DNA of 64,000 nt from Paramoeba atlantica (Eukaryota; Protista; Discosea): NCBI GenBank assembly GCA_977017575.1, contig CDRNVI010000012.1:372001-436000 (forward strand), read 5' to 3'. The position numbers and the translations under genes are program-made. This document shows positions 1-64,000 of this stretch, in pieces. The notes beneath the pieces were generated by a model. The model saw only the letters and a list, made by a program, of their open reading frames with translations, was not told the origin of the DNA and searched no databases. Every line of letters starts with the position of its first letter. Positions within the stretch are counted from its first letter, which is position 1.

Positions 1-218
1 TTCCATTTCGTTTGCCACATCCTCCTTAAGAGGTCTTCCACTTCGAGACCCTGTGGGTGTTTGTCGATATAGTACTGCCGAGGTTTGGCGTGGTACCAAG
101 CTGCAATGCTGGAGAGTCGTGGCGCTCGTATTCCATCGTAAGAGAAACAAAACCAAGCTGTGTGATTCTCACAGATTGCACGCTCGATGAACGAACAAGC
201 GCTGGACGCAGCTAACAT
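1..218 (-). CDS. Partial hypothetical protein (N-terminus only; runs off the window start)
   Basis: ATG at 218-216, frame open to position 3 (MLAASSACSFIERAICENHTAW...), same strand as all neighbouring genes. Confidence 0.45.
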   Translation of the reverse strand, partial: MLAASSACSFIERAICENHTAWFCFSYDGIRAPRLSSIAAWYHAKPRQYYIDKHPQGLEVEDLLRRMWQTKW

Positions 219-478
219 TTATAGAAACACATGAAACTAAGAATACGCATTTAAAACAAGTATTGTGACAATCGTCAGAACAAGTCTTTGAGAGCTACTG
301 CTAAATAACTGAAAGATAGTGGATATCACCCTCGTACCATGTTTTCTTCTGTTTAGATAGACCTCACACCTTACACTTGTATTGTAATACAATAGCATAC
401 CTTTAACATACCTTAGATAGACCTTACACTTTTTTGTATTACAGTAGCATACCATTATAGCGAGTGCATCTCTTTGTT

Positions 479-1840
479 TCAGCTTCTTGAGGAGACGTGA
501 CCAAGCGCGATGGATTCAATAACATTGGTATAAGCGGGCCCAACTCTTTCCCATGTATATTTCATTGCGAATTGTTTGGCTTCGTACCCTAATGTTTCAC
601 ATTTGGAAGTGTTCAGTAACGCCGCTCTTAGCATTTCTTTCAGCCGTTTCTCCGTTTTGTAAAAGAAATCCCCTTGTCGAGCTAAGGGAATGTGCTCAGG
701 GTATACCAGACGTTTAGGAAGGATTGGCATCACACCATGAGACATGGCTTCCAAGACACTGAGTCCGAAGAAATCTTGGTTTGAAGTAACTGGAAGTATG
801 TGGCATTTCTTGACAAGCTCGACGTACTGATCTCTTTCTGCGAATCCCCAGTGCTTGATACAATCCGAAAAGTCTTTCCGTGCGGTGCTAAAGACAGAAA
901 CAGGCCCAGATGAGGAGCTCTCGCCCAATACCACAAGATAAAAGCGATATCCCTCATTTTTCAATTCCTTGAGCACCCTGAAGAATCCCTCTGGATTCTT
1001 GTCGTATTCCCAGCGATGGTTCCATAGTACGATTGGCGCGAATGAATCAGGTGGAGATGGAGCTATACGCTTACCCTTCACCCTGCGATTCAGTAATGGT
1101 TTCCGAAACGCTGCAAGCTGGGAACATCTTTGCCGCAGCGTTCTCCAGTATTTCACCAATAGGAATTTGAAACTCAAAGAAGAATCTACGCAAGTAAATT
1201 CAAGGTTTTCGATTGCTGGTACGCATGGGTTATTTATACCAATGTAGGCTACGGTACATTTCGCTTCCAAGCCCTCGATATATTTTAGGTTAGTTTCCCC
1301 GTCTGGTTGAGAGCGCAAGTACTTTTGCGCTGCGTCCAAGAACGACTTTTTGTGATAATTGGAGTTGAATAGACAGAGAGAGGCCGCGAGCGCTGATCGA
1401 ATCTGTATCATGGAAAAGCGATTTGATGTTCCTGCCAAAACGTCTCGATCGTTCGGTTCCCATGGATATGTCAACTGGTTTTCATGACAATAAAGTACGA
1501 TGCGATCAAATTTCGTTAGAGCCATAAAGGTGGGTACGTCAATCATGTTTGAGATAAGCACGACGTCGGGCGCGCTGTCATTGTGTCTTGAGTCAACGCG
1601 ATTGAACCTCGCGTTGAACTCCTGTGCAAGTCGGACGGCGCCAAATTCCATGCGCCATTTCCAATGCTGTCCAGGAAGAGTCAGCATTGAAACGAAATAT
1701 GACGGTTTCGCAATATCCTCTGCACCACAGACCAGCGACTCCAAATATTGGCGTAAAGCTTTCGCCCATGTCGCATGACTCCCACAAAAATAAGGCTCAA
1801 TGATTACTACATGTACAGCGTTTTTCAGCTCTTGTGTCAT
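479..1840 (-). CDS. GTDC1: GT-B glycosyltransferase with DUF3524, GTDC1/QTMAN (tRNA-queuosine mannosyltransferase)-like
   Basis: Motifs IEPYFCGSH, LPGQHWKWRM, YCHENQLTYP, FNSNYH, LWNHRWEYDKNPEGFF, DFFGLSVLEAM..G..PILP. Confidence 0.85.
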   Translation of the reverse strand: MTQELKNAVHVVIIEPYFCGSHATWAKALRQYLESLVCGAEDIAKPSYFVSMLTLPGQHWKWRMEFGAVRLAQEFNARFNRVDSRHNDSAPDVVLISNMIDVPTFMALTKFDRIVLYCHENQLTYPWEPNDRDVLAGTSNRFSMIQIRSALAASLCLFNSNYHKKSFLDAAQKYLRSQPDGETNLKYIEGLEAKCTVAYIGINNPCVPAIENLEFTCVDSSLSFKFLLVKYWRTLRQRCSQLAAFRKPLLNRRVKGKRIAPSPPDSFAPIVLWNHRWEYDKNPEGFFRVLKELKNEGYRFYLVVLGESSSSGPVSVFSTARKDFSDCIKHWGFAERDQYVELVKKCHILPVTSNQDFFGLSVLEAMSHGVMPILPKRLVYPEHIPLARQGDFFYKTEKRLKEMLRAALLNTSKCETLGYEAKQFAMKYTWERVGPAYTNVIESIALGHVSSRS

Positions 1841-1955
1841 TAAAAATAATGGAAGCTAAATCTTGAGTCACATACTTTGTGCCAGCGATGGAGCATACGG
1901 TTCTGGATTAAGAGAATTCAACACTTACATGTGAAAAAATAAAAGGCTATGGTGC

Positions 1956-3563
1956 TTATGGCTTTTGGTAGCACAGCATATACCTCGCCTTTTGCTGCCC
2001 GTTGCTCCAAAATTTGTCAAAAAAACTACATCCATAAGATTCGGGCAAAGGACGTCCCCATAAAAAGTAATTCGAACAGGGTATCCAAAGATGACTCAGT
2101 TCTTTTTTCATCCTTGAAGCCACATCGAATGCCAGCTTTCCATCATCAGTTACAAACGTGAATCGTCCTCCCGGCTGTAGAATACGATGTAATGTTCGAA
2201 GGAATGTGTTATTGTATAAGTACGTTTCGGCTTCTCCAAGTGATGGGGGTTCTGGAAAATTAACGTAAATACTGGAAAAGTAGTCAGAGGAACAAAATGA
2301 CAAAGACTCTCGCGCATCACCCCCGACCAGGGACAAATGGCATGCAGGTATGCGTGCAAACGTTCTCTTGGCCCATATGTGAAACAGTCTGTCAAAGCGC
2401 AACTCCAAACATGCCCAAGACTGATAGGAGGAAGGTAGAAAAGGTTCGGTGTGGGAGTTGTGTGCTGTACCGAGCCTTGAGGAAAGGTGTTGAATAATCC
2501 AATCTCCGGTGCCGCTACCGATTTCAAGTGCTCGTCCAGATCCAATGGCGTCCCAAGAGGAGGTGTCCCGAATTCCGTGCGCATATACAGAAGGATCGCG
2601 CACAAAAGAAACCTGCGTACTGTCGCAATGATTCATGCCATAAGACCTTGCTTTCAAAATCAAATGCTCCCACGGCCCTAACATGTAATCATGAAACTCA
2701 TTCTTTAGATTCGATCCTTTACTGTTCTTATCACTGCTCGACGACCTGTAGTTCTCAAAGGCGGTGGCCATTGCGTTTACCAGCTTAGATTCACCTCTTA
2801 TTGCAGCTGTGACACATACAGCAGCGTAACAGATCGGTGTGCCATGGGAGCGATATGTTTCGATTAAGTGCAGCGCTTCCTTGGTATGAAAACGATGACA
2901 TAATATTTGTGTAAAACTTTCCACTATGTTAGAAGTAATAACCATACCGTCTTCATTAGGTGACGGACAACTCTTGTTTTCACCTTGATTAGCGTTACGT
3001 TTCTGTATGGCTTCCGCAAAAATAAATCTCGCCAGCTGCAAATGACCTGTGTGTAGACATAACCTCAAAATAGTTTGCCATGTTCTGATATTTGGGGTAA
3101 TGTGAGATTGCTTCATTTCTTCATACAGATCCGCAACAAGTCGAAGATTACCATTTTCAGACGCCGCTCGGATTGCTGCTGTATAGGCTACAACGTTAAA
3201 ACGGAGTCTCTTGCCCTGTACCTGTCCTCGCAAGGCATCAAAGTACTTGAGCGCCTCGTCGTTCCTCCCCATGTGAAGGGCGACACTCATTGCTGCAACG
3301 AACGTATGCACCGTGGGTTGTATCTGTCGTTCCTTAACAATAACAAATATTTCCTCTAATACGGACGGAGGTACGCAATTTAGATGGCTCCATCGTCGTA
3401 AAAGAGTATTGACACCAAAGCTGTCCGTCCCTGCACGCGCTTTGCGAACACGCGCTATATCCCTCGAAAATAACTTTCGCTCATGTGTAGATTGCCTTTC
3501 GTGGGAGCGTAGTGTTCGGTCACCTGCAATCAATTGCTCTAGCGATGGGATAAAGTTTTCCAT
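1956..3563 (-). CDS. PPR-repeat protein fused to a C-terminal TrmB-type tRNA (guanine-N7) methyltransferase (PPR-TGM architecture)
   Basis: PPR motifs (VHTFVAAMSVAL, VVAYTAAIRAASENGNLRLVADLYEEMKQSHITPNIRTWQTILRLC); SAM motif LEIGSGTG, ELRFDR, GDAR, VNFPEPP, LQPGGRFTFVTDD. First ATG 3563 (track start 3650 is TTG). Confidence 0.8.
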   Translation of the reverse strand: MENFIPSLEQLIAGDRTLRSHERQSTHERKLFSRDIARVRKARAGTDSFGVNTLLRRWSHLNCVPPSVLEEIFVIVKERQIQPTVHTFVAAMSVALHMGRNDEALKYFDALRGQVQGKRLRFNVVAYTAAIRAASENGNLRLVADLYEEMKQSHITPNIRTWQTILRLCLHTGHLQLARFIFAEAIQKRNANQGENKSCPSPNEDGMVITSNIVESFTQILCHRFHTKEALHLIETYRSHGTPICYAAVCVTAAIRGESKLVNAMATAFENYRSSSSDKNSKGSNLKNEFHDYMLGPWEHLILKARSYGMNHCDSTQVSFVRDPSVYAHGIRDTSSWDAIGSGRALEIGSGTGDWIIQHLSSRLGTAHNSHTEPFLPSSYQSWACLELRFDRLFHIWAKRTFARIPACHLSLVGGDARESLSFCSSDYFSSIYVNFPEPPSLGEAETYLYNNTFLRTLHRILQPGGRFTFVTDDGKLAFDVASRMKKELSHLWIPCSNYFLWGRPLPESYGCSFFDKFWSNGQQKARYMLCYQKP

Positions 3564-3850
3564 TATCAAACACTTAATGCGTCCCGTAGTTCTTTTTCTG
3601 AATAATGAGTAAGTTAGTGCTATAAAATAAATGTATAAATGGCGAATCAATCTTGTGAAGATATAGTAATTTAACGTTCTAGGAAAGAAACTATGTATGG
3701 CCAGTATGATTGTGAAAGTAAAACATTGCTACACAAAGTTGAGAGCTTATCAATAAACTATAGCACTTCTGCATAAAGCAATACGTTTAAAAAACGTGGT
3801 AGGCGAACTATTGTTTCTGAATCTCAGACTCGCGAAATTATGGATGATAT

Positions 3851-3921
3851 TAAGAGGGGTGACTCTGGGGGGAGCGCCTGGAAGCGCCAAGGACCTTTGT
3901 GGATAGGAGTCACCCCTCTAA
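3851..3921. repeat. Miniature inverted-repeat element (13-bp perfect arms)
   Basis: AGAGGGGTGACTC (3853-3865) and GAGTCACCCCTCT (3907-3919); TA on left, AA on right. Confidence 0.5.
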
Positions 3922-4352
3922 GATCCACACTGCATCCAACAAATCGATTGATGCAGATTCCGTAGCGTAGGTCGCACGCGGCATAATTTCTCGTACGCGT
4001 TCAGAAATTCTTGTGCAACATGGAGGTCCGTATGTATTTTGTAATTCTTGGGCACGATAAATTTTGCACGACAATGCATTCGCAGTGTGAACTGCTACCT
4101 TAAACATTTTGCTTCAGTTAGTTTTAAACATTGACGAATTTTTCTGCAGAATGGATTGCGACTATAAATATGGATAATTGCGAGTATAAATATAGATATT
4201 GCGAAAATTGTGACTGGACCCGGGATCGACCTGTGAAGGGGAAACCGATACAATTATCCGGATGACATCAGGGTTTCAGGTGCACAATCCTTGTATCAAC
4301 GGATGGTCGGTTTCATCGAGATAATCTTCTTTGGAAGGGGTCTACGAGTGCA

Positions 4353-5000
4353 GTGCATGCTAAAGGATCAGATAAAACTATTGACGAACGCATAACACAA
4401 AATCATCGGGCAGGTTCCCACTTTCAAGATGCAGAAACCTTTAAAAAATGGATAGAACTGTTTTGGCAACCACTTCTTCCGGGACAACGGCAGACATCGA
4501 TAAAACAAATGCTCATGGTTCTCTACGGTATTCGATTTGGAAATGAGCCTACAGAGGTGGCCAAGGAGTTTGGTTTAAGCGTCCGCACAGTTACTCTTTT
4601 TTCAAAGGGTTCTCAAAGTCATGCTTTCAGTTGCATACGAAACTGCTTTCGACGAAAGTCATGCTTTCAGTTGCTTTGACGAAAGCCATGCTTTCATATG
4701 ATGAAAGCTGAATGTATGAATTACGTCGTGATGCCGCGAGCGGAACATTATCCTACATTGCAGAAAGATGAAACTTGCTCTTCAAAGTCTAAACGGAGAG
4801 GCAACAATCGTCCTCAGCGAATACGCAGGGAGGGATCACAGTGGGCTAGCGTTGTGGCGATCACAAACGCATATCAAAAGGCCAAAGAAGTCTTCGTCAG
4901 TCGTTTAGAAAGCCGCCAGTCGGATACGATAGGTTTTGCACATTTCGATAATGTTTCATTTTTTACATGGAACGGACCATGATCTGACGTGGATAAAAGA
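4353..5000 (+). pseudogene. Degenerate Merlin/IS1595 (ISXO2)-like DDE transposase fragments
   Basis: HTH-like LYGIRFGNEPTEVAKEFGLSVRTV, then TLQKDET..SKRRGNNR..RIRREGSQW..VSRLESRQSDTI resembling Merlin VEIDES-KRKYNRGR-QW-NRSAETL; broken by stops and a short tandem repeat at about 4615-4697. Confidence 0.55.
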
Positions 5001-5691
5001 CGCTGTTCAGATTGTCTGTTGCAGTGAATCGTTTGCTTGCGGCAGAACTCCAATATGATTTTGACCGTTCGATCAATTTCCATTTACATATTGAGTGTAA
5101 TTGTAATTGGCCTGCAAAAGCCAAATGGGTGTAAACAACAACATACTTCCCCATTATGCACTCACATCAGGAGTGGTAAATTTATTTTCCATAATTCTAG
5201 TCTAGAAGGTGTGGAGGGGGTTGATGATGATTGTGTATCATCCCTTCCCGTAGTCTACTCCTTCCTCGGAGTACCACCAAACGCATGCATAGATAACATG
5301 TACAGATCACTTGGAATATAGACCACTTGGAAATACGTATAAGAAACGCAACTAAACGCAATGAGGTGACAAATAAAAAGGAACTTAAAATATAAAAAAA
5401 TCTGACGACGCTTCGCGCCGCAGGCAGCCAGAGGCTTCGTCAAAAAGGACTCTTTAACCCCCTATAAGTAGGGGGGTGCCCCTCAGACTCTTAAGTGGGG
5501 GGTACAGTAAATCCTCCACCCGCTTTTTCGTACAAGCGGGCCTAGGGGGGTACGCGCAAAGTCTTTGTGTGGAAATCTTGTTTTAAAGGCGAATTTTCCT
5601 TTACTTTAACCGCAAATTGCAACAAAATCAGCTCAAACGGACACTTGGTTGAAAAGTTAGGGTGGTGACTTTTCGTTGGGGGGATTATTAA

Positions 5692-7443
5692 TCAAGACCC
5701 GGCAATCGACGAAAAGAAGTCAAGAACTTTTGGGTGTGCTCTCACGGCTGTGGAATCAAACTGAGTAATTGATAATCCGTGCAGTGAGACACAACGGGAA
5801 AGAGCAACATAGGCTTGTCCATACTCAAAGACACTCCTATCGATCGACACTTCCAATCGATCTATAGACATTCCCTGACTTTTATGTATACTTAATGCCC
5901 ACGCTAGTCTCAATGGTATTTGTTCACGGTGGGCAACGACTTTAGAAAAGATCAGAACTTCTCGCTTGATGCGCTCAACGCGTACGTCTGCATCCAGCAC
6001 GGCAAACCGCACGACCGGCGACGCGCTCTCGGCCAGTCCTACCACAACACCTCGTGATCCGCTCACCAGGGAGCGGTGAATGTGTGGCAAAGCTGCGAGC
6101 AACACGACCTGCGCCCCCACCTTGAGTGTAATGGTTTCAGGGAGATACGTCTCACGACGAAGCACGGAATGAATGTATTCACTATCCGCGTTGTCCTGCG
6201 CCTCGTAGGTAACACTCTCACCGGTTAGTATCTGAAGGGAAGAGGTGTTGATTGTGTCCACATCGTGGGTCATGGAGCGAAGAGAGGTTGGGTACACACC
6301 GTCCGAGTGGTTCAGCTGCCTACCAATACAGGGGGAAAAGGTATTTGAGGCACGTTCAGTAACAACACCTTTACGCAAATCGGCAAGCGCTTTCACAAGT
6401 GTCTCATCCGATTGTCTGAACACATGTTTTAGTTCGATAACGTGAGGTTTCAGATAACTCCAAGCATCTGACTCAAAACAAAATACTTTGCCATCGTGAT
6501 GCTTTCGTCGTATCACTGGTGGAAGCTGAAAGAAATCTCCTGCAAGTATCATTTGAATACCACCGAAGGGTTTCTCAGGTTGCTTCTTCAGAGTACGCCC
6601 AATTTTATCGAGCAAATCAAAAAACTGACATGAAACCATTGAAATTTCGTCAATGATAAGTTTCTTGCACTTACGCCAGGCATGCGACACATTTGGTCGC
6701 TGTATTATGCGCGGTATCATCTGTTCAAGCGTCAAGTCTTCGGATGAAGCCCCAACACCTGCAAAGCTATGCAAAGTCTGACCACCTATCTCAATTGCGG
6801 CAATGGCAGTGCTTGCTGTTACACAGATGCTTTCAGAGGGATAGCGCGTGACTAAGTGCTGAAGCAAAAATGTTTTCCCCGTACCGGCGCAACCAGTTAG
6901 AAATATGTGCTCACCTTGTCGAAGCCTCTCTAGAGCTTCTTCCTGCTCTTCACTTAAAGGAAAAGTTTGACTGCTGGGTAATTCCATGAACGATCTCGCA
7001 TCTTCCGACGCAACATCTTCCAGTTCAACTCTTCTATCGTGAGCTTCGCGTGTTCTCTTGTTTTCGGATTTCGAAACATTCATAGGAATACTGTGCCAAA
7101 GTGATCGGCTTGCAATCATCTCATAGAGCTTTTCCAAGTCGGGAACAGATTCTGGTGCAGCTTGTATGTGCATGGTGATATGTTTACGTTCTAAATGAGA
7201 AAGAGTGAGCGACATCTTTCCGTCACGCACAGAGTTGCCGAAAACTTTTCGAATGCTCCCAAGTCTAAAAAAAATACCTTGTCCGGTTTTGTGCTTCGAA
7301 TTTTTTACTACAAGACATTGCCCCAAATCTGTCTCGTTGGTCAGGTATGCCTGAGTTCCACCCCATGGACGAATTAGTTCGCCGTTTTCTGATTCTATAA
7401 ATATTTTGCCCACCACCGCATCATCGCAAGCTTTACGAGGCAT
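5692..7443 (-). CDS. PIF1: PIF1-family SF1B 5'-3' DNA helicase
   Basis: GCAGTGKT, IIDEISMV, AGDFFQLPPV, QIPLRLAWALSIHKSQGMS, FEYGQAYVALSR; Pif1-type N-terminal domain. Confidence 0.95.
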   Translation of the reverse strand: MPRKACDDAVVGKIFIESENGELIRPWGGTQAYLTNETDLGQCLVVKNSKHKTGQGIFFRLGSIRKVFGNSVRDGKMSLTLSHLERKHITMHIQAAPESVPDLEKLYEMIASRSLWHSIPMNVSKSENKRTREAHDRRVELEDVASEDARSFMELPSSQTFPLSEEQEEALERLRQGEHIFLTGCAGTGKTFLLQHLVTRYPSESICVTASTAIAAIEIGGQTLHSFAGVGASSEDLTLEQMIPRIIQRPNVSHAWRKCKKLIIDEISMVSCQFFDLLDKIGRTLKKQPEKPFGGIQMILAGDFFQLPPVIRRKHHDGKVFCFESDAWSYLKPHVIELKHVFRQSDETLVKALADLRKGVVTERASNTFSPCIGRQLNHSDGVYPTSLRSMTHDVDTINTSSLQILTGESVTYEAQDNADSEYIHSVLRRETYLPETITLKVGAQVVLLAALPHIHRSLVSGSRGVVVGLAESASPVVRFAVLDADVRVERIKREVLIFSKVVAHREQIPLRLAWALSIHKSQGMSIDRLEVSIDRSVFEYGQAYVALSRCVSLHGLSITQFDSTAVRAHPKVLDFFSSIAGS

Positions 7444-7722
7444 AACGTCAAGAAAAAATAACAGAAGAAGAAGCTTACACGGAATTATGTCCCCTAAAGC
7501 GGATGAACGAAAATTTGCATCCGCTACTTTCGGAGTTGTTCGCTGGGCTGTTGGTGCAAACCCAGAAAGTTATAGAAATGTCGGATTACAAAATATACAA
7601 TGATCAATTTCTCTCAAACTGCATAAAAAAATCCTATAAACAAATCCTGATGCATCCAAGTGGAATACACAACGAAGGCACCAAACCATGCAACGGCTTA
7701 CTCAGTAATAGGGGGTATAGTA

Positions 7723-9375
7723 CTGTCCCCCCTATTTAGTGTTGAGTGAAATTCGGGTCAGATTGAACGAAGTTTGCACACTTTGTAAAAAAAATTCTAA
7801 AAGTGACTAAATATCAACTAATTCCAAAAGAAAATCAAAATGATGCAGAAACGACGATTTCCGCACAAAACAGTGCCACATCCAACAAAACTTGTACCAG
7901 CGGGCTTAACCTCACTTAACCTCGTTTAACGGGAGACGTGTGACAAAGTTCATTTCAAGATACCCAACATCAAATTCATCAACAAAACCCAGCATCAAAT
8001 TCATTCACCATGATTTCACCCGTAAACTGAGAACGTAAAAAAATACGGGCAAAGTTTACAAACTAGGCCCCGTTCCGGTTTAATGTACCTGTAGCTCGTT
8101 ATTGTACCATGGGGGTACAATAAGTGGGAACGATTGGTTTAATTGTACCTCCCCTGTGCAACAGAGGGCGTCGCGCATTAATTTTTTGCCTTTTTACGGA
8201 TTTTAATTTTAAAATTGATTACAATTTTACCATTTTTATCAGCGAAGACAAGAAAATAGAGAAGCCCCGGTGCCGCGAAGCGACGTAATTTTCGTTATTT
8301 TTCGGAAATTTTATTGTACCTGTAGCTACACCTGTACGTTACTTGTACGTACTTGTACCTGTACGTATTGTACCTGTAGCTAGTTATTGTACCGGGGGGA
8401 GACATTAACCCGGACGGATTGGATCTTTTCCCCTTAAAAAAGCGCGCCGCTTCGCGGCGTATTGTTTTCAAAACCCTGATTGTAGTATTTTTTCACTCGG
8501 ATGGGGATACAGCTTTATGAACGCTGTGGGGCATTTGTATAAAGGCCTGTGGGGGGACAGCTTGTAAAGGGGGGTACAGCTATGAAGGCTAGGTCTGGCA
8601 AGCAAAGTATAAAGGAGAAACAAACAAGGAAAGAATGAATACAACCCCGCTCACCAAAAATGGAACCAACGTTTATGGAGGGACGAGTCTTGCATTTTGT
8701 TGATCGCAAGTATCACCCTGTATGATTAAAGCAAATTAAATGAGACAATGACGTCGTATACGTCATCATCCCTCGCAGATGTCACCTTCATTATGAAGAA
8801 CGTATGAAGAACGTACGTATGAAGGCTTCATACGTGAAGTGAAATCTTCGTTGCTCTCAACAGGGCTCATCATATAAAAAGGAGGATATTGTAAAAAAAA
8901 TATGCATTATTGTGGAGGGTATATTAATTGTACATTTGATTTGTGTAATGCATACACCGTTCGTATACAGCACCGTATACAGCGTACACCGTATTTTCAC
9001 AGTAAGGCGGCTACAAACGTACTGTATGTACACAAACTGTAACGACTCCAAACTGTATGTACGGTAGCAAACTAAAAAAAGGCGACTACAAACTGTATGT
9101 ACGGTAACAAACTAAAAAAAACTACACTTTAAGCTACTTTGTACGTGTACAATCCATTTTTTTGGGCTAAAATAGACCTCGTTCGACCTCAAATGCAAAG
9201 CGCGGGTTCGGTGCGGGTTCGGTGATGCACACCCGCAGTCCCTCTAAAGTAGAAATCGGTAAACAATCACAAATAACAAGCAAAGATAAGCTTCGTGGGG
9301 CCTGTACGCACCGAACCCAAAATTAAACACCAAATAGGAGGGGTTCAGCACTCAATAGTAAATAGGGGGGGGCAG
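7723..9375. mobile_element. Non-autonomous TA-flanked TIR element (Tc1/mariner type) with internal short repeats
   Basis: TA|CTGTCCCCCCTATTTAGTGTTGAGTG versus CACTCAATAGTAAATAGGGGGGGGCAG|TA; internal TTGTACCTGTAGCT repeats and a tandem of about 40 bp near 9050-9120. Confidence 0.65.
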
Positions 9376-9405
9376 TAATAAGAATTCTGAGTCCTAAAAT
9401 GATTA

Positions 9406-10375
9406 CTCCCCCTGTCACTAATAATGATAACCTTAAAAATTATCATTCTATGTGGTGAAAACTCTTAAAAAACTATCAACTTATTTTCATGCACGCAGGA
9501 TGTTTTTACAAAAATTTTTATGTCTTAAAAAAACGTTTTTTGAACTACAAAATTATCAACCTATTTTCATGTTTTAGACCGTATTTTCGTATTTATTTTT
9601 CCATGACTTCTCGATCACTGAAAAAGAAGCGCCCATTAGATGAATTGGGCTCCATTGAAAAATTTACAAACTTTGGTGGACGACCATCTTCTAAGAGGTA
9701 TAATAATCTCTCTAAAATAGTCTCAAAAAAATTATCATTCTTGAGGATTATCATTATCAGTATTAATGGACACTATGCAGTTGTCCACTGCCATCCAGTG
9801 CCATGCGCTGCCATCCAGTGCCATCCAAAACAGAGATATGAGCGAGTATCGAAGGCTTTTTTTGTGTTTTGGAGGACCCAAGAACCTTCCATTTCCGCCG
9901 GATGTTGTAGGACAAGTGATGGCCATGATATGAAAAAGGGGCTAATGTCGGATTCAATTGTACTCATTTTTCAAAAACACGTCTTTTTCTTTCCTTTTGC
10001 AAAATAAGATATTTTCTCGGTCTCTTCTTGTGCGTGCTCTGTCATGCACATGTGCGGACCTGAGTTGAATTTTAAAGTGAAAGCATGATGGGGACACACC
10101 AACAATTTTGAAGATTTTTTGCGTTGTGACCGAAGAGAAATGTCCTCACGATCACGAGGGTGGGAAAGTTCGTGACTCTGTTTTTAGTATTTGTTGGAGA
10201 CGATGTAAGCACGTAAGTTTTAGAAAACAGTTGTCTCGATTACTTCCTTACTTTTATTCAGATGTGCGCCAACCGTCCCACAAATTTTAGTTTTGGGTAC
10301 TTGTAGTACACAAGTACATAAAAATGAGTCATCCAGTGCCATCCAAATCTTCATAGTGTCCAATGACAGGGGGAG
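9406..10375. mobile_element. Stowaway-like MITE
   Basis: TA|CTCCCCCTGTCA ... TGACAGGGGGAG|TG; repeated CATCCAGTGCCATCCA motif inside. Confidence 0.55.
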
Positions 10376-10790
10376 TGTTTCCTAATAAATATAAGTCCCA
10401 AAAACGTGAAATACTTCTTTTCTCAAAATCTCATCGCAGCCTCGTACAGATCATTTGTCACAAATTTGAAGAACAAACGTTCAACTTGAATCAAGACTAC
10501 GGTCAAATTAAATCAAGAAAGTCTTGAATCAAGACTAAGCTTGCGTTTTAGGCGACCGTTAAAAATCAAGAGATCAACCCGGTGCGTGCAGGAGAGAAAT
10601 AACACCAGCGGCTGTAGTACAGTAAGATACTGACTCTAAAACACATGATCTATTTATTGGTGAAAAGAGGTCTTATTCCCCTGAAAAAAACCTGATTTTT
10701 TCTTGCCAGTTTCGAATAAAAAATTTCAGTATTTCAGCAAAAAATTTCAGTATCTAAGCCAGCGTTCAAACATCATGGCTCTGCTGCTTA

Positions 10791-11373
10791 CTCACCCTTT
10801 TATTACTACTTATAAGTATACCGTATGTAAAATATAAGTGATTTCGTGATTTATAATGTCGGTGTGCTAGCTGCTTCGTAGAAACAGCGGTGGCTATTGG
10901 TAAACGGGCTTCGCAAAATTGCTTCCCACTAACGACGCCGCGTATGGCAGAAAATATCACCGCAGGGAGTCGAACCTGCGACCACCAGATTATGAACGGC
11001 AGGTCTTACCAACTGGACTACCTGGGTCCGAGTCCCGCGACCTACGTTTTTAATCACCTTGATTTGAGCCCAAATCGAAGATAGAGGGGGGCGGGGGCTG
11101 GACCCCCTTTTCTCACCCTGCTGGATCCACCCTACTCCGGACACCATAAAGAAGGGAGAGGCAGAGGTTGTAAACAACCTCCGCAATTTATAATATAAAC
11201 AGCTTTTATAAGCAAAACGTAGCGAGCCCAGTTTACTTATAAAAACACTTATAAGGCGACTTATGAGAGCTGCGGGTCCAAAAAAGAAGCCCAACTTATG
11301 AAATATTCTTCGACTTCATCGTCAGTATGCCGGCTGCCCGAACTTATAAGTACAGTAGTTATGAAAGGGGGAG
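10791..11373. mobile_element. Stowaway-like MITE carrying a tRNA-like cassette
   Basis: TA|CTCACCCTTTTATTACTACTTATAAG versus CTTATAAGTACAGTAGTTATGAAAGGGGGAG|TA. Confidence 0.6.
10955..11027 (-). pseudogene. tRNA-Met(CAT)-like sequence with intact box A and box B but unpaired acceptor and anticodon stems
   Basis: 73 nt ACCCAGGTAGTCCAGTTGGTAAGACCTGCCGTTCATAATCTGGTGGTCGCAGGTTCGACTCCCTGCGGTGATA followed by TTTT; anticodon loop TTCATAA. Confidence 0.7.
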
Positions 11374-11817
11374 TATACGACTCCGCTCTATCACTTTTTT
11401 TTGGATGGGCTGCGAAACGTCTGACCGCATCACGTTTTTGGCGAATTTCGTAGTTGGGAACCTTGTATGACATTGTGTTAGAAGACTGTTAGAAGACCCC
11501 ATAATGCGAATTAAAGATTTTTTGAAATCCACTGTTGAAGGAATTTGAAATTTTTTGCAGAGCTCAGAGAAGGAGCTAGAGTAAAGCTCATAAATTAAAG
11601 AAACTCATAAATAGAGAACTACTACCAAATTCATGTTTGGTATGTTTTATTGGGGAAAGTAGGCTAAAATATTTTGGAGGAAAAGTCCCTATTCACCTAT
11701 TTCAACATTCGTCTTTTGCCGTCTCCGTTTGAAAATCTGTCATCAAGGAATCAAACTATTTCGCAAAGGAATTAAAAGATCTAGATAAGATAGAAAATAT
11801 TCTAGATATTTTTATAA

Positions 11818-12996
11818 TTAAATTTTATAATCTTGTGTATGTAGCAACGATTCATCCAGGACGGTCAAGTTATCCGTTTTCATTCCACAGTTCGGTGGGA
11901 GGCAGCACCATTTCAGTTTTCCAGTGGTATAGTCAAACATTACAGCTTTTGCAGCATCTTGTGTATTCTTGTAGTGTCGTCTCTTTGCAATTTTTGAAAT
12001 AATATTTGCCGGGTCACTATTCGTTTCCTGATTGGACAGGCCCATTCGATAGTGTGTACAAATAGTTTCCGGTAAGAAATGACTGAGCACCTCCTCAGCA
12101 TGGAGCTCTATATCGTTTAAATGGCGTTCAATATAGCTCCAAGGTCGATATATAGCGTCTAAACCACATAACGGTTGTCGCAGAAACTCAGCATTCTGGG
12201 GCAACGTTAGCAATGTAACTTCTTTGCTATGAGGTACACGACCCTTCGCTGCCTCCGAACTCACATGTACGCTTACCCTTCCGCCTTGCATATCAGCTAA
12301 ATTCTGAGTTAGCGTGCGAACGCCCACATTGGGGAATCCCGCAATGGTCACAAACACCTTTTGAAGTCCAAAACGACGTTGAATCCATGCAACGACTGCT
12401 GTGGAATCATACAGTAGAACGCCAGCAAATTTTTCTACCTTTTCCAAATAGGAAACCCACGCTTGTGCGATAGATGAAGGAACCAAGTTTTGCTTACTGA
12501 GGAGTAAAAGAACAGGAGTATTATTGTGAACTTCAGCAGCTAGGAGGAGCGTTGAGCTGACTCCTGATAACGGCGCCCGCGCATCGACGACAAGTATCAG
12601 CAACTGGCTCATATCCAGGCATTTTACCAGTTGAAGAGAAAAATCTTGATCTTCGAAGATTTTCTTTTTCCTTACCGCCGCTTCCTGTCCTTTTTGGGAA
12701 TCATTTTTTAATACACTCGCTTTGGAATTCGATACAACACTTTTGCCCTGCTTTTTCTCTTGTGCTCTGACATCCAACATGCCTTGTAAAAGATCTTCAA
12801 CATTGCTAGTTTTCCTAGGGATTGACAGAATAGCGCGTTCAGCGTGAAAATTTTGCGGACGTGAATCCCGAATGCTTTTAGTTTTTCGAATCGCTCGTTT
12901 GACGTCTCGTCTATGCTCACGGACATGACGGAGCACTGAAAACTTCTTTTTCAGTGTTTGACGCTTCGAAAGGTCTCCTTTGCTTCGCTTCGGCAT
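11818..12996 (-). CDS. GNL3/Nug1 (nucleostemin-like) circularly permuted GTPase homologue with degenerate G motifs
   Basis: Basic GN3L_Grn1-type N-terminus (SKRQTLKKKFSVLRHVREHRRDVKR), VVDARAPL, LSKQNLVP, GFPNVGVRTL, DYTTGKLKWCCLPP. Confidence 0.8.
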   Translation of the reverse strand: MPKRSKGDLSKRQTLKKKFSVLRHVREHRRDVKRAIRKTKSIRDSRPQNFHAERAILSIPRKTSNVEDLLQGMLDVRAQEKKQGKSVVSNSKASVLKNDSQKGQEAAVRKKKIFEDQDFSLQLVKCLDMSQLLILVVDARAPLSGVSSTLLLAAEVHNNTPVLLLLSKQNLVPSSIAQAWVSYLEKVEKFAGVLLYDSTAVVAWIQRRFGLQKVFVTIAGFPNVGVRTLTQNLADMQGGRVSVHVSSEAAKGRVPHSKEVTLLTLPQNAEFLRQPLCGLDAIYRPWSYIERHLNDIELHAEEVLSHFLPETICTHYRMGLSNQETNSDPANIISKIAKRRHYKNTQDAAKAVMFDYTTGKLKWCCLPPNCGMKTDNLTVLDESLLHTQDYKI

Positions 12997-13182
12997 GATT
13001 AACTTGTAGAAAGAAAACTCAAAAAAGAGCCTACTTTAGGTAAATGAAGAATTTATGAATGGTAAATTTATTTTATAAATCGTAGCCATAGATTTTGCGG
13101 TGGTTGTATAACTACAGCTCTACCCTCGATTATTGAAAAAAAGTGAACAAAAACAGTGAAAATATAAAGAGGAATACAGTAA

Positions 13183-15356
13183 TCATACATCTCCGCAGTA
13201 CGGTACTTCGTACTAAACGTAGTACGGACCCCGTATTTCGTACTAGTACGTACTAAGTACCGTACTATCCGTACTTAGTACGAAAGTCCGTACTTCATGC
13301 AGTTTGTCTAACAATTTCAAATAAAGAAATCACACTGAAGTAGTGTACCATGTGACGCTGAAGGGCTGCAACCTCTGTCATGAAGGGCATACATGCTAAC
13401 ACTCACTAAATAAAAGCGAATATAGAAGTAATTTAAAAGGAATATAGAAGAAGCGTACGGTGAACGCATAAAAATTTGAATCAAAAGACACTCTATATTT
13501 ATCACTATTTTCTCACTTGCTATGAACTAACGAATAGGTGATCGCCGACACCCGCCCAAAAAATGTATAAGAGAACGGAAAGGAAAAGTGAAAGTGATCT
13601 AAGAACTTTTAGAAGCTATTTTCATTGAATATATAGAATACTGTATATATTTTTTTACAAAGGTATGCAATCAACATCATACATTACAAGATTCCATTAA
13701 TTTTAGTTTATTACTACGAAAAATCACCCTAAATTAGTCCAATGAGAGAGTGGCTACTCTGTAAAATTTTTGTCTTCACCTTCATCTGTATCTCTACTTT
13801 CGAGAAGATCAAACTCACCTTCCTCGGATGATTTATATTGCGTTTTCGGGCTATGAGTCACTCTTTTAATCTTATTTAGGTTTCCACGCAAAAAAATCCG
13901 GTCAGCAATCACACGTGGAGGAAGTCTGGATTGTCGAGGACAGTACATATACGACAATATCGATAGCCATGAGTCACACTTTGTCACGAGAGGTGGCGTC
14001 CAAACGTAACGACGCGCGGCGTTAGAAAATAATGGGAAAAGTCTATCACCCGTAGTGCACCAGTAATCATACTCATTACTGTGCACAGAGGGATCCCACT
14101 CAAAGTCAGTACAAGTGACGTACGCTTGCCATTCTATGTCAGTAATAGAAAATAAGGCGTTTCGCTCTGTTAGTGCTCCCAAACCTCGATCAAAAAGGTT
14201 GTTCGCCCGCTGCACACTGATACTCTTCATGTTATATGGGCGCCCGAATTCAGAAATGAATATTGGATCGAACCAAACAATGTCTTTCCAAAATTCCATG
14301 TTATGGTTTTTAGAAAGCCGGGACATATGATGCTTCAGCGCTTCTTTTAAACCTTCAGGCCCGACTCCTTCCTCTGAATCCTCGAATAACTGTTCCAAAG
14401 TTTCGGCAACGTGCGTCGCTGTAGGTTTCCCATTGAGGTCAGAAAATTTGTTCAATGCAACGAAGAGAATAGTATATGTTCTCCCTTCATCCGATCGATG
14501 CCAGCGTCAACGGCAGCCCCAAAGTATGTATACTTATCGATGTCCGACTTGAGAATTTCCCATAGCTCATCGGCGAGAACAGATTCACATTCGTGAAGTT
14601 TTCCGGTCTTTTTGGGGAAAAAGGCTAGAAACTGTTCAATGGTAACCTTTGGAGGCCATTGCTCCAGGAGCGACCGAACAAAAGTAAGAAATTGCTGCGA
14701 AGGAGTGCTCATGAGAGCATGCATGCTGGGTACTATTCGTGTGGCGTAAAGTTCGGCTTCCCTTTCACACGACATAGCCATTTGAACAGCGTCAAGTTTC
14801 TCCTTATCAATTCGAAGATCGCAGTGCTTACGATGTTGTTGATAATGATTACGAGTCTTGCAATGAGATTCAAAATGGCAGCCAGGGGCCATGCATTTGT
14901 AATGACATTCATGCCCCATACCGTCAACGGGCATTGCATCATGGTCGTGATGACAATTTGCCGAGCAACGTACGACAGCAAAAAGGGGAATCGCCCCCTC
15001 TCGCATTAGAACGCTAGGCGGCGTTGCGTGATGAGCGCGAGAGACCGTTCTTTCGGGAGTTACCTCGCTTCCATCCTGTTCACCTCGGCTTGACTTCCTA
15101 GACATGGTGCTGGAGAAAAGTGAATGAAAATTGAAAAGAAAATGCTATAAGTAACGGAATAATAAATTAGTTTAAGTAATGCGATCCCAACATTGTTTTC
15201 CAATGAAAAAGATGAGCTTTTCTTTAATTGAAATTCGTAGTCAAGGTCCCACTTTGGCATAAAATAATTTTCAAAATGTATGAAGTACGGACTTTCGTAC
15301 TTAGTACGGATAGTACGGTACTTAGTACGTACTATCCGTACTAAGGAGATGTATGA
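13183..15356 (-). mobile_element. hAT-like transposon, internally deleted and frameshifted, with long GTAC-rich TIRs
   Basis: Terminal TCATACATCTCC / GGAGATGTATGA; 55-bp block 13244-13298 inverted at 15280-15334 with one mismatch by eye; GTAA on both flanks. Confidence 0.75.
13754..15105 (-). pseudogene. hAT-family transposase remnant (two ORFs joined by a frameshift near 14480)
   Basis: BED-like CMAPGC...HYQQH; first catalytic Asp region AVDAG..SDEGRTY; TATHVAETLEQL; hAT dimerisation domain YWCTTGDRLFPLFSNAARRYVWTPPLVTKCDSWLS...RQSRL...IFLRGN. Confidence 0.7.
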
Positions 15357-15529
15357 GTAATATAATAAAGGAAAAAAATATAAAAGGGGGCTCCCGTGGT
15401 CCAAAATTGAAAAAAAAATTGAAAAAAATGCGGGGTCTAGGGTGGGCCGGGGGAGGGCATACCGCACGAAATATTTTTTGAAAAAAAACCCGCAGAAGGT
15501 GCAGCCGGTGTCTTTCCCCTATATTGTAG

Positions 15530-15650
15530 TATTTTGATAGTTTATATTGTAGTTTATATTGTAGTACAGTTTATATTGTAGTATTTTGATAGTTTCGGAC
15601 CTACACTAGCTTTCTATACTATACTATACTAGCCTATACTAGCTTTCTAC
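15530..15650. repeat. Low-complexity microsatellite-like tract (TATATTGTAG, CTATA units)
   Basis: Directly visible tandem units. Confidence 0.7.
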
Positions 15651-15854
15651 GCCGTTGTTTTCGCCAGATATCCCTTCTTCGATCCGTGGTGTGCCCCCCA
15701 AAATGACCCATTTTTGATTAAAAAAGGTAAAAAAGTATTTTTCGGACCACATGGGGCCTTGTTGTGTCGAAAGAATGGTGTGGTTGGAGTCGCATTCTCT
15801 ACCCAATACGTTCGGTAGGCTTAAATTCACTCCTACAAGTCATTTCCCACACGC

Positions 15855-15935
15855 AAATATCAGATTTAGTGCTCTGAGAGCAAAAATACGCAAAAATCAC
15901 TCCATTTTTACCCGAAAATCGGCTATTTGTGGCCA
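15855..15935 (+). repeat. Dispersed repeat, inverted copy at about 21235-21312
   Basis: ATCAGATTTAGTGCTCTGAGAGCAAAAA...ATTTTTACCCGAAAATCGGCTATT matches the reverse complement of 21235-21312. Confidence 0.65.
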
Positions 15936-15979
15936 TAATATTTCCGTATTCTTCAGCTTTCCAGGCCAAATTTTCTTCT

Positions 15980-16080
15980 TTAGGCTCTTCATTAATTGCG
16001 GTGGTAGTTTTCAACTCGAAGCGCGCAGCACGAGTGACTTCTAAGTTGGAAACGACCACCGCGTTTAACGAAGAGCCTAA
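15980..16080. mobile_element. Hairpin mini-MITE, arms about 37 bp
   Basis: TTAGGCTCTTCATTAATTGCGGTGGTAGTTTTCAACT / AGTTGGAAACGACCACCGCGTTTAACGAAGAGCCTAA; TA at both ends. Confidence 0.65.
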
Positions 16081-16204
16081 TAATAAAGCCGTAAATTATG
16101 CTCATAAATTATAGCCAAATTATTTGGCTGTATTTGAAATATAGCCTTTGTTTTAGTTTTTTGGACAGAATTTAGTATACCGCACCCATTTTGTATACCT
16201 ACTA

Positions 16205-16523
16205 CCGTATACCCCCCAGTGAGGTACCCCCCAGAAAGACATATTTGGCCTTTTTTGGGCTGATCCCAGTAAGAGAGATTTGGTTCTGGAGCCCCACAGG
16301 AGGCGTATAGGGGGTAGGGGGTGGGTGTCTGCATGTTGGGGGGCCTCAGGGGTAACCCAAAGAAGCGTTTTAACACGTTTTCACAAGAAAAAATGGAAAA
16401 AAATAGTCAAAAAAGTTGGGAGAAAAGAGGAAACTGGCCAAAAAAGCATACCCCCCCCAGTAAGAGAGATTTGGCCATTTCGACCCAAAACCCATTCTTT
16501 TACTGGGGGGGGGGGGTATACGG
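16205..16523. mobile_element. TA-flanked MITE
   Basis: TA|CCGTATACCCCCCAGT ... ACTGGGGGGGGGGGGTATACGG|TA; internal CAGTAAGAGAGATTTGG twice; related inverted fragment at about 18300-18362. Confidence 0.75.
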
Positions 16524-16722
16524 TAGGTATTTTCGTGGAACATTAAGAGTTTTTAGTATAGGAACATTCTTTGGAATCACTTTTCTCCATTGGACCCTGC
16601 TAAAGACGTCTTGATGAGAAAACGTCAATTGTCGGATAATCACACCTGTATACACACTGTATCGAAGCAATCATACCTCTATGGAGATACCTTCCGATTC
16701 AGAAGGTATTCAGTTCATTTCT

Positions 16723-17637
16723 TTAGGTTCTTATTACCAAGCTTTCTATCTTGCACTCGTTACGCTGTAAATACGTTTTTAAAAGATTTTTAGCCACATT
16801 TACAATGTGTTTATATCGACAACTGCCAAGTTTTATTCCACCAAACCATCTCGTCACTATTAATATAATGTTTTTGAGGCGCAGCGCTTGTAAAAGGAAC
16901 AGCAGTTTCGAGGACGCTCCAGCTTCACCGTCATCGTCACGACTCTCAAAAAGATCATCATTCTCCATAAAACGGTAGGCATAGATAGCTGGATGCGTTG
17001 CCCCCTTGACTAGCTTGGAGCCGCGTATACGCTCCAGTACCAGGATCACCTCACGTTCTGAACGCGCTTCGGCCAGGTGAGCCTGAAAAGCCGAACGTCG
17101 ATCCCTCACCACCTCGCCGGAAAAAAAAGGGACTACAGTATCTTCTAGCGTATTATTCGTTTTAGAATGAATTATGTTCTCCGGAAAACCGTTCTCTTCT
17201 TTGTTTAGTTTAAGAGACGCCTGATCTCTAAACCCATCCATAAATAATGTGTTCCGTGTTTGAAAAGAGTGCTGCTGCAGCTCCGTAGTTATGAGCTGCG
17301 TAGCGTACACCAAAACTGGTGAAAATCTTAAGCTCTCGATCACTTGATCGTAAATGTCGTGAATGAATTTCTTTCGCCAAGTTCCACAAACTTTATAGAT
17401 AGCTGGAAAATAGATGTCAATTCGTGGAGTAGCTGCTGGGTATTCTGCAGAGAGTTCATAACGAATAGTGCACTTTACTTTTAGGACATGTAATGCAACA
17501 AGAACACTGAAGGGAGGGGTTATTGTTACTGCTTCTTCAGATAGCAGCGCCTGCAAACACTTTATTTCTTCATCTATAAGGCTCAACGTAGATTCTCCAA
17601 ATCTATGTCTCGTTTCCTCAGAGAGGATGTCTAACAT
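16723..17637 (-). CDS. IMPACT: IMPACT/YIH1 family protein (RWD + UPF0029)
   Basis: DRRSAFQAH, HPAIYAYR, DDDGEAGA, VTRWFGGIKLG; N-terminal RWD-like segment. Confidence 0.9.
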   Translation of the reverse strand: MLDILSEETRHRFGESTLSLIDEEIKCLQALLSEEAVTITPPFSVLVALHVLKVKCTIRYELSAEYPAATPRIDIYFPAIYKVCGTWRKKFIHDIYDQVIESLRFSPVLVYATQLITTELQQHSFQTRNTLFMDGFRDQASLKLNKEENGFPENIIHSKTNNTLEDTVVPFFSGEVVRDRRSAFQAHLAEARSEREVILVLERIRGSKLVKGATHPAIYAYRFMENDDLFESRDDDGEAGASSKLLFLLQALRLKNIILIVTRWFGGIKLGSCRYKHIVNVAKNLLKTYLQRNECKIESLVIRT

Positions 17638-17844
17638 GATGGTGAAAAAGACGTCACTAGGACCATATTATGAGATTTGCACGTAATAAACATGTAATAC
17701 TTGCATACCCTGGATGTGTACAAAAGTAATTTATGTACAGTATGTATTACTACAGGCTGTAGTAATAAGTTAGGCAGTACGAATAGGAATAATGTGCTTC
17801 GTTCTCTAACACAAGGGTGTAGACTACATCCTTGTTTTACTACC

Positions 17845-18250
17845 ATATCGGTCAAATCTCCCTTTTTTCCCCCAAATTCTTTTTGAAGTTTTGAAGGGCA
17901 CTCCAAATGCTAAAATTAGTTACTTGCATTTCATCAGCTCATCTTCTGAGGCTGAAATAAAGGCCATTCGTGCTTTCAATTTCCAATTCGTTCATGTATT
18001 GTCCATACAGTATCGATACTGCACCGAAATCTATAAGTGTGTCACACCTTTTGCCAACCTGGTGTGCCACAATTTGAGCCCTAGAACTCATATTTTCTAT
18101 AAATGTCCCCGAATGTCTTGGTGTAAATAAGTCAAAGTCTTCTATTTCGTCAATACCAATCTAGAAGGATTGTAAAATCGCTGAACTCGAAAAAAAATTG
18201 AGGTATTTTTTTTTTAAAAAGATTTGGGGGAAAAAAGGGAGATTCCACCA
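17845..18250. mobile_element. Degenerate MITE
   Basis: AATCTCCCTTTTTTCCCCCAAAT (about 17857-17879) inverted at about 18222-18245. Confidence 0.5.
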
Positions 18251-19780
18251 CCATATCTTTGTGTAGTACTACAGTAGTACTACACAAAGATGGTCGTAAA
18301 ACGTATGCCCTATACGCCTCCTGTGGATCTCACGAGCCAAAACTCTCTTACAGGGGGGTAAATGAAAAAAGTATATGAAAAAGCATATGAAAAAAGTCAT
18401 AGATCTTGGTCGTTAAAACGAACATCAATTGAACTCAGAAACTTTTGGTGTAATCATGCAGACACGGGTATTGAAAACTGGTGGATATAAAGTGTAGGTT
18501 TCTCATCCCTGGGTGGGAAACTATATTTCACCTACGACGTAACATACCTATGTGTTCTATGAACACTTGTGTGTGTTCAGTAGTTCTATGGTTCAATGAA
18601 CACTTTTATGAACCAATAGAACACTTTTTCGATTTTTTTCCTGGCGCACAAACAATTTTTTTTGAAGCTTTGTTTCATTCAAATGGCCCCAGATGGTACT
18701 ACACGACCTAGATCCTCACGTACATGTAGGTACATGGCAGAATAGGTGGTGCGAGTCTGTGCCATCGATATGATTCCAGCGTCAAGGGGGCCACGAAGAG
18801 GCCCCAACCCCCAGTTAGGTTGGTCCTAACACGTCCTAACACGTGTTAGGCGTTTAATCAATTCGGCACACAAACGTCTTTAATGCACATAATGTGTTCA
18901 CAGTGCAAAAAGAATGTTTAGTGGAAATGACGACAACGAAGATGAGGAAAAAAATTCAGGTTTTTTCTTTGGGGAAAAAAGTCCCCTTTCACCCACAAGT
19001 GTATCGAGTACTTTCTTTTTTTCATCTGGACCCAGGTTTCTATTCAGAAGCAGGCCATGAAAGCACTCCAAGTCTTTCGCTGCTTTGTTAGCGTGGCTAT
19101 CATATTCTTCAAGTGAAGAGCATTGCTTTTGTATTGAGCCTTTCGTGACGATAAACACCCTCCACCATGGAAAGCGTTCATAAACCCCACCCAATGAAAA
19201 GTGACCCACCACTTTTTCTTTCGTACAAGCATCCGTTTGAGCTGATTTTTGTAGCATTTTGCAGATCTCAACATAAAGACTTTGCGCGTGAAGAAACGAA
19301 ACAAAAAGAAGCGAATACGTATATTTTAGAGAAGAATTTCCATTTAGTCACCTTTTCTCCGTTCTATTTTATACACTGCTTAAGGCGAGAGTCAAAACTT
19401 AATACCGTATTGTCGATAGGGTATTTACGTTTTGGGGCAAACGAGACCACGCTTTTTGTACACATCGGATAAGTAAAGGCTTATACATGTATATGAAGGC
19501 TAATATAGACCAGACGTTTTCTATGGGAAAGGTCTGGTGAATTGGGGGGGGCAATTTTTCAATACATCTTTCATTCTATTTGTAATATACTCCTTAGAGG
19601 CATGGGCGGTGTGTGCCGTAGCCCCACCTTTTTGGGGGAAAGGTACCTTTTTCAGCGTCTCTATGATAGACGAGCTCCTGATAGACGAGTCAGAGTCCAG
19701 AATAACTAAGTGTTTCCACCCTACTCCTATGGCACCCCAAACTTGGCATCTCGGCGCCCAGCGTACTGGTTCCCCATGTA

Positions 19781-19870
19781 ATAGATTGGGGTGGTTCCCC
19801 ATGGAAGCAAATTAGGGTGGTTCCCCATGGAAATAGATTAGGGTGGTTCCCCATGGAAATGGATTGGGGT
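19781..19870. repeat. Tandem repeat, about 3.5 copies of a 26-bp unit (ATAGATTAGGGTGGTTCCCCATGGAA)
   Basis: Direct tandem units; related single copy at about 20568-20604. Confidence 0.8.
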
Positions 19871-19880
19871 GCAAATGGAT

Positions 19881-19968
19881 TACAGTGTTATATTTAATTA
19901 CGGTATTATTTAATTACGCTTTAAGGTAAGCGTAATTAAATAATACCGTAATTAAATACAACACTGTA
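19881..19968. mobile_element. 88-bp hairpin mini-MITE (TA|CAGTG...CACTG|TA)
   Basis: 41-bp arms with one mismatch and a 6-nt loop. Confidence 0.8.
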
Positions 19969-21324
19969 ACCGTAATGTCATCCACTCGTAAATTACTAAT
20001 TTTTGAACACACTTTTTGAATAATTTTTAAGCGCCCAAGCCATTAGATTCGTCTGTGATCATTTTATGAAGGCTTGTGTTTCGTATGAAAGTGAGGCCGA
20101 TGGTATATTATTAATGTTTCGCATGAAAGTGGATCGGCCTTCGATACCAAAAAGGAGAAAAACAACTGACAACTCGGAAAATGAGGAGAATTCACAGCCT
20201 TTATGGTCTTTGAAGGCATTACTCAAAATGAAATCCCTTGGAAATGGGCCAGCGCGAGACATTCCGGCATCCAAGCGCGAAGCTGAGGTACGAAGTGTGC
20301 TTCGAGGTAAGGTTGCGAGAACTGGCGGTAATAGGAAACCGTCTAAGTAAGGAAAGAATTGATGGAATTGTATCTTGGCAAATTTTGAATACCTTGAGGA
20401 TTATTTGTAGGTTATGGGAAAAATATTGTTTGTTTGTACCGTATCAGACACATATAAACTCTGAACTTGGAAGTCATAGATGAAAGCTTTCAAGGTGAAA
20501 GTGTTAAGCTTTTTAACCGACTTTAAGTCGGTCTTATTGGATATTGGATTTATTTTTGTATTTGGATTGGTTCCCCATGTAATCGATTGGGGTGGCTTCC
20601 CATTTTTCTTCGACGGGCACGAAAGGTTCCTGTGGGACCTCGTCCTCTCATTAGAAATTGTTGAGGGTAATAGATAATGCTTGACTAAATGAGGGAAACA
20701 ATAGTTTTTTGCAACAACAACAACAAAATATTTTGAAATGAGAAATGCATTACGTTCGGCGAGTACAAAAAAAGCTGCCACGCGTACTAAGAGAGAACCT
20801 CATACCGCGGCATTCTTATACTGCATAGCTAGGGCATGTGTAATCACTTGGATATGCGCAAAACAAAAAAGTTTTATGAAAAATAATCAACATGTTCGTG
20901 GGATGTGTACCTCCCCAAAAAGTGTTCAATGCGTTCTATGTGTTCAATGAACAAAAAAAAGTGTTCATAGAACACATAGGTATGACGTAATGTGATCCTT
21001 TGGTGGGTTTGGTGGATGTGGTCAGGATTTTTCCTGCAGTAAGGCGGGGGGACCTCTTCACATCCAGGGGCTTTCACCCAAGTGCGGATATCAGGCCGTG
21101 AGAAGAGAGTCTGAAACTCCCAACGTAGGACGCGTAGTTCCTATGAATTGTCACTCACGCGATAGCGCAACTGCGTTTTCCGCGTTTTGAATGCAGAAAA
21201 AACTGATTTTGAATGCAGAAGGGAATTTGACCGACAATAGCCCATTTTTGGGTAAAAATAGGGTCATTTTTGTGTACTAGTGTTTTCGCTCTCAAAGCAC
21301 TAAATCCGATTTTTTCGCATAGGA

Positions 21325-23010
21325 TCAAAGAACTACTGGAGTAATGTCCAATCTCTTAAGATTATCATAGACTTGAGAACCTTCGTACAGTGGAAGTAGC
21401 CGTTGTATTTTTTCTATAACCTTGCGATGGGTGCACAAAGTCCTGCGCTCGAGTAGCCAATGCGACCAAAGAAGCACATACGGGTGAGAAACAGAAAACA
21501 CACCAGGAAGAGCTCTTAACAGTTCTACTACCTGCTCTACCGACTTATCATTACTTGATTGTTTTTGATAATAGTCAAGCAAACTTGAGTAAAGGTTCCC
21601 GGCGTCTATCCTCATGTAAGCAAGACTGCAAAAAATTCGTTGAATGTCCAATGGCTCAGATTTTGGGAGCACTGTATGTACTTGTTCTAGTACATCGGGA
21701 AGAAATTCTTGTGGAATAGTAGTGGGAAAATAGTGATTTTCAACGAACAGAAGAAAGCGGGCTAGAGATATGCTATCCATGCGGGAAACCTCTTTGCAAA
21801 CGATTTGAACAACTTGTAATTTTTGTCTTGTATTGATCCATCGGTAGTTACGAACAAGTTCACGCAAGTGGTAGAGAGGGAGTGAGTCTGCGTCCTTTAA
21901 TATAGTATTCAGCAAGTAGGGTATGATCTCATAACTAAATTGGAGGTCGAATTCGGGTCGACGAACTTGTGTGTGCTGTATGAAGAATAACGAATGCATC
22001 AAAGTAGCAACCATAAAAGGTGATAATTCTTTGATAATTCGACTAACGTCGCCGTGCTTGTCAAAACGAGTTAGATATTGACGAACCATCGTTATTGGCC
22101 GGGACGTTGCTGTTTCTACCAGTAAGTTTGTGAACCGAAAATGATTCAATACGACGCAGGTGCCATATTCATGATCAGCTTGGCCCCATGTTGCTTTCCA
22201 TAGGTGTTCAAGTATTTTTTCAAAACAAGAATCTCCGTTTGCGATTCCCGGAACACGACGTAAATATTCTAGGAAAGCAAAGTAAGGATATAGCGAACTC
22301 TTTTGATATTCTTTAGTCCCAACGGGGTGACGCGCAACCCAATTTCTGCGTCCCGATATTTCGTTTGAAAAAAGAAAATCCATTACTTTGGTCACGAGCT
22401 CAGATACCAAATCTGATGACATCGTTGGAGCGAAGCACGCAAAAACTTCTAAAAAGTAGCCGACTAGCGTCGAAGTCAGCTCTGAGAGCCTTGATAATAC
22501 AAGAACCATGACATCGTGTGCTACAATACCTTTGATCATATTACGCACACCTGAATCAGCATAAAAAGGTTCACAAATTTCTTTACCTTTATTTATGATT
22601 TGTACAAGCTGAAGAATGCTCCCTTGGAATTCCTTTGAAGGCTCCACAACATAAGAAGCTGGGTTCTTTAAGTTTGACTTTAGATGTTTCAACAACCGTT
22701 CAACATTTTCAAGACGACCAAGCAATAGCTCACGTGAGCGAATATCACCAAAGCCATTAAATTCTTTCTCTAAAGCAAAAACAATTCTTTTCCAAGTAAC
22801 GTCTGCATTCTCAATATTAGAAATTTGCATATTACCCACTATCTGCGAGCATGATTCGCTTTTCAAGATAGTTTTGCAATAGTAACGGAAAGCAGTTTGT
22901 CCCGAAAGTGAATAAATATCATAGTGTATTCTGTTAATGGAGCACCTTGGCCTGCAAATTCGGAATCGAAGCAATGAAGAACGAAGGCACTCTTTCGAAT
23001 ACGATCTCAT
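21325..23010 (-). CDS. Hypothetical alpha-helical protein, possibly mitochondrial
   Basis: 561-aa ORF, Arg/Ser-rich N-terminus, no motif recognised. Confidence 0.75.
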   Translation of the reverse strand: MRSYSKECLRSSLLRFRICRPRCSINRIHYDIYSLSGQTAFRYYCKTILKSESCSQIVGNMQISNIENADVTWKRIVFALEKEFNGFGDIRSRELLLGRLENVERLLKHLKSNLKNPASYVVEPSKEFQGSILQLVQIINKGKEICEPFYADSGVRNMIKGIVAHDVMVLVLSRLSELTSTLVGYFLEVFACFAPTMSSDLVSELVTKVMDFLFSNEISGRRNWVARHPVGTKEYQKSSLYPYFAFLEYLRRVPGIANGDSCFEKILEHLWKATWGQADHEYGTCVVLNHFRFTNLLVETATSRPITMVRQYLTRFDKHGDVSRIIKELSPFMVATLMHSLFFIQHTQVRRPEFDLQFSYEIIPYLLNTILKDADSLPLYHLRELVRNYRWINTRQKLQVVQIVCKEVSRMDSISLARFLLFVENHYFPTTIPQEFLPDVLEQVHTVLPKSEPLDIQRIFCSLAYMRIDAGNLYSSLLDYYQKQSSNDKSVEQVVELLRALPGVFSVSHPYVLLWSHWLLERRTLCTHRKVIEKIQRLLPLYEGSQVYDNLKRLDITPVVL

Positions 23011-23505
23011 TTACAGCGTATTGAGTTCACAGCCTTTGGAACGTCAGATCGACTATTGGCGAGCGACAGGTCTCGTGTTGAGTGAGATTACCATATCATT
23101 AAAAATACTCTATCAGTTTCACATCGATACATCTGTATTTTGTTTTAATATCGTTATGGTAAGCTTTACTAAAGAAGGCACAAGCTTTGCTCCGTTTAAA
23201 ATAAGAGTCTTAACCACATCGCTGGTGATCATAACCAAGGCTCCTTTAAACAGGGTAGTAACAAAGCATTAAGTTAAGATCACCAAAAGTAAAGATAATG
23301 AATTACCAATGTATAGGAAGTATATGATTCTGCCCCCCCAAAGCATTCGCCGGAATACTTCCAATACTGTGACTGTCCGCGCATACCCGTTCAGATTAAG
23401 ACTTGTAAAAGAGAAACTTCCCAACTCAAAAAAAACAATTCGGGCAAACAAAATCCGCCAAAAAGGTTTATATCATTATCATGCCTTATGAAGGTTTCAC
23501 ATATT

Positions 23506-25824
23506 CTACGAGGTTTCGAAAACGTTCCGTTCCCCAAAGTCACGACGAGTGTGTAACAATCTCTGAATTTCTTCAGCGGGTGGATACTGACCGCGGCAAT
23601 GCCACGGGGTATCCTTGTCGCAAATACGATTTCGTGAATCGGCCACCCACATCTTCGACGTCTGTGAGACATTCATCACTTGGTAGATACGGACCAGGCC
23701 ATGGCGTGAAGTGTGAACATGTTGGAAAAAACGCGGGTCTGGCCCAGCTCCGTTGTCCCCTGCGCTATACAGTTGATAGAGCAAGGATTTCCTCATAGAG
23801 GCAGTAGGTCGCCCATCGGACATTAATCGGAAATTGCTGCAGAAAGGATCCTTCGGACACAGATCTTGGTACACGCTGGTACCAATGCGAGCCATCCAAG
23901 GCGCTTTAGCTGCGTCATCAGCACCCCCACCAGCCCAAACCAGCACATAATCAGCCAAATGACGGATCAAAGAATGTGCCTTCTTCTCAGGGGAGGTCAA
24001 ACAATACCCCAGGAGCGCAATGTGCTCATGATTCCACGTGTTTCCGTCGGCCAAGGTGGTACGGTTGGAGATGCCCGTGATTTGGTACCCATAGTCCCAC
24101 CAAGCCAGAATGCGCGCGTCCTCCGGGGTGTTGTCCCGGAGCCATTCGTAGGAGGCTAGGTAATCACGCAGTATTGTTTCTGTTTCTCTTCCGTAAGCAT
24201 CTGCTACTCGCCCCTTGAAGACGATTTGGGGTTCACTGTGAGCTACGGCAACCTTTTCACAGTGGTCGACGAACTCACGTGCCTTAGGAAAAGCCATAGC
24301 GAGCAAAGTGCCGAGCGCTAGCATGCGAAATACCCGGAAAAACGACGTATCAGTGAAACGATGTCGACCAGGACGCCGTAGTTGGGAATCAAAACTAGAA
24401 GTAATTTGCGCCATAAACCAATCCAGCACGTAACCAATTGCAATGCCGCACAGTGCAGAGCATGGAACGCACATTAAAACAATAAGTCTCGACATTTTAA
24501 GTGCAAAGAAATAGACCACCACGGCGGTTAAAGCGATGAAGCTCGATTGATGAAAGTTGTGAAAGGCGAGCGCCATCAGACCCCAGGGTGCGACGTAGTA
24601 GCCATAATGTAAATATAGCCAGAACGCATCAACAGTAGCAGGCTGGTGTTCCGCCACAGAATCTACCAAAGGATTGCCCGTTTTCGTATGCTGAACAAAT
24701 AGACTTCGCACTCGTGCCGTCAGTGGTGCAAAATACCCCGCCGGGTAAAGAACCACGACCGCGGCCAGAAGCAAAATAAGAAACACGAACACATAACCCA
24801 GCCGTATCCGCATCCCCCTTAGCGACCACAACGAGGCAACCCGAGCACGTCGGCGGTGCCGCTCCGACAAGTGCAGGAGCTGAAAAAACACAAAAACGAG
24901 AAGACCCGAGACCTGTTCAAGGGAGCGAAATGGACTGTACCCCACCGGGGGGACAAAAATCGCTAACGCGGTCCCAATGATATAAAACACCGTATAGGAA
25001 CGATACAGCTGGTCGCGATAGACACCCTGGAGCCAGTCTGTGATACACAACAAGGTGGCATGCAACGCAATCATGTTCGTAACAAACACATAGCCGCCCC
25101 AGGTGGCGACCATGTACCCGTAGCTCACACCAGCCGCCAGGGGATAAAACCAGCACGAGGCCTTGGACTCTTTTCCCGACCGTGGTCGAAGAGAGCGAAC
25201 CCAAAAGTAAAATGTGGCGCACATGGCAGAGATTGCAATGGCCTCGTTGTCAAACCAGCCCCCAATGGAGCGTACGATGTGTGCGGGAATCATGGCCATG
25301 ACGAGTGCACCTATGGCCCCGGCCAGGGGTGATCCACTGCACTCCTGCGTGAGCCAGCCAAGAAACAACGTGGAGAGGCACCCAAACCAGGCAGGGATGT
25401 AGCAACAAACCTCTTTGAGGGTCAACGTAAATGAAGGGCCTAGAAAACCAAGAGCCTTGTAGATTGCGACAGCGGTAAGCGGGAGTCCAGGGTAGGTAGT
25501 GGAGCCTACAGGTCGGCCCAGGGGATACCACGATTGGTAGTCAAACCAGTGGAAGAATCTATCCCACCCGTTGTTAAGCAGATACTCGGCGGCACGGAAA
25601 TTAAACCAGGGATCAAATTCATGAATCACCATTCCATATTCCTGTATCGCATGGAGTCGTATTTCAAAGGCTTTTTTGAGCGCAAAGGTAAAAAGGATGA
25701 AAATGAGTGTATAATACAGCACTTTTGTAACGTCGCAGCCGCGTTCCTTTTCAGATTCCGAGTTGCCAACAGGCAATCTTGACGGTACGGATGATTGCCG
25801 TTTCTGCGACGGACTGCCACGCAT
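23506..25824 (-). CDS. STT3: Oligosaccharyltransferase catalytic subunit STT3
   Basis: IHEFDPWFN, DNEAIAI, SVAEHQP, WWDYG, TTLADGNTWNHEHIA, DxxK (DAAK). Confidence 0.97.
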   Translation of the reverse strand: MRGSPSQKRQSSVPSRLPVGNSESEKERGCDVTKVLYYTLIFILFTFALKKAFEIRLHAIQEYGMVIHEFDPWFNFRAAEYLLNNGWDRFFHWFDYQSWYPLGRPVGSTTYPGLPLTAVAIYKALGFLGPSFTLTLKEVCCYIPAWFGCLSTLFLGWLTQECSGSPLAGAIGALVMAMIPAHIVRSIGGWFDNEAIAISAMCATFYFWVRSLRPRSGKESKASCWFYPLAAGVSYGYMVATWGGYVFVTNMIALHATLLCITDWLQGVYRDQLYRSYTVFYIIGTALAIFVPPVGYSPFRSLEQVSGLLVFVFFQLLHLSERHRRRARVASLWSLRGMRIRLGYVFVFLILLLAAVVVLYPAGYFAPLTARVRSLFVQHTKTGNPLVDSVAEHQPATVDAFWLYLHYGYYVAPWGLMALAFHNFHQSSFIALTAVVVYFFALKMSRLIVLMCVPCSALCGIAIGYVLDWFMAQITSSFDSQLRRPGRHRFTDTSFFRVFRMLALGTLLAMAFPKAREFVDHCEKVAVAHSEPQIVFKGRVADAYGRETETILRDYLASYEWLRDNTPEDARILAWWDYGYQITGISNRTTLADGNTWNHEHIALLGYCLTSPEKKAHSLIRHLADYVLVWAGGGADDAAKAPWMARIGTSVYQDLCPKDPFCSNFRLMSDGRPTASMRKSLLYQLYSAGDNGAGPDPRFFQHVHTSRHGLVRIYQVMNVSQTSKMWVADSRNRICDKDTPWHCRGQYPPAEEIQRLLHTRRDFGERNVFETS

Positions 25825-26078
25825 GTCAAAATCTCAGTAGCAAACCCGGAAAAATGTTTTCTACTTATAAAACACTAGTTTCGAAGCAGTTAAAATGTCC
25901 TATAGCAGCAATAGGAATGGGTAATTTAACCAAGAATGCGTTTAACTATCTGTATGTAAGCAACACTGGCAAAAATAATCCTAATATTTTACTGACTATA
26001 GATAACAGAAAACGCAGAAGGCAAGTGTTTCTCATTCCCATTTCTCGTTTCATCAAGATATCATGCAGAAAAGTAATG

Positions 26079-26504
26079 TTAGGAATCTCGAAGCGGTGTG
26101 GGCATCACATTTTCTTCAAATTCAGGTTCCGAACCAGAGTCTTCTTCACTGTCGGGATACTTTTCCACAAGTTCCTTTAGTACATCGGAACGAAGTTTTG
26201 AACGGACCGCCTCAAGTTCTTCTGGTGAGTAATAATCGGCGATGTCTCTTCGTGAATGCCTTACTAGCGGATTACGGGAATCCGGAGGGGGCAAGTCAGA
26301 GTCCGCCGCGTTCGAATCTTGCCTTATTACTGGTGTATCGTCTTTCGATTGTGTGCACTCATATGTCCAATGTTCCGAAGATCCGCATTTTTGACAAAAT
26401 GTTTTTCCTTTAATCGCATTTCTAGGCTTTGAGTAACCTTTCGGAGGAATATATTGTGCAGTACCCGCTTTTACACGTGTTCTCAAAACAGAGCTGTCAT
26501 ACAT
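26079..26504 (-). CDS. Zinc-knuckle (CCHC) protein, ZCCHC10/SREK1IP1-like
   Basis: CQKCGSSEHWTYEC. Confidence 0.75.
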   Translation of the reverse strand: MYDSSVLRTRVKAGTAQYIPPKGYSKPRNAIKGKTFCQKCGSSEHWTYECTQSKDDTPVIRQDSNAADSDLPPPDSRNPLVRHSRRDIADYYSPEELEAVRSKLRSDVLKELVEKYPDSEEDSGSEPEFEENVMPTPLRDS

Positions 26505-26693
26505 GGTAGAGAAAAGCTTGATATTGAAATATTTAGCAAAATGTATTTATTAAATAAGCCCACATTTACTTGATAAATCAAAATCGAATGGTAGGAAGGC
26601 CTCACTGTTATCAAATTGTCTGGTACATCTAAATTATATACATACTTACGTTACTTCCATACGTAGATACTGTACATAGATTAAAATTACATA

Positions 26694-27471
26694 CAGGGGC
26701 GGTTGTTGATCTTGCCCCCTCCTGGGAAATTTTAATTCTTTTATCCGTTTTCGCTTATCTTCGCAGCATTGAAGAGATCTCGTTCCCCTAGCGAAGCGCT
26801 TTGCCGCCTTTTTTTTATAGAGACCCCCTGATGCCCCCTGGGTCGAAAAAACACAGTTTTTTTGGGATTTGTTTTGTGCACACAACCATTTTTTCCCCAC
26901 ACTTTCATATTTTTGTGGTTTATTTGAATGTGCATAAGCTTAAATAGACTTCTAATTTCTTTATGCTCAAGCAATATTTCTGTAGAAACATCAATAGCTG
27001 CTTAATAGAAATTTTTAAACCTCAACAACACGAATACAAGACCGACTAACCCTAAAAGTGGTGAATATGTAGAAGGGTGGAAAGAAAATAGGCAAAAATG
27101 TCGCACAGAAGAAAAAAGTATTAAACTCCATTGATTCGGTTCGCGATTCAAAAATTTCAATTCAAAAATTCGGCTTCGAAACGTACTGCAAAACAATGGA
27201 GAACGTTCTGGATATTGATTCGTTGTGGTCTTCTTCTAGGACAAACTTTTTTTTGTTGAAGACATTTTTTCTGAATATGATTAAGAATCCTAAATTTCCG
27301 ATTTTTGTCAACTCTCGAGTCGCCGACAGGGCATCAGTGGGTCTCTATGAAAAAGAGGCGGCAAAGCGCTTAGCTCGGGGAACGAGATCTCTTCAATGCA
27401 GCAAAGATGAGCAAAAACGGATAGAAAAATTAAAAATTCCCAGGAGGGGGCAAGATCAACAACCGCCCCTG
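26694..27471. mobile_element. MITE with TIRs of about 150 bp starting CAGGGGCGG
   Basis: CAGGGGCGGTTGTTGATCTTGCCCCCTCCTGGGAA.. (26694-26848) inverted at 27325-27471; TA left, GA right. Confidence 0.85.
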
Positions 27472-27541
27472 GACGTGTATAAAAATATTTTATACATATT
27501 TTAAACACGTATGAATTGCCTAGTACGTAATTTACCCATTA

Positions 27542-28528
27542 TTATCCACCATACAATGCAGCCCCAAAACCAAACTGGAGTCCCAATTCAACGGACGCTA
27601 TTAATATTTCAAAGAAAATCAGGATGATAACAATCCATTCGAGACGTGTAGCATGTCGCTGTTGAAACTGCCAGCTTATGGTATCTAATGTGCTCATCGC
27701 GGCATCAAGCTTCTCATCTACTTCGTGAATACGAGCAGCAATACTGTATTCGGCATTGAGGTGCTCAAATAACGGCAAGTATCGGCTATGCTCCCAGAAA
27801 AAGTCAGGCTCTCCCACAAGTTCCGACTCGTTTCTTATCATCATACGATATTGAAAAATCTCACCTTTGAGCTGTCGTGCACGCAAACCGGATATTGATG
27901 CCTGACCACGCACCTTCATTTGGTACGGTAGAGGCCTACATTCCTGCAAAAGTCGGTCAACTAGATTTTCGACTACGTCCATTTTTACATTTTGAGCAAG
28001 ACTATGACTGAAGGCTTGCTTTAAGGGAGATCTTTGGTTATGCAGTAGAAGACGATCGCGTTGCAAGGCTTCCGTAAAAGTAGCCGAAGTCCAAAGTTCA
28101 TCCGCTCTGTAGCTGACAAACTCGCTAATAAGCCACAATGGAAACATTTGTTCCAGGATCCTTTGAGCGTATCGCTGCTGGACCCATCGATGGTTGTACG
28201 TTTTCTGTAAGAAATCCCTGGCAATCGACTCAAAGCTTCGATGAGAGTTTCCCCACCACACCACGGAGCCATAGGCAAAGACAAACAAGTCAAACTCTGC
28301 CTCCACCATTGTCCTATATCCCGACCCGTGATGAAGGGAGCGATTTGTGACATGCAACACCCCATGAGTGATGATACTTCGGTAGTCTTGTCGTTTGTAA
28401 TATGACGCAATTGAGGGAAGGTCTAGAGAGTCAGAGACGCAGAGAGCAGCAACTTTTCCCGGCGGAATCGGATCGGTGTCATATGTACATGATTCTCGAC
28501 TTAATTCACTCACATGGGGTTGTACCAT
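27542..28528 (-). CDS. DUF155 (RMD1/RMND1/YagE-like) protein
   Basis: FVFAYGSVVWW, FSHSLAQNVKM, EPDFFWE, RLEWIVIILIFFEI. Confidence 0.85.
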   Translation of the reverse strand: MVQPHVSELSRESCTYDTDPIPPGKVAALCVSDSLDLPSIASYYKRQDYRSIITHGVLHVTNRSLHHGSGYRTMVEAEFDLFVFAYGSVVWWGNSHRSFESIARDFLQKTYNHRWVQQRYAQRILEQMFPLWLISEFVSYRADELWTSATFTEALQRDRLLLHNQRSPLKQAFSHSLAQNVKMDVVENLVDRLLQECRPLPYQMKVRGQASISGLRARQLKGEIFQYRMMIRNESELVGEPDFFWEHSRYLPLFEHLNAEYSIAARIHEVDEKLDAAMSTLDTISWQFQQRHATRLEWIVIILIFFEILIASVELGLQFGFGAALYGG

Positions 28529-28813
28529 TTCGGTCTAAGTGGAGGAAGTCGGATGACGTGCTAGGGTTACATCCATTGATTCGGAATAGCAAAAAATATC
28601 ACTAATCGTTATATGAATATTTTGGTAAGTGGTGTGCGTGATGTAAACTACTGTAAAATTAAAACGATTAATACTTGTAAGCCTTGTTTTCACAGGTTTC
28701 CTACATTTTCAAATGTATTTTTCTTTAATGGGTCATCTCTCTAGCAATGAAGCAAGTAATATCTAGATTTCTTTATCTAAAAAAATAGCATAAATAACTT
28801 TAGCAAAAAAGAT

Positions 28814-30241
28814 CTAACGACGCAGAAAGCTGTAAGATCCCAATGCACCCAGAACGGCTCCGAGAACTCCACTTCCGACAACGGAGAGCACGAAAACCGT
28901 ATCTCCATGTGGCTTGATGCGCCCCTGCACCGGGAGACAACGCCGATCGCTGGGGTGCACTACTGAGCCCGGGGGACACCCTTGCAAGGGACATGCAAGC
29001 CGAAAATGCGCACATTCGGGGCCTGGAAAAGTGTTCAACTCCGTACAGCGATGTTCCAATAGCCCAGCTGGATCAGCATAACAAAGTCCGTCGGGGCTCT
29101 TAGGAGCCGAAGTTTGTTCGAGCTGTGTGAGCCAGGAGTATACAGTAGGCGGCTCACACAAGGAATCGTGTCCCTCGGTGGAAAAACACGGAAGGTGAAT
29201 TTGAAAGGACCTATAGGAGAAGCCGTTCGAAACCCGATGCGGGATCATGCGGTGTACCTGTATTTTCCCTTTTTTTGAAACTTCTATAGCAACGGCTTCG
29301 CCGAACATTGGGGAATTTAATGGGGACTCGTAGTTTCCCGGACGTAGAATTCCCATCGCCCCGTATATAGCTACCAGCGTTACATCATGTGCCGAATACT
29401 CATGAAAGTGTTGTCCGCATGACCCCAAGTTATTCTTAGCAATTTTCAGCACATGTGAGAGAAACGAATACCCAAGCGAGCCAATTTTCCTGCGGAACTG
29501 CCCGTCGCTTGAGGTCGCATCTGGATTAATGCCAATAAGAATGGCGTGATAGTGCAAGTTTCGTCTCAGAAACCGAAGCAACTTCTCATAATTTCGCCCA
29601 TACGAAGACGATGCAACGGTTATCTCATCACGTTCCGCCACTTCACAAGCAGCAGCATCGGCAGCGAGTCGAACACACGTTCCAGGATGTTTGAAACATA
29701 CGGCTTCACTAATATTCGTCATACGAGCAATGTCTCCCATACTTTCTTTAGAGAACGTCTCCTGTGCTTCGATATCACACTTTCGATTAATGACAAGAGT
29801 CGGATTCCGTAGCCGTACTGCCGGTGGTTTTATGAGAAGCAAATCATCCTGAAAAACGGGGGAGACCTTAACGTCCGGAAAATCTTCCGGTGGAAACAAA
29901 CTCTGCAAAAGTAATGTGGCCGAATTCCGTGTACGATCAAAATCTGTGCTGCGTGCGCTCATGGTAAACGGATCCCAATGTTCAGAAAGAATTTTCCCGT
30001 ACCGTTTTCGTAAGAATTTGCCAAGTGCTTTCATCATAGATTTTCCTAGTGGTGTGAGCGATGTGCTCGTATAGATTAGGTCACCGTTTTCGGTCATATT
30101 TGCTGGAGATCGAACACCGTGCCTATGTAGCACAAAAATTTGCCGAATTGAATCCTCATCGGATTCATCAGTGGAGTTCCACAGCGGTGGTACGTTAAAG
30201 CACAAGGTGCTCCATACGACAAGTAGCAGGACGATCCCCAT
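28814..30241 (-). CDS. Membrane-anchored histidine acid phosphatase
   Basis: Signal peptide, RHGVRSP, RSTDFDRTRNSA, SAHD, C-terminal TM helix. Confidence 0.9.
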   Translation of the reverse strand: MGIVLLLVVWSTLCFNVPPLWNSTDESDEDSIRQIFVLHRHGVRSPANMTENGDLIYTSTSLTPLGKSMMKALGKFLRKRYGKILSEHWDPFTMSARSTDFDRTRNSATLLLQSLFPPEDFPDVKVSPVFQDDLLLIKPPAVRLRNPTLVINRKCDIEAQETFSKESMGDIARMTNISEAVCFKHPGTCVRLAADAAACEVAERDEITVASSSYGRNYEKLLRFLRRNLHYHAILIGINPDATSSDGQFRRKIGSLGYSFLSHVLKIAKNNLGSCGQHFHEYSAHDVTLVAIYGAMGILRPGNYESPLNSPMFGEAVAIEVSKKGKIQVHRMIPHRVSNGFSYRSFQIHLPCFSTEGHDSLCEPPTVYSWLTQLEQTSAPKSPDGLCYADPAGLLEHRCTELNTFPGPECAHFRLACPLQGCPPGSVVHPSDRRCLPVQGRIKPHGDTVFVLSVVGSGVLGAVLGALGSYSFLRR

Positions 30242-30973
30242 TGCTCATCGATCCAATCACAAAACTCAAATCCCCAAAGCCTGTTGCTGTGTAATGTGAA
30301 GAAAACGTGCTACCTGTACTGTTGATTCTTCTCAATTCGCATTCAGTAACATTTAATTAATAGTTACCGAAACGAACAAGCACTAAGTACAGTGTAAAGC
30401 ACTCTAATAATCATTTATTCGAAAACAAAATGTTACGATTTGTAAGAGCAGATATGGTCAAGAATCAAAATTTAAACACTCTTTAGTATGTAGGGGAATG
30501 TTAACCAAGTTTGGTGAAATGTTTGAAATCTTCTTATTTCGTTGATGTATGGACGTTCTCAGCGCAAGATGCTTCGAGTATCAAGGATGTTTCAAATAAG
30601 CCATGAAAAGTATCATCATAATAAATCGATTCTCTTGATATTAAGAAAAAACTTTTGTCTCAATATTTATCATAAATCGATTTTATGTGTCAGTGAGTTG
30701 ACGACAGTTACACCAATCAGGACGGTCTTCCGCCCCAGCTGAAAACTTATATCCGGACCCGGATTTTAATATTGAGTATGCGTTGCTCTGGTTTGTTACA
30801 CATTAATTTCCTTTGCTATTGAAATTGCGATCAGCAAAATTACATGTACACTGATTTGACTATGCGTCAATAAATAGCACTGTCCGCCCACTCATAGTGC
30901 CGCGGATTTTGGCCACACGGTACTATAAGTGGGGGGCACTCGAAGTCGTGAAAAAATAATTTCATATTATATA

Positions 30974-31658
30974 CTGTACCCCCCCCCGTTTATAATAGCC
31001 TCGCTTTTGCCCAAATGAACCTATAAAGGGGGGGGGGCGATTAAAGGTTGCCACAGAAAGCGCCCTGCATTTGGGGGCGAGGAACCAGGAATTATTCAAT
31101 CGCTCAGTGGGCCCCGGCCCTCTTCCAAAGTAAAATGTCCAGCACGAACACGCGCCATACCTCGAACCATATGAAAAAAATATCAAAATATTTAAGACGG
31201 TGCAAGAAAATTAAAAAAAATCTTCCCCAGTTTGCCCAAAAAAAGAACCTATAAACATACCTTTGCGGGTCCCCCGGGTCCATGCGGGTCTACGCCCGGG
31301 TCCATGGACCCACGGACCCGCTCTTCGACAAGTTGCGTAATATTTTTACGAAGATATTTCTAGTACGCTCAATACTACTTGAGGTTTTAGTCGGGGATAA
31401 AGTGTGCAGCTAAAATACGTTGTCCAAAATCTTACATCACTCATCATGCTCACTTCAGGGTTGAATGAAATTTTCTGTTTCACGCTTACCATAGTTCGGA
31501 ATGATCATTGACTCTTTCTGTTTCATGTTAGATTACAAAGCGTTTTTTGCAAAGCGGGTCCATGCGGGTCCATGGACCCGCGAAAGGTATCCCGCCCCTT
31601 ATTATAAATTATAATAAAAGGGGAGGGGTCGAAGCTATTATAAACAGGGGGGGTACAG
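30974..31658. mobile_element. Middle MITE of the nested set
   Basis: TA|CTGTACCCCCCCCCGTTTATAATAGCCTCG / CGAAGCTATTATAAACAGGGGGGGTACAG|TA. Confidence 0.85.
31260..31587. mobile_element. Inner MITE of the nested set
   Basis: TA|CCTTTGCGGGTCC / GGACCCGCGAAAGG|TA with subterminal GGGTCCATG repeats. Confidence 0.75.
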
Positions 31659-32289
31659 TACTTAAATTTTCGAAACATACATAAAATCCGGAAACTAAGT
31701 AAAAATCCGGAAAAATGGCACTAGTGGGGGGATCACGGTAATATGCTCGAAGTAAGAGTCATAACCAGATTCCTTCAGATTCCTAATTTCAATATACGTG
31801 GGAGCTTAGCTTTCTTCTTGGCTACCCTAGTTAGATGTCAAAGTGAGATGACGCCCACAACTATGCCATTCTGAAATTCAAAAGGAAAAAGTATGTTTTC
31901 TAATATATTAAAAAATCTTTGAAGGCCTCTAGTACAGCTATGCTCGGCCCCCCATCGTGTTCCCTCAGAGGGGAATGCCTCCCCGCGCCGGTAGGAGGAA
32001 GTATAATACGAGTAATCAGTACATAGACTACTGATTCCTGTTTTTCCCCCAATAAAGCAGTTCGCAGATCGATTTCGATGTACTCTACTGTCCAAGAACC
32101 CTACTATCCAACTGAAAACTCTACTATCCAAGAAGTTTTTATAACTACCATAATTTAGCAGTACTCCATTTAGCAGTACTCCTTTCGTCATACTCGAATC
32201 GAGTATGACCATCGAGTCGATGGTGATGCGCGAGCTTATAAGAGCCACGCACTGTTTCTTTTTCACTACTGCTACTGAGCATTCAGTAG

Positions 32290-33768
32290 CTATGACACGT
32301 GAAAAGATGTTTCAATTTCTTCGAGAGTTCTTCCCTTGGTCTCTGGAACAAAAAACCAGACGAATGCTATGGCAAGAAGAACGAAAACGTTTATTACCAC
32401 GAATGTCCAGGACAGCCCACACACACCCAGGAGAACAGGAAAAAGTTGAGAAACAATTGTGTTAGTTATCCAATTTGCCGTGGTGCTTAAGGCCATCCCC
32501 CCGCCCCTGTATTGCTGCGGAAAAATTTCAGATGTCACCACCCATGGAACAGGCCCCATACCAGGTGCAAAGCTCATTAGGTAAAATAAAAGACAGCCGA
32601 GATACACATATGCACGAACCCGAATTGCGAGTGTGGCGATTGGAACCCAAGATATGGCTACCATGACTGCAATACTTACAAAACATCCAGTAAGAGATAT
32701 GAGACAGGTGAATACACGCCCATAATGGTCAATCGTATGCACCCCAACGTAAGTAAAAAGAGCATTGGTAAAGGCAAGTGGTATGCTTAGTGCCACTGGG
32801 GCCACCTCTCCCGAGAAACCGGCATCCCGAAGAATGGTTGCGGAATAGTACATCAGAGTGTTTATTCCGCTCAATTGTTGTAAGGCCTGAATTCCACATC
32901 CGATTAACACACGTTTGCGCAGCTCCTTATGAAAAACTAGTTTGCGTAGAAAGGACGTTGAGCTGTTGGGTTGTATTCCGGATTCATGCGACACTGCGTT
33001 GGTATCTACATGGGACGACAATGTATTCCCTTCCTGAGAGACTACGATCGACTGATTGTTCGTTAGTACATCGGGTAGCATCTCACTTTGTCTTTTCCTG
33101 TGATCCAACCAACGATCTGACTCGGGCAGAAACCATGGAGAGAGGATCAGCTGTGTAACTGCCGGAACCGCACCTACTGAGAACATGAGCCGCCAACCCA
33201 TATTCACACTGCCCCATTTCACAAAGAGTAACGCAACTACGCAAGCAATAAATTGACCCCCGGTGAGCATCATCACATTTAACGTGACAAGTCGTCCCCG
33301 GCGACCCGGTGGGGATATCTCAGAAAGGTAGACAGGGGTGACCACCGAGACCAGACCCACCCCGAGGCCTAAAACGAAGCGACCGCAGTATACCACAGGG
33401 AGAGCCCAGGCCACGGCGGAGAGAGGGCTACCCAGGAGAAACAGTCCCACAGCAAGCAAGATGGAACGCCGTCGACCATACCTGTCACTACAGTGCCCCG
33501 CAAATACAGACCCGACCAGCGCACCCAGGACACCGATACTCACGATGAACCCTGTGGTCCAGGAATCGAGGGGGAAACTAAAATGCTGGCTGAGCTGTAG
33601 CATGGCCCCGTTGACAATAGCCGTGTGATACCCAAACAGAAGGCCACCCAAGGATGCGCAAAACACGTTTAAGTTACTGTACGCCATGTGACAAGAATTT
33701 GTATTGAATGACAGATCTAGAAAAGGAGAACAGGTAAATGGTTTTAATAATTCCCAAAAGATAATCAT
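32290..33768 (-). CDS. MFS sugar porter (myo-inositol/H+ symporter-like)
   Basis: GGLLFGYH, DRYGRRRS, PVYLSEISP..RG, PES, QQLSGIN, PGMGPVPWVVTSEIFP, VPETKGRTLEEI; real start may be ATG 33687. Confidence 0.92.
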   Translation of the reverse strand: MIIFWELLKPFTCSPFLDLSFNTNSCHMAYSNLNVFCASLGGLLFGYHTAIVNGAMLQLSQHFSFPLDSWTTGFIVSIGVLGALVGSVFAGHCSDRYGRRRSILLAVGLFLLGSPLSAVAWALPVVYCGRFVLGLGVGLVSVVTPVYLSEISPPGRRGRLVTLNVMMLTGGQFIACVVALLFVKWGSVNMGWRLMFSVGAVPAVTQLILSPWFLPESDRWLDHRKRQSEMLPDVLTNNQSIVVSQEGNTLSSHVDTNAVSHESGIQPNSSTSFLRKLVFHKELRKRVLIGCGIQALQQLSGINTLMYYSATILRDAGFSGEVAPVALSIPLAFTNALFTYVGVHTIDHYGRVFTCLISLTGCFVSIAVMVAISWVPIATLAIRVRAYVYLGCLLFYLMSFAPGMGPVPWVVTSEIFPQQYRGGGMALSTTANWITNTIVSQLFPVLLGVCGLSWTFVVINVFVLLAIAFVWFFVPETKGRTLEEIETSFHVS

Positions 33769-33840
33769 ACGAAGCCTAAAACTATAAGCGGACGGCGTCG
33801 TAAAATTTTTATTTTACTTATATTTTTTTCATTCCAACTG

Positions 33841-35076
33841 CTACTCATTCTTTGATCGCGCACGCTTCCTTTGCGAAGGGATCGAAACCAGATTCTTTCG
33901 ACGAAACAGACACATGACGCAATTCTTCCGAAACACATCATTTGCCATGTTGTTATTTTGTAGAATAAATGTGGAGGCAAAAGAATTCAGTTGGGGTCCG
34001 TCGACAACCTCCCATCCCCATTGCTCGCGTAACAGCTTTATTTCCGCGGACATCTCTTCCAAAGTCCCGCAGGTGGTGAGCAGATAAGACAGCCTCGGAT
34101 TCTGTTCCAGTGCCGTTAAGGAATCAGTCCAGTCATAAAGTCCCGTGGTGAGACCCATGGAAGGGGCAAATGCGAATGTTGGAAATTTCCAGGTTTCCTC
34201 CACTTCACTAAGAGTTGTGTGGTATAGACCTCGATAATAGTGAAGAGAACCATATACGTGTTGACGGTCAAGTGATTTCGGGACATGCGGTCCTACAAAG
34301 ACTAAGTGGGTTGGGGATACAAAATCAGAGTAGGGTAGGAGGCTGTACCACAGAGAAGGAAATTCACACTCCCCTCGAGCAGCTCCAATAATGTGCACGC
34401 AAGCACCTTTTTTTGATTGTAGTGTACTCCAGTACTTCCACAGCGTGAGCGGGTACGTAAGGTAATCGGTTAGTTGTCGTCCCATCGGAGTTCCATGCAC
34501 GAAATGAAGGCATTGCCAAATCGAACACTGTACGGGATCCACCACGTGGTCATGTATCACCTCTTCCAATGCCACGTCCTCTAATTCTTCAATGGGTCGT
34601 ACAGGAAGCGTGCAGCGACCCATCTTTCGAATAAAATCCAGAATCTCAGAACGAGCCACGGGGTTCTCCATGTCTTGATGCACCACCTGCAAGGCCTCGC
34701 ACACGACATTGTGGAAGCCTCTGTCCGCACACTGACAAGAAGAGGAACAGTACACAATGGAATGACAACGTTTGCAGCGAAACCGTTCCTGGGGTTGACC
34801 CGCGCATACAGCACAACAGGAAATCCCTAAAGCGATCGAATCCGGCGGCGCAGTATCAATTCGTGTCATGGCTTTCGAGTGAACCATTGCCCCACAGGCT
34901 TGTAGCTTGGGAAACTCGGAAACCAGAACGTTATCTTCTAAGGCAATGTCGGAGGCAGGGAGAGGAGTCGGCAACGAGGCTCGAGAAGAGTTATGGAGCG
35001 GATCCGATTTGGGGTGATAGGATTCTGTGCTCGGGCGTGTTTGCAGTGAAGGTCGGCGGAAAATGATTTGCGGCAT
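33841..35076 (-). CDS. MYND zinc-finger protein with MSS51-like C-terminal domain
   Basis: CAVC..CKRCHSIVYCSSSCQ..H..VC; LTYPLT, HIIGA; first ATG 35076. Confidence 0.75.
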   Translation of the reverse strand: MPQIIFRRPSLQTRPSTESYHPKSDPLHNSSRASLPTPLPASDIALEDNVLVSEFPKLQACGAMVHSKAMTRIDTAPPDSIALGISCCAVCAGQPQERFRCKRCHSIVYCSSSCQCADRGFHNVVCEALQVVHQDMENPVARSEILDFIRKMGRCTLPVRPIEELEDVALEEVIHDHVVDPVQCSIWQCLHFVHGTPMGRQLTDYLTYPLTLWKYWSTLQSKKGACVHIIGAARGECEFPSLWYSLLPYSDFVSPTHLVFVGPHVPKSLDRQHVYGSLHYYRGLYHTTLSEVEETWKFPTFAFAPSMGLTTGLYDWTDSLTALEQNPRLSYLLTTCGTLEEMSAEIKLLREQWGWEVVDGPQLNSFASTFILQNNNMANDVFRKNCVMCLFRRKNLVSIPSQRKRARSKNE

Positions 35077-35308
35077 TGGAGGATACGTAACTTCTTTTAC
35101 ATGAAAGTATAAATTTTGAAGAAAGCTAATGTTTTGATAAAAGGTTGCAAACAAGTTATTTATGAAAACTTACACTTAAGAGTTGTACTGATATATGCCT
35201 AAAATTGGTCACCAAACGTGAAATCGTCAAATAGTATTACCGGCCATCCACAGTTGGTTCTTGTTAGTGAAAAACAAGGTCAAAGTTGACGGCATAGAAT
35301 GCGATCTC

Positions 35309-36085
35309 CTAATCAACTGTCATATCCCCCTTGGGCGAACCTTCCTCAATAACCTGGTCTTTCTTTTCAGTTTCCCTCAACTCCTTTAAAATTTCCTCCA
35401 CAAGCTCCTTTGGAACGTCGCAAAAGGTCTGTTTCGACTCCTCACAAACCCACCCCAACTCAAACGCATACAGCTTGTCCTTCTCATCATGCACGTTGTG
35501 CAGAATCCGTACCAATGCCTTCAACGCCTCACGGCATTTGAGGGTTCCAAATGACAGCTTTTCCAGCTCCGCCTTTGCTGCGGTCTTCCCCTTCCCCACC
35601 GCACATGCGTGGTACCCGTACGTCCCCCCGCTGGGGTCAATTAAAAACAGCTGCGGGCCGTCATCCCCATACGACCCCAGCAGCGTCGCACACCCCAGCG
35701 GGCGGTAGGCGCCAAACACGGTGTACATTTGCATAAACGCCCCAAGTTTCTCACGCAGCACAGTTCCTGAAATCGGGCACGCGTTGACCTCACGGTAGGC
35801 TCGGGCCTCCTCGCGGCCTCGGGTCATCAGGTGGCGCCCATCGGGCTGGTACCCCGCCACGCAAACCCCACACTGCTTGTCGAGGGGATAGACCCGACGT
35901 AGGGCGGAGGGGTCCGCGAGTTTCGTCGGGAGCGCCTTCTCTACCCCCAGGAGTACCCCGTCGAGGCATTGGATGCCGATGGCCGTCCCGGAGAGGTCAA
36001 CCGCTTTCGCGGCGTACTCCACTTGGAAGACCCGACCCTCGGGGGAGTAGGTGTCGACGCTGAGGTCGTACCCGGAACCGGACAT
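35309..36085 (-). CDS. PSMA3: 20S proteasome subunit alpha7 (PSMA3/Pre10)
   Basis: GYDLSVDTYSPEGRVFQVEYA, AVGKGKTAAKAELEKL, HDEKDK..ELGW. Confidence 0.93.
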   Translation of the reverse strand: MSGSGYDLSVDTYSPEGRVFQVEYAAKAVDLSGTAIGIQCLDGVLLGVEKALPTKLADPSALRRVYPLDKQCGVCVAGYQPDGRHLMTRGREEARAYREVNACPISGTVLREKLGAFMQMYTVFGAYRPLGCATLLGSYGDDGPQLFLIDPSGGTYGYHACAVGKGKTAAKAELEKLSFGTLKCREALKALVRILHNVHDEKDKLYAFELGWVCEESKQTFCDVPKELVEEILKELRETEKKDQVIEEGSPKGDMTVD

Positions 36086-36268
36086 GGAGGAAGGAGATGG
36101 GGAGAGAGGGAGAAGAGATACGGAAAAAGGGTGGCTAAGGAAAAGGTTCGTTCGTGGGGTAAGGATTAAATCCTGCCTTTATACATTGTCTTAGTAAAAA
36201 TACGCATTTCTCCCTAATTTCCGCCGATTTCGTACATCCGAACGCCTCCACTTACACAATTATACACA

Positions 36269-36841
36269 TCACCTCCCCGCATTCGAGCCCTGCCCCTTCT
36301 TCGTCTCCGCCTCCTTCGTTTTCTCCCCCTTTTCCTCCGACAAACCCGCCGGGCTGGGCCCCGGATGGCGATGCTCCACGGTCACAATACTCGAAAAAAC
36401 CACCGCATTCGGGACATACACCCGCTCCCCTTTATCGTTTAACAGCGTCAGGTGGCGTATGTCCCACCCACACACCACCCCCTCCACGGCCGCGGCCCCG
36501 GTGCCGAGTTTTAGCCTCTGGCCGTGACCGAACGCCCGGTTGCGGTTGAACGCGAGCATGAGACCGGCCATGAAGTTGGCCCCAATGTCTTTGGCCGCGA
36601 ACCCCAGGGAGGCGCCCCCGATCCCGAGCCCCGTGAGCAGCGGGCTGGTGTCCACCCCCGCGGTGCCGAGCACCACGAAGACCAGCATGCTCCACGTCGC
36701 GGTCGCGGAGGCCCGGGAGACGAGATCGCGCACGGAGACGTCGGGGACGAGTCCGGTGCGACGGAGGAGGAGGTTGTAGAAGGCGGTGAACCCGGGGAGG
36801 CGGGGGAGGGAGGAGGGGAGGAAACCGCGACCGGGGATCAT
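36269..36841 (-). CDS. Small mechanosensitive channel (MscS-like)
   Basis: GVDTSPLLTGLGIGGASLGFAAKDIGANFMAGL, VEGVV..DIRHLTL, VYVPN. Confidence 0.85.
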   Translation of the reverse strand: MIPGRGFLPSSLPRLPGFTAFYNLLLRRTGLVPDVSVRDLVSRASATATWSMLVFVVLGTAGVDTSPLLTGLGIGGASLGFAAKDIGANFMAGLMLAFNRNRAFGHGQRLKLGTGAAAVEGVVCGWDIRHLTLLNDKGERVYVPNAVVFSSIVTVEHRHPGPSPAGLSEEKGEKTKEAETKKGQGSNAGR

Positions 36842-36900
36842 GTCATGAAGGGGGGGAGAGGAAAAAAGAAGAAGGGAGGGATAAGGGGATGGGGGAGAAC
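36842..36900 (-). promoter_or_regulatory. Polypyrimidine tract upstream of the MscS ATG (candidate trans-splicing signal); similar tracts at 36086-36120 and 45229-45275
   Basis: Minus strand is almost pure C/T; function inferred from kinetoplastid gene organisation. Confidence 0.5.
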
Positions 36901-36921
36901 GTGTACATAACGTATAATGTA

Positions 36922-37300
36922 CAGGGGGGATTAGCTAATGCTCGGGGGCCTAAAATTTGTAAAACTTGGCCAATTTTGGAAAATAATAGCACATTCGAGA
37001 GCTAAACATCGACAGCAAGCTTTTAGGAAATTCTGATGATTTTTTCTCCGAAATGTAAAGACTTTACATTAAAATCAAACCTGGTACTCACAGTGCCCCC
37101 CGTTCCTCTCTATCACGATATTTCTGTGCCCTATGGTGAGAGAAGGTACTCTTCTTTGAGGCATGAATTATGAAAACAGAAGAAACCCCAAAAATACCCC
37201 AAAAATTGCAAAAAAGCGAGCTCTCGAATGCGCGATTATTTTCCAAAATTGGCCAAGTTTTACAAATTTTAGACCCCCCAGCACTAGCTGATCGCCCCTG
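36922..37300. mobile_element. TA-flanked MITE with TIRs of about 80 bp starting CAGGGG
   Basis: TA|CAGGGGGGATTAGCTAATGC..AAAATTTGTAAAACTTGGCCAATTTTGGAAAATAAT versus the inverse ending GCCCCTG|TA. Confidence 0.85.
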
Positions 37301-37491
37301 TATGAGGTGTTGGTGATAAAAAAAGACAAGAAGAAAAAGACAACTTGAATGGCGTGTGACGATAAGCGGGTGGTAAGAAAATGTGCTGACCCGTGTGGTT
37401 CTATGCAAACGGTGTAAAGAGTAAAGGCCGGGGAAAAGGAAGTCGTAGTGTTCAGTGACAGTTTTCAGGACATGAAAACATGCAGAATGTC

Positions 37492-38316
37492 CTACTCAGT
37501 TTGGATATCACCTGGGGCGATCTGAGGTTGGAAGGTGGGATCAATATAGTATGAATCTGGGGGAGGTTCTCGTACGACTCGGATCTCGCCTTTTTGTGGC
37601 AAAGCAGTAGCCCATGTAGATTCAGCTTCGACGATTTTGGATGACTCGTTGATTTTTATGTGAGAAATATCCGTTCGAAGAAGCGGTATACTCCAGACTC
37701 TATTTTTCTTTTGAAAAGTATCATGTGTATGTCCAACAGATCTAGCTAAGTGAGTATTGTTGTCCTTTTTAGCTTCATGCAAATTCACCAAAGGAGGAAA
37801 CGTTTTGTCCGGCCATTTTACGTGGCGAGTCGAGGCGAATGTGCTGGGACGCTTGAGACATGACTTGCGATCTGGAAAATTTTCATCTTTAGACGATTGC
37901 CCTGCCAATTTACCTCTATAATCCGAACTCATGTTCAGTTCCAAGCGGGGAGACGACCATTTTCTGCGTAATTCGTCGTAAATATCTTGCGTTTCCGTGT
38001 CACACAGACTCTTGAACGCATCATGTGTCTCAATTAATACGTGTCGAGCTTTCTGGCCTTCTGAACTGTGCCAAAAGGATGGATGAATCATCGACGATGT
38101 ACGTAAAATCATCATCAGAATATCAATCTGTTCGCCGGACAAAAATCTGTGGCTTGGGTTATAGGGCAATGACTCCAATCGTTGAAGTAAGGTAAACAGA
38201 AACGAGGTTTGTGTAGCAGATGAAGACGATGCAATTGATTCGTACTTTTCTTCAGTTTCACAATGTTGAATTGACACGGGGAATGTATCGCGAAATACCT
38301 TAGCGTCTTCATCCAT
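37492..38316 (-). CDS. Hypothetical protein
   Basis: 274-aa ATG ORF on the coding strand; no motif recognised. Confidence 0.65.
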   Translation of the reverse strand: MDEDAKVFRDTFPVSIQHCETEEKYESIASSSSATQTSFLFTLLQRLESLPYNPSHRFLSGEQIDILMMILRTSSMIHPSFWHSSEGQKARHVLIETHDAFKSLCDTETQDIYDELRRKWSSPRLELNMSSDYRGKLAGQSSKDENFPDRKSCLKRPSTFASTRHVKWPDKTFPPLVNLHEAKKDNNTHLARSVGHTHDTFQKKNRVWSIPLLRTDISHIKINESSKIVEAESTWATALPQKGEIRVVREPPPDSYYIDPTFQPQIAPGDIQTE

Positions 38317-38568
38317 TCTATTACTGAAATAATGGATAGCGTAACATCATGCCTGTAACTCCCTCAAACGTCGCTTTTTCGAATACGCAGTATGAACACC
38401 TAGGTAGAAACTAGCATATTTAGTAAAACATGTAGTAGAATTCACAAAAAAAGAAGGGAACGTGTATTCAAGATTACTTCAATGGATTTAGAATATTTTC
38501 CTGGAAAAGAAGAACATATAAAAGCAACACTTGAAGAGAGGTATTCGGCATAGTTTCATACCAAATAT

Positions 38569-39687
38569 TTATCTCGGAACAAAGTAATAAGTCCCTCGCT
38601 GAATGCACATATTTTGATAAAATTCGGCTTTGAATGTCAGGCAAGGTGTCTGCGGGGGCAAGAAAGGTTGGCCAATTTCAGAATCCCACGGAGGCACAGG
38701 ATAGTGTTGATCATATACGTGGAGATGTGAAAATAATACTTTGAAAGTATCCTTCTCTTGAAATCGAGCTAGCGAAACACTGCTTCTTGATAATAGATTA
38801 CCAAATTGGGTGGCATGAGCTGGCGCCTTGTACTCGGAGTGTGGAGACCGGCTCCGATAGTGCAAACATGACTCTACATCTGAGGCGACAAAGCAGAGAG
38901 GTGTCGGGAACGGTGTATTCACTATGTTAATAGCATTTTCATATTCATTACATTTCGGGGCTTGTTGCACCAAATGATAAACTTGTGGAAGAGACTCTGC
39001 GATATGTGTCGCTAGTTCTTGGATAAATTCGGTGAATACAGTCTGTGTCAGACTGTATTCTGCCTCATGATCAAGTTGTGCATAGCAAAATAGTTTACCG
39101 CTTTTCGCATCAATCTCGATAGGTGAGCACATCAACAACCCGAAACGGTTGTCCAGCCTTTTCTGAGCAGCTTCTATTCTGTCGTCTACTTCTCGGTGTG
39201 GCAAAATGTATTTCTCCCAATCGGAGTTTCTGGGTCGGTCCGTTCCTGCACGTGGACCACTGATCAGAGACGTGCACAATGCTGTGTAGTTTCCATCCCA
39301 GAGTGTCACGGAGACATCAGGGGCTTGTCGGTGTGAGGCTCCCACGAATTCCACATTTGCGATCGTAGGACGAATGCCTTGAATGAGAGGTTCGGTGTAA
39401 ACAGTTGTGCGCGTTAAATTGTAAGGCACATTTCGAAATTGGTGTCTTCCTCCATGGGGAGAATATTGTGGATCGAGCAGTGCATCCTCAGCGGCAGCTA
39501 TCACGAGCTCTCGGTAGGATTCCCAAACGTACGCGTGGTTCAAGCCTTGTAACATAAAAGGAAATGCTTCGTAATTGGGGTGGAGGTGAAAGTTTCTACC
39601 TGGCCCATGCAGGGTAAGGTATTTCTGCGCGTGGGCAATGGCTTGGGCAGCAGTGCTTCGGTTGAGACTGGTGAGCTGCGCCAACAT
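38569..39687 (-). CDS. Hypothetical protein, possibly mitochondrial
   Basis: Long ORF, first ATG 39687; no motif recognised. Confidence 0.7.
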   Translation of the reverse strand: MLAQLTSLNRSTAAQAIAHAQKYLTLHGPGRNFHLHPNYEAFPFMLQGLNHAYVWESYRELVIAAAEDALLDPQYSPHGGRHQFRNVPYNLTRTTVYTEPLIQGIRPTIANVEFVGASHRQAPDVSVTLWDGNYTALCTSLISGPRAGTDRPRNSDWEKYILPHREVDDRIEAAQKRLDNRFGLLMCSPIEIDAKSGKLFCYAQLDHEAEYSLTQTVFTEFIQELATHIAESLPQVYHLVQQAPKCNEYENAINIVNTPFPTPLCFVASDVESCLHYRSRSPHSEYKAPAHATQFGNLLSRSSVSLARFQEKDTFKVLFSHLHVYDQHYPVPPWDSEIGQPFLPPQTPCLTFKAEFYQNMCIQRGTYYFVPR

Positions 39688-40029
39688 GAAAAGTGCATTC
39701 AAGATAGTAAAACAGGATTAATCTCGTTTGAGTTATGAAAATACAAGCTTTACAAAATCTTGTACACCTCTCATAGCTTCCTCAAACGTCCACACCATGA
39801 GTGGTATTTCAGTGCTAAAAACATTATCGGGCAAACATTCACTGATTTTTAAAGGTAAAACAATGGCAATGGTAAACAATGGCAAGCGCAAGCTTAAATA
39901 GTTCCAACAATGTGTGAGACACAACCAAAAGAAGAAGGCATCCAGCATGTATCAGTATTTCAGTAATCTACATTTTCATTCAAAGTGGTTAGGCATGACA
40001 GTGAACTACACGGAGGTTGAGGAATCACT

Positions 40030-41178
40030 TTAGTCCTTGGCATCAGAAATACCTTGTTCGCTTATGCAAAATGCGCACTCAAGCTCCGGCAAAGAAGGAC
40101 TGTCATAAATTTTACAAATCCGTTGCTCACCTCGCCCTTTTCGGAGACTTAACCGTGTAGTTGAAGCATGAGCGACCACATGTCCACCCACGGGCTTCTT
40201 AGGATCTGCCACGAACATGGAACCTCCCCCGGGGTCGCTAACCACTTGGTTCGTAATATAAACCGCGACGTTAAATTCCTCTGCCATCTTAATAAGGCTG
40301 CTTAACATCTTTCCCAGTTTCTGTTGACGTTCCGCTAACTCTCCACGTCCACTAAAATCAACCCGAAACAGCGCCGTAATACTATCCACCACCAACAAGG
40401 CAAACTGCTCCTCACACAGCTTCGCCGCGACCAAAGAGAGAAGCTGATATTGGTGCTCATGGGTAAACGCTCGCGCCACAATAATATTATCCATTGTAGC
40501 ATCCGGATCCAACCCGTACCGTTGCGCAATCGGACGAATCCGTTCCGGACGAAATGTGGACTCGGTGTCGATATAGGCCACTTTTCCATTCCCCCCTCCC
40601 ATCGCTTTCGGCAGCTGGCAGGTCACACACAACGTGTGCGCGATCTGCGTCTTCCCGGTACGAAACTCTCCAAAGGCTTCGGTAATACTCATGGATTCGA
40701 CCCCACCCCCGAGGAGCGTGTCTAACGCTTGAGAGCCTGTGGTAATTCGCGTAATCCGTCGTCGTTTTTGCAGACTCTCGGTTGCGGTAATAAACCCCGT
40801 ATGGGCAAGTTTCCGGGCAGTGTCAATAATTTTATCCACCTTGGCCTCCGAGAGACCTTTGATGGCTACCAGATCCTTACGACACTGCATCAGGACCCCC
40901 TCGACGGTGTGGACATGCGCGGTACGGAGTTTGTTGACATCCACGGCGGGAATGCCCATCTCGGTGAGTTTGTCGAGCTCTTGGAAAGTGGGGCTGTGCT
41001 CATGTATGGTAGAGAACGCAGCTCCGGTTGCGTCAGTGTGATCGGCGGTCGCGCTCGTTTCGGTTTCACAGGATGCCGCTGCCCCGGACGGGGCTTGCGA
41101 GGTCCTTGATTTGGCTTTTACTTGAGAAGAAAGGGCCAGGCTAACGGAAGCGGTACCGGGTTGGAGCTGGAGGCTCAT
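40030..41178 (-). CDS. DMC1: Meiotic recombinase DMC1
   Basis: [60 protein letters not shown]-terminal DAKD: DMC1-type rather than RAD51-type residues. Confidence 0.92.
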
Positions 41179-41620
41179 AAATGGAGAAAACAGAAGAGGT
41201 TTGTGTTATTTTATAGTAGAAATAAGAATCGTCAACTAATACCATGCTCCAGTGTCAAGAATACCAACGAAGGATTGTAAAATTTTGTGTTCTATTACAG
41301 CTGTATGTTTTTTTTCGTTACACGTAAAGTTCTGTGAAGCACGAAGAATAAATCAGGTTGTCTAATTTGAAAGAACTGGCAACTTACGTCTATTTTGAAT
41401 AAAATGGGTGGGGCAGCTCATCGGAAGCCAGTACCCAGAAAAAGTGCAGACTATGAATATTGCGAATATCAACCCCCAAGAAACCCTGTAGCAGCATTTC
41501 CGGAGTCAAGCCTCTTACATATCTCATTACTTCGCAATGCAACTGTTCAGCATGAACACTATTCATAGTGCTTCACAAGCATTGCGTCTCCAGAACAATA
41601 GAACAGGCGAATCGAGTAAC

Positions 41621-41911
41621 TCAACGACGCACCGAGAATTCTGCGGAGCGCTCCCTGGCCCGTGTCTTGGCGTCATGTAGTGGTTGATAGGCTATGTCAA
41701 TGGCGCGTCCGGTTTTCGGGTCTATTACAACCTCATATCCCACTGCGGATGTGGGGCCTGTGGTAGGCGTTTCCTTGAGAAACATAACGTAGCCGCTGTA
41801 CGCCAACAGACTAACACCCGTAACACGAACAACAGCCTGGGCAGCATGAAATTTCCAGCCATAACTCCAGCTTACTGGTAAGAATTGACGCAATATACTG
41901 GGGCCAAACAT
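41621..41911 (-). CDS. Small single-TM hypothetical protein
   Basis: 96 aa with one hydrophobic segment. Confidence 0.55.
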   Translation of the reverse strand: MFGPSILRQFLPVSWSYGWKFHAAQAVVRVTGVSLLAYSGYVMFLKETPTTGPTSAVGYEVVIDPKTGRAIDIAYQPLHDAKTRARERSAEFSVRR

Positions 41912-42298
41912 GTTCCTTCCAAAACGAAGCTAAAATTTCTCAACTAAGGTGAAGCGGGTGATAGTGCTACACAATTGAATACTGATCAAACTTAATGATT
42001 TTACATGCGAACAATGTTTATTCGCGAATTTTATCGGTTCACGTTGGTATGGATTGGTACCTTAGGATAGTTATAGTGGATAAAAATAATGCACCGACAT
42101 TGAGACGACGCAAGTTGAAACGACGCAAGTTGATTTCCCTTTGAGAAACATGATTGATATTAATAGAGGAGCAGCACATTTGTACATCAGTCGTTATGGT
42201 ATAATATACAGAGTTTCTGGAAAAAAGTCAGCTCAATGTTAGCACCCCGTTACTGGTTATTCGTGAATTCACACATTCCCATGAATTATCCCCCAAGG

Positions 42299-43603
42299 TT
42301 ACAATGTATTTTTTCTTGTCCTAAATTTACTTTTTGAATGCGCCGAGTCACGACGACGCCGCCAATTGCAAAATTCCGCACATAGTTCGGTCTTGATTAC
42401 GCACCACATCCTTTTCTTGGACTCGACGATGCGTTGTCTAATTCCGTTCTTGTCCACGAAAGCGCGATGTTGATCATCTATCATTGCCTCAACACTCACG
42501 TAACGCTTCTGGCAAAATTCGTAAAACTTATGGTTCATTATGGAACATTTCGGGTCGTATAAAAATTCATGACGTAAGTAACTTTCTGGATAAAAGTACT
42601 GCAAAGATATACCAATCTCAGCCAGGCGGTCGCGCCAGTGCCTTATTTCCTTCGGAGGTGCTTCCATCCATTGATTCCATGCAACCTGCCGTGAAACAGG
42701 CCATACCTCCTTCTCCTTTAAATCCTTGCAGTACAAAGAAAATGCTGTAGGAGGGATTTCCAATGGAAAGAAAGGGAGTTTCTTTAGATATACTCCAAAA
42801 CCTTTGTCCGTATAATGTTTGAAACGTTCCTGAAGTTCCTTTAACTGCATAGCGGCAAGAGAGAAAGTTTGGATATCCTGTTTGTACATCCTCAACAATA
42901 TTGATTTTATCCCTTTCCACAAACCTACATTATCGCGTCCAAAAAAACGGGCGTCCGCGTCTTCTAACAGTTTCTCTGCTTCTTCATAATTCTTGCAAAC
43001 GAAATTGTAAAAGTCATGATTCTGCCTGGGATTCATTTTGTCATAAGGCTGATCAGAATTGGGAGTTTCGGGTGAGAAATACGGGAGTGATGGTCCACGG
43101 GTAATAGCGTCATGTCGGAACGATTTTCGACGGCCTTCCTCCATATTTTTCCACATACTAAATCGTGTTGAACGTTCCCACCCAATAACACCCCATGAAA
43201 ATAATGTAAATCCTACTATTGGCGTATTAGGCTTTACAAAAAAAGAGTGCGTTTGATCCTTGCGCCCCCTCTTTCCCTCAAAATGTGTTGAAAGCACCTC
43301 AAAATCGTCCTGCAGTTGGCCCTTTTGCTGAAGGTCACGAGAAAGATTATGATAAAATCTCTCACGTGTCGTAGCAGTACGCGGTGTATGTCCAGGCATG
43401 AAAGATGTATTCTCATCTGTGTCTATGGACTCAGTCGTGTTTTCAGCTCTAAATTCCTTCTGTAAAGTCTCTTTGTATATAGCTTTCTGTAAGGTTAAAG
43501 TTTCTTGTCGTTCATGTTGTCGATTTCGGAGGTAGGTATTAATAAAATCTGTCGACGACGACGTAGAACGAGGTAGGGAAAAGCGAAAGAAAGTGCACCT
43601 CAT
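42299..43603 (-). CDS. Hypothetical mitochondrial-type protein with a degenerate HMG-box-like segment
   Basis: Presequence-like MRCTFFRFSLPRS; PPTAFSLYCKDL...AWNQW...EIRHW. Confidence 0.7.
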   Translation of the reverse strand: MRCTFFRFSLPRSTSSSTDFINTYLRNRQHERQETLTLQKAIYKETLQKEFRAENTTESIDTDENTSFMPGHTPRTATTRERFYHNLSRDLQQKGQLQDDFEVLSTHFEGKRGRKDQTHSFFVKPNTPIVGFTLFSWGVIGWERSTRFSMWKNMEEGRRKSFRHDAITRGPSLPYFSPETPNSDQPYDKMNPRQNHDFYNFVCKNYEEAEKLLEDADARFFGRDNVGLWKGIKSILLRMYKQDIQTFSLAAMQLKELQERFKHYTDKGFGVYLKKLPFFPLEIPPTAFSLYCKDLKEKEVWPVSRQVAWNQWMEAPPKEIRHWRDRLAEIGISLQYFYPESYLRHEFLYDPKCSIMNHKFYEFCQKRYVSVEAMIDDQHRAFVDKNGIRQRIVESKKRMWCVIKTELCAEFCNWRRRRDSAHSKSKFRTRKNTL

Positions 43604-44196
43604 TTTATCAACTTTTGTATGAGAAATTACGGATCTAGTGGTGTGGATGGAGGTATTAAAGGGAATTAAACTCCAACGTTATCTTGGCATGTCCTTTGAA
43701 ATTCCAATACAGTAGTGTAAGTAAAGCAAATTAATTTAGGACACAGTAAGTAAAGATTATTTCATGATACTATATTTTACTGAATATTACTATAAATTTT
43801 GTCAAGAGACTCGCGAACCAAAACTTAACAAAGGTTGCGACATCCAGAAATGCGATTAGTAACATTCAATCAGCAAATCAAAACTTAACAAGGAATAAGA
43901 AAGCTCGATATAATAGCTTGAACGAGACAATCGACGGTATTATAATTGTTATTTAAAATTTATTATTCCCAAAGCGCTCCCAGTACATTCAACCTGGGGG
44001 TATACTTATCAATTATCAATATCGTGCGAATAATGAAGAATTTCAGCTCAAAAAGTGTATTAATCTTTCGTTCATCAAATTACGAACCACAAAAATAATT
44101 AATATGTACCAACTTTCAATATTCTTAACTAAATATTCCAAGTGTCACCTATGAAGAATGTTTACACTGTGCAACAGTGTATTTTACGCCACTTCG

Positions 44197-45228
44197 TTAA
44201 TAGCCTTTACTCAAATCAACTAGGTATTCAGGAAGCTTGCCGCTCTCTACGTAAGTTTGAGCCAGTTGTACGAACTGTTCCGCGGCCTCCTCGAATGCCT
44301 TTTTCCCAAGATCAGCATTATGAAACGTCATCAAGAGCTTGTCATCCGGCAAGTCCCACACCGGGCTGGACTCTGGCAGCGGCTCCGGTTCAAAAACATC
44401 CAACGCCGCACCACGAATCTGACCCGTCTGTAACGCCTCCACCAAATCGCCCTCATGTACCGTAGACCCACGGCCAATATTCACCAGCACCGCACTTTTC
44501 TTCATACGCTCAAAATGCTCCGCACGAAGAAAATTCACCGTATGCTTCGTATGCGGCAACACCACCACCACAAAATCACTCTCCTCCAAAACCTGATTCA
44601 ACCCCGCTTCCCCATGCAGCTGTTCCACCCCGAGATCATCCGGGGACGGCACCGGGGAGCGTCGGTACCCCAGCACCCGCATCCCCAGCGGCGCCACCAC
44701 CTTCGCCACCGCGCGGCCAATATTCCCGTACCCGATCACCCCGAGCGTGGAGCCCCGCATCTCCTCATTGGTAAACCGCTCCCACAGGTTGTGCCTCCGG
44801 TGGTACTGCAGCCGTACCACCTGTTTGTGAAAGTACAGACAGCTGAGCAGGACGTGCTCCGCGAGGAGCGGGGCGTAGGGGCCGCGGGCGTTGCTTAGGG
44901 GGGCGTGCAGGAGCTGCGCCAGCCGCGGGGGGTCGAAGGCGTCGACCCCGGCGAACAGCGAGTGCACCCAGGCGACGGTGGCGCCGTGGGGGGCGAGCCG
45001 CTGGGTGTGGAAGGCGTGGAAGATGTCGGTGGCGGCGGGGTCGCCAAAGGCGAAGACGTAGCGGTCCGGGGAGGTCTTGGATAGTTCGGCGGAGAAGTCG
45101 GAGAGGGTGCTGCCGATGACGATGTGGGAGAAGAGGGAGGGGGAGGTTTTGGAGAGGATGCCGCCCATGTGGGTGAGGAGGGCGGGACTGATGATGGCGA
45201 TGAGGGTGAGGGGGAGGGGGGCGGGCAT
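44197..45228 (-). CDS. D-isomer-specific 2-hydroxyacid dehydrogenase
   Basis: GVIGYGNIG, LPHTKHT, VNIGRG, AALDVFEPEPLP; start may be ATG 45168. Confidence 0.92.
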   Translation of the reverse strand: MPAPLPLTLIAIISPALLTHMGGILSKTSPSLFSHIVIGSTLSDFSAELSKTSPDRYVFAFGDPAATDIFHAFHTQRLAPHGATVAWVHSLFAGVDAFDPPRLAQLLHAPLSNARGPYAPLLAEHVLLSCLYFHKQVVRLQYHRRHNLWERFTNEEMRGSTLGVIGYGNIGRAVAKVVAPLGMRVLGYRRSPVPSPDDLGVEQLHGEAGLNQVLEESDFVVVVLPHTKHTVNFLRAEHFERMKKSAVLVNIGRGSTVHEGDLVEALQTGQIRGAALDVFEPEPLPESSPVWDLPDDKLLMTFHNADLGKKAFEEAAEQFVQLAQTYVESGKLPEYLVDLSKGY

Positions 45229-45415
45229 GGGGAGAGGAGGGGAGGGGAGGTAGGGAGGGGATAGGGAGAGGGTAGTTTTGGAATTCGTGGGTACAGGAAA
45301 ATGCGAAGTAAAACATAAGTGTTTTATATCCGAATTTTGACCAAGTGAAAGAATTCAAAAAAAGAATGTGCACAACCGTGACATCTGCAATCCTACGCAT
45401 TTCTTGGCAGTAGCA

Positions 45416-45781
45416 TCACGCCTCTCTGCTCAACAGTTCAATTTGCGTCTCTGCTGCTTTTCGCATATCCATGAAAGCATCCATCTGTGCGGCTGCAATT
45501 TCCCTACGTGTCAATGTTTGTGTAAGACGCCGGTTCAATTCGTCCCATTTTGAGGCACAGAACTCCAAACACTTCTTTTCTTTCTCGTCTTCTTTCAGAC
45601 GATTCATTACATGTTTCTTCTGGCGTTCGTTGGTGTACAAATCACTTAAATCGACGCACTTGGAGAGACAACTCTCAACTGGTGCATTGAGCATTGTATT
45701 TCGGAGGCGTACCTGGGACAACATTTGGTACGCAGTCATTGTGTTGCTTTCAAATGAGGTGGGAGGCGGCAAGGGCTGCAT
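45416..45781 (-). CDS. Small Tim-like twin CX3C protein
   Basis: CLSKC and CLEFC motifs; ATG 45781. Confidence 0.65.
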   Translation of the reverse strand: MQPLPPPTSFESNTMTAYQMLSQVRLRNTMLNAPVESCLSKCVDLSDLYTNERQKKHVMNRLKEDEKEKKCLEFCASKWDELNRRLTQTLTRREIAAAQMDAFMDMRKAAETQIELLSREA

Positions 45782-45920
45782 CACTTGAAAGAAGTTCGTA
45801 GAAAGTTAGTAAAAAGCACGAGATTTCAATAATGACAATAACCTATTCCCAAAAGAACATTCCAAACTACTCATTCCAAACTAGAAAATGTACCCATGGC
45901 AAAAACTTTGTGCAGTAAAA

Positions 45921-46385
45921 CTAAGTAAATGAGGCATGTAGCGTATTTAATAAAGTTCTTAAAATTTTTCTTTCCAGTAAAGTTAGCTGCTGAAAAGCGT
46001 CGTCAGAGTGCTTGGAATCAAGCGCAAAAAGAGCTATAATATATCTCCGAATCCGATTCATAGAAAATCTCGGGTTGTTTTTCAGCGTCAAAATTTCTCC
46101 GTTCCTCTTGTCTTCCGTGCTTACGGATTCTGCTTCACCGACATTATCTCGTTCCTCTTCTTTTCGAATAGCCCGCTCACAAGCTTCCAGTAGTTCTGGA
46201 GTTGGTACCGGTACGTTTCCTGACGGAACATATCCCCTCGTCGCGTGTGAAGCTCTATTCGATAGCGTGCTAAGTTGTTCATACAACATGTATTCCTCTA
46301 AAAGGGCCTCAGTCGTCAGAAACGCGGAAGCACACTCTAAGCCTTCTGGAAATTTCCAGTTCCGCAGGAAATTTGGGTCATCCAT
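45921..46385 (-). CDS. Hypothetical protein
   Basis: 154-aa ATG ORF. Confidence 0.6.
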   Translation of the reverse strand: MDDPNFLRNWKFPEGLECASAFLTTEALLEEYMLYEQLSTLSNRASHATRGYVPSGNVPVPTPELLEACERAIRKEEERDNVGEAESVSTEDKRNGEILTLKNNPRFSMNRIRRYIIALFALDSKHSDDAFQQLTLLERKILRTLLNTLHASFT

Positions 46386-46734
46386 GAATTGTTCTATTCA
46401 GTCGGTTGAGGAAAAAGGTCAATGTTCGCTTTTAAAAAGTATCTCACAAAGTATACCAGTTCTAGAACTATGAAAAGTGTACTAAACTTAAACTTAATGT
46501 TCGTAAATGCGGTTGTGATGGCTGAAGAATGTTCATTTAAGATTGTACAATTTGTAATCTGAATTGCAAGTTAATTTCACTATTTAAAAGGTGGAAGCTC
46601 TATTTCTTCGATGCAAATGACCAAAGGTATGGTACTGAGTGACACCTTACAGTGTACTACACTGCCTTCACTGTATGATAGAATGAAAGGCGCTCGTACC
46701 AAACAGAGTACGTTTCCTTTTGTCATAATATCAG

Positions 46735-48135
46735 CTAGGGAACACCAAGAAGCATTTTCAAGACGAGATTTAGTCTTGTGCAACGTTGCGAGGATGTTGG
46801 CGTTCTGTCCCGTTTGCCATGCAAATACAACAACGTCTTAATTATAGAATCAATAAAAGGATTCGATGGTACGTTTTCATTTGGCGATATGCCTTCATCT
46901 TCTATATCAAGTAGTTTGAGAATCGGAGCACGTCGTAACATCGTGTTACCAGTCGGCGTGTCAATATAAATCATCTCTTTCGGAAGGGATGTCAAGCAAG
47001 CTGAAATAGAAATATCTTCAGGGAGTAAAACTGTACCCCCTTTGTGGCACATCTGCTCTTCTAACGCAGTGGTATCAGATGATTCGAGGCTAAACTTCAC
47101 ACTCTGTACCGAGGCCGGTGGAGTAGTAGCGTTCAAAGGGGGAATGACAGAGTTGTCTTTCTTATCCGTATCATTCGAAGGAGGTGAATTGTTTTTAGGT
47201 TCCGAGGTTTCGTTGCTAACATAGAGTATTGGTCCGTCACACGTGGATTTTGCCACCCCAACAGGCCACACATTGCGTTCCTCCAACGAGAGGCTATCGC
47301 TTCTTTTTAGGGGTGTCAAAAGAGGCCGCACCATTTGACATAGTGAATCATCATTTTCCTGGCGCAGAAAAGTATGACGAAGCAATTGAGCCGACGATGG
47401 ACGCGAACTCGCTCTTGGGTGTAAACAACACCGCAGAAAACTTCGAAAGGAAACACTCCAGCGTTGTGGTCTGGAGAGTTTTGGCAGAGTCCCTGACCGA
47501 ATCTCCATTAAAGCTCGAGGAGAGGGCATACGACTGTGAGGCGGAGAACCCTCTGCCATTTCAATCGCCGTGATTCCCAAACTCCATATGTCAATTTTTT
47601 GGTCATATTTTCCCTCTCGCGCCATCTCGGGTGCCATCCAACACGTGGTGCCGGCGCACCCACTCGTCGGTGTACTGGTGTTTTGGATGGCGGAACCAAA
47701 ATCTCCAAGTTTTATTCTGTAATCGCCCGTCAACAGAATATTACTACACTTTACATCTCGGTGTATGATGCCTTCGTTGTGCAAATAACACAGCGCACTT
47801 ATTACAGCTTTGCAAATACTTGCAATTTCACATTCACTTAAGGTCCTCTGCAGGGAGTTCATGATTCGCTCTAAACTGCCATAGGCACAATATTCTGTGA
47901 CGATCCATGTCGAATTTGTGTCTTGGAAGGAACCGTACCACTGCAATATATTTGGATGATGACAACGCTGAAGCAAACGCGCCTCTTGAAATTCCTGTAA
48001 TCTGTTGTCATCAGTCTCTAGGTGGGGGAGGAGCTTAACTGCGTAAATGTTTCCGGTTTCCTTTTCCCGCACTTTGCAAACTGTACAGGTTGCACCATTA
48101 CCTAGAGTCTCAAGAATGATAAAAGTCTTGGTCAT
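46735..48135 (-). CDS. STE20/MST-family Ser/Thr kinase
   Basis: GNGATCTV, AVK, IHRDVKCSNILL, DFG, GTTCWMAPE, WSLGITAIEMAEGSPP. Confidence 0.93.
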   Translation of the reverse strand: MTKTFIILETLGNGATCTVCKVREKETGNIYAVKLLPHLETDDNRLQEFQEARLLQRCHHPNILQWYGSFQDTNSTWIVTEYCAYGSLERIMNSLQRTLSECEIASICKAVISALCYLHNEGIIHRDVKCSNILLTGDYRIKLGDFGSAIQNTSTPTSGCAGTTCWMAPEMAREGKYDQKIDIWSLGITAIEMAEGSPPHSRMPSPRALMEIRSGTLPKLSRPQRWSVSFRSFLRCCLHPRASSRPSSAQLLRHTFLRQENDDSLCQMVRPLLTPLKRSDSLSLEERNVWPVGVAKSTCDGPILYVSNETSEPKNNSPPSNDTDKKDNSVIPPLNATTPPASVQSVKFSLESSDTTALEEQMCHKGGTVLLPEDISISACLTSLPKEMIYIDTPTGNTMLRRAPILKLLDIEDEGISPNENVPSNPFIDSIIKTLLYLHGKRDRTPTSSQRCTRLNLVLKMLLGVP

Positions 48136-48280
48136 CCATCAAATACTGACATAACCCAACACTAAAAAATGCACTTCTACCCAGTTTTGTTTTCAAAACC
48201 TTTACTCGTTCAGACATACAAAGTAAAAATACAAACCTGTCAAAAAATACAAAATTTGGTTCCGAACAAAATGTCGTACA

Positions 48281-48898
48281 CTACGTATGTTCCTTATAAC
48301 GCACTTTCAAAGGAAGGCCGTGTAGCACGGAGCCATCCAGCAGCTCACACGCTTTTTCGCAATCCCCAGGACTCGAGTAGGTGACGTAGTACGTTGCTGG
48401 GCTCTTACCTAGAGGGTCAAACAAGTGATCGCGGTGAATACTACGTACCGCGCCCACGGTCTCACAACATTTTCGTAACTCATTAAAAGGTACATGTACC
48501 ATTACATTCGTAATCCTTACGGTTGTTTCGGGTAAGATCTGGTAAGGGGGCAAAGCGCCCTGTTCGAGCTCAGTGAGTCGTTGATGCACGTCATTCGCCA
48601 AGGTGTTATAACTAGACAAAATCTCCTCGTGCGTGGCACGCACCTTTTTTAGATCCTCCTGGAGTTGTGTGGCTTTTTCCCGAATCTCGAGTGCGGTGCG
48701 TTGTTGCTGAAGAAGTGGGGACCAGGCTTCCTGTAGGAGTGTGTTGACACCTCTTACCCAGGAGGTGTGCTGAACTTTTTTGGTGTGTTTGTCGTTATGT
48801 GGTGTACTGGGCTTCCCTTCTCGTCTACAAATTCGAGATGCGAAAATCATAAAATCATGTATGTAACGAAAAATGCGAAGTATGTAAATGCTTAACAT
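48281..48898 (-). CDS. Coiled-coil + C-terminal RRM protein
   Basis: TVRITNV...ELRKCCETVGAV...YYVTYSSPGDCEKACELLDGSVLHGLPLKVRY. Confidence 0.7.
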   Translation of the reverse strand: MLSIYILRIFRYIHDFMIFASRICRREGKPSTPHNDKHTKKVQHTSWVRGVNTLLQEAWSPLLQQQRTALEIREKATQLQEDLKKVRATHEEILSSYNTLANDVHQRLTELEQGALPPYQILPETTVRITNVMVHVPFNELRKCCETVGAVRSIHRDHLFDPLGKSPATYYVTYSSPGDCEKACELLDGSVLHGLPLKVRYKEHT

Positions 48899-49110
48899 AC
48901 GTTGGTAAGAAGCATTATATCACATCTTACTTCTATATAATACTGTATATGCGCTTCATCTTATCAAACTACTTTTTTTACAAATTTGAATTTGGCAATC
49001 GCTTTTTTATTAAGGATTATTCTTCCGTATAGAGGATGAGATAACTTTGGACATGTACTTTGAGGAATTGAAATATTCAGAATTTAAATAAAAGTAGAAG
49101 ACATGATCTC

Positions 49111-49596
49111 TCAAGTTTCAGCCTGTGAGAAAGGATTGTTCTCCGATCGATTAAATAAATTTTCTCTAAAATACTGACTCCTATCTTCGTGTTTCACTGC
49201 CTTGTAAATATCACGCAAGCTGCTAATTGCGTGAGCTACTAGTAGCTCTCGTTTGTTCCGTTTGATGTTGTTAAGGTGTGAAGGATTCATCTCCAAAACG
49301 TCCCCAGATAACAAGGGTCTTTTATTGATCGGTCGACGCGTTCGATCCTTTCTTCTCATTTTTTGAGATATTTCCACTTTAGTTTTCAGAGATAAATTCT
49401 CTAGCGTGGATCCGAACTGAAAACCTTCCTCAAGAGTTTTAACGTTGCTATCAATGTTTTCGGAAGATGGAATAACGTAGTTTTCACTATTCTCACTGTT
49501 GCCACGACCTTGTTTACTTCGTCCCCGCTTCGTAATTTGCGATCGCTTGAGCCTTTCCTCTCGTGATAACTTCGCTTTGCGAGTACTCTTAACCAT
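49111..49596 (-). CDS. Basic hypothetical protein
   Basis: 161 aa, K/R-rich. Confidence 0.6.
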   Translation of the reverse strand: MVKSTRKAKLSREERLKRSQITKRGRSKQGRGNSENSENYVIPSSENIDSNVKTLEEGFQFGSTLENLSLKTKVEISQKMRRKDRTRRPINKRPLLSGDVLEMNPSHLNNIKRNKRELLVAHAISSLRDIYKAVKHEDRSQYFRENLFNRSENNPFSQAET

Positions 49597-50033
49597 GTTT
49601 AAAAAAGATTCAGAAATTCTGAATCAGAATTCACGAAATAAATATTTAGTAGTTTTATAGATATTTAGTTTTATAAATATTTAGATATTTAGATATTTAT
49701 GATACTCCTTACTCCTAGTTGAATGAGAGGTCTACGCAGATGATAGATACAGTAACTCAAAAAAGTGTTCAAATGTTTCGACATTTTTTAATGTTTTTAT
49801 TTTTTACCAAAGAGAATCAGAGGATAATGCTGTAGTATATGGTAGTAGTGTAGGCTGGGGTAGTGCTTATATCCCCACGTACTTTGAGTTCATCAACGAT
49901 CTTACTACGAAAAACTATGAAAGATATAATGTCAGTCCAACATATGAACACTTTTTTGACTTTTTTTCGGACACGTTTTTTTATAGGAAAACGTTCTACT
50001 GCTTCACCCTTAATGGACCAAAATGGTTTAGAC

Positions 50034-50973
50034 TTAATACTTAGTAAGTCCCCCCTTCGCCCTGATGACTGCCCTCAAACGACGGGGCATGCTTTGGACA
50101 AGAGGGAGGCATGCACTTGGAGGAACTTTCGCCCATGCTTTTTGGGCCCGTTCCCATAACTCGATCATTCCTGCGGGTGGGTCGGGGTAATCTGCCGTTG
50201 CCTTTTTCAGTTCAACCCATAGGTTTTCTATGGGGTTTAAGTCGGGAGACTGAGGGGGCCAGTCAAGCACACACAGCTCCTGCGAATTTAAAAAATCCCG
50301 AGCCTTCTTACTCGTGTGCTTCGGATCGTTATCCTGTTGGAAGACGATCCGATCCTTCGTGACACTCAGCTTTTGTAGGGAAGGGGGCAAATTTTGTTGC
50401 AGTATTTGAACGTACTGCTCGGCGTTCATATTCCCGTGAACCAGCTCAATGGTTCCCACACCGTGCTCCATCATGCAACCCCATATCATGATGGAGCCGC
50501 CACCATACTTGAGCGTACCTTGTGTGTTTCGCTCAGACAGCTCCTCCCCAAAGTCTACCCAAACCCACCGGCTACCATTCGACTCGAAACGGCAGATCTT
50601 CGTTTCATCCGTGAAAAGTACACGGCCCCAGTCGGCGTGCGTCCAATGCTCGTACTTTCTTGCAAAAGCAAGACGTAGAGCCTTGTGACGTTTCGTAAGG
50701 TAGGGCTTCTTGACCCTCTTCTTTCCCTTCATACCACGCTTACGAAGGGAAACCCGAATGGTTTCCGGGCAAACATCCGCAATACCTTCGTCTCTCAACC
50801 TTTTGCTGGCGGCAACTGCGTCTTTTGTGGCGCCGCTAGTGATGAGACGGCGGAGGCGCCTACGGCAAGTATCACTCAGCTTACGTGGGCGACCGGTTGG
50901 TTGTCTAGATAGCGATGGAAGATATTTATTTTTAATGCGGCTGACATTTCCTACGCTTAAGTTTAAATCGGCG
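50034..50973 (-). pseudogene. 5'-truncated Tc1 transposase copy (left arm)
   Basis: Same translation as the right copy from AADLNLS onward; lacks the start codon. Confidence 0.9.
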
Positions 50974-51033
50974 TAGAATGTAGAAAATAGAGCAACTTGG
51001 TTTTATTCTCCTATTGTAGATCTTTGTTCTACT

Positions 51034-52062
51034 ATGCACAGTACACCGAGTTATTTACGAAAGATTGCTATTGAAAAACTTGAAAACGGATCTTCACTTC
51101 GTAGAGTGATTTAAACTTAAGCCGCCGATTTAAACTTAAGCGTAGGAAATGTCAGCCGCATTAAAAATAAATATCTTCCATCGCTATCTAGACAACCAAC
51201 CGGTCGCCCACGTAAGCTGAGTGATACTTGCCGTAGGCGCCTCCGCCGTCTCATCACTAGCGGCGCCACAAAAGACGCAGTTGCCGCCAGCAAAAGGTTG
51301 AGAGACGAAGGTATTGCGGATGTTTGCCCGGAAACCATTCGGGTTTCCCTTCGTAAGCGTGGTATGAAGGGAAAGAAGAGGGTCAAGAAGCCCTACCTTA
51401 CGAAACGTCACAAGGCTCTACGTCTTGCTTTTGCAAGAAAGTACGAGCATTGGACGCACGCCGACTGGGGCCGTGTACTTTTCACGGATGAAACGAAGAT
51501 CTGCCGTTTCGAGTCGAATGGTAGCCGGTGGGTTTGGGTAGACTTTGGGGAGGAGCTGTCTGAGCGAAACACACAAGGTACGCTCAAGTATGGTGGCGGC
51601 TCCATCATGATATGGGGTTGCATGATGGAGCACGGTGTGGGAACCATTGAGCTGGTTCACGGGAATATGAACGCCGAGCAGTACGTTCAAATACTGCAAC
51701 AAAATTTGCCCCCTTCCCTACAAAAGCTGAGTGTCACGAAGGATCGGATCGTCTTCCAACAGGATAACGATCCGAAGCACACGAGTAAGAAGGCTCGGGA
51801 TTTTTTAAATTCGCAGGAGCTGTGTGTGCTTGACTGGCCCCCTCAGTCTCCCGACTTAAACCCCATAGAAAACCTATGGGTTGAACTGAAAAAGGCAACG
51901 GCAGATTACCCCGACCCACCCGCAGGAATGATCGAGTTATGGGAACGGGCCCAAAAAGCATGGGCGAAAGTTCCTCCAAGTGCATGCCTCCCTCTTGTCC
52001 AAAGCATGCCCCGTCGTTTGAGGGCAGTCATCAGGGCGAAGGGGGGACTTACTAAGTATTAA
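51034..52062 (+). pseudogene. Tc1 DD34E transposase, full length but for a 12-bp insertion carrying two in-frame TAA
   Basis: ATG 51034 MHSTPSYLRKIAIEKLENGSSLRRV[I*T*]AADLNLS..GRPRKLS..FTDETK..QDNDPKH..SPDLNPIENLW..AKGGLTKY; 34 residues between D2 and E. Confidence 0.92.
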
Positions 52063-52501
52063 GTCTAAACCATTTTGGTCCATTAAGGGTGAAGCAGTAG
52101 AACGTTTTCCTATAAAAAAACGTGTCCGAAAAAAAGTCAAAAAAGTGTTCATATGTTGGACTGACATTATATCTTTCATAGTTTTTCGTAGTAAGATCGT
52201 TGATGAACTCAAAGTACGTGGGGATATAAGCACTACCCCAGCCTACACTACTACCATATACTACAGCATTATCCTCTGATTCTCTTTGGTAAAAAATAAA
52301 AACATTAAAAAATGTCGAAACATTTGAACACTTTTTTGAGTTACTGTATTCATCAGATGTACAATAGGCTATCAAATTAGAGACAACAAGCAATTTGTAC
52401 CTTTCATCTAACAGTCCACATCATATCTTGTAGAAGATGGATGATGACATGTGTATCAAACTAAAAGTTACGAAAAGTTCGTCCTTCAATCATCGAGTCT
52501 A

Positions 52502-54451
52502 TCAAGCAGATCGAGATCGAACAGTGTCCGACTTGAAGATAGAGCTTAATTGTTGGTTGCCATGAAAACCCATGCTTTCAGCATTTTCACGTACTTCTGA
52601 TAGGGGCGAAGCGGTGTATGTTTCATCTGCTGACGATTCACTTTCACTTTCAACAAGGTATTCTACAGCTTGTTTGAGCTGCCACGCTTTTGCCGAACTA
52701 AGATCCTCAACGTCGTTTTCAAGAAACGCTGCTATCTGCCCCGGAGTAACGTGAAATCGATCTCTACATTCTTGCAGCTTCTCCACTTTAAGGGTATTTG
52801 TGTCGGGTGATTGCGAAGTGAACGAGGTTGAAACAGATTCTGGGTCACCATTTTCTGTTGAGCCTGTGGAGTCATCAGAACATGAGCTGTTCCTGCTAAA
52901 TAAATATTGATCTCGGTGGCATGCTGATGTGTCGTCGTTTTCACAGACCTCTAGAAACCAATCAAAGGTTTTCAACATGTCCTCTGCTGATAACCGAGCG
53001 GAAGGATCTATTTCCAGCATAGGGCGCAAAAACTGAGATATTTCAATCGATTTTTCGGAAGTGAAATTATATTTTTCATATAACACATCCTCCAATGACC
53101 ATAACTTCAAGTCAACAACATGCCGAAAACCACCGTAGCTCGTCAAGAATCGGTCTCGATACTTCCCGTTGCCACGTGCCATATGATTAGGAATGGGTCC
53201 TAGGGCTTCTACCATCTGGGCTAAATGATCTTCATCGCGGCTGTACTGCTTGGATTCCTTTGGGTCAAACAAAAAATCTCCTGTTATGAGTTCAAAGGCA
53301 AGGCAAGCTGCACTCCACAGATCCGTTGAGGTATCATAGTCGTACCCTAGGATAACTTCAGGACTCCGATACTGCCGTGTCTGAATTTCATCACTGAACT
53401 TTTTATTCCTCCAACAAGCGTTTCCAAAGTCAGCCAAAGTAACCTGCTCCGTACGTCTCTGCTCCCAATCTGCGCTTACTTGAGTATCTCGTTTCTCATC
53501 CCTCTTTTCCGAGTCAACACAAGAGAGAGATTCCGTGGATCCATTCAGCCCGTTTGATGCGTACACAGGCGTAGAATGCTTCTCCGGTTTACTTTCCGGA
53601 ATTTTCAGTTGCTTTACTTGTTCTGCCAATTTGTCAGCTTCGTCACTTCCTTGCGAGGGTTCTGCTGGTTGCCCGGGCTTTTTGACGTCCTTTTCGCGTC
53701 TCTTCAGCCTCTTCTTTTGCGACTTTGTAAGTAATTCTGGATTCTTTTCTGAGAGTCTGATGTCTTGAGCACGATCAGGAGGTACATAGTTCTGCATGAC
53801 TTGCTGAATTTTCAAAGTTGGTGCGGAAAGCAGTACATTTTCGGGTTTGAGGTCCGTATGAATGATGCCTAATCTATGAATGTGCACCAGAGCCTGCAGA
53901 ATCTGCTTCATTATCTTTTTCACATGAGACAAAGGTAACCCACGATAGTTATGCTTCTCAATCAAATGCAAAATATTTTCTCCCAGAACTTCAAAAATCA
54001 TAATCACGTGCTTCCCGTTTGGGCCCCGATGCTCGAAGAAATCAAGCATGTGCGCACAATGTAAAGATTTCCATTCATCATGTGAGATACTATACCGTAT
54101 TTGCTTCAATACTTCAATTTCGTCCATAGCTGCTTCTGTGTATTGTGCAGCGCTCTTCTGCACTTTCATAGCCGCAAATAATTCTGTATTGTAGTCCCAC
54201 ACAAGCCACACGGTAGAGAAATATCCCCATCCTAATTTCTGAATTACGCGATACCGGTTCCAGTAGAGCTCACCTATGTGAACAGGATGATATCCCCCTT
54301 TTCGGTACTCTCGTTTCCGCTCCATTTCTGTATCGCTAAAATCTTCTTCGCTTTCACTAACATAATCATTTCTTTCTTTTTCCTTTTTTCTTCGGATCTG
54401 CATTTGTGGGTTCTGCGGCCCATTCTTTCGTCTTAAAAGTGCATGTCGCAT
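52502..54451 (-). CDS. SRPK: SR protein kinase
   Basis: YRKGGYHPV, KLGWGYFSTVWL, HTDLKPEN, spacer insert, ADFGNAC, IQTRQYRSPEV. Confidence 0.95.
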   Translation of the reverse strand: MRHALLRRKNGPQNPQMQIRRKKEKERNDYVSESEEDFSDTEMERKREYRKGGYHPVHIGELYWNRYRVIQKLGWGYFSTVWLVWDYNTELFAAMKVQKSAAQYTEAAMDEIEVLKQIRYSISHDEWKSLHCAHMLDFFEHRGPNGKHVIMIFEVLGENILHLIEKHNYRGLPLSHVKKIMKQILQALVHIHRLGIIHTDLKPENVLLSAPTLKIQQVMQNYVPPDRAQDIRLSEKNPELLTKSQKKRLKRREKDVKKPGQPAEPSQGSDEADKLAEQVKQLKIPESKPEKHSTPVYASNGLNGSTESLSCVDSEKRDEKRDTQVSADWEQRRTEQVTLADFGNACWRNKKFSDEIQTRQYRSPEVILGYDYDTSTDLWSAACLAFELITGDFLFDPKESKQYSRDEDHLAQMVEALGPIPNHMARGNGKYRDRFLTSYGGFRHVVDLKLWSLEDVLYEKYNFTSEKSIEISQFLRPMLEIDPSARLSAEDMLKTFDWFLEVCENDDTSACHRDQYLFSRNSSCSDDSTGSTENGDPESVSTSFTSQSPDTNTLKVEKLQECRDRFHVTPGQIAAFLENDVEDLSSAKAWQLKQAVEYLVESESESSADETYTASPLSEVRENAESMGFHGNQQLSSIFKSDTVRSRSA

Positions 54452-54811
54452 GAAAGCAAGATAAAGTGTTCAATCTGAGCGGCTTAGCCAAATTCAGTCA
54501 CAAAGTGCAAAATGAAAGTAATCCGCAAAAAATGGTTTGCAATATAGTAAGAATTGCGTGTTTAATGATACTGAACTTTAATAAGTCAAAACTTGTTCCC
54601 TTCCCTGTATAAAAGTTTTCAGTATCAAAGATATGCTGCAATGAAATCATATGTCATGCGAACAAACTAAGCAAACATGTGAACGTCACGCACAAAAGAG
54701 CAAAATCAGCAAAATGTATCAGTACGTAGTTCCGTACTTCTCAGTCATCCTGCTGACCATTAGGATCTAATACCCTTTTAAATAGAGAGTTCTGCCACTT
54801 CGTAATTTCTC

Positions 54812-55459
54812 TCACATAGCACCACCACGTTTTTCCTGACCCTCTGTCCACGCCTTGGCAATCATTTGTTTCATGCTATCATCCCCATCATTGTACATGT
54901 CCTTCATGAGTTTCATAATGCTATCCCCCGGATTGGCATCGTCATCCGTTTTGCTTTTCCCAACAGAGGGAAATCGAGATACCTTTTCTTTGAGTTCTGT
55001 CCAATGTCCTGAATCTGATTTTGGTAACGTGAGAACCACCGCACCCCCGTGTTTTATCCGATACGAGCAGGCATCCGCTTTCACCGACTTCTCCAACGGA
55101 TAGAGCAGCAGTCGACAAGGCGTTCCCCTCACCTCAGCGGTAAACTCAGCCCGATTTCCCGAAGCCACGAGCTGTGGATTAACGACACCCTCCGTGTCCT
55201 GAACCCCCGACAACGTGAAATAGACTTTGACGCTCTTGTCGGTTTGATCCCAAGAATATTGCGTGAGTTCTTTAACGGGTAGTTTGACTTTTACCGTGTC
55301 CGTGGTTGCCACAGCAATGGGGGAACTGGAAGGTAGGTCTGCGCCTTTAGCTGTTGTCATCGAGGTTAACAAATTTTGCAACGCTGCTCGCACGTTGGGT
55401 CGTTGTGCATCCGAAATTAATCTCTGCAACTCGTTAATATCTTCTTGAGGAGTGATCAT
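54812..55459 (-). CDS. CACYBP: Calcyclin-binding protein/SIP (CS + SGS domains)
   Basis: DINELQRLI..AQRPNVR, YSWDQTDKSVKVY, IMKLMKDMYNDGDDSMKQMIAKAW; ATG 55459. Confidence 0.85.
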   Translation of the reverse strand: MITPQEDINELQRLISDAQRPNVRAALQNLLTSMTTAKGADLPSSSPIAVATTDTVKVKLPVKELTQYSWDQTDKSVKVYFTLSGVQDTEGVVNPQLVASGNRAEFTAEVRGTPCRLLLYPLEKSVKADACSYRIKHGGAVVLTLPKSDSGHWTELKEKVSRFPSVGKSKTDDDANPGDSIMKLMKDMYNDGDDSMKQMIAKAWTEGQEKRGGAM

Positions 55460-55591
55460 GGTGTAAATAAAGGATAAGATCAATAGATCCTTGTAAGATG
55501 AAATAACGCAGAGATGAAATTGTGTGTGTCATGTAGAATAATCACGTACAACTCATAATTCATCACATAGAAATAGTCTAGAACACATGGT

Positions 55592-56707
55592 TTACCGCTT
55601 CTTACCATTCTTTGGAAGCACCTGCAAAGATTTAATCTTGTCCTCCAATTGCGTTAGCTCTGGATCTGCATTATCGCAGGCCGATCTTTGTTCACAAAAA
55701 CCATTTGTTTCGTTCTTTGGAGGATTTCGTGATTTTTTGTGTTTTGCAGTCGAAGGTCGAATATTCTTGTGAGCCTTCCTTTCATGCGATTCTGATAAGT
55801 TCTCCGAAGATGTCATGCGTCGTGCGCAACCAAAAAATCCAACCTGAGGTGCGCCGCTCTCTAAACACGTCGGTTCCTTCTCACATTCCAGGCTTTGTGC
55901 TGTCTCCTCTCTCTGATGTGACATTTCGACAAACTCCTCAACCCCTCCTTCCCCTTCCTCATATACAGCGGTGGCTAACACACAAAGCGAGGCATTGTTG
56001 CAGCTTTGAACCTTACTCTGTAACTCCCGGTAGCGAGAGGGTGGGAGTGTCATCGTCCACACAGATCCTGGTATCGAATCTGTCGCATCGGATGAGGAGA
56101 CCGTCGAGCTCTCCACTCGCAAAAATTCCATCGAATGTAAAACCTCTCCTATTCTTTGCGGTCCAGAGACACGCACGCGCATATCTGCCCGTGCCAGCGG
56201 CAGCGGTTGGCTCTCCACAAGGGACTTCACGACATGTAAAATTTGTGGTTTCATCGCGGTGTGCAGACGGACGGCGAATCCCGTATCCCGCATCACACGC
56301 TCCAGGACACTTTTTGAATAGCGCCGGCGGGTGCGGGGGTCCACGCAAAGCTCCGTGACGCCGGTGACGACTTGGGACCACGCTTTTTGGTACTCCGCCT
56401 CGCGTTCGAGCTCAGCCACTTGGATTTCCCCATGCTGGAGAATATGAGAAAGGACGGTGGCCTCATCTGTGGTGCCGAAACACTTGGAAAGCTCCGCGCT
56501 GGAGGCAAACTGTCCCGTGCTGACATTCGTGAAGACACGCTCCGTGACCACTACGTCGTGGAGGTTATGTTGGGCTCCGCTACGGTAGGCGAGTACGGTG
56601 TTTTTGTGACACGCAATTTCGAATCGCTTTCCTTTCTGACGCAAACGAACGATGGAGATACTGTTGTGCCTCCGTTGATTGAGAGGAGTAGTGATGCGAG
56701 CACTCAT
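55592..56707 (-). CDS. SBDS: Ribosome maturation protein SBDS/Sdo1
   Basis: IVRLRQKGKRFEIACHKN, VFTNVSTGQFA, ILQHGEIQ, CVDPRTRRRY; ATG 56707. Confidence 0.92.
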   Translation of the reverse strand: MSARITTPLNQRRHNSISIVRLRQKGKRFEIACHKNTVLAYRSGAQHNLHDVVVTERVFTNVSTGQFASSAELSKCFGTTDEATVLSHILQHGEIQVAELEREAEYQKAWSQVVTGVTELCVDPRTRRRYSKSVLERVMRDTGFAVRLHTAMKPQILHVVKSLVESQPLPLARADMRVRVSGPQRIGEVLHSMEFLRVESSTVSSSDATDSIPGSVWTMTLPPSRYRELQSKVQSCNNASLCVLATAVYEEGEGGVEEFVEMSHQREETAQSLECEKEPTCLESGAPQVGFFGCARRMTSSENLSESHERKAHKNIRPSTAKHKKSRNPPKNETNGFCEQRSACDNADPELTQLEDKIKSLQVLPKNGKKR

Positions 56708-57057
56708 TCGGATATGTGGAAAAGGAAAAGGAATGTTTATTGTTTGTATGCTTACTGTACACCATGCAAGGATAGTCAACGAGGACCATCAGTGTAAAAG
56801 CCTTCTTAGAAAAACAACATGTGTTAAAATACTCATCACTATCACTATTCTGATTAGGGCATGTGATTTTCCCTCGCATACGTAATACATGTGTGCTACG
56901 CTGTATGTAGTTGATTTCTTTTTACATTGTTCAATGCCCTGCGCCAATGTCATAAGAAAATACATGATTATCTGCTGATCTTTGACACTCAAAAATTAAC
57001 TGTCATGTATGCAATACAAATATACTCCTACATTCTTCACATATTAGACATCAGATC

Positions 57058-57894
57058 TTAGTGTTGTGTACTATGTGCTCGTGGATGCAATGAGCCAAAC
57101 ACATCTCCTAGAATAAATGAGCCGTTGTGTGGCACGAACGATACATTGGGAGAGTTCACCAATTCATTGGAAATCTCCTTGGCTGCTTCAATACGTCGAA
57201 GCTCCACAAGACCATTACCAGCCTTTTGCATCGCATTGCTAATGAGTCGCGCTGCGCAAGATTCACCCTCTGCTCGAATGACGGCAGCTCTTTTCTTTTG
57301 CTCGTTCTCTTGAACAACAAATTTAAAGCGCTCCGCCTCTTGCTGCGCGACTTGCTTTTGCTCCACAGCCATCATGAACTCCTTTCCGAAAGAGATATCC
57401 ATCAGACTGATGTCGTCCAGAATAATGTTAAACTCGCGGCTAGCTTTCTCGCTCATCCAGCTACGAATACGTTCACTCACCTTTTCACGGTTCACAATAA
57501 GCTCCTCGGCATTATGTTCCGCAACCACAGCCTTCATGATTTCATTTCCAATCGAGGGCAGAATCTTTTCGTCATAGTCGTGACCGAGCTCCCGGTAAAT
57601 ATCTGGAAGCTTCTCCACACAAGGGCGAAACAAAACGCGAAGGCGTATGTTCACCATCTGCAGGTCCTTCGTTCCCGTCATCGTACTGATCACACGCGGC
57701 CGCAGGCGAATGTCAAACAGCTTGGGGACTTCCACCATGGGCATACGGAAATGGATGCCTTCTCCATAGGTACCGTCCTTGATACCTGAAAGCATGGAGT
57801 AGACCACCGCACACTCCCCGGGGTGCACAACGTAGGTGCACGTTCCAGCAGCCACGGCACCCAGCCCAAAGGCAACGGCTGTGCGCGCGAACAT
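57058..57894 (-). CDS. PHB1: Prohibitin 1
   Basis: TGTKDLQMVNIRLRVLFRP, ILPSIGNEIMKAVVA, AVEQKQVAQQEAER, ELRRIEAA. Confidence 0.92.
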   Translation of the reverse strand: MFARTAVAFGLGAVAAGTCTYVVHPGECAVVYSMLSGIKDGTYGEGIHFRMPMVEVPKLFDIRLRPRVISTMTGTKDLQMVNIRLRVLFRPCVEKLPDIYRELGHDYDEKILPSIGNEIMKAVVAEHNAEELIVNREKVSERIRSWMSEKASREFNIILDDISLMDISFGKEFMMAVEQKQVAQQEAERFKFVVQENEQKKRAAVIRAEGESCAARLISNAMQKAGNGLVELRRIEAAKEISNELVNSPNVSFVPHNGSFILGDVFGSLHPRAHSTQH

Positions 57895-58360
57895 GGGTGA
57901 AATTAAAGGAAAGAAAAGAGAGAACGTTTTGAAAAGTATGATTGCGTTCTAAGGTGACGACATAAAAAAACATGGATGGGTAGAGAGACATAGGGAAGCA
58001 CACATAATTTTTATGTACAAGTGCTCTTAATTCTTTTTCAAACGTACACAAATCTATCTCAATGAACACTTTATACTGCATCCACCCAACTCCGAACAAT
58101 ATTGTATCATTAGAAATAGGCATGAATTGCTCGTTCTTCTTAAGTGTCCCGATCGTCGCAGCTGTAGTGTGCTTTCCCACACGCCGGGGAAAAATATTAT
58201 CAAATGGTTTCAACGGCGTTTTCTGTGGAATCCGAAGCCACGAATGAAAGGAAAGGTAAGGTAAACCTTGCATGGAAAAGGAGATGCTGAACTGAAATAG
58301 TTGCTGCTGTTTTACATCGTATTGTGTATGGCCAACATGCACCTCTATTCATTAGTATAT

Positions 58361-61246
58361 CTACTCATTTATGTCTGGATTAGAAAGTTTTACTTGCCGT
58401 ATTCGATCTAGGCCAGGGGAAGTCGAATTTACTTTGCCTTCAACTTTCGACGACTCCGAAAATGCAACCAGCTCTGCAGCTTGCTCCTCAGTCAGAGTAT
58501 GATGCGACAACTGTTCGGCGATCTCTCTAGTTACCGTGTCGAAAATATTGCCTTCAAGTGAAAGTTTGGTATAGGAACGAAAAAGTTTCCACAAATCCTT
58601 GGTGCTGTACTTCACGTTCTTTAGTACCATTTTTGTACGCCTAGCTAACACGAAAAGCACTTGTTGAAGTGACTCACAGGGCTCGCCCCCTTTAATATAC
58701 TGCATCCAATGGTCGGTTGCGAAGACATCAGCCAGTTGGGTGACTTTTGTGGCTGTAAGCAGCGTCGCATTTGCCTCCACGTGGCTTAATATTCGTTTGC
58801 GTAGTGCGATAGATTGCAGGAGACCCAGAGGGCCCATTGCAATGGCCCAGTTCAGCAGGACACCTTGATCTGTGACGATACCGGTGTGGTTCTCCCAAGA
58901 GGAACGAGCAATGTGCCGCAGCGTGTCACGGCGCGGGACGTAAGCCGTCTTACACATACAGTACAGCCAGTCCGATGCAAGGTGCAAAACCCACGCGCGG
59001 CTCAGCGTATCCTCCACGTGTTTGTACACGACATCCAACAGTGTGGTTCGGTGACACTGAAGATCGCCAAGGGCGCGAAGCAACATGTTTAGCACGGGGC
59101 CGCTTGGTATCACAGGGGTCTGCGAATCCGGCTTGGGTATCAGTTTCTCTTCAGCAACTGTGTATAAAAGCTCCAAAATGTCGGGCGATATTGTTGGAAG
59201 CACAGAGAACGCACGCAACGTCGTAGTTATATCGACAATGTTTGTCATTTCACGGCTTCGTAGTCCTTCCTTAATGCGTTTCGTGAGTAAATTCGTGACG
59301 CTGGGCTCCAAGCACATTAATACCGTTAAAGAGTTGAGAACTGAGCATGCAGATTGAAGACTCCATGGGCCACAATTCGAAAATTTTGAGCAAAGCACGT
59401 CCTTAATTTCTTCATTGTATCTTACCGACTGACTCATAAAAGATAGGATCATAGCTATTTGTCCAGGGGAGAAATAGAGACTTTTTAAACTCAGTAAGCG
59501 TTCGTATACGAGCAACGTAATTTCTCGTGACAGAGGGTCTGATTTCCGCCTAGTACGGGCATTTAAAAAAACGGTAATGGTTTCTATAGATGTTCTCGGC
59601 AAAGATCTCTCAAATGAGTAAGAAAGTTCGCTCCACGCGTCAATATTTATTACCCTCGACGAGGCCATGATCTGCATTAACGTCGCATGATCTTCTGAGA
59701 AATCCAACAAAGAATTGCGGAGTAGTCCAGGTAGGCGTATCCAGAGTTGTGAATATATCAAATTTTTTCGCTTTTCTTGCTCATATTTGTTTCGATATAC
59801 AAACTGAGTTAAGAGAATGATGTCTTCAATACTAAAATCACACGTTTCATTCGCTTTTGAAAGTTCAAGTCGAGTTTCCACTTGATGAAGAATTGCCTTA
59901 CCGAACTCAGCATGTTTTTTAGGAAACTTGTCACCAACGCAATATCGTACGAGTTGCACGAGATTATGGTTATCAAGAACACCGTCAGGTTCGGATTTTG
60001 CATTACTCAAAATTTTTGCAATGAAGTCATGCGCCAATACAGGATCACAAATCGCCGAGCGAAGCATAACTTGTAGAGCAATGGTCAGTGTACTCGACGG
60101 CGCATCCTCAATATTCTTATGTACGTGGCGGAGCAGTGCATTGTACACTTCGGGGTTACCTAAAAGAAGTCCTCTAGTGCTGTGAAGCAGATCCCTTGCA
60201 TTACGAACGGAACAACTCTCAAGGTTTTGTAAAATCATGTTTCTCACCGGGTCACACAAAGCTTTCGTTCTATGAAGTTTCAGTACGTTTGCACCTCGTA
60301 GCAGCTCGCAAAGCCGAGGTATCGATAGACATGCAAGGCATGGAATGCATGAGTCAAGTAGGACTTGATGTCCTTCTCGATCAAACATTTCGCGTTGTCC
60401 GACGTTTAACACACAAAACGATTCCATGTATGGCGGAACGCATTGAACAGAACGTTCATTGAGCGGTACAAGACGCATCATGGCATCATGAAAGAATTTC
60501 GCCGTCGTTTTCCGAAGAGAAAGTTTCATTCGGCCTACCATCGACAGAATATGAGGAATACGTGAACATGAAAATCCCGTTGCTTCACAATTTGAAAGGG
60601 TTTCTGCTAAACTGTTTAAGACATGCTGATAATCTGCATATTCAGTGCCGTGAACCATATCCATTGCAACGAAAAGTTCTGCTAAAGCATTAGGGTCGCT
60701 ACTTGAAAGTAACTTTTGTGCCCTACTGAGGAGTATACGAAAGAAACCATGGTCATATGAAAATCTGTCCTGTTTGACAACAGAAAGGGCGTTCGCTACT
60801 TGTGCTGCATCCATAGTGTGAATCAACTCACAGTATCGACTTCGGCATTTCTGTAATAGGACCCATGGCATGGGCAACGTGACTTCGCTGGAAGTCCTCA
60901 AAAATGCTGTTAATTCTTCTATCGCCAGTTCGGACGCTAATAAATCTACTCGGTCATATAACTCGCCAACGAATTTGTCTGTGTGCAGGCGTTCAGTCGT
61001 TTTATCCAACCCTAAAGCATGGAGTATAACCGCAATATCCCTTGCACTTAGTTTGCTCACAGTGATACCAAACAGATTTTTATTGTAGCCATGTAAAATG
61101 CACTGCGGAGGTGAGTCGAATATTTCCAACAAGGACTTCAATACTTTCAAAGTTTCCGCAACATTTAGAATATGAGGAGGTAACGTGCGCTGCAAGAGTC
61201 TTTGTAGAGACAATGGACGCACATGGGCAAGTGACAACAGCTTCAT
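58361..61246 (-). CDS. Large helical-repeat hypothetical protein, possibly mitochondrial
   Basis: 961-aa ORF, presequence-like N-terminus, Leu-rich helical repeats. Confidence 0.75.
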   Translation of the reverse strand: MKLLSLAHVRPLSLQRLLQRTLPPHILNVAETLKVLKSLLEIFDSPPQCILHGYNKNLFGITVSKLSARDIAVILHALGLDKTTERLHTDKFVGELYDRVDLLASELAIEELTAFLRTSSEVTLPMPWVLLQKCRSRYCELIHTMDAAQVANALSVVKQDRFSYDHGFFRILLSRAQKLLSSSDPNALAELFVAMDMVHGTEYADYQHVLNSLAETLSNCEATGFSCSRIPHILSMVGRMKLSLRKTTAKFFHDAMMRLVPLNERSVQCVPPYMESFCVLNVGQREMFDREGHQVLLDSCIPCLACLSIPRLCELLRGANVLKLHRTKALCDPVRNMILQNLESCSVRNARDLLHSTRGLLLGNPEVYNALLRHVHKNIEDAPSSTLTIALQVMLRSAICDPVLAHDFIAKILSNAKSEPDGVLDNHNLVQLVRYCVGDKFPKKHAEFGKAILHQVETRLELSKANETCDFSIEDIILLTQFVYRNKYEQEKRKNLIYSQLWIRLPGLLRNSLLDFSEDHATLMQIMASSRVINIDAWSELSYSFERSLPRTSIETITVFLNARTRRKSDPLSREITLLVYERLLSLKSLYFSPGQIAMILSFMSQSVRYNEEIKDVLCSKFSNCGPWSLQSACSVLNSLTVLMCLEPSVTNLLTKRIKEGLRSREMTNIVDITTTLRAFSVLPTISPDILELLYTVAEEKLIPKPDSQTPVIPSGPVLNMLLRALGDLQCHRTTLLDVVYKHVEDTLSRAWVLHLASDWLYCMCKTAYVPRRDTLRHIARSSWENHTGIVTDQGVLLNWAIAMGPLGLLQSIALRKRILSHVEANATLLTATKVTQLADVFATDHWMQYIKGGEPCESLQQVLFVLARRTKMVLKNVKYSTKDLWKLFRSYTKLSLEGNIFDTVTREIAEQLSHHTLTEEQAAELVAFSESSKVEGKVNSTSPGLDRIRQVKLSNPDINE

Positions 61247-61348
61247 GATGCACGAGTTGTGTCATACACAAAGGAAAATAATTACGATAAACTTAGACAT
61301 CACATAGTTAGGACATAACAAGTAAACCTAAGACAAAGTACACCCGGT

Positions 61349-61373
61349 GTGAACCTATCGACGATAGGTTCAC
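61349..61373. repeat. Perfect 25-bp palindrome with 1-nt spacer
   Basis: GTGAACCTATCG-A-CGATAGGTTCAC. Confidence 0.8.
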
Positions 61374-61796
61374 GATAATCGTGGGTCGTTTAGTTTTTTT
61401 CCACCTATAACCTACTTAGAGGGTTGAAACCTATGAAAGGCAAAACCTGACAAAACCCGCATAGTCATCATTGACGTGGCGAAGAAAAGTACTATGTCAA
61501 AAATGGTGAAGAGCATACTTCAGGACGCCAGCGCATGTCCTTTCTCCTGTCAAGACATGCTTTGTGGCACGAACACCACATTATAAGCATTTAAACTTAC
61601 TCGAAAGCAAACTCTAGAACAAACTTCCTGTGCACACATTGAAGAACTCTAGTTTGAGTACCTACATACAACTCCGGTCAGATTGACAAAGCTGAATCAA
61701 ACATAGTCATGCGACGAAACACACCGTTTGTCACGAGATCGCTTTCCCATTTTCCACTTCTTCCAATGGAATCCGTTGTCCCCTCCTTTCCCTCTC

Positions 61797-62765
61797 CTAG
61801 AAGTACCCCGTGTCATTTAACCCCACCCGCGGCACCCTCCACCCAGTCTCGATCAACTCATACACCCGACGCAACGCCTCGTTGTTTCGTCTCTCATACC
61901 CCATCGAGGTCGGGGCCCCATGCCCGGGCAGCACTGCTGTGTCATCGGGAAAATCCTCTAACATGCGAAGCGAGTGGGCGAGTTGATCCCCGCACGCGTA
62001 GGGCAAATCTACGCGAGCGATGGAATCACGAAACAGTACATCCCCAGTAAATAGCAACCGTTCTGTCGGCAGGCTCAGCATCATATGCCCCGTAGAGTGC
62101 CCCGGGGTGTGGATGTACTGACACGGAATGTCCCCGAGCAAAAAGAACGCATCCATTCGTCGTGAGGCACAGCCCATTAAGTAGTCGCCCTCCCCACGAC
62201 GACCTGCGCTAATGTTTGGACAGGCCCGAGGGATGGGCATTTGCACCTCGGCCATGTCATAGCGTCGGTACCGTTGACACACCTGGGTCCATTTCTCCAT
62301 CCATACCCCATCGACGGGGTTGTACGCGAAACGGGTATCCTGGCGATTCTTATCCCGAAGGTAGCAGAAAGGGTGAAGCCCGATGACGTTATCGATGTGA
62401 AGATGGGTGAAGAAAATAAATTTAAGCTCGTAGGCGGCGTTGTCCATGAAGGTTACCCAGTCATCAGGCCAGTCGTCTGACATGTCGATGAGAATGCAAT
62501 CGTTTTTTTGCTGCTTCTCCGGGGGTGTTTTGGTCGCGATAAGCCATTGATTGGAGCTAAAATTGTTAGCAAAGGCTCGGCGAAAAATGCGTACGTGTTT
62601 GGATTCGTGGTGTAACAAAATGTAATGCGTGTCCAGTCGGTCCTTGCGGGGAATCCCTGGATTCCGTTCGGCTCTCTGCCATTTGAAGTGATCGATGGTC
62701 TGCGCATGAGCATTCGAATTTCCAATAAAAGGAATACCGCATCGAAGAAGAGAACGGCGCAACAT
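61797..62765 (-). CDS. Metallo-beta-lactamase fold (glyoxalase II-like) protein with mitochondrial presequence
   Basis: MLRRSLLR; THLHIDN, HTPGHSTGH, FTGDVLF, LPGHG. Confidence 0.88.
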   Translation of the reverse strand: MLRRSLLRCGIPFIGNSNAHAQTIDHFKWQRAERNPGIPRKDRLDTHYILLHHESKHVRIFRRAFANNFSSNQWLIATKTPPEKQQKNDCILIDMSDDWPDDWVTFMDNAAYELKFIFFTHLHIDNVIGLHPFCYLRDKNRQDTRFAYNPVDGVWMEKWTQVCQRYRRYDMAEVQMPIPRACPNISAGRRGEGDYLMGCASRRMDAFFLLGDIPCQYIHTPGHSTGHMMLSLPTERLLFTGDVLFRDSIARVDLPYACGDQLAHSLRMLEDFPDDTAVLPGHGAPTSMGYERRNNEALRRVYELIETGWRVPRVGLNDTGYF

Positions 62766-62958
62766 CAGTTAGATCAGATTCATCCGAATCTCATAACGTT
62801 CATTGTAAGAAACCATAAAAAAAATTCATAAGTTGAATATGGAAAAGATTTTGCTGCGGGTTACTTTTATATATCCTATTTCACAAACATCACTGTTGAA
62901 ATGGAACGTCTAGCTAAATTAACGGGGATACAATTAAATAAAGGAAAGTGAAGTAATC

Positions 62959-64000
62959 CTACTTCCATATCCTTATCGTCCGATCAACACTCACTGCGGC
63001 AAACTGCTTGTGCACGGAACTCCACGCAATGTCTCTGACACAAACCTTCGGCTCCGTTCGTTGCAGCACAACCTCTTTTTCCTTCGTATCCAACACAAAC
63101 ACCCCGCCCATCGCCCCCAACACCAAATACCTCCCACTATCCTCCACCCTCATCTTCCCACACTGCGCCGTGAACCGCACCTCCGGATGGGTCCACCGAA
63201 ACAGCGGAACGCTCTCCTGCCGTCTATCCCACCCCTGCACCACCCCATCCTGTCCACTGGAGTACATCCCATACTCCCGCACGGGACACAACTCCACCCC
63301 GAGCACCGCCCCTCGGTGCTGGGCAGGGGCTCCCCCCGCCTGCTCCTGCTTCGTCCTCCCCCCCGTTCGCGTATCCCACACCCGCACCCTCCCATCACTG
63401 TGCGCCGTCACCACCCCGCCCCAGGAAAACCCGGGAGGCACCGCGAGGTCGTTCACCCGGGAACCACTGGTGGCTCTCCACACCGTAGTCCCTCCCCCCG
63501 CAATATCCCACTTCCGCAGCCCCCCGTCACGGGTCGCGCTGTAGGCGTGGGAGGGGTCCCCGACCGAGGAGCCCGGACCCGCTCCCCCCGCGGCTACCGC
63601 TGCGCTCCCCCCCGAGCCCGCGACCACCGCGAGGGCGGTGATGGGGACCGCGGGGCCGGAGAGCTGGCAGCGGTACCGGCGGGAGGGGGCGTGGAGGACG
63701 ACCACGGTGCCGTCCCAGCAGCCCGCGAGCAGGACCGCGGGGGAGCACGCGAGGGCTTGGATGGCACTGGAGACGACATGGGTGGTGGTGGGGGGCGTGG
63801 GCGTTGTCGTCGCACTTCTACTCGTTGTATTCGTTAGAGTGCTACTCGTTGTACGTAGTAGAGTACTCGAGGTACGGGTCGTACTCCTTGTAGTCATAGG
63901 GGTAGTTGTAGGGATAGCTGTACGGTTCGTTGTAGGGTTCGTTGTAGGGTTCGTTGTAGGGTTCGTTGTAGGGATAGTTGTAGGGTTCGTTGTAGTTGTA
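62959..64000 (-). CDS. Partial WD40 protein, ATG16L-like C-terminal propeller, preceded by a Thr/Pro-rich linker; N-terminus outside the window
   Basis: GSRVNDL, VTAHSDGRVRVWDTR, SSGQDG, SGRYLVLG, DRTIRIW; frame open from 63999 (TTTTNPTTIPTTNP...). Confidence 0.75.
   Translation of the reverse strand, partial: TTTTNPTTIPTTNPTTNPTTNPTTNRTAIPTTTPMTTRSTTRTSSTLLRTTSSTLTNTTSRSATTTPTPPTTTHVVSSAIQALACSPAVLLAGCWDGTVVVLHAPSRRYRCQLSGPAVPITALAVVAGSGGSAAVAAGGAGPGSSVGDPSHAYSATRDGGLRKWDIAGGGTTVWRATSGSRVNDLAVPPGFSWGGVVTAHSDGRVRVWDTRTGGRTKQEQAGGAPAQHRGAVLGVELCPVREYGMYSSGQDGVVQGWDRRQESVPLFRWTHPEVRFTAQCGKMRVEDSGRYLVLGAMGGVFVLDTKEKEVVLQRTEPKVCVRDIAWSSVHKQFAAVSVDRTIRIWK
63880..64000. repeat. 12-bp tandem repeat (GGGTTCGTTGTA) encoding (PTTN)n
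   Basis: Direct tandem units within the open frame. Confidence 0.8.

Follow-up and report, generated by a model that had tools for sequence, protein, structure and literature searches.

Organization of the locus

The window, i.e., the whole stretch of 64,000 nucleotides of Paramoeba atlantica DNA analyzed here, carries between two minus-strand genes an element of 2597 bp (C12:421750-424346 on the contig) that is flanked by TA on both sides and consists of two long inverted arms around a 149-nt spacer. The features of the element and its immediate neighbors are as follows:

49111..49596, minus strand: downstream neighbor, an ORF of 161 aa without a Pfam match; 152 nt separate its ATG from the insertion point
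49748..49749, no strand: left copy of the TA target-site duplication (a single TA in the empty allele on contig C2)
49750..50973, minus strand: left arm, 1224 nt, with the inverted transposase gene from ~codon 28, its 3' end and the terminus
49750..49966, no strand: left terminal ~217 nt, equivalent to the ancestral terminal inverted repeat (TIR) of the clade
49754-49777 and 49939-49962: outer and inner (inverted) 24-mers of the left end, from the inverted-repeat search
50034..50969, minus strand: left transposase frame, 311 codons, without a start codon and with the N-terminal ~27 codons absent
50974..50976, plus strand: 3-nt filler TAG at the left center junction, defined against the center-keeping copies L002 and L005
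50977..51032, plus strand: most (56 nt) of the family's 59-nt central loop, serving as the 5' leader of the right gene and pyrimidine-rich on this strand
51034..51108, plus strand: 5' part of the right transposase gene (start codon, first 25 codons), with the first helix-turn-helix region
51109..51120, plus strand: insertion of 12 nt, ATTTAAACTTAA, which exactly repeats 51128-51139
51123..52346, plus strand: right arm, 1224 nt, from the arm comparison
51127..52062, plus strand: right transposase frame after the stops, 311 aa, with the catalytic D, D and E in D-34-E spacing
52130..52346, no strand: right terminal ~217 nt (ancestral TIR), with the terminus ...ACTG
52134-52157 and 52319-52342: inner and outer 24-mers of the right end, from the inverted-repeat search
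52347..52348, no strand: right copy of the TA target-site duplication, from the empty-site comparison
52502..54451, minus strand: upstream neighbor, encoding a protein kinase of 649 aa, with 153 nt between its stop and the insertion point

An inverted-repeat search of the window returned a single pair (49741-50973 and 51123-52355), of 1233 nt per repeat with 149 nt between them; the 9 additional bp in this call are host DNA with mirror matches at 7 of the 9 positions. Direct comparison of 49750-50973 with 51123-52346 found 0 mismatches in 1224 nt, an identity of 100% that may partly reflect consensus polishing, the arm-spacer-arm structure being that of the assembly. The ends are of the form CAGT...ACTG, with TA followed by CAGTAACTC on the left and GAGTTACTG followed by TA on the right, and the terminal 28-mer occurs at 2 sites in the window, both of them element ends, with 0 expected by chance. 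Both arms translate into an identical 311-residue open frame with the Pfam domains HTH_Tnp_Tc3_2 and DDE_3, the left frame being the mirror of 51127-52062. The first-pass annotation, which had described a TA-flanked, CAGT-ended Tc1 (DD34E) element with its gene as arms, is thus borne out; as for its statement that the arms hold three-quarters of the gene, they do carry the 3' part, but the share is ~92% of the 338 codons (from ~codon 28 to the stop), along with the 3' untranslated end.

On the sister contig C2 the corresponding site is empty and has a single TA at C2:232276-232277 (...GATGATAGA TA TTCATCAG...); the match to the left flank and that to the right flank have just this TA in common. 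Since only one TA is present there, the entire 2597 bp is a single TA-duplicating insertion, and since the flank matches overlap by nothing beyond it, the mirror symmetry truly ends at the TA, as had been claimed in arguing that this is not a segmental duplication. The flanks on C12, the contig bearing the window, and on C2 are 99.68% identical over 5.25 kb, and the insertion is filled on the former and absent from the latter, i.e., only one of the two locus copies carries it (C2 might have arisen by recent duplication of the C12 locus instead of being its allele). The window element is a genuine, recent insertion: a filled and an empty site within one assembly constitute direct proof of recent movement.

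The insertion lies midway in a 306-nt spacer with a minus-strand gene on either side, and of the 25 ORFs that reach 250 aa outside the element, every one is encoded on the minus strand except a single ORF that overlaps another on that strand; the earlier placement of the element within a minus-strand unit accordingly stands. A spliced-leader motif of the kinetoplastid type is found in the genome, which, from this motif and the gene arrangement, has only been typed as apparently kinetoplastid-like.

Affinities of the transposase and its termini

The catalytic domain of the SB100X transposase (5cr4) matches the intact homolog of the arm ORFs with E = 1.8e-59, with DETK, DNDPKH and NPIENLW aligned and 34 residues between the D of QQDND and the E of PIEN. 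All the marks of a Tc1 element are in place: a DDE triad with D-34-E spacing (Pfam DDE_3; SB100X alignment), an N-terminal paired-type helix-turn-helix (HTH_Tnp_Tc3_2 in both the arm ORF and the intact 338-aa homolog), a TA target-site duplication (at the empty C2 site and in the two-ended copies of the family) and CAGT-ended TIRs beside the TA. In the window copy, the left gene lacks the N-terminal ~27 codons, and in the right gene stops separate them from the remainder.

The nearest relatives outside the genome come from soil-metagenome contigs (L067-L146), with 40-47% aa identity. They are 1.6-kb single-gene elements with homologous termini (TA followed by CAGT...) and TIRs of ~220 bp (range 210-240 bp), within which outer and inner inverted ~20-mers lie ~165 nt apart, as in the window element. 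Among viral contigs, the intact transposase had no match.

A family of palindromic elements

The family was cataloged in the 45.7-Mb genome with two references, the half-element U (window 50974-52346) and the full copy L020; the copy count is a lower bound, with only the best candidates scored. Its canonical form, seen in two subfamilies that are ~79% alike, is a full palindrome of ~2.67 kb. A complete DD34E transposase gene begins at either edge of its 57-59-nt loop, the two genes being divergent, and each arm, of ~1314 nt, closes with the clade's ancestral TIR of ~217 nt and a CAGT terminus. L020 is such a full palindrome (2667 bp, arms 98.5% alike, ORFs of 339 and 356 aa), L026 is a center-deleted one (2532 bp, arms 98.7% alike), and further two-ended deletion forms are represented by L014, L019/L044 and L031. 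The two-ended copies are all (9/9) TA-flanked with CAGT ends. An intact 338-aa transposase gene is found in L002 on contig C16 (C16:182620-183977), differing from the window copy at 3 of 1224 arm positions. The central loop is found in both orientations across the copies; an inversion of the loop ("flip"/"flop") was dropped as unnecessary, keeping either arm of a palindrome with an asymmetric loop being enough to yield both.

Absent among at least ~45 loci from three subfamilies in the genome is a conventional left end, and every copy that extends as far as the 5' end repeats the 5' coding stem in inverted form across one shared loop. The fold-back is the family's standard build and the window copy a center-deleted version of it. 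The canonical unit is cut and pasted through its two identical outer ends, duplicating TA upon insertion.

Some copies retain a single arm. One at C16 has lost 1242 nt of arm along with 1184 nt of host DNA, and in another, L023, the losses are of ~1418 nt of the element against ~15 nt of the host. Symmetric two-way erosion from a break at the element end was considered as a way to such copies; the losses at C16 agree with it, those of L023 do not. Sister contigs share the same rearranged copies, and the search for sister sites of L005 and L020 matched other repeat families or found no partner. On the whole, the window feature is very probably a young non-autonomous member of this palindromic "twin-gene" Tc1 (DD34E) family.

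Alternative origins of the structure

An assembly artifact, in which a chimeric long read of the fold-back type, a collapse or faulty polishing would have turned a single-gene element into a false inverted duplication, is highly improbable, though there are reasons to consider it: the arms are 100% identical where other copies differ by 0.25-3% and sister contigs by 0.3%, and this repeat evidently troubles the assembler, since some family copies are at contig ends (C30:3-1150, C31:16-974, C93). Yet the window copy has unique flanks on both sides and an exact TA duplication relative to the empty sister site, and its asymmetric center, where the junction is unique and a templated insertion of 12 nt is present, is not something that chimeric reads yield. 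Moreover, the same architecture recurs at more than 10 other loci, including palindromes with arms 1.3-1.5% apart, and there are rearranged copies common to sister contigs.

No more credible, and if anything a little less so, is the one-off event that the first-pass annotation had envisaged, whereby a conventional Tc1 element swapped its 5' end for an inverted copy of its own 3' part in this particular copy. The nearest outside relatives are indeed conventional, with a single gene and ~220-bp TIRs, and this would require a single 5'-end replacement somewhere in the family's ancestry. Against its having happened in the window copy, the related copies that reach the 5' end all share the inverted 5' coding stem and the loop, and the check for conventional single-gene copies proposed earlier found none among the at least ~45 cataloged loci in three subfamilies. 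A subfamily that is only 79% identical includes full palindromes in which both genes are intact, and the palindrome is therefore much older than the window copy, which departs from it by deletion and not by gain. The 5'-end replacement may instead describe the origin of the family, given its conventional outside relatives.

Two separate head-to-head insertions, one beside or inside the other in opposite orientation, may practically be dismissed even though Tc1 elements nest and have many copies in this genome, for the arms have zero differences between them, lack inner termini and an inner TA duplication and join at the gene's own 5' leader, and the empty site speaks for a single insertion with a single TA duplication.

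Scars at the center of the window copy

The departure of the window copy from the palindromic build is concentrated at two points near the center. At the left one, as judged against the center-keeping copies L002 and L005, the TAG at 50974..50976 stands in place of 90 nt of the left gene (the mirror of U60-149) together with the first 3 loop bases; the 21-mer across this junction is unique in the genome, and from U4 onward the loop is collinear with that of L002, L003 and L004. At the right one, the 12-nt insertion is found in no other copy, the others running GTGGCCGCCGAT, and translation through it gives two in-frame TAA stops in the right gene, the N-terminus of which is the same as that of the intact 338-aa ORF of L002. 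The window copy is thus a center-damaged, non-autonomous derivative of the palindromic family: neither gene is intact or able to make a full transposase and, the center piece being lost, the copy is without an enzyme of its own, but both ends are intact. Because the termini are preserved and an intact, near-identical 338-aa gene exists elsewhere in the genome, mobilization in trans, as suggested earlier, appears possible, and transposase from an intact copy (e.g., that at C16) could still move the window element.

Both scars probably stem from a single episode of error-prone repair in or close to the center of the palindrome. This could have been incomplete copying during gap repair following excision or, alternatively, the breakage of an extruded hairpin or cruciform followed by end joining with microhomology or templated insertion; the 12-nt duplicate, which sits at the mirror position in the right gene, repeats a stretch found 7 nt further downstream. 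Such an event would be compatible both with the present site and with a time prior to the arrival of the element. The kinetoplastid lineage is reported to depend on microhomology-mediated joining. The mechanism is read here from the scars alone, and these lie 130 nt apart with intact sequence between them, for which one simple break is insufficient without extra steps. These scars and the one-armed copies at other loci form a natural series on the breakage and repair of long palindromes.

Hairpin RNA and potential self-silencing

RNA read through from the surrounding unit would hold both arms and is predicted to fold into a perfect 1224-bp hairpin; in a computed fold, the inner 1098 nt of the minus-strand RNA form one uninterrupted stem of -1029 kcal/mol. 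It is conceivable, and in our estimate only somewhat short of an even chance, that read-through of the gene array yields such a 1.2-kb hairpin RNA, from this copy as from all palindromic ones, and from it, via the RNAi machinery, siRNAs that hold down the whole family. Consistent with this are the position of the element in a 306-nt spacer of a long array of ORFs on a single strand, the kinetoplastid-type spliced-leader motif, the computed perfect stem and the genes with PAZ and Piwi domains (Pfam), of which the genome has several copies, answering in the affirmative the check for Argonaute proposed earlier. A precedent exists in the large inverted repeats of T. brucei, which give siRNAs in 7/7 cases (PMC3447711). 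On the other side, any silencing would be incomplete at most, since the polymorphic insertion and the near-identical copies point to continued activity of the family. Likewise, the RNase III profiles of Pfam (PF00636, PF14622) had no match in the genome, although a divergent Dicer could escape them, and kinetoplastid Dicers being very divergent, this is weak counter-evidence.

A more far-reaching and rather doubtful proposition is that the palindromic build represents a working design for a genome transcribed in long one-directional arrays, self-limiting via RNAi hairpins, with a fragile center as its price. Were this so, either landing orientation would leave one gene in the sense direction, and the family would limit itself because every read-through transcript would be a long hairpin feeding RNAi. 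Where repair copying or breakage failed near the loop, there would arise center-deleted copies on one hand and one-armed copies taking host DNA with them (1184 bp at C16) on the other. With a perfect 1.2-kb hairpin template in a polycistronic unit of an Argonaute-bearing organism, self-silencing through transposon read-through becomes testable.

Relationship to other transposons and inverted repeats

In conventional Tc1 elements a single transposase gene lies between TIRs of ~30 to a few hundred bp (PMC7325037), whereas here the gene is inside the inverted repeat, in two copies with a 149-nt spacer. The TA duplication, the CAGT termini, the ~217-nt ends with their ~20-24-mers and the combination of HTH and DDE with D-34-E spacing are the same as in conventional or Sleeping Beauty-like Tc1 elements, but in contrast to the conventional ~1.6-kb form, the window family has the whole gene as repeat, two divergent genes and no distinct 5' end. 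In the IR/DR group of Tc1 elements (Sleeping Beauty type), each TIR has two transposase-binding repeats in direct orientation. The inner 24-mer of the window element is instead inverted relative to the outer one, likewise in the metagenome relatives, which would set them apart from the IR/DR group (cf. PMC5224488).

Tec1 and Tec2 of Euplotes crassus, unlike the window family, are 5-kb multi-gene elements with unique internal DNA, and among other Tc1/mariner elements with long TIRs (Minos) none is described in the literature consulted as a near-complete palindrome of two transposase genes. Our literature search found neither a Tc1 element with the whole transposase gene as inverted repeats nor a palindromic or twin-gene Tc1/mariner. 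A parallel might be struck with Tn5 and Tn10, in which two inverted IS copies, each with its own ends and independently mobile, have cargo between them. Two inverted transposase genes and outer ends that move one unit are common to both, but the arms of the window family are not complete IS copies: they lack inner ends, join at the gene's 5' leader and enclose no cargo, only the 57-59-nt loop. The arms of the Drosophila Foldback elements are made of tandem subrepeats and are usually non-coding. The fold-back geometry is shared with them, but the window arms are unique coding DNA that encodes transposase, with TRF finding only trivial low-score repeats.

At the level of decay, there is a likeness to internally deleted derivatives that arise through abortive gap repair, e.g., in the miniaturization of mosquito Tc1/mariner elements (PMC3814204): as in such derivatives, both ends are kept and short microhomology or filler is seen at the junctions. 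Among kinetoplastids, Merlin is the sole DNA transposon reported within the literature searched (PMC8101967). The seven large inverted repeats of T. brucei, 422 bp-10 kb in size, are without exception sources of siRNAs bound to Argonaute (PMC3447711); no description of them as transposons is given and the small RNAs from them were measured, whereas the element studied here is known from sequence alone, but the two systems have in common near-perfect repeats in a polycistronic genome of the kinetoplastid type and, with them, a possible source of hairpin RNA.

The window copy and its insertion site

The Tc1 element of the window is a damaged member of a palindromic Tc1 family. Its arms, 49750-50973 and 51123-52346, show 0 mismatches over 1224 positions in direct comparison, and a repeat search recovers a single large inverted repeat in the window (49741-50973 against 51123-52355, with 149 nt between), bearing out the TA-flanked, CAGT-ended element with apparently identical arms that the first-pass annotation had described. 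On the left TA is followed by CAGTAACTC, on the right GAGTTACTG is followed by TA, and the terminal 28-mer has no further occurrence within the window. The 9 extra bases that the repeat search adds beyond each end belong to the host (7/9 match in mirror image), and the symmetry does stop at the TA, as had been claimed; Tc1 target sites are partly palindromic as a rule. Both arms carry a 311-codon open frame with HTH_Tnp_Tc3_2 and DDE_3 domains (ORF list, Pfam), and an intact homologue matches the Sleeping Beauty catalytic domain with E = 1.8e-59, the DETK, DNDPKH and NPIENLW motifs being aligned and the spacing being D-34-E.

Each flank was searched against the assembly (G000; 45.7 Mb, 248 contigs), in which the window is C12:372001-436000. 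On the sister contig C2 the left-flank match ends at 232277 and the right-flank match begins at 232276, the sequence there reading ...GATGATAGA TA TTCATCAG..., with flanks 99.68% identical to those of C12 over 5.25 kb. Because the C2 flanks are joined through one TA, the 2597 bp in the window are a single TA-duplicating insertion in one of the two copies of the locus, and the earlier preference for a true insertion over a segmental duplication holds. The C2/C12 pair may be a recent duplication; many other contig pairs of the assembly behave like haplotypes, and the insertion is therefore read as heterozygous.

The palindrome as a family trait

Related loci were mapped on a half-element U (window 50974-52346 = U1-1373; loop U1-59, stem from U60, ATG at U61), and a second subfamily on the full palindrome L020; copy counts for the family in the assembly are lower bounds.

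Copies of the family in the assembly
L020, C30:192368-195030: full palindrome, 2667 bp, arms 98.5% alike
Window copy; L014 (C93); L019/L044; L031: two-ended, with internal deletion
L026, C56: two-ended, with internal deletion, 2532 bp, arms 98.7% alike
L002:1501-2937, C16:182620-184056: one-armed; perfect end at a TA, whole arm, loop and 72-nt stem; intact 338-aa gene
L002, L003, L004, L005, L007, L024, L030, L035, L040: one-armed, with stems past the loop

In L020 two intact ORFs (339 and 356 aa) are directed outward from a 57-nt loop, and all two-ended copies with internal deletions have TA flanks and CAGT ends. The one-ended copies consist of one perfect end, a whole arm, the loop and a short inverted stem (27, 34, 40, 56, 69, 72, 107, 117 or 181 nt, or none), followed by unrelated DNA. 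A conventional left end was found in no related copy mapped against U or L020 in the assembly. Among the mapped copies the fold-back is thus the family's normal build, and the proposal of a one-off replacement of this copy's 5' end does not stand. The 1.3-1.5% difference between the arms of palindromic copies argues against assembly artefacts, as do sister contigs that share the same rearranged copies. Since the architecture is common to two main subfamilies of about 79% DNA identity, the loops of which align weakly, the palindromic build is old.

Searching with the intact transposase brought up hundreds of metagenome contigs with 40-47% identity, most of them from soil. These relatives measure about 1.6 kb and have one gene; their ends (TA followed by CAGT...) are homologous to those of the family, and each of their 210-240-bp TIRs contains an outer and an inner ~20-mer, inverted relative to one another and separated by about 165 nt. 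The terminal 217 nt of both window arms have exactly this layout. Given that the relatives are conventional and share the terminal layout, the ancestor was an ordinary Tc1, with the whole-gene inverted repeat arising in this lineage. The proposed exchange of the 5' end for an inverted copy may accordingly hold for an ancient event of the family, but does not hold for the window copy. In one soil contig (L095:1-3022, Ga0210403_10060951) a conventional relative is bracketed by inverted repeats, 938 bp or longer and 99.7% identical, that reach both contig ends; another long-TIR element probably encloses it.

A MITE-like element of about 205 bp that matches itself on both strands (L005:3613-3819, C40:819195-819401) occurs at dozens of sites at 95-97% identity, including a regular array with ~2-kb spacing on C21 (764729-782373). 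A long (TATC)n microsatellite at L007:1340-1420 (C20) and L008 (C63) leads into TA and CAGTGGTGTTCAGCC, which resembles the terminus of a further Tc1-like element and lies 75 nt ahead of the stem of the one-armed copy.

Damage at the palindrome centre

Of about 15 independent one-ended copies, at least 8 have their breakpoint 27-181 nt beyond the loop; with breakpoints spread evenly along the element the chance of this would be about 5e-7, a rough value given the small sample and the collapsing of alleles by eye. The palindrome centre is thus a hot-spot at which copying stops or the DNA breaks, or else longer partial palindromes may fail to survive. In both cases the centre is where the family harms itself and the DNA around it, the window copy being the mild, two-ended form of such damage. 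On the stem side of the C16 copy, 1184 bp of host DNA present on its sister contig C29 (L055:317-1500) are missing, and with them a part of each of two ORFs (L055:233-892 and 1112-1591); the junction holds a 7-nt filler resembling nearby sequence. The sister contig of C9, C4 (L043), has this one-armed copy too, with a further 1217 bp lost (L003:1946-3162), comprising the right part of the element and 304 bp of host DNA, and at the truncated side of the 5'-truncated L023 about 15 nt of host DNA are missing relative to five paralogous empty sites.

Unrelated copies share breakpoints to within 1-2 nt (L014:1396/1409, L031:2234/2237; U729/U730 at an AAATTT motif), and the V104 breakpoint is found in three copies (L019:2902, L044:2494, L023:1466); these may mark places within the gene where breaks recur.

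Comparison with copies having intact centres (L002, L005) defines two scars in the window copy.

Scars at the centre of the window copy
50974-50976: left scar; TAG replaces 90 nt of the left arm and the first 3 loop bases, the arm stopping at U150
51109-51120: right scar; 12-nt insertion ATTTAAACTTAA between GTG and GCC of the right gene

The insertion duplicates 51128-51139 exactly, with one and two shared bases at its borders, and places two in-frame TAA stops in the right gene; it is absent from every other family copy compared, and the left junction occurs nowhere else in the assembly. The scars mirror one another in position (U150 in one arm, U136-147 in the other), the third breakpoint being the loop edge, and with moderate to low confidence both can be attributed to a single repair event at the centre. 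Gap-repair copying from both ends might have stopped near the centre, with joining by filler; or an extruded hairpin or cruciform might have been cut at its base, opened at the loop and joined with a templated insertion. Gap repair and hairpin or cruciform cutting are known routes to palindrome 'revision' and to transposon deletion derivatives. Microhomology-mediated miniaturisation has been described for Tc1/mariner elements (PMC3814204).

In the left gene the start and about 27 codons are missing, and in the right gene a stop follows codon 26; the element thus has no intact gene and two perfect termini. With these termini, and with an intact 338-aa gene in the one-ended C16 copy that differs from the window arms at 3 of 1224 positions, movement in trans appears possible.

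Possible hairpin RNA and silencing

The element sits in the exact middle of a 306-nt spacer that separates two minus-strand reading frames, a kinase gene and a small ORF, with 153 nt on each side (49597-49749 and 52349-52501). Leaving out the element itself, all ORFs of 250 aa or more in the window are on the minus strand except one that overlaps a minus-strand ORF, in agreement with the earlier placement inside a minus-strand gene array. The insertion has spared the pyrimidine-rich stretch just before the ATG of the downstream ORF. Transcription is polycistronic in known kinetoplastids, and a kinetoplastid-type spliced-leader motif (CAGTTTCTGTACTTTGTTG followed by GT) is present at 3 loci in the assembly (L064, C14:91760; L065, C23:255060; L066, C42:14576), a control pattern giving 0; with only three matches, the spliced-leader gene array is either collapsed or missing in the assembly, or of low copy number. 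If transcription is polycistronic here, the precursor RNA would contain both arms, and its inner 1098 nt fold, as computed, into a single unbroken stem.

The check for Argonaute genes suggested in the first-pass annotation yielded a gene with PAZ and Piwi domains in several copies. This Argonaute-like gene is locally amplified, with three copies within 25 kb on C29 (781160-806353) and two within 21 kb on C49 (216883-238621). There is also a second Piwi gene, a weaker one, on C26/C42. The Pfam RNase III domain was not found in the assembly, which is weak evidence, kinetoplastid Dicers being very divergent. Silencing by hairpin RNA would be a reasonable reading, one that holds for every palindromic copy and not for the window copy in particular. 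Since the family has moved recently, any such silencing is incomplete. In T. brucei, Argonaute-bound siRNAs come from all seven large inverted repeats (PMC3447711).

Comparison with known elements

For kinetoplastids, Merlin is given as the first DNA transposon (PMC8101967), and no report of a Tc1 element whose inverted repeats are the entire gene was found in the searchable literature. TIR lengths in described Tc1 elements run from about 30 bp up to a few hundred bp, an extreme case being Tec with about 700 bp (PMC7325037), whereas in the present family the inverted repeats are the whole gene.
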